Source of the DNA: Dimorphilus gyrociliatus
Lineage: Eukaryota; Animalia; Annelida
Length of the DNA stretch: 64,000 nt
NCBI GenBank assembly: GCA_904063045.1
Contig: CAJFCJ010000005.1
Coordinates: 1,255,988-1,319,987 of the forward strand
Direction of reading: 5' to 3'
Part shown: one piece after another, positions 1-64,000 of the stretch
How positions within the stretch are numbered: the first letter of the stretch is position 1
Layout: the number at the start of each line of letters is the position of its first letter
Made by a program: the position numbers and the translations under genes
The notes under the pieces: model-generated
Told to the model about the DNA's origin: nothing
Seen by the model: only the letters and a program-made list of their open reading frames with translations
The model's database searches: none

Positions 1-198
1 AATTAGAAACTTAGTTTACAAAATTTGTCAATTTTATAATTTAATTTTGCTTTTTTCTACAAGATTTATCTTCTTCTGTTATGGAAATAACAACCATAGT
101 TTCAATTTCTACCAATCAAGATATTACGATAAAAGAGAAAGGTCAATTCTTAGCAATATTAGGAGCAACTATATTGGTAAATGTCTAATTTTCTGTAG

Positions 199-624
199 TA
201 TGCACTTGAAAGCTATCTCCCTCTCCAGATTTCGTCAACAACGGTCTATAAAAATTTAAGCGCGACGTTTTCCGAGAAGCATCTCTTGATAATTTCAATT
301 GTAGGCTCCATTATATCGCAGACTGCCTTGGTAAATATCCTCCTTTAGATGTATTTGTTTAGTAATATTATGTTCAATTCACTACAGATACTCTATTCTA
401 ATATTTTACTGATGATAGCAATTGTATGCAGCAGTCAAATAACTCATTTACTCACACAACAAGATCATAATATGAGACATGGTTTTTTCCAAATGCAGTG
501 GATTATAAAAATTATATCTTCAATGATTGCCACCTTTTTACTCTCTTTCAACAATGAGATGTACACTGGACTCTTTGGTCTGTCAGTGAACACCCTGGCC
601 CTGATAAAACTTCTCCAATATTAG
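199..624 (+). CDS. 3' end of a probable multi-pass membrane protein (MFS-like?), partial
   Basis: Putative exons 199-330 (YALESYLPLQ...IISQTAL) and 388-624 (ILYSNILLMIAIVCSSQ...LIKLLQY*) join in frame across a 57-nt GT-AG intron and give several hydrophobic stretches. Linkage to the upstream open frame at ~64-176 is unresolved. Family not recognised. Confidence 0.35.
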
Positions 625-1365
625 AAAAGCATGTGGAATCTAGGAAAAGCTTCAAAGAATCTTTAATCCAGTAGGTGGCAGAAAATGCCACAATGTTAAA
701 GGATTGTATCAATGAACTAAGTTATTTGTTATTGAAGCAAGACATGTATCGTCAACCTTAAACAATACACAGAGCAGAAGTTTTACTTAAAAAAAAAGTA
801 ATATCATAAACAAATGATAATCAATTTCCACTATATGGAAGAAATCCCCACGGTCGACATTTTCTTTTACAAACAAAAGCCTATAAAAGGTAATTGACTA
901 TATTAGACCGAAATAAAAACTCCGTAGATGCAATTCAGTGCTATAAAAAATAATAAGACATGATTTTTAAAAGTCCATTGAGTGAATTATAAATCAAAGA
1001 ATAAGTTTCCACTTATTGAAACAAAGAAATTGAAAAAGTATATTCCATATTATTCACAGACGTTTTGCGGTGAAAATATTATTTTTATAAAATAAGTATC
1101 AGCTATGTATAACGATTTAAAAGAAAAATGCATAATATTAAAATGGACACCATATATGTAGATTATTCATTGACTAGTGTTGTTTGAACAAAAAAAATTT
1201 TAATCAGGGAAATGGTATCAGTGATATGATGCTGTTATTTAGAGAATAATCGAAAAGAACTATTTTTACTGGTATGTATTAGAGAGTAAAGGAAATTTCT
1301 TATAACTACATGTTCGAATTGGTAAATCCATGTGTAATGTTCTTTTTGGAACTTAGTAATGTTAA

Positions 1366-2142
1366 TTATCCCATTCGAAGCATAGACATAGCACCTCTCT
1401 TTCCCATTCGAAGCATAGACATATGCCTTTTATTGTCCGAATCGTCTCTTGATGAAAATCTTTTATTTGGAACATTTCTTCCCATTCTAAGCATCGACAT
1501 CATTCTCTTTTCTAGTTCTGGTGAATCTCTTTTACCCATTCTCAACATGCTCCTTTTACCCATTCTCAGATCACTCATTCCTCTCCCCATACGAAGCATT
1601 ATGTTTTTCTCATCATCATCGTCGGTAAAGTCTGTTTCTCTTTTACCCATTCTCAGCATAGCGGCTCTTTTATTATTACTATTCTCTTCTTCTCTTCTAT
1701 CTAAATATTCTAGGTATTTTCCGATTCTTGGCAAGGGAGGAAGAAAATTTGATGACGACTCATCAGCGAAAGAAGAAACAGCATCTCGTTTACCCATTCT
1801 TAGCATAGCCAAGTCCTTTTTCGCGATTTTCTCGCCTGGTTAATATGCAGAAAATTGTAATGATTTATCACTTAAATCGTAATTTTCCGATAAAATTTAC
1901 GGAATTAAATAAAATATGTATTTTGCTGGCAAAACAGAATTTACTTACATTTCCCTAAAGTAAACAATAAGCTTTTTACACTGGTATATTTTATTATTAA
2001 AAATAATTTTTTACAATTTTCGCGAAGCGGAATAACTAAATTTCATCGTTTAATAAACTTTCACATACTTTATGTTATTTAAAAGAAACTTACATGTTGA
2101 AACAGTAATAAGGAGGAAGCAAATGAAAAGTTTCATATTCAT
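1366..2142 (-). CDS. Myomodulin neuropeptide precursor (MLRMamide peptides plus one LPRIamide)
   Basis: Exon 2142-2094 encodes a signal peptide (MNMKLFICFLLITVST) with a gtaagt donor. Main exon 1835-1366 encodes DLAMLRM, AAMLRM, NIMLRM, GMSDLRM, SMLRM, MMSMLRM, HMSMLRM, GAMSMLRM and ..FLPPLPRI. Each is followed by an amidation Gly and a basic cleavage site (GKR/GR/GK), except the last, which ends G-stop. Confidence 0.95.
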
Positions 2143-2180
2143 CCTTCAGCGCGGTTTGCTCGAAAAGAAAATGATCTAGC

Positions 2181-2188
2181 TTTATATA
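2181..2188 (-). promoter_or_regulatory. TATA box of the myomodulin gene
   Basis: TATATAAA on the minus strand ~40 bp upstream of the ATG at 2142. Confidence 0.5.
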
Positions 2189-3929
2189 CTGCCACCTTAT
2201 CAGCATAATTGAAATATTCATTTACTGCTCGACTATGCTACCGCCTACGATCTGGGACAAAAACGTTTGCTTAGGGATAGCAGAATGTTTAATTTATTTT
2301 TTATATGGATTATATCTTATTAACATGATTGAAACAGTTGTAAACTTTCAATATAGAAGAGAGTTTGTCACCTGAAAAAGTTGCAGTTTTCTTGGACAAT
2401 AAATAAAAATTTAAGTAAAAGTAAAAATTATTAACAAACAATATGGTACACTAACTGCCGCTTTATAAAAATATTTTCCACTGTAATGTTTCCACTCTAA
2501 TAAGCTCCATCAATCAAAAACGAAAGGATTATAGAATTATTGCGGTTTATCTGCATATTACACTTTCACATTAATGTGACGAAAAGAAAATAAACGACTG
2601 TTAGATTTATAAGATTTTGCTTCGGAAATACAAAAAAGTTTCGACGTCTCCTCAATTGAAAATTGATCAAATATTCTCGGTTTTATGGTTATCGTAGCCT
2701 TTTTAATACGCCAAAATAACTAACCATAATTTTATTTGAAATTTTTTCCGGTCAACCGGAACACATTTTCTCTCGCTTCCGTATTTGACGATGTACCTAG
2801 TCACGATACAGTTGAAGAAGGATTTCTTCAACGGTCTTTCTTCCAACTACCAGTTTTATGCAAGCTTTGTAAAGTAGAGTTAGCTTTTTTGAAATTTTTC
2901 AATTCGAAGTCTCTTTTACCAATGTGATAATTCGGTTAATAGCTTGTTAACGACTTATCTTAAAGAGTGTCATTAAACCAATCATTTAATTTTTTTAAAT
3001 TCTATTAATAGAATAAGCATCTTAAATCTTTAAGAAGCATCTCGTTTAATTGAAGAAAAATGTTTCTTTTATGTATATAGATTAGTATATATAAATGAAT
3101 TATACTAGCTTCTTTACTCTACGAATCTAAAATAAAATATTTGCAATATCCATATATTTAATAATTTAGGATTTATAATTTTTTCGGAAAGTAAAAAAAA
3201 TACGTATGGCATAAAAAAATTAAACAGTTTTATTCACACATTTCTATACACTGTATGTACATTATAAATATCATATATTAAATAATACTCTCAACAAATA
3301 ATGAACCTGTTATACGTAATATTCTGAATATTATATGAAAATTATACAGAAAAAACATGTACTTGTCATAGTTCATATCTGTGTATTATTTCTTAACACA
3401 ATGTATTACGCGAATGAAGACGGTTTGAATAATGTCCCAATCATTGTCTCGAATGCGGTCAACCGTATAATTACAGTTCGCCGTATTTAGTCACTATTCT
3501 TTACCAATTTCTGCTATAAATCCTTTATAAAGTGATAATGGATCATTAAAGATTTGGTCATAATATTTTTAATAGTTCGTTCAAAATACGTGCTTCATTA
3601 TTAGTATGAATGCTAAAAATACATATAAAAAACAACATATTAAATTTCTTACTCTTTCTCAACGTAATTTAACATGTCATTCATTTTATTGTGTTTAAAA
3701 ATTAGATTCCTTCTTATTCTCTACCCTCGTTAAAAATATAGATATTATAATAGTTATGTGCTTTATATTGTCATCAAGACAAAATTTGAAATAATATAAA
3801 TGCTCATTAGTTGCTAAATTTATATCAAAATTGTCTCAATGATGGATGTGATGGAAACAACATAAGTCTAATTATGGAGTTAAATAGCTTTCAAAATTAA
3901 TACGCACTTCACATATGACATCTTCATAA

Positions 3930-3932
<3 letters not shown>

Positions 3933-3980
<48 letters not shown>
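3933..3980. repeat. (AT)n microsatellite
   Basis: About 24 uninterrupted AT units. Confidence 0.97.
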
Positions 3981-3983
<3 letters not shown>

Positions 3984-5446
3984 TATATATATTTGATTTA
4001 TATTTACATACATATATATGGCATATCAAAATTTAATTAAACTAATAAACAGTGTTGCTAAAAGATAATATAACAAAAGAATATAATGCAAAAATATAAA
4101 GATTGCTTCATCGTTCGATGTAGATTGTGTACATCAGTCATAATGCCTTATTGCATCATCCACGGCTTGTAGTTAAACCAGAATTGACCATCTAACCAAT
4201 GGGTTGAGATTAAGACATTTATGTCACAAAGTAGTATTTAGATCTTGTTTTGTGTGCCGCATAAAGAAAATTTTCAGTCATTCAATCGATACGGATTTCA
4301 CAAATAAAACAACTTTATTTGATCGTCTTTTAGATTATAATAGAGGGGCTTACAAACTACAACATCAATGATGCCAAGGTTAACGATACAGAGCTATTCC
4401 GCAAAACAAATAATTACTATAAACGCCTTAAACGATTCTCCAATTTATACTTATGATATAAAAAAGAGATTAGCTTTCTGTGCCTTTTTTCAAATTTTTA
4501 TGAATAGCGATTCTCTGGTAGTTTATTGCCTACCGGTAGATGGCGTCAACAGCCGGACGGAAACTTTGGTAACTAAATACTTGATGTGTCTATTTGAAGT
4601 CAAAATTTAAACCTGCAAGAAATCGTATCCGTGCTATAATTGAAACGTTTCACTCAAACTATATCATTAGTGTTTTTTTTAAACAACACATCACAAACCT
4701 GACTTATCATTAATAATTAAATAGAAAGAAATGCAATTAATACTTTCAAGATCCACAGTTCTTCTAAAAATTTCCCTTTTTAGCACAATTATTTAAATGA
4801 ATAGAGAAAAAAACGTTCAATAGTCTAGCAGTGACAAACTGTCGGAAAATTTCTGTAAAGTATATTCTATACTCGCGAAATTATCTAATTTGTTGAAGAT
4901 ACTCTTGAAATAATAAAAATCACCTCGAACTCCTTTCTATTCTTTAAGAATTGTTCTTTGGAACAATCTTTCTTAACTTTTAAAGATTTTGCATTGGGGG
5001 AACAAATTCTCATAGTGCTACTGCTCGATGAAGCTCTGCAATAGTTCTTGGCGCTTTTATGTGAATTTACGACTACCCTAATCGTTGTTGCAGGTGCGAG
5101 ATTCAGCTAGACGCTTTTTTATTTTATAGATTGTGTTTTTCGTGAAAATGCAATAGGTAACTGTCTTTAATTTGGGTCTAATTAAGTAGAAACTTTTCTA
5201 CATATATGACCAAAAATTCATCAATTTCCAAGTATAAAATATCACTATTTATTTTTTGTTTACAAATCGATATATATTTGTACAACTGAATATATATTTT
5301 TAACGTGCATGTAATAGAATATACATGTACGTAAACACTTACGAGACTGTCGAGTTTCCACCAGTTGCGACAATTTGTCAATGTCTGTAGCGCTCGAGTT
5401 GTTTGTCATTGTTGATTTATCGTAGATTTAAAAAAGTCAATTCGCT

Positions 5447-5785
5447 TCAGTTTGACCCATACATACAGCTAGACGCTGAAAACGAATCGAAAGAAGAAAC
5501 AGACGTCGTTGAGTTGCGATATTTTGCTGCAGTCATGCAGAACGTGCAAATAGGCCTGGAAGAATCAGCTTCTGACGAGCAACAGGGTTGTTCTATGCCG
5601 GCCACTAAAACTGCCTGAAGGTGAGAGATGTAACTGGTTGCAAGCCTCAAGATTTCTATTTTAGATAATTTTCGGTCGGCAGGTTCGGTAGGAATGTGAC
5701 ATCGAAGAACATCAAAAGCCGAATTTACACTATGTGTCCTGTCTCTTTCTCTTGCATTGGCGGTTGTTTTCGGTGGGTTTGGCAT
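5447..5785 (-). CDS. TCF15: Paraxis/scleraxis-family bHLH transcription factor
   Basis: [16 protein letters not shown]...[26 protein letters not shown] is the diagnostic paraxis/scleraxis bHLH. Single coding exon of 112 aa. Confidence 0.93.
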
Positions 5786-6205
5786 GTTTGTAGGAAGAAG
5801 TTTGGTTGACGAATGGGCAGGAACGGAGCTGTCAGCGCCACCGCCTAAACTAAACAGCGTAAATGACGCGCACGTGGTGCCGAATGATTACCAATCGCTT
5901 TATTCTCTCATCGGCCAACTAGGTCTGTGCCCATAGATCACACGTGCATCGATAATAATACCGTCTTACCACAACTTTGATGTTTTTGTCTTGCTTCTAA
6001 ATTTATTATCTACTTTTTTCTTTTAATTTCACCGAGGTGTAATGTGATCTATGGAACGTGATTTATTACGACCTTTCCTTATTAACTTCGATTCAATTTT
6101 TCCTAAACATGAAAATAACCTAGGGTTATAGTGGTTTTCTTAAACTCGAATAGTCAACGACAAGCAGTGTAAATTTTCAATTTTATGAAAACTTTTTTAA
6201 AAGTT

Positions 6206-6259
6206 CCACTAGATGGCACATTTTAATTACAATTTAAAACATTATCCACAAGATGGCAC
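6206..6259 (+). promoter_or_regulatory. Two tandem CTCF-like motifs
   Basis: CCACTAGATGGCAC (6206-6219) and CCACAAGATGGCAC (6246-6259), same orientation, 40 bp apart. They match the CTCF core CCASYAGRKGGCRS with 0 and 1 mismatch. Confidence 0.55.
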
Positions 6260-7694
6260 TGTTTAACGGACGGAGGTGACCTCTAAATGTGCCACAACTT
6301 TTTAATTCTAAACTTCATGTTTAATTAAACAGTACAAATTTTGGATCTGCTTGTATTATCTTTGTAAAAGTATAAATTTATAGATATAAACTGTCGAATA
6401 AAATTTAGTATGTAAAACCTCAACTGTAACTAATCAAGCAAAGTTTGAAACGATTAGCTTTGCTTAACTTTTTTCAGATTGCCAGGTTTAAAATATATGT
6501 AGCAGTTTATTCGAAAAGAATTTAAATCAGAAGTCAAATGCAGTAAATAATTTGAGGTTACTATTTTTTCAAAATTGATGATCCTTCTGCAGTTTATTTT
6601 TTCACTTAAAATTAAATAGTATTAATTATTCAAACAAGATTAATTAGGTATTTCGAGTTGTATAGTTTGTTATTTTTATTTATACGAAAAATATAGCAGA
6701 ATTTCCTGGTTGTTTAAGACTTGGACTCAATCCTTAGTATGAATTAAACAAATTCTAAAGATGTTCTTTCGTGATTTTGTATAATTTTATTTTTTATAGA
6801 TTGCTCAGGCTGTTATAACTTGTCAACAAAAAGTACATGTTAATTATCGGAGTTTGATCTTGTTGATAATTAGTACCTAAAATTTTATCTAAAATATTTT
6901 TGAAATGTTATAGTGAAAATATTTATAAAGTTATAAATATTAAATTAATTTTAAGTTAACATTTAATAAATTTAATAATTAATTAATAATATTAAATAAG
7001 TATAATTCAAACAGATTGTATATGAGGAATACCTTTTTGCTCCTACCGAAATCGAATAGTGATAACTGCGCCATCTTACTCATTTCTATGAATATGATAT
7101 GTTATAATACTTGTAAAAACAGAGTTATTTAAAATTACCCTAAACTAACAACTTTAAATCTGTGTTATTTTGAAAACTTCAAAGCCCGCACTAAGCCGCT
7201 AATGAACGCACATGATAAGATAAGCTGGATAAGAGAAATTGATGAGATGTTTCGATGAATGGCTAATGAAAAAAAGTTGTCACTCTGGTTTTCATAGACG
7301 AGGGTAGCTTTATTCATTAAACACGTTGGAAATTAAACAACAATTATCCCATCATTACTGACACTCTACTTTCACCTGGGCCACCACGTGTAGTAGTTAT
7401 GCAATTTGCTCAATCTGAACTAATGAGGAATTGTCTAGCTCCTTACTTATCCAAGTTTGAAACTCGTCTGACACCTGCATTTCGACGCGTACTCCAACAC
7501 CTATTCTATTTGCTAATTATCTGGAAATCGTATCGGCGTTCTCTGTACGCGACCAGTTATATATAGCATGACGCATCTGTCAACTCCGATTTCTGATATT
7601 ATCTTTCCTTTATCGTGTTACGTCCCTGCAGATCACCCAAACAAAGTTCTTTAACCAAACTTTCTTTTTATTTATATTTGTTATGCAACTACTT

Positions 7695-8470
7695 TTATAA
7701 ACAAGAACAAACAGTTTTATGTTTAGTTAATAAAGACATTCTTGAAAAAGTTTTTGAGCATGAACATGAATATTTCTTGGCATTAGAGTGTGTTTGAATA
7801 TGAGCTCTCAAATTTGAACGGTCAGCAAAAGCTCTCCCACATGTACTGCAACTAAATGGCTTTTCTCCTGTATGAGTCCGTATATGTCCTTGTAATAACC
7901 AAGGCCTTGAAAAAGCTTTTCCGCAAAATGGACATTTACAAGGAAGAGTATGAGTTCGAACATGCATTTTTAAGGCCCCAACAGTGGAATAGCTCTTTTT
8001 GCATTGATTGCATTTATATTCCGGTTTTCCAAAATAAGCTTGACAATGAAATTGCTTGTGCTTAAAAAGTCCATTGTAAGTGGCATAAACCTTGTTACAA
8101 GCATCGCAAGAATACTTCGGTGAGACTTGTATTGGTGATTCTAGCAGAGAAGGAGTTCGACGATAAAGTGGTTGCGACAATTGGTGATATGGATTCGGAA
8201 AAAAACTAAATCTTGATATATTCCAGCAATTAGTCCATATTTCTTGTGGTTTTGCTATGTTTTCGAAATTTGGTTTAGAAGAAGTCATTTCACATTTTGG
8301 ATCTAAAATATAGTTATTGAATATTATCCAAGTTATAGACGTAAGTACAAAAGCTACTTACAACATACTCTAGTTTTGCTATCCTCATCTGTGGAAACGA
8401 CATCAATATATTCTTCATCTTCTGCAATGTCTTCATTAAGGATCCTTTTAATTAGAAACGCTTCCGACAT
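7695..8470 (-). CDS. snail: Snail-family C2H2 zinc-finger repressor (Snail/Slug/escargot type, 5 fingers)
   Basis: Exon 1 8470-8362 ([11 protein letters not shown]...), 59-nt gtaagt..ttag intron, exon 2 8302-7695. Fingers include [40 protein letters not shown] and [14 protein letters not shown]. Finger 1 (KHKQFHC) is Snail/escargot-like, not scratch-like. Confidence 0.96.
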
Positions 8471-9970
8471 ATCGCCAGAACAATCTGATAACTTCAAGAA
8501 AATTTATTCATTTAAAGCAAAACTAGGTAACCAATCAGTAGTAAGATTCCATACATAACCAACCAATCAGCTTCAAGAACACCCTGCGGCCCACCTGTTA
8601 CATAATCTTCTCATCTCTTTTCCGAGTCAATGTTTGTGCTTTTTAGATCAGATTTTTTTGGGGGACTTTAAATTCCCTTTCCCGTCATTTTTACTTGTTA
8701 AAGGTAACTATTTCACATGAGCTACTTATTATCAAACATGCGCTTAATTTTCTCTTTGACTTAACTAAATCTTTCCTTAGCAGACCCTGTATCCCTTTGA
8801 AGTCAGACATAATAAATTCTTTTGATAGACACTTGATAAGCAGCGACAGTTGCATACGACAACCTTTAAAAGTGCGCACGTGCCTGAAAGTCCCACGCCT
8901 TTCACATTCGCAAGTGATTCATTAGGTAGGGTTTCCAAAAAGTCATGGAACTGTTCTCTTTGCTTCTTAATGCTATTACCATTCACTCCGTGTGAAAATC
9001 TTCTTTTTTACTTTCTTAGTGGCGACTATCATACAAAATTTTACGATTTATATGAGACAATTATATAATCAGAAATGTAACATGGTTAACACTTGCCGTA
9101 AAAAATTGGTAATGCCATCTTGGGTCACGCTGAGCCGTATAATTGCTTACAACACAATTACTGCTAATTTTAAAAGTCATTGTAAACTTCTATTATTTCA
9201 TTTTAATTTATAACTGCTATAGGAAACATCTAAAGTATTACCGGTAACGTATAACCGAAATATTTTCATTAACAGGGTAAACATATTGTATAAATACATG
9301 AAAAGGTCGTCAGAAGTATAAGCTCGTGACAGCTTTACATGATGCTCAGCCACAGCTGACAAACTTCAAAGACAACAGGTGCGGCCATCTTAAATGCCAA
9401 TTAAACGTTTGCTCTTTGATCTATTTATATTTTGCACGAGCATTTGTGGACGTTTATTCTTAGAGAACGTATAAATATTTATGAACAATAAATCGTATTA
9501 TATATAATTTGGCAACACATTGATATAAATACAGCAACACAAATATTTTTAATTTAGAAATTTTACTGTACATTTCGCGAGTTTTGATGAGCAGACTATT
9601 ATCAATAGTGTTATAAAAAACTATACTGCTTACATCTCAGAAATTCAGTACGATAGTTATACAAAAACTGTCAGCATTATAGTTTCCCTTATTGTTATAA
9701 TTGTTTTAACGAAACTAAGTACACTCTAAAAACAATGTTTATGACATTGATAATGATTGTATGTAACTGCGAATTGTTCGATTTTCATCGCCATTCAAAT
9801 TTCTGCAATTCCGCGTCAATAATGTTCGAATCAACTACCAGTTTTCATTGCGTTACCAAAAAATATTTTACCGTTGATCTGCAATACCATTCTCGTCGGC
9901 ACCTTTTTTTATAAACCCTGATCGTATTATATTTCGTTTGATCAATTATATTCTATAATAATCATTCTAC

Positions 9971-10884
9971 ATGGATATACTGAATAAGACATTTCCGCTC
10001 CATTATGCAAGTATGATGGGCGATGATCGGTGCTTGTCGGCGTTACTTAGACGCGGTGAAAATGGCGTCTATATTGAAGATGACATTAATGGATGGACTC
10101 CTGTTCACTATGCGTCTTTCTATGGACAGGTAATTTTAGATTAATAAATTTAGTTGAGTGAAAAGTCTCTGAAAGATTTATAATAAATATTCAATTTACA
10201 GTTAGAATGTCTTATGATACTTCATAGTCATGGAACACATCACGACAGCCCAACAATTAGACTTAGACAAACTCCTGCTCATATGGCTTCTCTCTCTGGC
10301 AAGATCTCCTGCCTAAAGTGGCTCCTGGGTCTGGGAATAGCAATTAACAGAGAGGTTAGATAAAGAGAAAAGATCAAATTGAAGCTTATCACCTGAGATA
10401 AGAGATTGATTTCTGATACGTGCTTGGAGAAATGAACATTTTAAATACTATTAAAATTCTTACAAGTGTGTCTCAATAGTTTAGAATGTTTTTTTTTCAT
10501 AGGACTACCTGAGTGAAACTGTCCTTCATAAAGTTGCTCGAGGAGGAAATACAGAGTGCGCCATGTTTTTAATTTCTCAAGGAGCAGATAGATCGTACGT
10601 ATTTCTGCATTATTATTTTTTTTCTTTGAATTTCATAGAGAAATCTTAATAGATTGCGTAATAGCGCTGGATTGACACCTGCAGAGTTAGCTGCAAACAT
10701 GAACCACCAGGAATGTTTTATGGTCTTGGACCAATGTGACACTGATGTTAACGATATATATATGGAGAGAGATTTTCAATCTCGGAAAAGAAAGAAGTAT
10801 ACTGATTTCTTGTACACAGGTTTTAATGAATTTATCAAAAGGTCAAAAATAGATCTCCCATCTGACAGTGAGTTGTTCGTTTAA
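9971..10884 (+). CDS. Ankyrin-repeat protein, ANKRD10/ANKRD37-like
   Basis: Exons 9971-10129, 10202-10354, 10503-10594, 10653-10884 join in frame. Ankyrin motifs GWTPVHYA, QTPAHMA, ETVLHKVA, GLTPAELA, then an RKRKK basic (NLS-like) tail. Confidence 0.85.
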
Positions 10885-11558
10885 AAGTTACACACTTTTT
10901 AAGTTCTTTTTGGCTACTTTAGATTCAAATCCTTCTCAACTTGACAGTTTCAATAGAGTCCTTCTTCCTTCTGATAATAAGGATTTATGGGAGGAGAGAG
11001 ATGATTTCGGAGCTGTTTTCTTCTGAATATATTTTCCAGCTGATCTCTAAGTTTAATGTGAGGAATAGTCAAAAATGCCATTTTGCTAAAAAGGACCAGA
11101 TTAAAGAGCAATCAAAACTACTAAATTAAATCTAAAAGTCAAAGCAGTTGTCTTTTGTGTTATGTTGTCTGTTAGAAGTGATGGTTATTCGAGAGTTAGT
11201 TTTAGCACGTGAGTCACACACTAGGAATTTTTCACCGTGAAATTTAGTCCACAAAAAGTTTGGAATAAATTATATTTTACAAGAGGAATTGATTTCAGTC
11301 TGTATAATGAAGCCCGCCAACAGTATGAATTTTAATACTTTATCAATTTATCGCTCAAATCTTATCAGCTGTTTAAAAACAAGAATTACTTATTTTTTTT
11401 TTATCAAAAAGTACCAAATTCGATACAATATGCTATGCATATAAAATGTCTCTGTCACAGGCTATAGGTTTTCTATTAAATCTTACTCATTCAAAGCCTG
11501 AGTCCAGTACTCTATAAATTATTCAGTGCGGTGCTATTTAATTTTTACCTAAACAAGT

Positions 11559-14177
11559 ATGGCGGAAGGAGGACCTTCGAAATCTAAGCCTCTGATGAAT
11601 TTCGGTAATAAGTTTGGCAGAGCTGTTGAAAGGGTAAGTCAATTATTCTCGTGTACATGCAAATTAAGGAAAATTTCCAGGATGATTATGAGATTAATTC
11701 ATCCGTCGATCGTGTATTTTTAATTCGTTACACACCCTTTGGGTGTGCCGCGGCCCACTTTGAGCAGTTAATATTATTCATAATATTAAATATAAAGTAA
11801 ATTAAGTAATTGAGACAACTTAACTGGTTGCTGTAGATGACTAGATGATACAGCCTATTATTGAATTAGGGTAGAGTTTTAAAAGTTGATATTAAATAAG
11901 CACTATTTTCGTAACAGTTGAAAGAGAAAGTTGGAATCAGCGAAAAGACTACTGATGTTGAATTTCAGCACTATGAGGGACTCTTTAAAATTCAAGAAGT
12001 TAGTCTTTCCTTACCTAATTAATATCTTTATTCTATATTTATGCTTTATATTACATTAATTTAAGAAAAACGCCCACAAATTGGAAAAAGTTTTGAAGCA
12101 TTATTTAAATGAAACTAAGCGTAAGTATGGTTACCATAAGCTGTTTGAAATGACTTGACAAGGTCTATGATACAGGAGAGTGAACAAATTTTCTCACTTT
12201 AGTCAATTTAATTGGCAAAATGTGAAAAAACTTGTTAATTTACATATCGAAATTTAAAAAAAAACCAAACTCTTAACAACTTAAAAACTCAATGCGATTT
12301 ATTAAATCTCTAAAGGATATTATTGTGAGCCTAGTCGACGCAGTAACATATTGTATTTTTGTAAATATTTCTCAAAGAAGTCTTGTTTGTAAAGCTGTTA
12401 AACTCTTTGTTTTTTTTCTCTTTGCTATTTCTGTAAATTTAGATATATTTTTTCATTCGAATAGAATGTGGAATATAATTTAAAATGGTATTTCTTTACT
12501 TAAATAATATTAATCCTCGTTAACCTGGCTTAGTCTAATTTTAATGTTTATCCCTTAAAATCTCAAAAAATCTAAATTGAAATAAAACGTTTTTTCTAAA
12601 TTACAGAATATGAGAGAGTAACAAAAGAAGTGGCAGAAGAAATAAATAAAATATGGGAGGAAGAATGGAATGAAAAAATAATGATTGATCAGTGGACAAG
12701 ACAAGTAAGCTCAACATTTGAAAATTATTCAACACATTTGGAAAAAGACACTTACGAAAATTATCTAAGCTATACTAAAGAATTTCCGGTTTTGCAAAAA
12801 CAAATAAAAAGAAGAGAAACAAGAAGGGTAGACTATGCAAGACGAAAGAAAGAATGGGATACGCTTGATCAGAAGGCGACCTCTGTTAAGGAAGAAAAAT
12901 TGGACAAAGCGAGGCATGAATTAAAATTCGCTGAAAGAGAGTTCAATGAGTGCCATGACAATCTTTTAAAAAAGTTGCCAAAATTTCATGATGAAAGGTT
13001 TGATAGTTTTTACAAAATACTTTTGTTTTTGTTTTCAACTTTTGTTTCTTTGATTTTTAAAGGGTGGAGGTGATGTCGGAAACATTTAAATCGCTAGCGT
13101 CAAATAATATTCAGTTTTTTGAGGAAATGGCAAAATTATTTGACAATTTAGGCGACGCATCGGACAGATTGAAGTCATCAGGAACTCAGAGCAGTCACTC
13201 TTTCAAACCATTTGAACAAAAATCTTTCGAAATTGAAAAGCCTAACGGGTTTATTGAAGACAGACCTGCTAAACAAGAGAAGAAAGATGAGAAAAAGTTC
13301 AAACGACCTGGATTGGAACAGGTACTCCAGATGGAAATTCCGAAAGCAAGTTGTTATGCAGAAAAATCCCCTGATTATGAAGAAGCTCCAACGGGTTAGT
13401 AAAGGTTTTAAACATATATTTTGCTTTTCTGATCCTAAATCTTCACAGTTTTTAATCATAACAATAATGAGTAAGTCATGTCTTAAAAGTTGTTGTATAT
13501 TTTGAATTTAAGCTGTTTTCAATTGGTTTAATTTACATTTCTTTTGTTTGATATATTTGCGTTATTTCGTTGTCATTATAACTTGCAAAAAAACTTATAA
13601 CACCAATTTTATCCAGGACTTAAAAAGAGCGAAGAGAACTCTAATGTTGTGTTTGCACCGCCATCTATGAAATTAAATGTAAATATAATTATTTAGCTAT
13701 CTAGTTAAGATTATGAAAATTCTTTAAAATTTTTGCGATTTTGAAGGATGAAGTGGACATTGTGCGAAAGGATCTAGACACTGAACCTCTTGATAAAGTT
13801 ATTCCCGAATTGCCAAAGGATACTGAACAAAAGGAAAAAGAACAGGTAAAAGACAAGATAAAAGCTGAAAAAAGAGAGGAAAAAAAGGAAAATGCAAAAG
13901 AAAAGCAGAATGAACCAAAAAATCTTCTATATAAGGTTAGACATAGTTTGCACATTTACATACAGAGAATTTTCACGTATTCTATTCATTTAAGGTAAAA
14001 GTCAGTCATCAATATGAAGCTGAAGATAATGATGAATTACAGCTTAATGTTGGCGATGTAATATTCGTAGTTCCATTTGATGATCCAGATGAAGCTGATG
14101 AGGGATGGAGAATGGGTATTGTTGCAGAGACAGGAAAGAAAGGACTATTTCCGGAAAACTTCACAAAACGATGCTGA
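11559..14177 (+). CDS. Amph: Amphiphysin/BIN1 (N-BAR + SH3)
   Basis: Multi-exon. The BAR region reads LKEKVGISEKTTDVEF...IKRRETRRVDYARRKKE...AEREFNECHDNL, followed by a charged linker. The C-terminal SH3 reads HQYEAEDNDELQLNVGDVIFVV...GWRMG...KGLFPENFTKRC*. Confidence 0.92.
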
Positions 14178-14536
14178 TTATATTTTACTCACTTAAACTA
14201 TATTTTTATTTTGCATAATTCTGTCTTAAGTCTTTTAGTTGCTCAAATTTCTTAAATTAACCGTTTAGTTTACTTTCAATGTTCAATAAAACTATCGTTA
14301 ATGTCGTTTGAAATTGGCGCGTTAGAAACCTGGTATTTAAAACAGATCACGTGACTAATGTAAATTATGAAGATGGCGGTGAAGGCAGTCACTGCTTAAC
14401 AATCTGACTCTTTTCAATTTTCCAACCATAGTAGTTTGCAAACTCACAACATTTGTGAATAAATACTTTTTATTCCGTAAGTCTTGAAAATTTCTCAGAT
14501 GCTCCTACTATCCCTTACAAAAATAAACAGAAAATC

Positions 14537-16142
14537 ATGAGAGATAGTGGTAAGAAGTGGAAAAGAAGCATTACATCTGCAGACGAAAGCATGGAAAGTT
14601 TCACAGCAAAATATAGGTATTTAACATTACCTGACAGATTTTATATATTTCAGTACACTTGCAATTCAGGGCAAAATTTGACAAGGTTTTTGATGAAATG
14701 GATCGAGAGTTCGAAGCTCTCTATATGGAAAATGTTCAATGTAAGCATTATTTCAAGATTTCTTCTTTAAAATTTTATACTATCGTATCCCATAGCGAAT
14801 TGCTTAACTGCTTAATGCTTTGCATTATGTAAAGAAATTTCTAATTAAATTTGTCGTCTGCAAGATACTTTGTCTTTACTAATTTACATAAATAGTGTAT
14901 AAAAAACAAAAGAAAATATCTTAGAAGACAACACTTACTTATTTGAATTTTTTAAAAAGCTATTTACTGCTTTCAGTTAGAGAGAAACTACATGAGTACG
15001 AACATGGACCTTTCGAAAAGGTTTCGGAGGATCTTGCTGATTCCACGACAAAGACATCTGTGAAGAAAAGAAGCCAAATTTCTGAAAAGCTAAGACTTAC
15101 ATACAAAACTTCGACTTCTAAACTTGTATCAAGTTTGAAAGGAGGTGGTCCTGTGGTTGGAGCTCCACAAGCAACTGCTCCTCCAACCGCTGGATTTGTC
15201 AGAGAGTATGACGGTCACAGAGATGGAATTTGGGATGTATGCACAGTAAATAATACTTACATTGTAAGTGCTTGCGCGGATCATCTAGCACGAGTTTATA
15301 ATACTGTCAACGGAAACCGCATTGGAATATGTCGAGGTCACGAGGGATCTGTAAATTCCGTTCGATGTAATTCAAACGGAATTTGCGTAACTTCTTCTGG
15401 TGATCACTCAATAAGATTATGGAAGCTACCTAATCTGTTTGATGACGAAGATAGCGAGAAAGATTATGAATGTGAGTGTATTTTTGACAAAGTTCTGCAT
15501 TCCGATGCTGTTGTCAGTTCTGACTGGGTGGCAGATGGAAAGAGTATAGTAACTGGATCCTGGGACAGAACTGCTTGCCTTCTTAATGCCGATAGAGGAG
15601 AAATTGTTCAAACATTAACCGGACATGATGCCGAGCTAACTCAGGTATCAGCAAGTATTGATGGTCAATATCTTATTCTGACAGCAAGTGAAGATACAAC
15701 TTTTCGTCTATGGGATCTGAGAGATTCTAGTCGACTTCAAGTTCACGTTTTCGGAACTCATAATCGAAGTGTTACCAGTGCCATATGGGTCAATAGTGAC
15801 AGAGTTGTAAGCGCAAGCGATGACAGAACATGCCGAGTTTGGGACATACGTAACATGAGAAGTCCAACTACGAAAATTCAAACAGACTCTGGCATAAATA
15901 GATTGGCAGTGCATCACCAGAAAAATGTCATAGCTATACCTCATGACAATAAACAAGTTAGAATTTTTGATTTACATGGTAATCGACTTGCCAGACTTCC
16001 TCGAAGAAGTGCCCATACTCGAATGGTTTGTGCAGCTGCTTGGATTGATCAACCGCAAATAAATCTGGTGACTGCTGGATTTGATAAAAGGTTAATTGGT
16101 TGGAAGTTACCTGTATTGAGTGTTGATGAAAAATCTTCTTGA
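14537..16142 (+). CDS. WDR37: WD repeat-containing protein 37
   Basis: N-terminal coiled coil (FDEMDREFEALYMENVQ|LREKL), the motif SQISEKLRLTYKTSTSKLVSS, then WD40 repeats (YDGHRDGIWDV, GHEGSVNSV, HSDAVVSSDW, GHDAELT). Confidence 0.92.
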
Positions 16143-16420
16143 ATTTAAAGCTTAAGCTTGTTTTATGTTCAACCAACTTTCAGTATTCAAACACTTAAAT
16201 TTAGAATTTAGTCCCTGTTCTAATCATTTCCCTACACTCTTATAAATTTATTAAACTCGATTTGTTAGTCAAGTATAGCAAACTTAATAGAATGGTCGAA
16301 TATAACTTTATTTTTAACTGAATGTATTAAAATTGACTTAAGAATTGTGAAATGAATTTATGAAGTATTGAAACACAGAGTACTTTCAGACATTAAATAC
16401 ATACAGTATTGTAGAGTCAG

Positions 16421-17556
16421 TTAAAAATTTGAAAGAAGAGAAATTGTTTCCTTATACAGTTTATTAATTGCTTCTTTATTATCGCAAAACTGGGGCCATT
16501 CTTTTCTTCTGCTGTCTCCGTAATAACCACTTGAACAGTCTTCAGCGATGCAATATAAAATACTTTGGGCACCTTCTATTGGAAGCTTGGCCAAAAGTAG
16601 CAAAAGGGGTAGGATAATGATTTCTACCCAACTAAACCAATTAGGTAGGATATTACGACCTAGTTTTGTAACAACTAGACCAGGATGAACAGCCATGAAT
16701 TCAACATCTTTATCTTTATATTCTTCAATGATTTTGTTAGTGAAAGCGGTCAGAGCTAACTTGCTATTGCGATATCTTACTTTCTTCTCCATCTGTAGAC
16801 CTTTCAAGTCGTCGAAGAAAAAGGAGCCATACTTCGCCAAACTAGATGTAACATTAACTACCTTTTTCAAGCCGATTTCTCTTTTCAAAAGTAGATTTGT
16901 TAGAAAAACCGGACCAAAATAATTAACCACTAGCTCGTGTTGAAATCCCTCGCTTGTTTGGTTAATTGGTGAGTTGAAAACACCAGCGTTGTTAATAAGC
17001 ATATCAATTCTCTCGTTGAGGCCAGGTAGAAAAAAAGAAAATTATTAAACTTATGAACTATATTACCAACGACTTTTTAAATTGAATTAATATTGGTATA
17101 ATGCATAATTTAGAGATATAACTATTTTTAAAAAAGACTTTACTAAGATTTTTAGTACTATTATTATTTTTTAAGCGATTTCTGAAAAGAAAAATTCCTT
17201 TTCGTAATACCTTCGACAACTGTCCTTATTGAAGCTAAAGAGGATATGTCGACCTGATAACTTTCTAACTTTGCATGCGGATACTTCTTCATTATGATTT
17301 TTTGTAGTTCCTCGGTTTGTGTTGAGTTCCGATTTAGCATTATTACTTTTCCGCCAAATTTCACCAACTGAATTGCGACCATTTTCCCTATACCCGACGT
17401 ACAGCCTGTAATAGCTATTGTCTTATCAGAAAGGTCAATTTTCCTTGAAGGTGCTCTTTGCCATTTCATGTTTTTATAATAAATGAATATTCTACGTCCA
17501 ATAAGGAAAGATGTGTAGCCAGCAATGATGAGAAGTTTCCAATTTTTCTTCCACAT
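16421..17556 (-). CDS. Short-chain dehydrogenase/reductase, retinol dehydrogenase (RDH11-14)-like
   Basis: N-terminal TM anchor, TGCTSGIG Rossmann motif, LINNAG, catalytic YRNSK, VHPGLVVT. Two ORF blocks (17556-~17211 and ~17011-16421); the junction is not cleanly resolvable (see findings). Confidence 0.85.
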
Positions 17557-18125
17557 AGTGAGCGATATATCGATGATAAAGTGTTTGAATCGCTAAGGCC
17601 ATCTATCGATTAGATGTATTTAAGTTTTTTTTTAAAACTTATCTAAAACATGTGTATATATAGGCCCAACATCTTCATTTAATAAAAGAAATAAGTAGTT
17701 ATAAACTCACTAATTTATGACTTTTTATATATATATTAATTTTTTAATAAATAATGCAATGCAATGAGCTAAAATCCATTTGAAAGGATTAAAAAGTTTT
17801 TAAAACTGTGTTTAAAATTTATGATTCGATTCGTAATGCTTAAGTTTTTCTTGTAAAAACGATAATTGCTGACGAGTTCATAAATTACGACACCACTATA
17901 ACAATAATTTAATATCTCTTTTTTACAAAGTTGATTATGAAATTTGTTGTAGATAATTGAATGGAATATTTACTTCTATTTGTAAACAAACCTTATTAAA
18001 TAATTAATATCGCTTAGAGGAATAGATTCACGTGCATGTCCTATATACTTTATTTTGTCCGCGAGAATAATCTTTAGAGCAGTGCTACGCTCCTTCAGTT
18101 TTATTGGCGGTAGAACAGCATCAAC

Positions 18126-19751
18126 ATGAGAATCTTTTTATGTTTTGTAGTTTCAACTGCCATACTTATTCCAGGTTTGTTTTATCTAATAGGCATCTGT
18201 AATTAATATTTTTTGTCTATTGAGAACTCATTATTATCTTTAGCATAAATAAAAGTAAGTTAATTTAGAATTATAATGCTCATGCTTTGTAAATCTCGTG
18301 CATTTGGCTGGTGTTATAGTTTATCCGGCAAACTATCTAGCTTCGCAAAAGATAAGAAATGAATTATTTTTTCCCAGTTGAACAGCGGTGAAAAGTGCTT
18401 TTGTATTGTTGATTTTTCCGACATACGAATCTTTTCAAACAAATTTAGAGAAAAGTTTATCTTTTATATTTAGAAATTTAGATAATAATCTCAAATAAAA
18501 TGTGCCAATTGTGCTTTTTAAGTTCAATTTTAGTTTTCTTGTTCTTTTATGGGGATAAACATTTTCACTTTCATTGTCAATTACATTTACTTTATTATAA
18601 GTAGAAATTATAGTAATAATAAACAACTTTTAATATATAATACTTAACCTTTCAGCTAAAGGCACATTGCCTTTTACAAACCTAAATCTATCAAATGTCC
18701 TCCAAATATTTCTTTTAGGTAAACTTTTACCGATGATAGTCTTTAATTTTTTATACGTAAGCCTCATTGGTTGGTTAGAATTTCTCACTAAAGATGATTA
18801 ATAAAATTCGTTAGTAATATTACAAGCTCATATGTATCATTTTTTCACACGAAATTTTGCATATCTTACGAAATTAAATCGGAAGTCGTCTCCCCCACAA
18901 TTCTAGATTCATTGATTGAAAATATTCTATATTTGTTACAGGAACGAATGCCGAAAGTTTTGGAACAAACTTCTTGAGGTATTAACAAATTATAGAGATT
19001 TTTTTAAATAAAAAGATAAATCGCAGGCTCACTGCATTATTATCAAGATTGCTATCAAAAGGTATAATGGCGATAGCCTCAATTGAGGAATTCTCTCACA
19101 GAACAGTCTTTTTTAATAATAATATTGTATTGACACCAAATGTATAGCTTTTTGTATGGCGCTACTGAAATTATCAGTATCGCTCTTGGTATTATTATTT
19201 TATCAGTCTAATGGATATGTCTCAAAATTTACTTCCTGTGAAAGCTACTGCGTTTTCAATTTTGAGATACATTGTAATCTTATATAAAAATATATTGTAT
19301 ATCATCTAACAATTATTACAAAAAAATTAACTCTCTTTGCACGTTAAACTTACGCTGATTATGTCCATTCGATTTCTTCTACAGTAAACCATTTAGGTTA
19401 TGCTTGGAGAGACACTGTAAAGATATAAAACAGATCCTCGGAGAATTAGGACGTCCCTCTTGCCGACTCTCACATTGCAACAGTAATGAAGATAATTGTC
19501 TGTTAAATGGTTGTGGAGAAGAAGTGCGCTTTAATCATTTGGTTGCTTTTGATTGTGGTTTTCGACATTGTAGCAAAGTTGAACCCGAGAATATGAAACA
19601 ATGCGTTATTCAAAATTGTTTTGAAAAGTTTAGACAGAAAAGAAGGTTGAATGACGCTACAGCTCAGTGCATGCAGAGTTATTGTGGAAGTGCTAAAGGA
19701 ATGCATAATAGACTAAGGTGCATTCACCGTTGGTGTCATAGACAAAAGTGA
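18126..19751 (+). CDS. Unknown secreted cysteine-rich protein with seven C-x4-C modules
   Basis: Exon 18126-18174 encodes a signal peptide (MRIFLCFVVSTAILIP, donor gtttgt). Exon 18942-18978 and exon 19385-19751 join in frame (phases 1 and 2). All 14 Cys of the mature region sit in CxxxxC units; RQKRR site present. Confidence 0.75.
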
Positions 19752-20853
19752 TTCTTAAAATTATTCTTCAATAAAAATTTTTCGATGACTTGTTCACAAA
19801 CCAGAAAGGCGTTTCCCTAGAAATATACATTGTATTCTTAAATATGTATAATTAAATTCATTTATATTTTCTTGGCTTATTTTTAAGTCAACCTTGGATT
19901 ATCTTTTTTTATTTTAGTCCAATATGATACTTTCCAATGTAGCATGAAGACTATCAGAGGAAATTGGCAAAATAGATTTTGGGGACAATAGAGGTCACTA
20001 CTCTCTTTTTGAAAAAAGCTTCGGTGACGGCAATGTTACTTTAACATTACAACTGTAATTGTATTTCTTCATGAAATAATTTTTGATGATAATCGTTAAG
20101 TATCAAAGTAGATTTAGCTATATCATCTTTCATACTTAATTTCACATCCTCTTTAGTAGTGTTTTTATGAAAGCAAACTTGTACTGTTCATACTAGAGAT
20201 AACAATGAGTTTATTCCAGTGGTACTGTAAATGAATCATTTAGTTTGATGATTCATTCGATTACTGATGTTTGCGTTAATATGATGCTATTAAAGTTTGA
20301 CCCAGAGTTCTCATTTAACAGTGATTAACTAGTAGGGTAGAGCTTTACGAAAACATCTAAAAGTTTACTAAATCCATCAACTCAAAATTATTTGAGATTG
20401 TCGCCACTTTGTGTCCGATTTACAGCTCACATTTTTTCATGCTTGTTGAAAGTATTGTTTTCTTGCATAAAATATTACTATAATGACAATCAGGAGTTCT
20501 GTTCCCTTTGTTATGACCTTTTTAAAACTTTTCATTTCCAAACATGATCAGTTATAGTTATCGCAGATGTAATTAAACTAAAGTATAATGTAGAACTATT
20601 GGGTGACCAAAGAAACTTAAAATTTCTATTTTTAACATTTATTGCCATTTTTGCTATTTTATGATATTGTGACTCATTGGGATTATTAGTATAAGATAAA
20701 AAAAAGTTCATGGAAACAAAACGTCGCTAGGTGTCGCAAATTTATCATTTTCAAACCTTTTGTTCCTCTTTAAAAAGGATTATTGCCAGTTTCACATTTA
20801 AGTTTGAACGTTTCACAGCTAGTTTTGGTTAGAGTAAAAATACCAATCACAGG

Positions 20854-23800
20854 ATGCAAAGCGTAGGAAGGCAATTCTTATTACTTATTTGGAAAAATTG
20901 GCTTATTCAAAAGCGAAAAATATTTCTAACTGCCTTTGAAATTTTCTTACCAGTAATATTCGCTATAATATTCTTTGGAGTGAGACAACTTGTTGATTCC
21001 AAAACAGTTGATAAGCATGTTATTGATGAATGGCAACCTTTTTCGGTTGAACGTTTCTACAGACCTGATCTGGACAATATTGTTTTGCTATATTCGCCAA
21101 AAAATACAGAAACAAATTCAATTATAAACAATGTAAAGGAAAAGCTAAACTTAAAAAATGAAGGTAGGTCTTTTTTTCTTTTCGAGACCTTCACAAAACA
21201 GAAAACTTTCAAATATTTCAGGGCGGGGATTTGAGAAGGAGAGTGACCTCGAAAGCTATGTTGAGAACTTATCAGAATACGATTATAAATATTCTTGTGC
21301 TATAGTCTTCACTAATATGAACTCTTCTCAGCTGCCTACCAATATAAAGTACAAACTTAGAATGCCAATTGATCCGGAAGAGAAACTTGGACCAAAAGAC
21401 TGGTTTACAAAATACATTGTGCCTAGATTTCAAAGTCCCAGACCGGTCGAAAAAGAAAAAGAACGAGGGGGGCCACCAGGTTGATTGCTTTAAATATGTG
21501 TTAGTTAAAATTAACAGACAATTTATTAATAGAATATGCTGATCGTGGTTATTTGTCAATTCAATACGCTGTGGATATGGCCATAATAAAGCAACTGGCT
21601 TCCAACACCGAAAAAGTCGATGTCAAACTGAGACGGATTCTCCACCCACCCTATGTTGATGATGGTTTTCTTGTAGTTCTGCAACTTCAACTTCCCTTCT
21701 TTATATTGTTGTCGTACATCATTACGGTTCCTTCCATTGTGAAAGATATAGTCTTAGAAAAAGAATTACGTCTTAAGGTAAATCGAATAAATCGAACCCG
21801 ATAGTTTTTATTCTTATTATACAATTGAATTACCAGGAATCCATGAAAATGATGGGACTAAAAAATTGGTTGCATTGGAGTGCATGGATTACAAAATACT
21901 TCTTGTTTATGTTTATATCGGTCCTCTTCTATACGCTATTTTTTAGTATTAGCACTAGTAAAGGTGCAGTTTTAAACCAATCTCACCCAACTTGCACCCT
22001 TGTGTTTCTTATCCTCTATACATCATGTACAATATCTTATAGCTGTATGATCTCAACCTTCTTCACAAAGGCCAACTCAGGAGCTGCAGCTGGAGGAATA
22101 ATTTTCTTTGCTACCTACATTCCTTACTTTTTCTTGTCATCTGAATACCAAACACTCAACAAAGGCATAAAGTTTGCCTCATCTTTGTTTCATAACCTGG
22201 CTATGGGATACGGATGTACTTTATTTTCTATATATGAAGGAACAGGAGAGGGGGTACAATGGAGTAATTTAGCTAGTTATGCTACTAATGATGAAAATTT
22301 TAGGATGTTAGACGTTTTCATCATGCTTATAGTAGACACATTTTTATATGGAATTATAACTTGGTATGTTGATAACATAAATCCGGGAGAGTTTGGAATA
22401 CCAAAGCCTTGGTATTTTTTTTGTACCAAATGGTATTGGTGTGGAGGCTCTCAAAATATTTCAAAGGCAGAAGATTCAATTCCAGAAATATCCAATATGG
22501 AAATGTTTGAAAAGGTTGAAAATTCGAGTAATCCGGGGATTAAAATAAAAAACTTAAGAAAAGAATTTAAATCAGGTGGTAAGAAAAAAGTTGCTGTAAA
22601 AGGAACAATCATTGATATGTATGAAGGTCAAATAACTGCTTTATTGGGTCATAATGGGGCTGGAAAAACCACGACAATGAATATGTTAACTGGTTTCATC
22701 CCTCCCACTTCAGGGAGTGCAGTAATTAACGGTTTTGACATCAGAACAGATATAGATCGAGTGAGAGAAAGTCTTGGTCTCTGTCCTCAACATGACATAT
22801 TATTTGACAATTTAACTGTAGAAGAGCATTTGATATTTTTTGCATCTCTGAAAGGCTGTCCTAAAAATGAAATTGATAGTGAAGTTTCAAAAATGATTGA
22901 TTTGCTGAGACTTGAAGATAAAACTAGGGAATTGGCCTCTACTCTCTCTGGAGGTCAGAAACGAAAGTTAAGCGTAGGAATAGCTTTAATTAATAATTCG
23001 AAGATTGTGATCTTGGATGAGCCAACTTCTGGAATGGATCCAGAGGCTCGAAGACAAACCTGGGATATCCTTCAATCGCAAAGAGCTGGAAGAACTATGA
23101 TTCTGTCCACCCATTTTATGGACGAAGCTGATCTCTTAGGGGACAGAATCGCCATAATGGCAGATGGAATAATTCAATGCTGCGGATCAAGCTTATTTCT
23201 TAAGTCAAAGTATGGAGTCGGATATCATATGACCATTGTAAAAACACCAGAGTGTGACGTGACAGGCTTGACTAAAGTTATTAAAAATTTTGTGGAGGAA
23301 GCAAAGATTGAGTCTAATATAAGTGCTGAACTATCATTTATTTTACCACAAAAATCTACCAATAAATTTGAGGCGATGTTTAAAACTCTAGAAGAAAATA
23401 AAGAATCACTTGGCATAAATTCTTTTGGAGCTAGCGTGACCACTATGGAAGAAGTCTTTCTCAAGTCAGTTTTTAAATAATTTGCTTATTCTTTTTTTAA
23501 AATATTTATCTTGTGTATTACAAACTAGTACTTTTTTGTTTTCAGAGTGGGAGAGTCATTGGATGCTGATTTAGCCTCACGACTGCAAGGGACAAATGCA
23601 AATAGTTTGAACAATCAAAATGAAACCACTTTAAGTAATAGAAAAGTTTTTGTTACTCCTATATAATTGAACGAATTTTCTTTTTTTTTTCATTTTAGGA
23701 AACTCATCGATTACATTGAAAAGAACCTTGAGATCTAAAACTTCAGGAGCAACTTTATGGTTTCAACAGTTTCTGGCAATTTTTATCAAAAAAGCAATTT

Positions 23801-26331
23801 ATTCATCAAGAAACAAGATACTAACTATTGTTCAATTATTAATTCCAACATTATTCACTATTTTGGCTGTCGTGATAGTGAAAAGGATAGAAGGAAGATT
23901 TGGAACAGACTTAGAAACCATTGAACTAACTCCAGGAATGTTTCAGCGCACTATAACTTACGCAGAGACTGACATGGAGAGTTACCCTTTTTTAAATGGA
24001 TATAAAAGCTTCATTCAACAAGGAACCTTCCAAGAAGTTAATGATTTAATCGAAAGTTTAAAAACTGTTTCTGAAAATATGCCAGTCACGTATAACAAGG
24101 AATATATGTTAGCAGCAAAATTTTCAAAAACTGGCTCTACAGTTAATATTACTTCATATTTTAATGCCGAGGCTTATCATACTTGTGCAATTGCTGTCAG
24201 TGGTGCTACAAATAGCATTTTTAAAAAAGTTGTTGGAACGAGTAGATCCATTACTGCATCCAATCAACCTTTGCCTTACTTACCAAACGCTAGGGCAAAA
24301 GCGGAGGTTGGCAGCCAATCGAATCAGAGTTTAATTATTGTGTTTACTTTGATGTTCGGTATCGCATTTTTGATTGCATCTTTTAGTGTATTTATTGTGA
24401 AAGAAAAATCCGTCAAAGCAAAGCATTCGCAATTTATATCAGGAGTAAAACCGATGAACTATTGGCTGTCAACTTTTACATGGGATTTTATAAACTTCCT
24501 CTTTCCAGCATTATGCGTTATTGCAGTCATTGGAATAGGACAAATTGATGGCTATGTAAAAGATGGAAACTTAGGAAAAGTGTTTCTGTTATTTATTCTT
24601 TTTGCTCTGTCCGTTTTACCATTTACTTACTTAATCTCTACACCTTTCAAAGTGTCTGCATCAGCTTTTGCTTGGCTCTCCGTAATTAATATACTAACTG
24701 GTATTAGTGCTTTATTAGCTGTCTCAATATTATCGTTGGAAGATCTAGGTACTGAAAATATTGCTAAGGGTCTCGGTTGGCTTTTTAGTGTCTTCTTGCC
24801 TCACTATTGCTTTGGTTCAGGAATGATGGACATCTTCAATAATTTCCACACTTTGAAAGTTTGTTTGGAGGACTTCAACCAAATGCAATGTAAACAAGAC
24901 CCTACACATCCTTGTTGCAGTAGTTGTAATAAAAATTGTCTCGATTATGAGAAAGATTATTTTAGCTTTAATATTCCAGGAATTGGCAGGCCTGTGGCAT
25001 TTATGATCTTTCAGGGTATAATATACATGAGTATAACTGTTTTCCTTGAATCAGACCTGTACAAACAAGTTTCCCAAATAATATTTCACGTTATTTGCAA
25101 TCCAAGAAGACATACAGATTTCATTGAAGAGATAAACAATATTTCTTACGAAGTACATTTAGATTCTAACTCTAGGTTATCAACTATTGTACCTATGAAT
25201 TCAACACGACATAATATTGATAGCGACGTTTTGGCTGAAAAGAAGAGGCTGAGCATTTTGAACAAAGAAGACATTAGTAAAAATCATGTACTGGCTTTGG
25301 TAGATATTCACAAGTACTACGAAGATTTCCATGCTGTTTGCGGTCTGAGTGTTGGAGTCTGCAAGGGGGAATGTTTTGGACTCTTAGGTGTAAATGGAGC
25401 GGGAAAGACGACAACGTTCAAAATGTTGACAGGGGATGAGAATATTTCGTCGGGAAATGCATGGATAGATGGTCATAATGTAATAAATAGTATGGAAAAA
25501 GTACAAAAATCTGTTGGATATTGTCCACAATTCGATGCATTAATTGACCAAATGACTGTCACTGAGACTCTCTATTTGTACGCAAGATTGCGAGGCTTGC
25601 ACAAAAACGAAATAGCTCAGGCTGTTGATGAATTGGTTGACTCTCTTTTGTTACGAGATCACAAAGACAAGGAAACAAGACAATTGTCAGGCGGTAATAA
25701 AAGAAAACTATCAACGGCTATAGCTTTTATGGGGGACCCACCTGTTGTTTTCCTCGATGAACCAACCACAGGTATGGACCCTGTAGCAAGAAGACTTCTA
25801 TGGGATACTTTAACACAGGCAAGAGCTCGAGGTACTTCTTTGGTGCTTACTTCACATAGCATGGAAGAATGTGAAGCGCTCTGTACTCAAATGGGAATTA
25901 TGGTTAATGGAGAATTTAAATGCCTAGGAAGTACTCAACATTTGAAATCCAAATTTGGAGAAGGTTATACAGTTTTAGCTAAAGTTCAGTGTTCTGCTGA
26001 TAATTCCTATTCCGTTCCTGATGTTACTCAAGCGTTAATGAATTTTATTGAACAGTCATTCATGGGAGCAGAACTCAAAGACTCTCATGACGGGTATGTT
26101 CACTATCAAATATCTGATAAAGTTACATCGTGGGCTTCAATATTTGGATCAATGGAAAGAGTCAGAGATATGTATCACCTAGAAGACTATTCGGTTAGTC
26201 AGACTACATTAGAGCAAGTATTTATAAATTTTGCCAGGCAACAGCGATCGCCAGAGCATTCCAAAGTAGGATGCAAAGTAAAATGTACAAACTGCTTGAA
26301 ATTCTTTTGTTGTAAATGTTGTAAGTTCTGA
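20854..26331 (+). CDS. ABCA3: ABC transporter subfamily A (ABCA3-like)
   Basis: Starts MQSVGRQFLLLIWKNWLIQKR. NBD1 has GHNGAGKTT / LSGGQKRKL / ILDEPTSG and NBD2 has GVNGAGKTT / LSGGNKRKL / FLDEPTTG. Exons ~20854-21163, 21222-21479, 21533-21777, 21837-23464, 23546-~23635, ~23699-26331. Confidence 0.95.
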
Positions 26332-26552
26332 AATCAAATGCCTAACAATTTCTAATATTTTTCTTCAAAGAACATATTAATGGGAATTCTTAATGATTCT
26401 TTCAATAAATTTTATTTTTTATAACTTGTTTTACAAATATAATCCAATCAAAGCGTTGCTGAAAATGAGCGAGTTCAAAATGTATTGCAAACGCGTTATT
26501 GATAGTCCCTCTACTGATACTAACAACAATATATTAAGAGTTGGTTTTAAAT

Positions 26553-29500
26553 TTATTTTCCTCTTCTATTTGGTTCAGTAGCTGTTGGGGGTGGTGGGGT
26601 ACCCTTTCTATGCATATCATCGATATAAGACATAATAATTCTTCGCCGTTCTTCTTTATCACAATCCAAAACTAAGTAGCGCTTATCATTTTTCAGAGTG
26701 CTTTCAATTTCAGCTAAATGAGAACCCTCTGTATCTGCTAGAAGCTGTTTAGATCTGACAAATAGATAATTATCAAATCGTACGAGAATAATATTCAAAA
26801 TAGTTACTTATGAGTTATAATTTTCGTCTCTTTCAGTAAATCCTTTAATTCCTGCTTAGCCTTCTCAAATTTATCGTACATGTAGGAGTCAAATTCCCTT
26901 TCCCGTTTCTACAATTAAGTAAGATCATTATCAGCTTATATTTCTTCTCATAATTAGTAATAATACAAAACTTATTATTACCCTGTCACTTGAAGAGAAT
27001 TTAGAAAATCTTGGATCTTCCTTTATGTACTTTTTAATATCTTTATAGCTTGAAGTTAGAGTGAATTGAGGCGTTTCGTCTAATAATTTGTGAAACAATT
27101 GCTTATTTTTATTAGCCAAATTATCAACATGCTCATTGAACAAACGCTCCTGAAAAAAAATATTGATTATATATGTTACAACAAAGCCTTATCCGTACTT
27201 TTTCATCTCTACCGATATCTTCACACAAATCCCACCTATGATCCTTTTTGAGAGCTTTTTTCGTTTCTCTCCAACTTGCATCAGCCCCCCGAACCTAGGG
27301 AAATTCAGTTAAGTTTTATAGAAATGTTTTTATTCAAATAAATACCATATCCACAAGTAGGGCCTTAAATTGCTGAATAGCCTCATCTCTCTTATGTATC
27401 TCTCTTTCCTTTTCCCTTTCCCTTAAAGAGCTAGACAATGAAGCTTCAACCTCTTCTCTCCTCTTCTTCAAACTTTCTTCAATTCGTTCCTGCTTTTCTC
27501 GTTCTCTTTCCTCTTCCTCTTCAGAAGACTATTGAAAAACAACTAATATTGATAAATAACTTTAAAACAGTTTTGAAAACATACATCCGCTTTAATTGTT
27601 TTAATAAAGTCTTTAAACCAGTCCTCTTTCCTGCTGGAGCTTTCAATAGCTTTATAACGATGATCAGTGTCGATTTTTTTCTTTACTTCACTCCATTTGG
27701 AGTGCTTATCAAGATTTTCTTCTCTCAAAAGTCCAAAAAATTCAGCTTTTAACTGTAATATTGAAAGTTAGTTGTAATGTTTTCATAAGAAAATGCTAAT
27801 GATAATATAAGACACCGCAATTATTAAAATTGAATCGATCCCTGAAAAAAATAAATTTTTTATCTTCGTTCGGAGCTGAAAACTTAAACATTGATTGATC
27901 GTTTTCTAATTTTCAGATTAATATCGTAATTTTAAAATTGACTTATATTACTTCGTCAAAGTAAATCAATATAACAAATTATTATAAGAGTATAGTATAG
28001 GCACATGTAAATGGATATAAAGGTTTATATTTACATGTTATAGTGCATACGATATTAATCTAGCATTAAGTCTAATAAAGTAGAGAGCAGTACCAAAAAA
28101 TTTTACTGTTCCCAAATCTCCTGAATCGTCCAGAATGCGTGTTTTTCCTTAAACATAACCAAACATCAGATTCATCAAACCAAAAGATATTTTATAAAAA
28201 CATTTGCTAAAATCTGCTAGTAAAGTCCTTGTTTTTTTGTTTATAATTAACATTTATAATTTATAAAATTAAAAGATTACTGTCCTTTACAACATATGAA
28301 CCTAAAATCTTAAAAGTGAATTAAGAAAAATAAATGACTGAAGTTGACATAAACTAGAACGTGCTTTAAATAAATAAAATTCAGTCAAGTATTTTCCTGA
28401 GATGATTTCAAAGAGAGTTTACAGCAATATCAGAAATATTATTATAACGAACAGCGGCCTTACCAGCTTCTGAAAAGCCTAAAAAGAATTATAGCTTGAA
28501 ATCTTCTCAATAGACATTATGATATTTATGATATATATAGTTCATTTTATAAATATATATAATATCGATAAGGAGTAAAGTATGAGTGCAATGAAAAATT
28601 CATTAAATTTATAAAAATTAAAAACGTACTTTTTCCTTTTCGCGATGTTTTTCCTCTTTTTCTTTTTTACGCAAACCTTCAACAAACTCATAAAACAAGG
28701 CCTCTCGTTCTCTAACTTTTTCAATAGCTTGAAAGCGTTCATCTTTCTTATACTTAGACTGAAAGTCGCTAAACATTGACCTATGGGAAAAAAACAATAA
28801 CGTTTTTTCGCTGTAGTTTCAAAATACCCACTTTCCATGTAAATTTGCTTCTTCTAACATTTTTTTAAAATTTTCTTTCCGTTCCTTTAATTTTCTATGT
28901 TTTTCTTTTCGCTCCTCTTCTGCTCGCTCTCTAACATAACTTTCAAAAACCTATCGAAGCAAAAATTAAAAACCATTACTGTCCATAAAAATAAGTTGTT
29001 AAAAATTTCACCTGTTTCCTTTCTTTGGAGGTTAAAAGCAAATAACGTGAATCAAACACTATTTTATGTAACTCCTTCTCCCAAGTTGAAAAAGCCGAAA
29101 CCTAGTCAATCAAGAACGGTTGAATATTGAATTCTGAGAAAAAATATAGAAAACCTCTTTTTCCGCAAGCATCGCTTTGAAACGTTTCATTCTCAACTCC
29201 AAAGGAATTATTGCCCTCTCTTGGGAAGCCTTTGCCTAATTAAAATTAGTAATTAACATACAGTCCTGATAAAAAGTCTTGGGCAGGGTTGTTCTTAAAG
29301 TAGAAAAAGTGAAATATTTAACTAAAAATTATTAGTTAAAAGACTTTTTATCAGGACTGTATATTTTAAAAAACAAGTAAAGCTTACTTCTGCTTCAATA
29401 GCAGCATCTTTCCCTGCATCGATTTTTTGAGGTTCAGCTTGCGCAAGCAGACTTGCCTTGAAATCATTCCTAAAGCGAATTCTAAATTTAAGATGACAAA

Positions 29501-31208
29501 GTTAATGTTGTAAAAAGCATACTTTTTCTTTTTAGTAACGGGTGATTCGTCCTCTTCAGCCTCACGTTTCTTTTTTTTTGGCGGAATTGAAATAAATTCA
29601 TCAACATCCTTCCTGTCTATAAGTTCTTCTGGCCGTTCCCAAACAGAGGTTTTTGCTGACGGGTTATAAAAGAAAACTCTATTGTCTCCAGTCCAAACGA
29701 CACACCTGAAATCAAATTTATATAAACGCTGCAACTGTAAGATTATAAACTACCAAGGTGTTCCAGATACAGGCGTTGAAGAAACTGGTTTGCTTTTATC
29801 AGCTGATTTTTTTTGTTCTTCCTCTTTCTGTTTCAGTTTTTGTTGTTGTTCGAGTTCCCGTCGAGCTGCTTCCATTCGAGCCTCCATTGTAGCGGTATCA
29901 GCGGTAACTTTTGCCACATCAGCAAGAACTTTTTCGTCAATTCCCATACCATCTTTCTTAATTGAGGCGTTATGCATAAGGACTTCGCCAGGGGGTCCTT
30001 CAACGTGCGTATCCTCTTCCTCGTCCTCTTCACCTTTAGATTCCCAATCCATCAAAACTTTCGGTTTACTCCAGGTCGTTTCATTGGTACGTGAATTGTA
30101 ATAGTAGGGTTTTCCTTCAGGTGTTCTATGTTCCGTCCAGTCTGAAACTTCAGGTGGTTTTTCTCTCATCATTCCACTATTAAGAACAGGTGGTGGACCT
30201 CTCATTGGCATTCCCACTGCAAAAATTTACTATAGAAACTTAACAAAATTTTTATAACTACTAACCTGGAGGGAAACCCCAATTTCCTGGAGGAGGTCCA
30301 CCAAATGGTGGAGCGCCAAATGGAGGTGGTCCACCAGCCAGCGGCGGTGGTCTAGTCATTGGGCCTCCAAATGGTGGTGGGCCTCGAAATGGGGCTGGCA
30401 TTGTGGTCTGTTGTTCAGGTGGTTGTGATAGCTTCTCTGCCTCATCTTGTGTTAAAACAACAACATTTTCAGGTTTATTCCACCGAGTCTCTCGTGATTG
30501 CGAGTGATAGTAATACGGCTTGCCATCAGGTGAAATAGTCTCGACCCAAACTTCTTGACCAGGATACGCAGCTTGAATTGGATTGGCATGTTCGTTTACC
30601 ATCGATTGGTCTTGATTAGAATCCATTGGAAAACTTGAGGGTTCACCTCCTCCCTAAATATGTTAAATAAATTTAGACACAAAGTAAATTAATTTTTTAT
30701 CGATAGTGTTAATCTGAGCGCATTACATCTCTCTTAAAAATTATAATCAATATTTTTCAGTGAGCCACAGAATATATATTACATTTAACTTTAATTAAAA
30801 AGATTTCAATTTGTAGTTTATGAAAGCTTTAAGTAATGATTTAATGACATTAACCATATTTGGAGGAACATTCCTTGGTGGAGGCCAGTTACCAGGTGGT
30901 GGACCGTCAAATGGAGGAGGCCTGTTAAAATGAGGTGGTGGTCCCCTCATATTAGGGGGAGGGCCTCTCATCGGAAAAGGAGGACCTCTTGGAGGGAATC
31001 CAGAGGGAGGGCCCAAGTTTCTGGAAAACAGAATCAAATAGTTTAAGTGTATTTTTAATATAAATTATAAAAATTTTTTAACTCAAAATAATTCTCTTTA
31101 CCCTGGTATATTATTAAATTCTTTATTGCTATCCGATTGTTCGTAGTTTCCACTGGAATTGAAATTTCCGTCAGCTCTGTCGACATTTTCTCTGCCGCTA
31201 GTAGCCAT
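26553..31208 (-). CDS. TCERG1: Transcription elongation regulator 1 (CA150; 3 WW + FF domains)
   Basis: Pro-rich N-terminus. WW1 [23 protein letters not shown]2 [22 protein letters not shown]3 [23 protein letters not shown] repeats ([20 protein letters not shown]). Terminus [13 protein letters not shown]. Confidence 0.95.
29261..29359. mobile_element. Tc1/mariner-type MITE in a TCERG1 intron
   Basis: Perfect 20-bp terminal inverted repeats CAGTCCTGATAAAAAGTCTT (29261-29280 and 29340-29359). TA dinucleotides flank both sides (29259-60, 29360-61). 99 bp, non-coding. Confidence 0.75.
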
Positions 31209-31466
31209 TTTGAGTAAAAGTATCTTCGATTTTAGATTTTGTACCGCGCTGAGAACTGGGTCGAAAAATCTAAAAGATTTACATATAAGTCCAATAGATG
31301 GAGCTGTAGACAAATAAATGGCAAGTGCTGGCCAAGACAAGTGAAGATTGACTTTAAGAAAGCATTAAACTTTTCATCAATTGTAATATCATGAGGTTAT
31401 CTCTTCAATTATTAAAAAAACTGGCTCCGGGGAAAATAAGCACAGGGTAATATATCATAGTATTTT

Positions 31467-31811
31467 ATGAGCGATAATGAGAAAGGTGATTTCAGAAAGC
31501 ATCGTTACATTCGTCCTTTAAGAAATTCTCAAAAATTATTGGCTGTTCAGGATTCTATCCGCGAACAGAGAAATATGACTTTCTTGGAACGAACTTACTT
31601 AACAAAGGTAGATGATAAAATATTTTCACTTACGAAATACAATGTTAACTTTAAGGAGGAAGAAAGCTATCTAGATCGAATGATTCTAGAGCCGGAAAGG
31701 TTGGAATTGAATAAAGAAAAAAGAATAAAATCCGAGAAATATTTGATGTTTGAAAACAGAACAATAATGTCTCACTTAGAGGTCCTAAACACGTCAAAAG
31801 CTTGGGAGTAA
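31467..31811 (+). CDS. Hypothetical 114-aa protein
   Basis: Single ATG-initiated ORF, long for this AT content. Charged, helical-looking composition. Fills the gap between TCERG1 (head-to-head) and AGPAT (tail-to-tail). No family recognised. Confidence 0.5.
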   Translation: MSDNEKGDFRKHRYIRPLRNSQKLLAVQDSIREQRNMTFLERTYLTKVDDKIFSLTKYNVNFKEEESYLDRMILEPERLELNKEKRIKSEKYLMFENRTIMSHLEVLNTSKAWE

Positions 31812-31966
31812 TAAATATTTTACTTATCAATCAAAGTACATTGATGAAGACAACAATAACAGTTTGTCATACAATTTGTAACGAAAAACTTTACCATAAC
31901 CTTATTTGGTATGTCTTAAAGTGCATCGTATTAATAAGACAAGCTTACTGAAAATTCCATTTCTTT

Positions 31967-33273
31967 CTATGACTTAGGAAGAACGTAATATTTTTCTAAA
32001 GCCTCCTTTGATGTTGCTTGATAAACAAGAAACATCTCATTTCGAACTCTTGCCACTAAGTCGTCTACATCGTCTGTAGTTAAGCCCTTTGTTTGAATAG
32101 GAGGTAACGCCGTTAGAATAACTTTTCCTGCCTCAAAATGCTTTCGCGTCGAGTCAAGAAAATTTGCATATGATGAGAAGACTAAAGGAACTATTGGAAT
32201 CTAAAAAAAATTATGAATTCAACTTAGCCAGTTGAAATAATAGACAGGTTTAGCTTTATCATACCTGAGCCTGTTGGGCTATGTGAAAACCTCCTTTCTT
32301 GAATGGCAAGAAGTCTTTTCCCATATGCCTTGTTCCTTCAGGAAAAACCCAAAGCTTGGCCTAAAGACAAAATATTTAGAAAATTATCTATCGCGAAGAG
32401 CGAAGAACTAACTTTATCTTTTAAAATTATTTCAACTGTCTGATCCATGGTTTTTCTGGCGTCACGTTTCTTGGTTCTATCAACAAATATTAATCCAGAC
32501 AGCCAAGCCGCTATGCCAAAAGTTCCAAGATATTTTAGCTCTTTCTTACCCAAAATTGTCATTCTATCGGGAAGATATTTCAACATGCCTGAAAATGCCT
32601 CTTATTAATTTCAGCAAAACTCACTAATTTTTATCAATTAAATCTGGGACTAAAGATAAATAGTGCTTTTACGTTGATAAGTCCGAAAACTTTTTGATAG
32701 CTGTAATTATTTCAGAAAAATGTCTTATTAAGATCAATATATGAAAACATGCTTTCATTTCGAATAGTTCAATCATATTGCAAATATTCACGCAATTCTC
32801 GATTTCTCCTTCAAATAATTTTTGTCAGTTTAGAATATTTTCGCCACTCGCTGGTCATATCTGGCGTGAGAACAAAGGCTGAATTATTAGAATAGCGAAC
32901 CTATTAAGTCAAGTGAGCTTTGATGATTAGCCATTAATACGTATGGTTGATCTAGCTGTAAGTGTTCCACTCCCCTAAGTTCGTATTGTATGCAGAATAA
33001 TTGTAGGAAAATATTCAAAACCGGAGCTGTCACTCTGTAAGATAAATTAATTGTTATCATACTTTAACAGTGTTACAATACTTACCTCGACAAATTCTCA
33101 ATTCGGCAAGGTCTATGCAAATTTAGTGGTATAACTAGAATGCCAAACAAAAGCCATGAAATATTATATATGACAAATTTAGTGTAATATTTAAATGTAT
33201 GGTTTTTTATCCATAGGTAGGGAAGAGAAAAAAGTGACAACACTAAAAAAATCTTCAATAGCTGCCAGAACAT
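31967..33273 (-). CDS. AGPAT1: 1-acyl-sn-glycerol-3-phosphate acyltransferase (AGPAT1/2)
   Basis: Acyltransferase motifs [33 protein letters not shown]|IPIVP spread over multiple exons. Confidence 0.93.
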
Positions 33274-33739
33274 ACTGAGTTCTAGTTCTCGTTATTGTTT
33301 TTGAAAAAGGTCTTTGTCACACGTTGCTCTTTGACCGGTTTAGGAAGGTTCCGGATCCGCTTTGGCGCAAAAATACTATTCGAATTTTATGAATCTCTAC
33401 TTAGTTCTTGTAGCCCTTTTTTAATTGAGTGTAACAAACGTCTCATATAATCTATATTAAATCATCTTTTGTGAATGCAAGAAAGATATAAAGGTGTAAC
33501 TTATTTTTTTTCAAATTAAGAAAAATAACCTCTATTATGATCAAACAAGTAAAATTGTTTATCTCACTTAAATGGCACTTTGTATTATTATTATTAAAAT
33601 ATTAAAAAACAAAGAATGTCCACTAACTATTTGGCACGCGTACTACGCACATTCAAATACACTCTATCACTCAAATTTCGAAAATATTAGTTGAACGGTT
33701 AGGCAGTTATTATTAGATATTGTTGAATGCTTTCTCTTT

Positions 33740-35487
33740 TTACACTGACGTTTCAGAGTTCAGTTTAAGGACAAATTTGTTGCACTTATGATCAATTACC
33801 TCTTCTGTTAGGTTAAAGTGAGGTATTTTCCGAATATTTATCAATAAAGCAACATCGCCTTGTCTTAACTGTATTAGAGATCCATGTTCGATATTCCTTG
33901 AGACTAGTTGATCACAAATCAAAACCCAAGTTTGCGTGTTTCTAAATATATAAAAATAATTAGTTCAGTTAAAAATATATATATTTATGTGCTAACGAGT
34001 ATTCTTTGTCATTCATAATGATCGAACCCTGAGTCAAAAATTTTTCTAGGAAAGCTTTTGGTCCCATGTCATGTCCGATACAAAGAGCTAGATGCCGTAA
34101 AATTGATTCCATAGAATATCGTGGCTGTTGTCGAGTGATACGTAAATATTTTTGTAATGCCCGAGCCAGAGAGGGAAAAATAGCTTGAGCTGCTTCGCTG
34201 GGATCCATTGGTATGGCAGGACCTGAAGCATGAAATCATTATTTACTGATCACCATTCAATATTTCTTACAAACCTTGTTCATTTTGCATCCTCTTAATA
34301 TGGCTGAAAGCCTCGTCTGTTGCTGCTACCAATCTTGCTCTTCTCTTTTTAAGTCGACGCTCATAATTCATTTCATCATAGAATCGATCATTATGTCTGG
34401 TGTCTGATCCGGGAGGTGGCCTTGGATTGCCCAGACCTGTATGGTTCCCCATATGAGGCCCGTCAACATTATACACTTTATAACTTGATCGTGAATTTCG
34501 CTTCGGCATGTTGTCTAAATAAGGATTATATGCATCAAAATCTCGAAAATAGTTTTCCAATGTAAAAACGGCCAATCTCTGAATGCTCATGTCACCCACT
34601 AGATATGACTTTGCAATTCCATCTGGTGATCTTACAACATGCACAACAAATCTTGATGTCATATGTTTTAATTTTAATAATATTAAGGCTGCATAATGAA
34701 GGAACAGTAAAGAATCTACTAAGGAGACAGCAAATTTAACAATGGTATGGTAAGACGTTTCTTTCGTCTTTATTATTCTAACACCATAGAAAAGCCAAAA
34801 TGCAAAGATAAGAATCGTAGCCAAAAATAAAACGAATGCTTTCATAACTGCTATTCTTGGCAGGGTAGCTTTTGGAGTACGCCAAAGTAAACACCAGGCC
34901 CCAATAAGTAGAACGACAACTTTAAATGAAAAACTTATAAATAAACCCTCACAGGATGTATCACAATCATTCGTTGTCCAATCATCAATTATATGGATTT
35001 TTGGTAAGAGTAACATAGCTATAGGGCTAAGAATAGTTATCAAGCTAAAACACGCAGTAAATACAGTTCCAATATATCTAGCACATGTAAAACCAACAGA
35101 GTTCTCTATGTCGTTGCTAAACTTTGCCATATCATCTATTGAGAAACCTGCTTCTGATGTATTTCCAGTTATAGCTGTAGTATTATCTCCCCAGTTGTCA
35201 TCTTGCTGAAGAATTTGAACTTCTATTCTCTCAGTTGTTTGTTGATTTCTCTGGCATAGGCCAGGAACTCCAGCTTCCGATTGATCACAAACTGGTTTAT
35301 TATTGGTGTGCAAAGAATTTGATCTATCATCTTTGAAGAAGCATTCGTTGGGCTCTGATCGAATTTTAAATTGACTTGGAACTTGAGGTTGTTCATAAAG
35401 AGAGTGTAGGTTATAAAATCTTCTCTTTGATCTCATTGATCTCTCAGATCGCTCAGATTTTCCACTTCTAACAGATTCAGTATCCAT
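33740..35487 (-). CDS. Vangl: Van Gogh/Strabismus planar-cell-polarity protein
   Basis: [14 protein letters not shown] start, [17 protein letters not shown], four TM helices, [40 protein letters not shown]-terminal PDZ ligand ETSV*. Confidence 0.97.
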
Positions 35488-36491
35488 TGAAAATTTTCTG
35501 CCGACTGTTAAAATGAGTGATGAATAACTGTAAATGTATTTTATTTACAAATTTCATGCAGCTGAAATTTTATCAGTGAATTTTGAGTATTCAGATTTTA
35601 GGAGCTATCTTTGAAAGTTCATCGTTCAAATAATTCTTCTTAGACAAAGACTAGTCTGCTACATGGACAATGCTTCCTTGTGATAATAAATTAATAGAAT
35701 AATTTACTGCTGTTAGTTTGTTGCAAGTGTTTTAAAACACTTGTTAAAAGTACTTTAAACTTATTAGAAAATAATCAATATTAATTTTTCTAATATTATT
35801 TCTATAATAGAAAATCGGTCAATTACAAACGGTTCACAAAAACTGCCTAATAAAAAAGTTTCCGAACCACAAAATTCTTCTATAATGTAATGCGTCTTGT
35901 CATAATAATATTCAGCAAGAGCACCTTATCACTAGAGAAAGTTACTGAGATGGTTAGAGAACTTTCTTAGCCAAAAGAATCACAAAGAACCGGAAGGTGT
36001 TGAGAAATTTATTTGAGTTGACTATTCGAGAGTATATCATTTTTACTATTCAGACTAACAGTCTCAAACTCACTTGAGAGGTTGGATTCGATTCATTGCT
36101 TTAATCGTATATCGGTGAAAGAATATCGATTCCTACTTGAGTTTTTGGAAAAATCTTTCAAGATATTGCTCCATACAAAACTTGTAAATAAGCTACTATA
36201 GCATTTTAGTTATATAAGTTGCTGACGTGAAAAATAAGTAAAAGTTTTTTACGATCAAGATTACCTTGGGCTATGTATCTGTGATTCAAATCAAATTATA
36301 AAGTATATTCATCTTCGTATTTAAATTTTAAATTTGCCTAGCTATTTTAAGTCGTTAGGTATACTTGTAATGACTAGCTTTAAAATTTTAAAGAAAGAAT
36401 AAATTAATACGAACCTATCTAATGTTAAATGGATATTTTGTTTCCCAAACAGTCCCCGATTTACTAGCATCTCAGTGAAACACTGAACAAA

Positions 36492-37589
36492 ATGGATTTA
36501 ATTTTTCATGAAAAGGTAAAAAAAATAGAGCTCTTTTACTTGGAAAATTATACAATATAGAGTTGAGCGATAATATATGACGAAAAATAAATGTTATTTA
36601 ACAGCAAGAAGGATCGCTCTGCGGTCAACATTGTTTAAACAATCTTCTTCAAGGTGCTTATTTCTCTGCCGTTGATCTAGCTGATTTAGCATCTCAATTA
36701 GATGAAACTGAGAGAAGTCATTTAGGTTCGAATTCTTCATCTACGTCTCATAACATGGATGATTCCGGTTACTTCAGCATTCAAGTTTTACAAAAAGCCT
36801 TAGAAATATGGAATATTTGTCTTTTCTCCTTTAAATCTAGTCGACCCGAGGCTGTAGCTGCTCGTATTGATGCCCACTCACAAAAGGCATATATATGTAA
36901 CTTTCAAGATCATTGGTTTTCTATAAGAAAAATAGGATTACAATGGTTCAATTTAAACTCAATGCACTCTGCACCAGAATTGATTTCAGACACTTATTTA
37001 TCTCTATTCCTGGCTCAGCTCCAGACAGACGGATATAGCATATTTGTTGTTTCTGGTAATCTACCTGATTGCGACGCAGATGCCATTCTAAAATTAGCTC
37101 CAATTGAAGCTAATAAAGTAAAATTGAACCAAACTCCGAGATCCGGATCAGAAAATAGCTCTGGTGAGAATTTTTTTCTATACGTTTTGACATGTTTTAA
37201 GTTTTTTATTTATGTGTACAAAAAACTTAAAATATAATATGACTTGTGTTACTTTTGTTTATATCTTGTGCGAGAAAATTTAAACGCAGTATCTGTCGTC
37301 TAGATTTAATGCCTTCAATATCACTCTTCAGATTTAGAGAAGGCGTTAGAAGAGAGCAGGCAAATGAATGAAGAAAACGACGAATCCCTTCAACGAGCTT
37401 TGAAAGAAAGTTTACAAGGTAAAAGATGACTTTGTCAAAACTATTTATCTTTCAATAAAATCTCTTTTAGAATATGAAAAAAATCAAACGTCTGATATAC
37501 CTCAATGTCAAAGCACATCTCGTATACCAGCTACTCAGGAAGAACTACGTCGCAAACGGTTGGAAAAATTTGGTTCCTCATCAAATTAG
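36492..37589 (+). CDS. ATXN3: Ataxin-3 (Josephin deubiquitinase, UIMs, VCP-binding motif)
   Basis: MDLIFHEK|QEGSLCGQHCLNNLLQG (catalytic Cys), HWFSIRKIG..WFNLNS, two UIM-like helices (DLEKALEES, LQRALKESL) and ELRRKR near the stop. Four exons. Confidence 0.95.
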
Positions 37590-37909
37590 TGTCGCGTATT
37601 GTATATTTAAAGACACTCTTGAAACCTAAATCTTCACCGAAACAAAAATATTTCAGCTTTAAATAAAACAAATGAAAAATTTTGAATGTAATAAAATACA
37701 TTGTCATAATAAGCCTATCAACATTCAAACGATGAAAATAAACAAACTTGTATTATAAAAATTAAACTGTACATTGATAGGTGGAGCTATGAATGACACA
37801 ATAGATTGATCAATGACTATATAATTTCATTGCATTTATTAACAAAAAATATGAAAATACCTGGTAATCAATAAAAAAATGTTAACTGCACGTGTGCTCA
37901 ATAGTCAAG

Positions 37910-38389
37910 ATGGATAGATTTAGTGCAGAGGTTATTAAATCTCATAATAAATGTCGTAGGCAACATAATGTAGCAGAACTGCGACATAGTAAGGATTTAA
38001 GTATATTAGCTCAGAAGTGGGCAGATCATTTAGCATCAATAAATCGACCTATCCACTCAAATGACACATATAAAGGTGAGAAATTAGGAGAAAATGTAGC
38101 TAGAGTATGGAGATCTATAGGTGCTGAACATACTGGTCAAGAAGTAACAAAGGAATGGTATAGTGAAAGAACTAACTATGACTTTAAATTAGGAAAATTT
38201 ACAACTGGTGTTGGTCATTTCACCCAACTCATCTGGAAAGATTCGAGAGAAATTGGCGTTGGTAAGTCTCTCACACGGGATGGACAAATCTTTGTTGTTT
38301 GCAATTATTATCCTTCTGGAAATATTTATGGAAAATTCACTGAAAATGTTTTTCCACCAAAATATAATTTTTTTACAACCTTTTTTTAA
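37910..38389 (+). CDS. GLIPR2: CAP/SCP-domain protein, GAPR-1-like
   Basis: SHNKCRRQH, AQKWADHL, GENVA, GHFTQLIWK, FVVCNYYPSGN. No signal peptide. The start could extend into a short upstream exon at 37851. Confidence 0.88.
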   Translation: MDRFSAEVIKSHNKCRRQHNVAELRHSKDLSILAQKWADHLASINRPIHSNDTYKGEKLGENVARVWRSIGAEHTGQEVTKEWYSERTNYDFKLGKFTTGVGHFTQLIWKDSREIGVGKSLTRDGQIFVVCNYYPSGNIYGKFTENVFPPKYNFFTTFF

Positions 38390-38896
38390 CCTGGTAAGAG
38401 ATTACTTGATATTTAGTAATAATTAGATATCGATGTACAATTAATGTAAAACAATCTTGCCCAATTTTGACTGCTGGATAACTAACTTAACTTCCCCCAT
38501 GAGTTGCTCATTATATTTTTTTATAAATAATTTGAGAAAATTCTACCCTTTCAAAATTCGTAATTGATTGTAAATTACTAAAATCAATGCTATATGTCAA
38601 CGAAGAATAATAGTGATTCTCCTAATAATCATCGTGTCAGGGATATCTAATTCATTGGACAAAACACACGATTCTGAATATTTAGTCATTGGCTTCCAGC
38701 TCAGTTAAATAATATTTTCTCTTGATAAAAATTTAAAAACATAACACTAAAAGATATATTAATTCATTTTGAGCATTTATCATTCCTTTCAGAATGTCTT
38801 TGACATTGATTGGCCAATAATCTATTTTTGTTATTACTTGTATAATTTATATATTTGGTTCAAAAGATTAAATTACAAATTAAAGCATTCAAACAA

Positions 38897-38898
<2 letters not shown>

Positions 38899-38926
<28 letters not shown>
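38899..38926. repeat. (TA)n microsatellite
   Basis: About 14 TA units. Confidence 0.95.
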
Positions 38927-38930
<4 letters not shown>

Positions 38931-39123
38931 AAATATTTAATACTATCAAAAGCATATCGTGCAATATGAATTTTCGCAAATGCATAAAAATTCTAGAAAA
39001 TATAAGTTTAACATATCTTGCGTAATACATAATAATTGAGCATGCATGTAATTGACTAATATCGCTTCAATAATTATTGTTGTATTTGCCCTATTAGTAG
39101 TGCTTTTTTAATCAATATTCTAC

Positions 39124-41241
39124 CTAATAGATGGAGGGACAGTTTTCCCATTCTCTATTCCAATAATCTCTTTTAAACAGCCAGCCATCTCTTCCAGTTG
39201 TTGGATGCTTCCCCTGAATAAACCATCTGAAATATATAGTTGGAATTAAAAGCTTATCCCCAGAAAAATGTTGAAGAGTAATCGGAAAACAAAAATAAAA
39301 TATCAGTGATATGTTCAAGACTGAAAAACGCAATTAGAGAGAATAATTGCTGTAATAGGTGACGCAAATAATAGAGTAACAAATACTCATTTTGGGAACT
39401 AATCTCGCTAACAAGTTATATGAATAAACACCCTAAATCTGACAATAGTCACCTGGGTTTTGTATCACTGAAAATACAAAAAAAAGATAATGTTAAAACA
39501 TAAAAGAATATTTGTAATACTTTTGATCATAATCTGTTTTATCTTCCTCTCTTCGACTTCTTGCATCTCTTTGTTTTTGCTCTATTCTGTGCTTTTCTTT
39601 CGATGCTTCATCTGTATATCATCACCATTGAAAAACGTATTTATTTAAGCAACTGTTTTCTACTTATTCGGCCTTCTTCCAATTCACGAACATCTGGTCG
39701 AAACCGTGAGTCGGTTGGAGCAATTATCTTTTTCATGTCTTCAGTTAATTCATTCATTGACATGGCAAAGTTCGAAAAATTGTAATACTGTTGATTACAT
39801 TATTTAACTTTATGTAACCTTTATTTTGAGTACCAACCTGTTCATATTCTGGACTCCGAGCATTAGCTTTCCATAATAATCTTTTATCATGAATATCTTT
39901 AGTAACTTCTTCAAATTTCATTTTCATCTGAAAAATGTATTTTATTTGGCACCAAAAAAAAGTACATGCATAAGATCACAACATCTGTAGTGCGAGGAAT
40001 TCTTCTATAGACAAGTACGTTACTCACATCCCCTTTACTAGCTTCACAATCAGATTCCTCGGAAGTCGAACGCAGGAAAGTTTGATTGCTCAGGGAACAC
40101 ATTCGTTTCAAGCCAGTGACAGTTTCATTTAAACGCTTCAACGTCTTCTCATATGTTCGCCATGCCTTGTAGCGCCCCAAATCAATAAAGCTATATTGAT
40201 GTAAAACCTATCGACTAGTAGAACTACTTACATTTGAATCAAAGCTGTACAAGCAGTCAATCCACTGACCACAAAATGATCGCTTTTTTTGTTGTTTTTC
40301 ATCATAAAGGTGACCGTCAACAATATGATAAAGATGAGAACTCCAAAAAGAGTCTTTATAAGATTTATGGAATTCTAGCTCTGATGACCAACCGGTCTCA
40401 ACACAGTTAATTTTCATTTTTCCATAGTGTTCAATCCACAATTTTCCGATAAATATATTGTGTACACGACAAGCAATATTAGACCATACATAGGTTTCGT
40501 TCCATTTCTTCAAATGTAATGTTACGAAACCTTCAGGCCGAATGTCCACATTTTTTCCGGTATATTTAACTGCAGGAGATATTGAACCAGAAAAGGTATA
40601 AGAAGAAGACTCTGCATGAAAAGCTGATATGGGGGGATGATGTGAGACTTGTTCGGCCACCAAGCTAAATCCAAGATCCTCCCTCACTAACTCATACGTT
40701 TCTCCTAATAAAGGGTTGAACGGTTTCCCTAAACGTTCATGATTAGATGACAAAGCAGAAACAGCAAAAGCAGTTACAAACTGAAAATCACGTGAATATA
40801 TCTTTAAACAATTAAAAGAGAACTGAAAAGAAAAACTACCTCCATTCGGTGGATGGGGTCAGTTGAATCTGAGGCATTGTCAATTAGGTATGAAGACTCT
40901 AGATACTCCGATAACCTCTGCAAAAAACTTAACGGCTCATTAAACGTAACTGGCATTGTGATTTTCGACAAATCTTTCCCAATACATTGCCGAAGTAAAC
41001 TAAAAATACTGGTATTATTTCTGGAGAACATGGGAACAGGCAGTCTTTTTCTGTTAAGAAGCAGCTTATTAATAAGTTTACTAAATAATACTCTAAACCT
41101 CGTATTATTTTGTCCTCGTAATCCTGTGAATTGCGTGTTTCCCAGTGACTCCCTGCGAGATTTACGGTCAACATTTGACGAACCAGACATACTGTCGCCT
41201 TCGTCAAGCTCTATATTAGAGTTTGTAGCCTCCGAAAACAT
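39124..41241 (-). CDS. OSBPL2: Oxysterol-binding protein-related protein, short ORP1/ORP2 type
   Basis: RLPVPMFSR..SLLRQCIGKDLSKITMPVTFNEPLSFLQR, KPFNPLLGETYE, the EQVSHHPP fingerprint, PTDSRFRPD, terminus DYWNREWENCPSIY*. Confidence 0.93.
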
Positions 41242-41992
41242 TTGGAAGCGTCACTGAAATAGGAAATCGATTGATGGTAGCTACTTTTACAGCTGGTTGT
41301 TGCAGATCTGCAAGCTACCTTTTCTAGTGGCAATACCCTGCCATCTAGAAGTTAAAAGACAAATAACTCGGATGCATTGCGTGATACGTTATACTTCGAT
41401 TATCCTATTCTCAGAAATATAAGCGAAAATCTGTTTGAATAAAATTTCTATTTCAGATTATTAATGGATCATCACTCTAAGAACTCTAAAAAGTTCTGAA
41501 ATATCAATTATGAATTAAGTAAATGCTTTTAATACTAGCAGAATTAACTAAATGACTACTTGATTATTTTTTGCTTTGAAGTTTTTTTTATTTAAAAATT
41601 TAAAAATCAAAAATCACTGTAAGAATGCGTTTTTCAGGGATTTTGTTTGTGTCATGTAAAATGAAATGCTTACATTTAAAAACAGTTGTTTATATATCTA
41701 TGTGATGAAAATTTGTAATTTCACTCTTCATATCTATTGCATGTTTCATCTATATAATCAAATAAAAATTTAGCGGATTTCTAAAATCCTTTTTAGAGGT
41801 TTTGTTGAATAAGGAACATTTTTAAGATCTAAACAAAACCATTTCCATCTTCCGATAGCGTCCAAGATACAACGCATGCGCTTTGAGAGCGGAAATGAGA
41901 ATTCCGATCTCGATAAACATTTATCGATTTTATGATATCGCATTGTTCGTTTGTACTACGAATACATCGGCATTCCCTGCTCTGTTGTTAAA

Positions 41993-42998
41993 ATGGCGGA
42001 ATACTTGGCTTCAATTTTCGGAACAGAAAAAGATAAGTAAGTACATTTCTGTAAAAAATAAAAATAAAATTATTTTTATCTCCTTTGCAGAGTGAATTGC
42101 TCCTTTTATTTCAAAATAGGAGCTTGCAGACATGGGGATAGATGCTCGAGGTTACACAATAAACCAACTTTCAGTCAGGTATTGATCATTCAGAAACTCA
42201 ATTTATTATAACTTTTTAGTAGTTTGATATACAATATTTAAAGCTGCTAATAATGATTATCATAATATATATTAAAAATAATTTTTGCCAGACTATTCTG
42301 CTACCCAATTTCTATTTGAACCCTCAAAATTCGGCACAGACAGCTGATGGATCACATTGTAAACTATTTAAAATATAAACAACCAATCATCCATGTATTT
42401 AGAATATTATTTTCACAGTGGTAATGATGAGTGATGTGGAAACGCAAGAACATTTTGATGATTTTTTTGAGGAAGTCTTTGTAGAGTTGGAAGAGAAGGT
42501 AAATCCTACACAAATATAAGTTATTTTTAACTTGAGTATTAATAATTTGGCAGTACGGTGAAATCGAAGAAATGAATGTTTGCGATAATCTAGGAGATCA
42601 TTTAGTTGGTAATGTCTATGTCAAATTCAAATACGAAGAGGATGCCGAGAAAGCTGTTCAGGCCTTGAACAATAGATGGTTCAATGGAAGACCTATTCAC
42701 GCAGAATTATCTCCTGTCACAGATTTTAGGGAAGCTTGCTGTCGGCAATACGAAATGGGGTAAGTAATTCATTTGTTATCTATACGTAATTATTTTATGA
42801 ATACCAATTTTTAGGGAATGCACAAGAAGTGGATTTTGTAACTTTATGCACCTAAAACCTATATCCAGGGATCTTAGAAGAAAACTGTTTTCTAGAAATA
42901 GATATCGTAAAAAATCCAGATCCCGTGAAAGAGAAAAAGATAGAGACAGTAGAAGAAGAAGACGCAGTCGTAGTCGAGAAAGACACGGACGCTATTGA
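41993..42998 (+). CDS. U2AF1: Splicing factor U2AF 35-kDa subunit
   Basis: [15 protein letters not shown]|[50 protein letters not shown], short RS tail. Exons 41993-42036, 42091-42178, 42292-42358, 42419-42498, 42554-42759, 42815-42998. Confidence 0.98.
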
Positions 42999-43427
42999 GA
43001 TTTTTTATTAGCAGTGTTTTTCGTGTTAGTATAAGTTTTATTTCTATTATGTGTTTCATTTACTATTACTAAATTGTTTAACATAAAGCAAAAGATTTTT
43101 TTGCTAAATACAGCAAAAGTCCAAATTTTGTACTTGTTACATTTCATATAAATGTGTGGAGCATAAAAATTGTATTTTATTATTATAAGATAAATATGCT
43201 TCATATGAAAATTTTCACAATTATCTGTAGTTAAAACAGATTAATTTAACTGATTTTTCAGCTCAATAGATTGATATGTCAAGAAACGACTAAATACACG
43301 AAAGAATCTGCTGCAAACATATATCAATCTAAAAGACAACATTCAAAATTTCTCCTCATAAATAGAAATGGTAGTAAAATGTAATTCCTTGTTTTTTTGA
43401 GGAATTGTAATAAAATAAAATTATATA

Positions 43428-46400
43428 TCAAAGCTTTTCATAAAAGTTCAAATGATCATTGTAAAATGTTCTAGTTATCCAAAAGCAGGCATTTACATCA
43501 ATATCGTTTCGTCTGATTGTACAAGAAAGATAAGTTCTTAATTTCTAACAAAGTATAAACTAACCGTTTTGTATTATAAAATTCAACTTGTAGCTGATTA
43601 TTTTGGACAGCGATAATTCTTGCAGGCTTGTAAATATATTCCTGATCGTCATATGGAGCTAGAATATAGTCTCCTTTTCTAAGTGACTTACTTCTGTATC
43701 TTGTAAATGAGCTGAACATAAAATGAGAGTGTTGTTCAGTTGTGAATCCATCTTCTAATTCAACAATGTATTGTCTACCATTTTTTATTCGCTCTTTTAC
43801 CTTTCCTAAAAAAATACTAATCTCTACTTAATAGTATAAATAAGCTCATTGCTTACCAAGCTTGTAAAACCCTGTTCTGTCATCTCGAGCTATTACAATT
43901 TCTCCTACTAATCGCTTTTCACATTTTACAATATGGCCAACGACATCGTTCAATTTTTCCTCGCTTATTCTAAGAAAAATACATATAGTGTTTATCCTCT
44001 AAAGAATTTTCTTCTTGCCTGTAAACTTGATATCTTTCCATTATGGCTTCTTCACCATCATAAAATCGAACTGCAATTTTATCTTCAGAGGGAATATCTA
44101 TGACTGCTCCCGGTGCGAAACTGCTCTCATGTTCTGGATGAGATGCTATGACTGAATCTTTCACCTGAAAGTTTTTGAACTGTAAATCTTACTTTCAGGG
44201 TTGTTCAGCACAAATAGATATTTTGTTATAACAAAGGAAATGTGCAACACTAAAAATATCATAAATCTCCTACTTGCAATTGAACATCTTCGTCTTGCTC
44301 CTCACTTATGATATCAGATCTAGTAATTTTCTCTATATCATTAGTGAAATCTCGCACATAATATTCGTTATCGTTCAATTTACCCTGAACAAAGCCTGTT
44401 TGTAGGAGATAGTGTTAGGACCAAAGGAGATTGTTTTTCTATCTTACCTATATAATACCATCCGTCATCGGGCCATCTTGCTACAACCGTTTGGTTTTTT
44501 TGTAAAGGAAACGGTTCTTCGCCGGGTTTTATTTGATGTTTTTGAGTAGCTGTCTATAATTTGAATGGCATAATAAATGAAGTCACAATTTTTATTCTCA
44601 CCATTGTGTTCCCAATTATATTCAGTAGGTGTTCGTGGCTCTCAACCATGGCATTTTGCTCATTCTGGGTAGTCATTATCATTCGTAGCTCTTTCTCTAA
44701 ATTCTATGTAAACAAATGACATTAGGTTTACAGTGCTGCCAAAAGCTTAAATGCTTTAAAACCTTCTGTTTCTTAGCTTGACGATGGAACTTTAGCCTCA
44801 GTTCAGATCTCCAATTTTTTTTGTTCGCGATATCTTTACCTAAAGTTATGTTAACTTTGTCTTCTTCCTGACAAGTGATTGATCCCTCTTCTTCTTCACT
44901 ATCAGAATCGCTTATGAGCAACGTTGTTAAAAAAACAAAATAGTCAAGTAGCCTAAATTTCTAAAGAATTTACACCTAATAAATACCTAGAAAACACTTC
45001 ATTCTGTGCAGGCTTTTTCTTTAACTCTATAGAGTAAAGTAAGGTTTCCAGAAAATTATATCTTATGTCGCTGATTTTAATAGCGTAACTTCTTCTTATA
45101 TGTATAACTTCACCATTGAATAGTCGTATGGTAAACATATTAGGTGTTCTAGCTCCTTTGTGAGTAACAACACCGGGAACATAACAAATTTGAGCTGAAT
45201 CGGAATTCAAGACTCGAGTCAATACACAATCGCCCTCCATTAATTGAGGATTGCTAACAGCCCCTCCAACTTCAATTATAAATCTCTTTGGAACCTTTTC
45301 CTTCTCTTTGAAATCGTCAAATTTAACCATGCAGAAATGAGAGTTTAGTGTTTCAATCAGTTTTCCTTTTTATATAAACTTATGTTAATTTGAGAATTTT
45401 CTGTTATACCTATCTATTACCTGGATAAAATAACCAATCAGTCTGACTCAGAGCCAGAACTCTTTTATTATACGCACTTCGAGGACGAGCATCTGCTTTA
45501 ACTGATTTCTTGAATCTAATCTTTTTTTCCGACTGCAAAAATTCTTAAATTAAACCTATTTCACTCAATTTAACTTATACCTTTTCTAAATCATCGTTAA
45601 TTTTATCTCGTTCACTAGCTTCAAATGGAATTGAATTTATTTCAGCATTTTCGGATAAACTTTTTACATCACAAATTTGCTTTAAGTAAAGTTTTACTCG
45701 TTTGATCTCTTTTTCTAATAGTAAAATATCTTCTAGTTTACTTTCTGCAGACTCTTGAGTTTCTAGGTTCTCAAAGATTAAATCCCGACTTTCAGAGTAT
45801 TTTATATTACCATTAGATATTCTGAAAAAAATGCAAGTGTAACAAAAGTTTAGCAATTTAATGCAACCAGAAAATAATTAACACAAACCTTTCTTTTATT
45901 TCTGGTGGGGAAAATTTCGAAAGAATATAGTTTAACCTCTTTTCCAACTTTTCCAGAAGATTCTTTAGATCATTTTCATATTTCTCTAAATCAATAGCTC
46001 CTGGATTGGCTAGCTTTTTATTACTTTTCTTCACATATTCATAGGGCATTATATCATCAAATACTTTAGAGTGTACACTTCTTCCTAAAATAGGAATATA
46101 CTTCGCTTTGTAAGGAACCATTGTAGGGCCAAGTACACGCTTTAAATTCAATTTTTTTGCATTTAATCCATGAATTGAAAGCCATTTTCTTGATGACAAA
46201 GCAATGCACTTCCTAAAACAAACAAATTTTATTAATAGAGCCAGTGATATGTAAGTCATAACCTCTTGTTAGTTCTTCTTGAATCGGTAAATTTCCCTAA
46301 AAAAAAGAAAAATTATTTAAATATTCAATAATGATTACAGTCTTACGCCTCTTTTCAACAGAGATTCGACGAGATGAATGAGAAATATCAAGACCTCTGA

Positions 46401-49400
46401 AGCCATTAATTGTTCGCAAAATACTACTTTTGGTATGAACTAAAAAAAATACTCAGATAATACAACATTCAAGCCCAAAAAAAAACATACCACCTGCAAA
46501 GTTAGTGGATTCACGTTTTTCTCCTACGACTGTAAAAAAGAAAATTACATTAAAGCAAAACAGGACACTTAATACAAACGATCAATGAAAGTGGCCCCAA
46601 TACAACTTTCATCTGCAAAACCCTTTCTAAACCGTGGAGAGGCAGACATTCTCTGACCAAGAGCGCTTTTTGGTCGGCCTGGAGAATTACAAGTAGGAGG
46701 TGCTGGATAGTGCATTGGTGCACTTTGTGGCCTAATATCTTTAACAATGTGATGATGTTCTTTTCCAGTCCATGACAATTGAGAGCACTCATCACGTAAT
46801 AGAGCAATTTGTTCTAAATTTCTATAGCCTGCTTCTAACTCTTGACGAAGTAATCGAATATCTTCACTCTGTGTTTAAAATTCAATAATTATGAATACAA
46901 TTCTGGGCAGAATTTAAATCTGTCATAAAATATACCTCCCAAGGTTGTGGACCATCTATGTCAATACCATTTTCTGAGTAGTAGTGAAATCTTCCACCAG
47001 TAGCTCTTGCTAAGTCATACAAAAATTGATTAGCTTCCTTGTCAGCACAATTAAAAGATATGCTGTGAACGGGAACTTTTGAACACAGCTGAATTTGAGC
47101 CAAGATTGATTTAGTAGGCTACAACAAAAAATGTTCAAAATATTATTGATTAAAAAAAATAGATCAATCTGATGAACATAGTAAGTAACTCGTTCAATAG
47201 TAATTGCCTACATTTAATATGAAATTACTTTAGAAAAAAAATTCCGTTATGAAAAAATTTAAAAGCTAACTTGATCGGGTCTTCCATCAGACAAAAGATA
47301 AACGGCTTGAGAAGAGGGGTCATTGACTGCTGTCTTAATAGCAGCCAAGGTGTTCGTAGAGCCTCTGCATTCCAGACCCTAAGGATAAAATCCATGAAGC
47401 ATTTATAAAATCAGAATTCTTATTTCACAGAAAAAATTAAGACAAACCTTTATCCACTCCCATGCATTTTGCAGATTCTTTTCATTGACATCAACCATTC
47501 TGTCTTTCCAAGGTGAACACTTGGAATCAAAGCCTACCAAATTAAATTTCTGCTTGTGTCGCAATTGCTCCTAAACAAAGTCAAATTAAGGACGTTTTAA
47601 TAGAAAACTTATAATAAAAATATCTTCAAACTACTTGCATAAGAACAAATAATTTGTCTTTAACAAATTGAATATGTGGGGCCATTGACGCTGACGTATC
47701 AATTAGAAAATAAATTTGATCTTCTATCACTGTACCAAACAGTTCTCTACTCCCTTGTTGTAGCCAGTCAATTCTTTGCTGGATTGATTCCAATGCAGTT
47801 TTCATTCCACTCTCATAGTTTCTATGAACTTCTGGAGTCACTTGAACATGAACGATCTGCATTTAAAAAAAATGAATGAATGATTTCTTTTAGCGTTACG
47901 AAAAAAGTCAACCTACTTGTCCGTCCTTCCATCTGACATGAGGAAACTTGTTACAATATTTAGCATTAATAAGTTTCTGACGAGAAATCTGTTAAAGCAG
48001 TGCAAGTTATATCTTATCAAGTGCAAAAATTTAATCAACTTGAAAACAAGAACACTAATATATTTACCGCATCAGTTTGGAATTCAGTTTTCGGCGCTTC
48101 TTTAACATCAACAACACCATCTCGATGCTTAAAAGCAACTCCAGATAATACATCAAAAAAACTTAACTTTCTAGCCTTCAGACCGTAAACCTCAAGCCAT
48201 TCACGAGAACTCATATATTGTTCATTTTTAGAATTTCCCATGCTAGTAGATTGAAAGTTCGTTTTATTTCTATTTTTATTATCCCTATTTGATGATCTTT
48301 GCGTTAATGGAAAGTCCTCAATGAGTCCTTGAATTTGAGCTAGATTGTTTCTGGCTTCTTCCAGTTCTTCAAACAACTCCATAACATCTTCTCGAACACC
48401 GGCTTCTGGTGGAACGCCTCCATAAGTTTTCTTTCTTAGCATAACATTTGATTGCATTCCTTGGGAGTCACCTGCTTTTTCGTCATAAGCATCCATTTCC
48501 ATTACAACACCGTAAGCGTGAAATCTTCAATGTGTGACAAATTTTTTTCGTAAATATTAACATATAGATGTTTTCGTAAAGATTTAAGCTTACCTTCCGC
48601 CTGTGAAACGAACCAACTCTCTAAGATATTTGATGATGATACGATCTGTACAGTTGTATGAGACAACATGAACAGGTATTCGAACTCCAGTCAACTTTAA
48701 AAAACAAATAAAATTAGATTTTTTATTAGATTTGATCTATTTTTAACCTTTTCTTTTAGAAGATGCATTGAACTTTCAACAGAGCTCCCTTCCGTAAATA
48801 AATAGACAGCTTCAGCCTAGAGAAAATTTTCTTAAACTAATATATTTAGATATTGAATAATTTCTTGTAAACATACATTTTGATCTGAGACTGCTCTTTG
48901 AACAGCCTCAGCCGTAGCTGTAGCAGAAATAGGAGACGATCTATCTAAACTCCAAATCCATTTAATGGCTCTTTGTACACATTCAGAGGTGACTGGAAGA
49001 CATTCTTTGCTAAAAACATCTATATCTTCAGCTACCCGAATAATATTAAATTTTGTTGCATGTACAATTTGCTCTCTAATTACTCGTTCTATGGCTGAAC
49101 GATACTGATCAAATTGCTGTGGGGTGGCATTTTTAATGTCTAATACGATGCATATTGATTTCTCAAGTATTACACCAAATACTCTACGACTTTCACATGT
49201 CAACCATTCAAGACGGCGTTTATACAAATTGATGGCTTGGCATAATCTTGTTTCTATTGCATTCAATTTCTCTTTTCCACATGAGATCTACATTTAGTAT
49301 TGTATATTTAAATACCATTTAGTAATATTCTACACTCGTATTGATTTTAGCAACTTTTCTCATTTAAAAAACTTACATTAAATGTTCGACCATCGTTTCT

Positions 49401-49821
49401 AAAAAACCTCTGAAAGAGATTTGTACCATATCTTGAACATATGGGCTTGCGCATGGAAGCATCAAAATCTGTATAGTTTAAATTTTTGTCAGTTCTTAAA
49501 GTCTTTATACTCAGTTTACAAAGACTTATCGATTTGCTACACCTTTCTCATGCAATGGTTGTTCTAACACTCACCGTCGCTATGTCGAAAGCCAATCAAA
49601 GGTAAAAGGTGATGCATATCCAAACGATTTCTTTTTAGACCATAATTGGAGAGCCATTTTCTTGTAGATACTAACCCTTTAACATCCACCTCCCATTCCT
49701 TTGGAGGAACTCTATCAATACTTATCTCTGGATCAAATGATTCATGATCATCTGTAGTAAAGTTTGCTGACCCGACGGGTGTAAAATCGAATGAGGGCTC
49801 TATAGGTAGTAAATTATCCAT
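43428..49821 (-). CDS. VWA3B: VWA3B-like protein, copy A (long form with C-terminal Tudor-like/DUF4537-type repeats)
   Basis: VSTRKWLSNYGLKRNRL, YKRRLEWLTCESRRVFGVILEK, and a VWA domain with MIDAS-type FLIDTSASM..LLSDGRPD. C-terminal repeats include VVARWPDDGWYY, VIASHP..FAPGAV..VRFYDG and GDYILAP..YKPARI. More than 20 small exons; start codon tentative. Confidence 0.85.
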
Positions 49822-50105
49822 TCTGTCTTTATTAAATATTCAAATTGTTTCCCACTTACTTTCAGAGTATGCATTTTTATCGAAGATATTTATACTAAGC
49901 ACATTATCCATGGACATCATTAAATTCAAATATGGATAGCTTTTATTTCAAAAATATTTCCTTAACATCAACAGTGTTTTATTGTTAATTTACCCTATAA
50001 AATATATATTCAACTAATGCAACAAATTTCAATTGGGTATTGTGTGGTTGCTAACGTAGCTAACCAATGAGCTGGTACTTTTTCCATTCATAATCATTTT
50101 CGTAT
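46680..50105. repeat. Direct segmental duplication, copy 1 (3426 bp)
   Basis: Matches 51649-55074 at a constant 4969-bp offset. All ORF-track translations are identical in both copies. One mismatch spotted (50075 G vs 55044 A); not every base was compared. Confidence 0.97.
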
Positions 50106-50644
50106 TTTTTCTGATTATCGTCAATGAATAATTCTTTTTTTAAAAATAATTATTTATCGTAATTAACATTCTGACATAATCGAATTTGCACTTCCATATT
50201 TTTGTGGATAACATTATATCGCTGTTCTCATGCTATTCAGTGCTCATATTTCTTTGTGAATAACAGCCAATGAATTTGTTATAAATATTTATAGAATGTA
50301 AGGTAAACTTTTAGCTTTTGCTGATAATATCGAGAAATTCAAGACAATAAGGAAGTATTTTGATTATTCTTGGTATATTTTATAAAAATGTTAAAGATTA
50401 TACCTAAAACGAAATTTAGTAATATTGTAAGAAGTGAAATGTTTCATGTATTTGTTTTTAATAAATAATTAATTGATTTTTCTTTTACAAAGTTTTTAAT
50501 TTAACAATTTATTATTGTTTGATTTGGTGAAAAGTCATATAATCTCAGAATAGCAAAGGACTGCTGTCTTATAGTTTTGTGTTTTATAAATATATAAAAG
50601 TTTAATTGATGAAAAGTCTTAATTATGATTTCTAGCATCTAGTG

Positions 50645-53600
50645 TCATTTTCCTTCTGTAGATGTTAGTGTTATATTTTTATTCTCATACCAAGCTTTTT
50701 CTAGCTCACACGCTTGTTGCAGGTAAATTTTTGCTTGCTTAATCTCCTTCTCAAGACGAACAATATCTCCTTCTGTAATGCCTAAAGCCCATCCGTTCTC
50801 CTTCAATGCAGCAAAAAACCGAAGGCGATTTTCTTGCAGTATCAATTTACCACTAAAAAGTTTTAAACAATTTAATTCAAGAAAAAAACCACAACGTAAT
50901 GTAATACCTTGAAAATGAATATTCTGCAAAGCATTTCCGGACAATTAATTCTAGTCTACTTTCTAGTTTTTCAATTAATTGAAAAACTTTTTTTTGGTAC
51001 CTTTTAAAATCTATCTCTGTCAGATTCAAGTCATTACTTGAAAAAGCTGGAATAAACTTCAAATTTTTTCCAACAAAACAAGACCCTAGAACGTCAGTTA
51101 TCGTAAGATTTTGAGCAGAAAGACCATGTATTGACAGCCATTTTTTAGATGACATAAATTTTCGTGTTCTACAAAAAAAATATTAAACAAAAGTTACAAA
51201 ATATATTACTTACTTTTTCCCCAACTTTCTTCTATGGTCAGGATTCACTGCAAAAAAACCTCTTGTAATTTGTGAACTACTTTACATATTAATAACCTGT
51301 GCAAAAGTTCTTTCGTTTTATTTGATCATCTAAAAGTTTCTGCGATTCTGGTAAGAGCCACTTTGAAGATATATCTGACGTGTCACCAACGCACAGAGAA
51401 CGCAAAATACTGCTTTTGGTATGCCCTTTAAAATTTATGGAAGGCCACTTAAGAGGAGCAAATATTACTTTCAAAATTACAAACCAGCCAAATATTCTCC
51501 AACAAAATTCAACGAAGTGTCTGAAACAACACGCAATAAATACTATGATATAATAAAAAACACACTTACAAGTAGGTGTATCCAAATGAACCACTCTCCT
51601 TTGCCTTACAACACATAGTCGCTGACCAAGAGCACTATCAGGTCGGCGTGGAGAATTACAAGTAGGAGGTGCTGGATAGTGCATTGGTGCACTTTGTGGC
51701 CTAATATCTTTAACAATGTGATGATGTTCTTTTCCAGTCCATGACAATTGAGAGCACTCATCACGTAATAGAGCAATTTGTTCTAAATTTCTATAGCCTG
51801 CTTCTAACTCTTGACGAAGTAATCGAATATCTTCACTCTGTGTTTAAAATTCAATAATTATGAATACAATTCTGGGCAGAATTTAAATCTGTCATAAAAT
51901 ATACCTCCCAAGGTTGTGGACCATCTATGTCAATACCATTTTCTGAGTAGTAGTGAAATCTTCCACCAGTAGCTCTTGCTAAGTCATACAAAAATTGATT
52001 AGCTTCCTTGTCAGCACAATTAAAAGATATGCTGTGAACGGGAACTTTTGAACACAGCTGAATTTGAGCCAAGATTGATTTAGTAGGCTACAACAAAAAA
52101 TGTTCAAAATATTATTGATTAAAAAAAATAGATCAATCTGATGAACATAGTAAGTAACTCGTTCAATAGTAATTGCCTACATTTAATATGAAATTACTTT
52201 AGAAAAAAAATTCCGTTATGAAAAAATTTAAAAGCTAACTTGATCGGGTCTTCCATCAGACAAAAGATAAACGGCTTGAGAAGAGGGGTCATTGACTGCT
52301 GTCTTAATAGCAGCCAAGGTGTTCGTAGAGCCTCTGCATTCCAGACCCTAAGGATAAAATCCATGAAGCATTTATAAAATCAGAATTCTTATTTCACAGA
52401 AAAAATTAAGACAAACCTTTATCCACTCCCATGCATTTTGCAGATTCTTTTCATTGACATCAACCATTCTGTCTTTCCAAGGTGAACACTTGGAATCAAA
52501 GCCTACCAAATTAAATTTCTGCTTGTGTCGCAATTGCTCCTAAACAAAGTCAAATTAAGGACGTTTTAATAGAAAACTTATAATAAAAATATCTTCAAAC
52601 TACTTGCATAAGAACAAATAATTTGTCTTTAACAAATTGAATATGTGGGGCCATTGACGCTGACGTATCAATTAGAAAATAAATTTGATCTTCTATCACT
52701 GTACCAAACAGTTCTCTACTCCCTTGTTGTAGCCAGTCAATTCTTTGCTGGATTGATTCCAATGCAGTTTTCATTCCACTCTCATAGTTTCTATGAACTT
52801 CTGGAGTCACTTGAACATGAACGATCTGCATTTAAAAAAAATGAATGAATGATTTCTTTTAGCGTTACGAAAAAAGTCAACCTACTTGTCCGTCCTTCCA
52901 TCTGACATGAGGAAACTTGTTACAATATTTAGCATTAATAAGTTTCTGACGAGAAATCTGTTAAAGCAGTGCAAGTTATATCTTATCAAGTGCAAAAATT
53001 TAATCAACTTGAAAACAAGAACACTAATATATTTACCGCATCAGTTTGGAATTCAGTTTTCGGCGCTTCTTTAACATCAACAACACCATCTCGATGCTTA
53101 AAAGCAACTCCAGATAATACATCAAAAAAACTTAACTTTCTAGCCTTCAGACCGTAAACCTCAAGCCATTCACGAGAACTCATATATTGTTCATTTTTAG
53201 AATTTCCCATGCTAGTAGATTGAAAGTTCGTTTTATTTCTATTTTTATTATCCCTATTTGATGATCTTTGCGTTAATGGAAAGTCCTCAATGAGTCCTTG
53301 AATTTGAGCTAGATTGTTTCTGGCTTCTTCCAGTTCTTCAAACAACTCCATAACATCTTCTCGAACACCGGCTTCTGGTGGAACGCCTCCATAAGTTTTC
53401 TTTCTTAGCATAACATTTGATTGCATTCCTTGGGAGTCACCTGCTTTTTCGTCATAAGCATCCATTTCCATTACAACACCGTAAGCGTGAAATCTTCAAT
53501 GTGTGACAAATTTTTTTCGTAAATATTAACATATAGATGTTTTCGTAAAGATTTAAGCTTACCTTCCGCCTGTGAAACGAACCAACTCTCTAAGATATTT

Positions 53601-54790
53601 GATGATGATACGATCTGTACAGTTGTATGAGACAACATGAACAGGTATTCGAACTCCAGTCAACTTTAAAAAACAAATAAAATTAGATTTTTTATTAGAT
53701 TTGATCTATTTTTAACCTTTTCTTTTAGAAGATGCATTGAACTTTCAACAGAGCTCCCTTCCGTAAATAAATAGACAGCTTCAGCCTAGAGAAAATTTTC
53801 TTAAACTAATATATTTAGATATTGAATAATTTCTTGTAAACATACATTTTGATCTGAGACTGCTCTTTGAACAGCCTCAGCCGTAGCTGTAGCAGAAATA
53901 GGAGACGATCTATCTAAACTCCAAATCCATTTAATGGCTCTTTGTACACATTCAGAGGTGACTGGAAGACATTCTTTGCTAAAAACATCTATATCTTCAG
54001 CTACCCGAATAATATTAAATTTTGTTGCATGTACAATTTGCTCTCTAATTACTCGTTCTATGGCTGAACGATACTGATCAAATTGCTGTGGGGTGGCATT
54101 TTTAATGTCTAATACGATGCATATTGATTTCTCAAGTATTACACCAAATACTCTACGACTTTCACATGTCAACCATTCAAGACGGCGTTTATACAAATTG
54201 ATGGCTTGGCATAATCTTGTTTCTATTGCATTCAATTTCTCTTTTCCACATGAGATCTACATTTAGTATTGTATATTTAAATACCATTTAGTAATATTCT
54301 ACACTCGTATTGATTTTAGCAACTTTTCTCATTTAAAAAACTTACATTAAATGTTCGACCATCGTTTCTAAAAAACCTCTGAAAGAGATTTGTACCATAT
54401 CTTGAACATATGGGCTTGCGCATGGAAGCATCAAAATCTGTATAGTTTAAATTTTTGTCAGTTCTTAAAGTCTTTATACTCAGTTTACAAAGACTTATCG
54501 ATTTGCTACACCTTTCTCATGCAATGGTTGTTCTAACACTCACCGTCGCTATGTCGAAAGCCAATCAAAGGTAAAAGGTGATGCATATCCAAACGATTTC
54601 TTTTTAGACCATAATTGGAGAGCCATTTTCTTGTAGATACTAACCCTTTAACATCCACCTCCCATTCCTTTGGAGGAACTCTATCAATACTTATCTCTGG
54701 ATCAAATGATTCATGATCATCTGTAGTAAAGTTTGCTGACCCGACGGGTGTAAAATCGAATGAGGGCTCTATAGGTAGTAAATTATCCAT
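50645..54790 (-). CDS. VWA3B: VWA3B-like protein, copy B (short form lacking the Tudor-like C-terminus)
   Basis: 5' exons are identical to copy A. 3' exons (51648-50645) are diverged homologues (HTKSSILR; MSSKKWLSIHGLSAQNL; GDIVRLEKEIKQAKIYL) with intact-looking splice sites, ending TSTEGK*. Confidence 0.75.
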
Positions 54791-55074
54791 TCTGTCTTTA
54801 TTAAATATTCAAATTGTTTCCCACTTACTTTCAGAGTATGCATTTTTATCGAAGATATTTATACTAAGCACATTATCCATGGACATCATTAAATTCAAAT
54901 ATGGATAGCTTTTATTTCAAAAATATTTCCTTAACATCAACAGTGTTTTATTGTTAATTTACCCTATAAAATATATATTCAACTAATGCAACAAATTTCA
55001 ATTGGGTATTGTGTGGTTGCTAACGTAGCTAACCAATGAGCTGATACTTTTTCCATTCATAATCATTTTCGTAT
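51649..55074. repeat. Direct segmental duplication, copy 2 (3426 bp)
   Basis: Counterpart of 46680-50105. Confidence 0.97.
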
Positions 55075-55321
55075 AAATGTTTAGAATTCTTTTTTTAATG
55101 TAATCAAGTTGTTTTCTTTTTATGTTCTATTCTGAATATTTTACTGAGTAATTTTCTAAAATGATTTATTAGATCTTTGTACTAATTATATTTTAGTTGG
55201 TGAATAATTTCAAGAATCAGCAGTTGTGTTAGAATCATCCATTTTTGATGATAAATAAGCAGCTACATAAAATTAACATAAATGTGGAAAAATTTACAAT
55301 TTCTGCAGTGTTAATTAGTGT

Positions 55322-58300
55322 TTAACATTCAACCAGTTGTCTTTTTATGGCTTTTTCTAAGTTTATTCTCTCGCCAACTTGCGTTATTCCCATTTGAAAT
55401 AGCTCTGTTCGACCCAAACGCATTAGAGCCTTTCCGTCTACGTGATGACTTTTGAATCTTGTTTTATATCTGCTCATGTCGATTTGATCTAACCAATCTA
55501 AAACGTCGGAAACTGTCCAGTCAAGAATATTTGGCTGTTTAACTTTATCTTTTTTATTAAACAGATCAGGCGGGTCGATAATATTTGAATCAACTATATC
55601 TCCAAATTCAGGCGGAGGAGGAACAACAGATTGATGTAAATCATCAATGTCCATTGATGATTTTTCCTCATCGTTTCTGAAAGAACTCAAGGTTGAGCTA
55701 TTTACTTTCTTGCCTGCTTTAAAACCTTTAATAACTTCTTCTATATCTTTATTACCAGAGGTACTTGAATCTAATTTATTTCTTCTTAGCTGGATTGCCA
55801 TAAGAAGCGGGTCAGCATCAGGTGTATTATTTGTTCGCAAATGAATTTTCTCCTTATTTTCCTTTTTTTCAACTGACATGTTAGATTGATTGTTTATTCC
55901 ATTCTCTTTTGGCAATATTGAAGATGGAGGTGGAGGAGGTGCTGGTGGAGGAGATATACTAGAATTCGATTTTCCAGGTCCAGGTAAATTTAAAGGAGGG
56001 GCTGGCGGTATGACAACAGAAGAATTAACTTTTGCGGGAGACGGCGGTTCGCTATCCTCATAATCTGGTGTGGGTTCATCGTCAAGCATTGTTTCTTCAA
56101 TCACAGCAGATTCCGTTATTTTCTCAGCTGAAGACAAAGATTGCTTTGCAGATTTCTCCTGTATCATATTATGAATTTCGTTTGCTGTCAGTCTTCTAGG
56201 TGTTGCTCTAGAACGAATTGAAGCTGGTACTTTTAAAGATCCATTTTCTACTAGGAAAATCAGAAAATTAAACACACTTTGAAAAGTATTAATTAATATG
56301 GTCGAATAATATGCTACTACCATTGGAAAAATCTTTAAACATTTTACTCCCAGCAGACAAGCTAGTTGAAGGATGCCGAGCAGGAGGAGGTGGTCTCAAT
56401 ACTAAAAATTATAATAATTTCGAAAATGAAATACATAAAACACTTATATTACTCACTATTTATTTCTTTCTGACTACCATTTAAATTAATGTCTGCAACC
56501 GTCATTATTTTCAAAGTTAGAGTATCACCCGACTGCTTAATAAAGCGTACAGCCTCTTCATGACTTGAAGATGCTACATTATGCCCATTTATTTCTAAGA
56601 TATAATCTCCAGATTTCAAGCCAGCTTTATATGCAGCACTACCACTATCTACTCTATCCAAGAACTGAAGAGCAGGTATTTGAGGAGTTGGAACAAAGTT
56701 AATCGATTGCAATCCTTGAGCTAATTTAAAAATAGTCTCTGTGAAAAATTTCTCTCAGATACTTTTAGGGTAAGGAGTCCCTACCTTTAGTCCCTCGTAA
56801 TACAAATCCAAAACCGTTTCGACCTTTTTGTAGCACAACCGTTCTGGCTCCGACAGAACTGAAAGAATACTCTCTATAATCAAATTATTGAAACTAAATC
56901 TAGTAAAAATATTTAAAAAAATTTAAAGTTTCCAACCTGCCTCTCTCCAGTAAAGCATAGAAAGCATCTTTCTTAACAACTATTGAATCTGATGATATGT
57001 CGCTTGAAACTAAAAAATATTAATATAAGAAAGGTGATAGTTTACTTTTATTATATAATATAAGTCAGATTATTTGGTACGTAACTTACTTGTAGATCTT
57101 AAAGAAGAGTTTGGATCGGAAAAAACAGTGTTTGGTGATATGGGTACGCTCGAAATTGTTGTTGACCCTGCTGGAACGCTCACCACCGATTGAGTCGGAG
57201 AAGCTGGACGTGAAAATCTTCCAGCCAAGTTGATTCTTGGGTCACTCTTTGATCTGGTTAAAGTTCCGGCTGTCCAAACAGATCGCCTTCTTTTATTATA
57301 CTGAGGTACTTCTTGTATAGGCACTAAAATTTTTAAAAGTCAAATGAAAAATAGAGTAATCAAATAAAATGGTAAATCTCTACCTATTTCATCTAAGCTG
57401 AAATTCTGAATAATATTCGCAATATTAAAGTTGTCTGCGATAACAGCTACCTGTCTAGGATCCTGATTAGCAAAATTTTGGATCGACTTTTCCGCCCCTC
57501 TAAACAAAAGCATTCGTACACAACCTTCCCGGCCGTTTAGAGCTGCTACATGAAGTGGGGTATTCCCCGAATTGTTTTGAACGTTCATGTCAGCTCCGTA
57601 ATAGAGTAAATGCTCCAAAGTCTGTTCATTTCCATGCTTACAGGCGTAGTGAGTCTCCGTCCAGCCTTGATCATCACTCAAGCACAAAACAGAGTGATCA
57701 TGTAGGAGATTTTCAGAAATTCTTGAATCAACGTTATTAGCAACAGCTAAAAACAATGGAGTCAAGCCCAAACGATCTTTATAGTTCGGTGATGCACCAA
57801 GATCTAAGAGTATTTTCACAGCTTCAAAATTATTAGCCATTGCTGCTGAATGAATAGCAGTATAACCGTCTCTATTCCGAAAGTCTAAATGAGCACCTCC
57901 ACTAAAAAGTGATATCACGATATTTTTTATAACAGGCTTTTTCATAATTGAAACTGCAATAGTTAAAGGTGTTTCTCCACTTTCTGTCTCTATAAAATTT
58001 GAGTCTAACCCTTTGTTGGTCATTGAATTTATTTTTTCTACATCTCCTTTTTTAACATAATCAAAAAACTGTCTTAAGTTGCCCTTGGTATGAATTTGCT
58101 TTAATTTTCGAGTATTTATATTGAGAAGCTTATATACCCTTCTTTTATACTTAAATTCCAAATGTCCTACACCATTAGCAACAGGATATTCTCCTAGCCT
58201 ACGCTCCTCATCTAGAAATTTGCCTGCTCGAGCATTTTGGGGAGGTAGATATAAGCCATAATTCAGTCCATCTTTAACTTCCTATTAATTTGAAGTAAAA

Positions 58301-58541
58301 CTTATAAAAAAAGAAATTTTGAAAGATTCTTACATTATGCAAAGATTTAAGTATCTGCTGCTTTGCTACCCAAACAGTTTCGTTCAAATCAAATCTCATG
58401 GATATGGGTTGATTCTGAGCATAATAGGAATATATTAGTGGCAAGAAAGTTTAAATCGGTGACATGTAGTATAGTAGTGCGTGGTACCTGATCTTTCCTG
58501 TCTGGTATGGTTATTCGAATCAAAATGCTATCTTCTGCCAT
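55322..58541 (-). CDS. SHANK: Shank/ProSAP postsynaptic scaffold (SPN, ankyrin repeats, PDZ, Pro-rich, SAM; no SH3 seen)
   Basis: SPN domain (LNYGLYLPPQNARAGKFLDEERRLGEYP..LEFKYKRRVY), ankyrin repeats (GETPLT..HLDFRNRDG..LGASPNYKD), PDZ (GFGFVLRG..PQIPALQFL), PPxxF motifs, and C-terminal SAM (WTVSDVLDWL). Confidence 0.95.
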
Positions 58542-59571
58542 GATTCTTCCGCTTTAGGCAGCATGAAAATATAGTCCACACCATAAAATTATTAGAGTGA
58601 ACTGGTGGCAATCTGACTTCATGCAGAGGATAGTTATCTCAAAAAAAACGTGTAGCTCTTATCTTTACAAAGTATTCGAGCAATGTGACATTCGAAAAAA
58701 GAGCTGTAGAAAAAATTCGTATATATCGTCAATTGATAAAACTATTTGAGGCCTACAGCTTGTTGAAACAAATTTTATCTGGTTAAAAGTTTAGTAAAAT
58801 AATAAAATGATTGTATGAAGCCTAATTTTGAGCATGACGATAGAACTCATACTTTATCACATCTTTATATAAATATCCTACGTCGTATTCAAACATTAAC
58901 AACAATAAATATGCAATAAAATCAACTTATAAACAACAATTAGCTGTCTAGTAGAGAAATTTATTCTATAAATATTGTCAACCCAACTACACAACAAAAC
59001 TTATCCGAGTGCTTACATAACATGTTATTACCCATAAGAAAAAGATTTTAAGCCGTGCAAAGCGAAGTTTTAATTAAATCAGTTTAGCTTAGAGTGGTTC
59101 GAATATAATCACATCACTTTAGAGCGAATTACCTTTTCTGGTCTCATGAAACGCAAACTTACCAATTGTTAGAAATATACGTAATAATTTCTTTTGATGA
59201 ATGATCAATTAAAAAGAATCACAAACCCAAGTCTCGTTTGTCAATTTATCTCGTTTTGCCACGCCAGTAACAATGAGTGACAAGAGTTCTTACTCACACT
59301 CAATCATTTTTTTTTAACAGCGCCACCACAATAACAAATGATTTTATTATGTTTAAATGCACTAGAATAAGTTTTGTGCTAACTAGGACTTTATTTGATA
59401 AAACACAGTGACTTATTGAAAATAAAACCTATTGCTGTAAAAGCGAGCAGGGAAAATGAGTTGTGTTTTCCTAAAAGGTAGATCCTAGCAAAATACAAAA
59501 ATACCTGTCGTCCTCATTGAGAGTCTCTGGATGAAATTAACGCCATCTATCGCACATAAATATTTTTAAAG

Positions 59572-61445
59572 ATGGCGGCCAGGGGTCCCATACAATTTTG
59601 TTTTTCAACTGTTCGATGGATTCCAGTTTTATTTATTACTGCAATCATATCATGGTCATATTATGCTTATGTCATTCAAATGGTCGCTTGTTCGTATATA
59701 TTTGTTAAATAACCACTGATGTTTAATCATTCTCTCTTCCTCTTTAGTCACAATTGATAATACTGCAGAAAAAATTATTCTGTCTATTATTTATCATCCC
59801 ATATTAGTGTTATTTCTTTGGGCATATTGGCAGGCCATTTTTACTCCTCCAGGCAGGCCTTCGCGAGAAGTATAGACAGATATGTCATTTTAAATCATAT
59901 GTAAATTTTTATTTTCAGTTTTATTTGTCTCCAAGTGATGAAGCTGCTTTGAGTCGTGAAGACAATGAGTCAGCTCAATCAGAAATATTTAAAGAGCGAA
60001 GTAAACATCTCCCGATTTATTGTCGAAATATGTTAGGAGGTAAAAAAACGAAATTGTAAGATTTCCAAAAATTTAACATTCATTATCAATAATTATATAG
60101 AGATTCGATATTGTGAAAAATGTAATTGTATCAAACCTGATCGATGTCATCATTGCTCAGTGTGCGGTCACTGTGTGCTCAAAATGGATCATCATTGCCC
60201 ATGGTAATACAAGAATTTCAATCCAAGTACATAATTCTTACATCATAATTTCAGGATCAACAATTGCGTTGGCTATACGAACTATAAATTCTTCGTCTTA
60301 TTCCTTTTTTATGCCCTTCTTTATTGCTTTTATGTAGCATCTTCGTCCTTGAAGTATTTTATCTTGTTTTGGAAGGTAACCTTATTTCTTATTAAAAATG
60401 TTAATTATCAAAACTTTCTTAAAGGGGGGTATCGAATCTAACAAAGGAATGGGCAAATTTCACATTCTATTTCTCTTCTTCGCTTCAATAATGTTCGCTG
60501 TGTCACTCATCTCGTTATTCAGTTATCATATATATTTGACTCTTTGTAATAGGTCAACCCTCGGTTTGTAATAGTTTTTGCAAAATCGTTACTTTAATTT
60601 ATGTTTTTGCAGAATCTTTTCGTACACCATATTTTCAAAGTGGCCCAGACAAAGATGCTTACAATCTTGGTAAATTAGCAAATTTCAAAGAAGTTTTCGG
60701 TGAAAATAAGAATCTTTGGGTTCTGCCTGTTTTTACAAGGTAAAACTTCTATATTATAAGTTTTTTAATTTTTCTTGGGGTATAAACTTGAAAGCATGTC
60801 AAGTATTTAAAACACAGATTTCATTAACCTACAATTCATGTGAAAATACCAATTAACTTGCATAAATTTAAGTTAACCCAAAAAATATCTAAAGAAATTA
60901 TCAATGAACAGTATAAACTCGATTTTATTTAACTAGTGCTGGGGATGGTGTTGTATTTCCAATGCGAGTTTCGTCGCAAAACGGCACTAACTACCATACG
61001 ATGGAAGCGCCACCTGTTCAACAGGACGAATTGGATCAAAGTGTTGAAAGGTATTAATTTGGTGCTCAACATTTTTATCGAATGAGTGAATTTTTGTTTG
61101 TGATATGTGAAGGTACTCTTCATACGATATTTTGATGCTCGTTCTGTCTGGTGGCGCTTTGCATTCCCATTATATTACATTTAATTGATAAATTTTCCAT
61201 TTTTCATAATGCACTTCTTCATAACAGTAAAGGTGACGGAACAAACTTTCCGATTCGAACAATAGATGAAGATTATGATTCTTTACTTGGACAACGACAA
61301 AGATGGATGGAGGCGGGAAATAATGAAGGTATAGACTAAATGAAACTAAAGCAATGTAATCGCGTTAGATTTTATATTTAAAATTGAACCTCCGTCGTTA
61401 GTTTCAGCTGATTCTGAACAATTACATAGCTACACATTCTCGTAA
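59572..61445 (+). CDS. ZDHHC20: DHHC palmitoyltransferase, ZDHHC2/15/20 group
   Basis: [33 protein letters not shown]|INNCVG, STLESFR (TTxE-like) and PVFTS-xGDG. The terminal exon is ambiguous: stop at 61445 or 61601. Confidence 0.93.
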
Positions 61446-62016
61446 AGGTACAATTTATCGTGTTGTTTAATTGTTACGAAACACCTTCCGAATTGCATAA
61501 ACTATAGTCTGAAACATAGTCGAGTGTTCATTAGCTATTTGCATTACTAATATCTTTCATTTTCAGCTCACGACAACAACGCTATGAATACCAGTATGTA
61601 ATCTATGGAAGCTACCAACACATACATGTGATAAAATAGTTTCATTTTTATCCTGCCGCCTGAAAACAAAGCAATCTCATATCAGGCACCTATTTGAATA
61701 ACTAAACTGTCTTTTGTATATAAGGATCATTTTTATAAAGAGAAATAATATTTAACATTTCATTTATATACCTTTAATTTTAATTCAATGTTAGCCTAAG
61801 ATTCACTGTTATATCGTGCTTTACCGAGGGTAGCAAGTTTTAATGTAATTGATGACACATACTCATTTTAAACTCTAGGTAATATAGTAATTCATTATAA
61901 GCTTTTCTTTTTTGTTTATGATCGATATAAAAACTCAAATTGAAAATTTTGAAAACAATGTATTCCCCGATCTTTCTGTAGTATTATTGTTAAAAAAAAT
62001 TAATGTAAGTTTAAGG

Positions 62017-62936
<920 letters not shown>

Positions 62937-63828
62937 GATTACTTGAATTTGTTGTGCTTCGAAACAGAAATGCTGATTTCCTTAGCAAAGCGAAAATTTG
63001 TCTAAAAAAACTGGCATGTCTAAACAGACCAGATTTGCCTTACCATTTTTTAGACCTACCCACAAACGTTTTTGAATGTGTGTGAAGTAAACTTCTAATT
63101 CAATTTTAACATTCATAATTACCTGATTAACTTTCTGTAGTTAAAAATTCTAATTGTATGCATGTAAACAAAATTTTTATTAGCAACGTAGTTCCGAATA
63201 TAATATGTCCTAAAAGATACAGCTGTTTCCGTTAAATATGTATCACAATTAAAATATAAATGCTATTATTGTCAAACAAATATGCGAAAGGCTGTTGCAA
63301 ATTATATTTATCATTCTTCAACAAAACATTATGATTAAATTTATGAAATGCTTGTAATATATTCTCTTCAAGTTTTATAGTATTTTCCAGCAATATTATG
63401 TAGACTTTCAGGAAAGCCAAAAGGCCATGACCAGCGCTTCTGAAAAGTGCATCTAATAGACCTTAAACTTCTACTGTAGATAATCATTTATAAAAAATTT
63501 CAAAATCACAAACACATAAATTTAGAAGAAAATCTTATTTCGTAAGTCATCAACTTCTTGAAGCCTTGATGTATTTTTAAAAAAATATATTTTTGAATGA
63601 TTGTATTATTTGTAAAACTTGGTCAAACATTCATACAATGTATTTTCAAATATTTTTAACTAGTATCAAGTGCTTATCCCTTATTTTTTAAAGAGAATTA
63701 GAAGAAATAATATTCATTATGTTAAAAGGAAGTCGAAGATATAACATTAAAACGAAATTAACACGACATTACTTTACAGGACATCTTGCAGCTTTTAAAT
63801 ACTATGAAAGACCTCAGCAAATAATCGC

Positions 63829-64000
63829 TTACTCGAGTTTTGGTTTTTCAATGCTTTCATCTTCAGTATCGGAATAGTCGCGAGGTTCCTGTCCAGGTTT
63901 CAACAGTCTTCCAACGAAAGGATATTTGTCATTAAACTGCTCTTCCCACTCTCGAACGGAATTCATTTGCATTTTGTTTAAGTCGCTTAAATCATCATAA
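63829..64000 (-). CDS. PGRMC1: Membrane-associated progesterone receptor component (PGRMC1/2), 3' end only
   Basis: YDDLSDLNKMQMNSVREWEEQFNDKYPFVGRLLKPGQEPRDYSDTEDE...* matches the conserved PGRMC C-terminus (YDDLSDL..WE.QF..KY..VG.LLK.GEEP..YSD). Runs off the window edge. Confidence 0.92.
   Translation of the reverse strand, partial: YDDLSDLNKMQMNSVREWEEQFNDKYPFVGRLLKPGQEPRDYSDTEDESIEKPKLE

Follow-up and report, generated by a model that had tools for sequence, protein, structure and literature searches.

On the minus strand of the window, as we call the whole 64,000-nucleotide stretch of DNA analyzed here, lies a predicted two-exon gene for a Snail-type zinc-finger protein (Table 1). Exon 1, with donor site TGTT/GTAAGT in the reverse-complement reading of the window, is joined through a short intron to exon 2, whose frame from 8302 is that of a 197-aa zinc-finger ORF, and the spliced model comprises 238 aa. 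The region of exon 2 that precedes the fingers contains a conserved W-x3-W-N-[IVL]-S-R island (alignment A3). Upstream of exon 1, an alignment of the window with the related loci L001 and L004 (alignment A1) contains GATTGG twice, at 8568-8563 and 8536-8531, as invariant CCAAT boxes in reverse orientation, along with a conserved TAAATGAATA block at 8514-8505; these elements together would constitute the core promoter. In the same alignment the 10-nt start context ATATGTCGGA does not vary. The arrangement recurs in the Dimorphilus paralogue L005, with two GATTGG boxes and TATAAG upstream of its ATG. A divergent ankyrin-repeat gene begins some 1.3 kb upstream, and the contig of the public orthologue model P0001 has identical synteny.

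Table 1. Features of the predicted Snail paralogue, in window coordinates.
Feature	Position	Strand	Description
Exon 1	8362..8470	-	Coding from ATG at 8470; 36 codons + 1 nt; phase-1 donor
Intron 1	8303..8361	-	59 nt; GTAAGT...TTTTAG; phase 1
Exon 2	7695..8302	-	Stop codon included; short pre-finger region, then five Snail-type C2H2 fingers
Codons 1-4, M-S-E-A	8459..8470	-	Positions of SNAG Met1-Pro2-Arg3-Ser4
Motif 1, FLIKRIL, codons 5-11	8438..8458	-	SNAG remnant F-L-I-K-R plus I-L, giving eh1-type FxIxxIL; regex match
Variable acidic linker, codons 12-18	8417..8437	-	Raised pN relative to the flanking islands
Motif 2, codons 19-30	8381..8416	-	Acidic run, [ILV]DV[VT] core and a tail of Ser/Thr and acidic residues; regex match
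Zinc-finger DNA-binding region	7698..8114	-	RPWLLQGH signature; Pfam zf-C2H2
Putative core promoter	8501..8568	-	35-98 nt upstream of ATG; invariant blocks in A1

The family assignment of the gene follows from its fingers. The window protein bears the Snail-family signature of five C-terminal C2H2 fingers with RPWLLQGH, Pfam zf-C2H2 is found in four stretches at 3.8e-25, and the best named among 2262 protein matches to the zinc-finger protein are Snail, SNAI2 and escargot, with Scratch absent among these best named ones. Vertebrate SNAI1 and SNAI2 share the finger arrangement and the RPWLLQGH signature, with 61-78% identity in the finger region, and their N-terminal F-L-[IV]-[KR]-[KR] stands in the same register as that of the window. 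Compared to these two proteins, the window protein has a pre-finger region of only about 100 aa, lacks the SLUG box, PxDLS and PLKKR, and has an altered finger 5: fingers 1-4 are of the canonical C-x2-C type, whereas finger 5 reads YSCSCSKTF (C-x1-C) in the window and in P0001-P0004. This C-x1-C finger is common to a whole paralogue clade, in which the window groups with P0001 and P0002 (support 98/86) and these three join the Dimorphilus sequences P0003 and P0004 (100/99) on a long stem of 0.55, with another Dimorphilus Snail, P0006, as sister to the clade (87/78). The window gene, as placed by this tree, is a fast-evolving Snail paralogue of dinophilid-type annelids.

Exon 1 had been proposed in the initial annotation as a coding exon missed by the ORF track, and this proposal holds: read from the ATG at 8470, the exon yields the peptide quoted there. 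Orthologous exon 1 sequences were found in independent samples, at loci L001, L002, L003 and L004 and in the ORF P0138, all with a phase-1 donor; P0138, itself 43 aa long, probably corresponds to the ORF of that length immediately upstream of P0001, judging by matching ORF size and position. At L001/L002 and at L003/L004 the exon sits upstream of the orthologous zinc-finger exon, which makes it more than a chance reading frame, and the four related-genome loci share exon, start-codon context, intron phase and promoter boxes with the window (on the Dimorphilus side the check used P0004, the closest relative of P0003). The intron of L001 measures 60 nt and has the phase of the window intron, with a sequence that is not conserved. 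Between the window and L001, pN is 0 in both motif islands, where pS reaches 0.64-0.91, and 0.31 in the linker, the motif 1 codons having undergone five synonymous and zero non-synonymous changes. Across comparisons, pN ranges from 0.31 to 0.54 in the linker versus 0 to 0.13 in the motif islands, with pS saturated. A conserved non-coding element was considered and rejected, since the motif codons have stayed intact despite saturation at synonymous sites. The pattern in these alignments is one of strong purifying selection on two islands, FLI[KR]R[IL]L and [YFI]IDVVS[TV][DE], with a variable acidic linker between them, and 8470..8362 on the minus strand is the genuine first coding exon of the predicted gene.

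The distribution of this N-terminus was assessed with a profile built from four exon-1 sequences (HMMER, exhaustive search). The search returned four matches at E <= 0.001, each an exon-1 ORF or fragment from the same clade, plus one odd repeat protein, and no exon-1 N-terminus was found outside the clade in this search, which covered one representative per 50%-identity cluster, behind which full-length carriers may hide, and did not return P0006 itself. A word search with the exon-1 ORF yielded no candidate, short ORFs in that length band sharing too few words, and one with the pre-finger region of P0006 returned P0006 alone. So far, then, the exon-1 N-terminus appears restricted to relatives of Dimorphilus, that is, to dinophilid-type annelids.

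Canonical Snails among the matches begin with MPRSFL[VI]KK. The window keeps the body of this SNAG domain (S/A-F-L-[VI]-[KR]-[KR], positions 4-9) as A-F-L-I-K-R, and, as the initial annotation stated, Pro2 and Arg3 are replaced: residue 2 is Ser in the window and in 3 of 3 orthologues, and residue 3 is Glu or Asp in all four sequences including the window, orthologue starts being MSE[AS] or MSDG. Pro1 and Arg2 of mature SNAIL are needed for LSD1 binding, R2A being only weakly active (PMC13316430), and Pro2 of GFI1 is likewise needed, with P2A abolishing the interaction (PMC5896174). With both residues replaced in every orthologue, and in light of these mutant data, loss of LSD1 binding by the window protein can safely be inferred. 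SNAG loss is common in itself, considering the at least 11 independent SNAG-1 losses counted by Kerner 2009 (PMC2688512). The alternative first exon with a canonical SNAG that the initial annotation allowed for is rejected as far as the window is concerned, as a scan of all six frames of the entire 64-kb window contains no SNAG-like peptide. A reading of the 238-aa model agrees with the earlier statement that the region before the fingers lacks a PxDLS CtBP motif, and PLKKR is absent there as well.

The sister paralogue P0006 (DgyrCDS13005) offers a close comparison. It shares the two-exon layout and the promoter boxes with the window clade and also has a degenerate SNAG, but its start reads MQKIIVKS, with neither the Phe nor the IL. 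An acidic FIDVVST motif, shared with the window, lies 15 residues from its start. Exon 2 of P0006 opens with a separate motif of eh1-like form, FRIADIL, at a position where the window clade has nothing eh1-like. P0006 has a normal finger 5, not of the C-x1-C type, and a short tree branch (0.045, versus the 0.55 stem of the short clade). Placement of the eh1-like motif is thus complementary, the short paralogues having N-terminal FLIKRIL and P0006 internal FRIADIL.

Taken as a whole, our leading though tentative explanation, to which we give somewhat less than even chances, is that the coding sequence of a Snail paralogue of Dimorphilus relatives does begin with exon 1, which would encode a bipartite module, an eh1-type motif and a docking site for a second partner, in place of the LSD1 hook. 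Matches to an eh1-type pattern and to [ILV]DV[VT] co-occur in 0.0085% of composition-preserving shuffles of the peptide. In the model that we infer, from loss of LSD1 binding and N-acetylation to each partner assignment, the N-terminus would carry a pair of short linear motifs on an acidic, disordered stretch. Motif 1 would descend from SNAG, with Ser and Glu/Asp at the Pro2 and Arg3 positions precluding its entry, as a histone H3 tail mimic, into the LSD1 substrate pocket. A Met-Ser-Glu start is expected to lose its Met and then to be N-acetylated (MetAP, NatA), and the window protein would be processed in this manner. F-L-I-[KR]-R followed by [IL]-L would form an amphipathic eh1-type FxIxxIL peptide that docks on the WD40 domain of Groucho/TLE, while motif 2 (an acidic run, [YFI]IDVVS[TV] and further acidic residues) would recruit the second partner, either SUMO and SUMOylated co-repressors or WDR5. 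The zinc fingers would bind E-box-type sites, as in other Snails.

The identity of the second partner depends on how motif 2 is read. Its I-D-V-V-S is invariant in 4 of 4 sequences, Dimorphilus paralogue P0006 included, and the S-[TV]-[DE]-[DE] tail that follows is kept in 5 of 5. That motif 2 is a SUMO-interacting motif (SIM), in which I-D-V-V pairs as a beta strand with SUMO and anchors the protein at nuclear bodies or on SUMOylated co-repressors, is clearly possible, though on the doubtful side; the acidic flank and CK2-type phosphorylation of Ser/Thr in S-T-D-E-D would help such pairing. A SIM consists of an acidic run, [VIL]x[VIL][VILM] and a Ser/Thr/acidic tail (ELM pattern), and motif 2, with its acidic stretch, IDVV, Ser/Thr and acidic residues, matches this regex over 15 residues in textbook layout, the conserved tail included. 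The best PDB match of the exon-1 profile, and with it the closest solved-structure sequence, is the ZNF451 segment EYIDLVSSDDE, which shares 9 of its 11 residues with the window at a non-significant E value of 1.7 and which, going by reviews, we take to be part of a tandem-SIM region. The likeness, nearly complete when written as E-Y-I-D-[LV]-V-S-[ST]-D-[DE]-[ED], is thus not statistically significant. On the other side of the balance, SIM patterns are degenerate and a single SIM binds SUMO weakly. ZNF451 carries N-terminal tandem SIMs (PMC9316396), and the validated SIMs of SIMC1, FIDL and VIDL (PMC9708086), are similar to motif 2 in that they share its h-I-D-h core; compared to these two unrelated proteins, the window has a single copy and no tandem.

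The initial annotation had likened EEYIDVV to the WDR5-binding motifs (WBMs) of MYC and RbBP5. A WBM like that of MYC box IIIb or RbBP5 would occupy the corresponding cleft of WDR5 and thereby connect the protein with chromatin marked by WDR5. We consider this reading rather unlikely. The core does fit, as E-E-Y-I-D-V-V matches [LIV]-D-V-[VT] after acidic residues: the WBM consensus is [LIV]DV[VT], with EEVDVT in RbBP5 (PMC13649712), whose acidic residues those upstream in the window resemble, and the MYC core, IDVV, is identical to that of the window (PMC10279693). All three share an acidic run followed by [IV]-D-V-[VT]-S, I-D-V-V-S is conserved in both paralogue groups, and a crab Snail carries EDEIDVT before its fingers. 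However, one bulky, non-acidic residue (Tyr, Phe or Ile) separates the acidic run from the core, at a position that Glu occupies in MYC and RbBP5, the protein contexts are unrelated, and the four-residue core appears by chance in 1.1% of peptide shuffles. Moreover, WDR5 acts chiefly as a co-activator scaffold and would be a strange partner for a Snail repressor, and the conserved Ser/Thr-acidic tail is better explained by a SIM. The core and its conservation therefore stand, while the WBM is not the sole and probably not the best reading: a SIM fits motif 2 at least as well, making a SUMO partner somewhat more likely than WDR5.

For motif 1, the eh1 core F-x-[IV]-x-x-[IL]-[LIM] is matched by the window, FLIKRIL fits the strict F.I..IL pattern, which occurs in 0.06% of peptide shuffles, and the motif forms a conserved island in a variable region, with FLIKRIL, FLIRRIL and FLIKRLL as its orthologue versions. 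The exact fit on which the initial annotation relied, and its conservation in orthologues, are thus genuine. Their evidential weight is smaller than it looks, because five of seven positions (F-L-I-K-R) are inherited from SNAG FL[VI][KR][KR] and only IL is new; a loose eh1 regex matches 36 of 136 Snail pre-finger regions, so that a regex fit by itself means little. In eh1 motifs a small Ser or Thr is usually preferred at position 2 and polar or acidic residues at positions 4-5; in the window these places are taken by Leu and by Lys-Arg, respectively. The eh1-like motifs FSIDNII, FRIADIL, FLISNLL and FKIATLL of other Snail-like proteins have Ser, Arg or Lys in second place and, at 4-5, residues that are mostly polar or acidic. 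Snail-like proteins of bryozoans and rotifers also bear eh1-like motifs. A nuclear-export or Sin3-interaction helix was rejected for motif 1, the patterns not fitting by eye. All in all, Groucho binding through an eh1-type motif 1 is plausible.

The initial annotation had regarded such a co-repressor switch as unknown in Snail proteins, which does not hold in view of C. elegans CES-1. This Snail-like protein, classed as a scratch sequence by Kerner 2009 (PMC2688512), has, of the C2H2 zinc-finger proteins, the best match to eh1, in an N-terminal position, with the Snail-related CG15269 also high in the ranking (Copley 2005, PMC1310626), and a two-hybrid map shows binding of CES-1 to UNC-37, the Groucho orthologue (PMC1310626). 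Like the window protein it is a zinc-finger repressor of the Snail superfamily with an N-terminal eh1-type motif, a likeness that derives from published description; CES-1 belongs to another lineage, and an acidic IDVV motif is not reported for it.

Alternatively, motif 1 could be a conserved SNAG remnant only, unrelated to Groucho, that keeps a SNAG function independent of Pro2/Arg3, which may be the binding of another SNAG partner or weak contacts with the LSD1 surface. This we hold to be improbable, if not negligibly so. SNAG has F-L-[IV]-[KR]-[KR] as its conserved body, P0006 retains I-I-V-K-S at the corresponding positions but no eh1 form, and a passage of PMC2688512 cites a report of SNAG acting through Ajuba LIM proteins. 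Yet the [IL]-L that follows the basic pair is kept in all four orthologues with synonymous change only, the complementary eh1 distribution between paralogues is at odds with a mere remnant, and the P2A and R2A mutations cripple SNAG function (PMC13316430, PMC5896174). Very improbable, finally, is a protein that starts elsewhere, either in an upstream exon with a canonical SNAG or at the ATG at 8288 in exon 2 with exon 1 as untranslated leader: public orthologue models P0001-P0004 do all begin inside exon 2, but these derive from intron-blind ORF calling and the exon-2 ATG is not conserved, while the empty six-frame scan, the codon-level selection typical of a coding exon, the ATG context and phase-1 donor conserved at all loci, and the CCAAT and TATA-like boxes directly upstream all favor exon 1.

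Returning to the bipartite module, SNAG and eh1 may be mutational neighbors, given that both contain [SA]-F-[LS]-[IV], and a repeated exchange is conceivable on this ground. That Spiralian Snails repeatedly swapped the LSD1 hook for a Groucho hook, coupled in dinophilids to a MYC-like IDVV, is a doubtful proposition for now, for which the dinophilid short Snails (N-terminal FLIKRIL) and rotifer Snails (internal RKSFLISNLL) may be candidates. The rotifer motif has the look of a SNAG derivative; in bryozoan and Dimorphilus Snails, the eh1 motifs are separate ones.

Snail proteins play a central part in controlling mesoderm formation and epithelial-mesenchymal transition (EMT), and their repression is usually ascribed to SNAG-LSD1/CoREST in vertebrates and to CtBP and Ebi in flies. 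As motif-level inference in non-model animals, the present findings are mainly of interest to specialists in evo-devo and transcription-factor evolution. A dinophilid Snail linked directly to WDR5 or SUMO would, if true, represent a previously undescribed co-factor logic for a core EMT/mesoderm regulator. The eh1-like motifs of bryozoans and rotifers, together with CES-1/UNC-37, suggest that Groucho use in the protostome Snail family is commoner than the literature reflects. If both Dimorphilus-type paralogues indeed lack the LSD1 hook and possess eh1-type and IDVV-type motifs, they would amount to a natural experiment in which co-repressors were exchanged while the DNA-binding scaffold was conserved.

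The first exon of the minus-strand Snail paralogue encodes, in order, the SNAG-register peptide, an acidic linker, the IDVV-type motif and six further residues, and opens a predicted two-exon protein of 238 amino acids. Every public orthologue model begins within exon 2, a product of intron-blind ORF calling, and the DNA upstream of these exon-2 ORFs encodes a matching exon 1. Loci L001 and L002 (two samples) carry the N-terminus MSDGFLIKRIL and a 60-nt phase-1 intron, L003 and L004 (two samples) read MSESFLIKRLL ... DEIIDVVSTED with phase-1 donor GTAGGT, and P0138, a 43-aa ORF from the exhaustive profile search that was probably called immediately upstream of the exon-2 protein P0001, reads MSEAFLIRRIL ... 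DEFIDVVSTDD, also with a phase-1 donor. Sample SRR23372229 holds both L001 and L004, hence two distinct short-Snail genes (P0002 type and P0004 type), reflecting either two paralogue copies per species or a mixture of two dinophilid species. Comparison of the window with L001 gives pN 0 for both the FLIKRIL island (pS 0.91) and the EYIDVVS island (pS 0.64), against pN 0.31 and pS 0.75 for the acidic linker, a pattern that marks purifying selection on two peptide motifs rather than a conserved DNA element. The surroundings of the start codon comprise 10 nt without any change (exon-1/upstream alignment A1). Orthologous exons, motif-level purifying selection and start context bear out the initial annotation: judged from sequence, exon 1 is a real coding exon.

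Features of the Snail paralogue and its neighbours in the window
Feature	Position	Strand	Details
bHLH ORF	5447-5785	-	single exon, 112 aa; Pfam HLH 8.7e-21; ~1.9 kb downstream of the Snail paralogue
Finger 5	7698-7770	-	YSCSCSKTF
Third pre-finger island	8200-8225	-	[EF]W-x3-W-N-[IVL]-S-R
Exon 2	from 8302	-	in frame with 197-aa ORF at 7695..8288 (mechanical ORF list)
Intron 1	8361..8303	-	59 nt; 3' end TTTTAG
Exon 1	8362-8470	-	ATG at 8470; 36 codons plus one base; donor TGTT|GTAAGT
Ankyrin-repeat gene	9735-10884	+	multi-exon; oriented head to head with the Snail gene, whose ATG is ~1.3 kb away

Three loci share a conserved pair of GATTGG (reverse CCAAT) boxes together with a TAAATGAATA block 35-98 nt upstream of the ATG (A1), and the Dimorphilus paralogue has the same upstream layout as the window, with a TATAAG box. 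The proximity of the ankyrin-repeat gene leaves scant space for an alternative first exon, and no SNAG-like peptide was found in any frame of the whole 64-kb window. The contig of P0001 carries an ankyrin-repeat gene in the same divergent arrangement; synteny is thus conserved, and the two genes possibly share a conserved bidirectional control region. On the other side, the basic-helix region of the bHLH ORF resembles, by eye, the Scleraxis/Paraxis/Twist group, which would mean two adjoining mesoderm-type transcription factor genes.

Exons 1 and 2 were used as separate search queries. Exon 2 encodes C2H2 fingers (Pfam zf-C2H2 3.8e-25) and has 2262 relatives in a word-indexed protein search, the top named ones being Snail, SNAI2 or escargot proteins; among named species the nearest is the annelid Dimorphilus gyrociliatus (P0003, 66% identity; P0006, DgyrCDS13005, 62%). 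A maximum-likelihood tree built on the finger region groups the window with P0001 and P0002 (support 98/86), and this group in turn unites with Dimorphilus P0003 and P0004 (100/99); the stem is long, at 0.55 changes per column, and P0006, a normal-looking Dimorphilus Snail, is sister to this short-paralogue clade (87/78). Tree and relatives together identify the gene as a fast-evolving, lineage-restricted Snail paralogue. Its finger 5 has C-x1-C where other Snails have C-x2-C, a one-residue deletion common to the whole clade (YSCSCSKTF or YSCSCLKTF in the window and P0001-P0004); the last finger may be inactive or altered as a result. The third pre-finger island occurs in all short paralogues, with Y-x-F-W-N-I-P-R in P0006 (pre-finger alignment A3), and to our knowledge resembles no recognised motif. 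When the exon-1 profile was run exhaustively with HMMER against 1.84 billion representatives, just four proteins reached E <= 0.001; they fall in the short-Snail clade, the sole exception being P0139, a predicted protein of 104 aa with three tandem D-E-W-I-D-V-V-[ST] copies preceded by LIP[DE][EK]. Word searches for further exon-1-type N-termini yielded no additional sequences. Each 50%-identity cluster is represented in the library by a single sequence, and P0006 was not among the matches; full-length Snails with such an N-terminus could therefore hide behind representatives, making the restriction to Dimorphilus relatives provisional.

The SNAG Pro2 and Arg3 positions are occupied by Ser and Glu/Asp in four of four orthologues. 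A Met-Ser-Glu N-terminus is expected to undergo Met removal and N-acetylation, given MetAP/NatA specificity. Such acetylation would also prevent H3-tail-like insertion. In mature SNAIL, Pro1 is critical for engaging LSD1, and R2A leaves SNAIL severely impaired in stimulating the LSD1-HDAC1-CoREST deacetylase complex (PMC13316430); the GFI1 mutant P2A neither binds LSD1 nor represses (PMC5896174). From the replacements and these mutants we infer, on good grounds, that the LSD1 hook has been lost, as initially proposed. Such a loss is unexceptional by itself, since Kerner et al. put the number of independent SNAG-1 losses across the superfamily at 11 or more (PMC2688512).

The proposal that FLIKRIL now serves as an eh1 motif stands as far as consensus is concerned: it matches FxIxxIL, a strict pattern found in only 0.06% of composition-matched shuffles. 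As F-L-I-K-R is the conserved SNAG body, the sole novelty is the I-L that follows; a loose eh1 pattern matches 36 of 136 Snail pre-finger regions, and Leu, Lys and Arg at positions 2, 4 and 5 are unlike the eh1-like motifs of other Snail-like proteins examined. The eh1 reading is favoured by retention of [IL]-L after the basic pair in all four orthologues. P0006 begins MQKIIVKS, in the same register and without Phe or IL, and its exon 2 opens with eh1-like FRIADIL, a position at which the short paralogues lack any eh1-like sequence; this complementary distribution likewise favours an eh1 identity. A Groucho-type function is plausible, if short of probable. The initial annotation knew of no such co-repressor switch in Snail proteins, but a Groucho link has precedent: Snail-like CES-1, the top eh1 match among C2H2 zinc-finger proteins, has its eh1 at the N-terminal end, in the worm interactome it binds UNC-37, an orthologue of Groucho, and the Snail-related fly CG15269 ranks shortly below it (Copley 2005, PMC1310626). 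Full-text literature searching for Snail, eh1 and Groucho found no other paper on the topic. A Snail-like clade (100/100) of P0125 (SNAI2-like, from the bryozoan Watersipora subatra), P0058, P0063, P0078, P0098, P0107, P0108 and P0110 carries a canonical eh1 core, [VI][ST]F or VPF then SIDNI[IM] (FSIDNII/FSIDNIM), 35-60 residues ahead of finger 1. Bdelloid rotifer Snails (P0068, P0105, P0117, P0041 and P0100, Adineta and Rotaria among them) have RKSFLIS[NS]LL 20-45 residues past the annotated start, an internal eh1-type motif that seems to derive from a SNAG body.

I-D-V-V-S of the second motif is unchanged in three aligned short-paralogue sequences and P0006. That it is a SUMO-interaction motif is a tentative reading, suggested by the hydrophobic residue ahead of the core together with the conserved Ser/Thr-acidic tail behind it, and validated SIMs of SIMC1 read FIDL and VIDL (PMC9708086). 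Against the PDB, the exon-1 profile best matches the tandem-SIM stretch of ZNF451 (EYIDLVSSDDE), with identity at 9 of the 11 positions, although at E = 1.7 this match is not significant. WDR5 binding, as initially suggested, appears unlikely: the resemblance itself is real, IDVV matching the [LIV]-D-V-[VT] consensus, RbBP5 having EEVDVT (PMC13649712) and MYC IDVV (PMC10279693), but it is one of two comparable options, and a SUMO-interaction motif fits at least as well. Similar acidic-hydrophobic motifs are present in the Snails of a crab (EDEIDVT) and a gastropod (LIVVDE together with an acidic run), so this type of motif may recur in protostome Snails.
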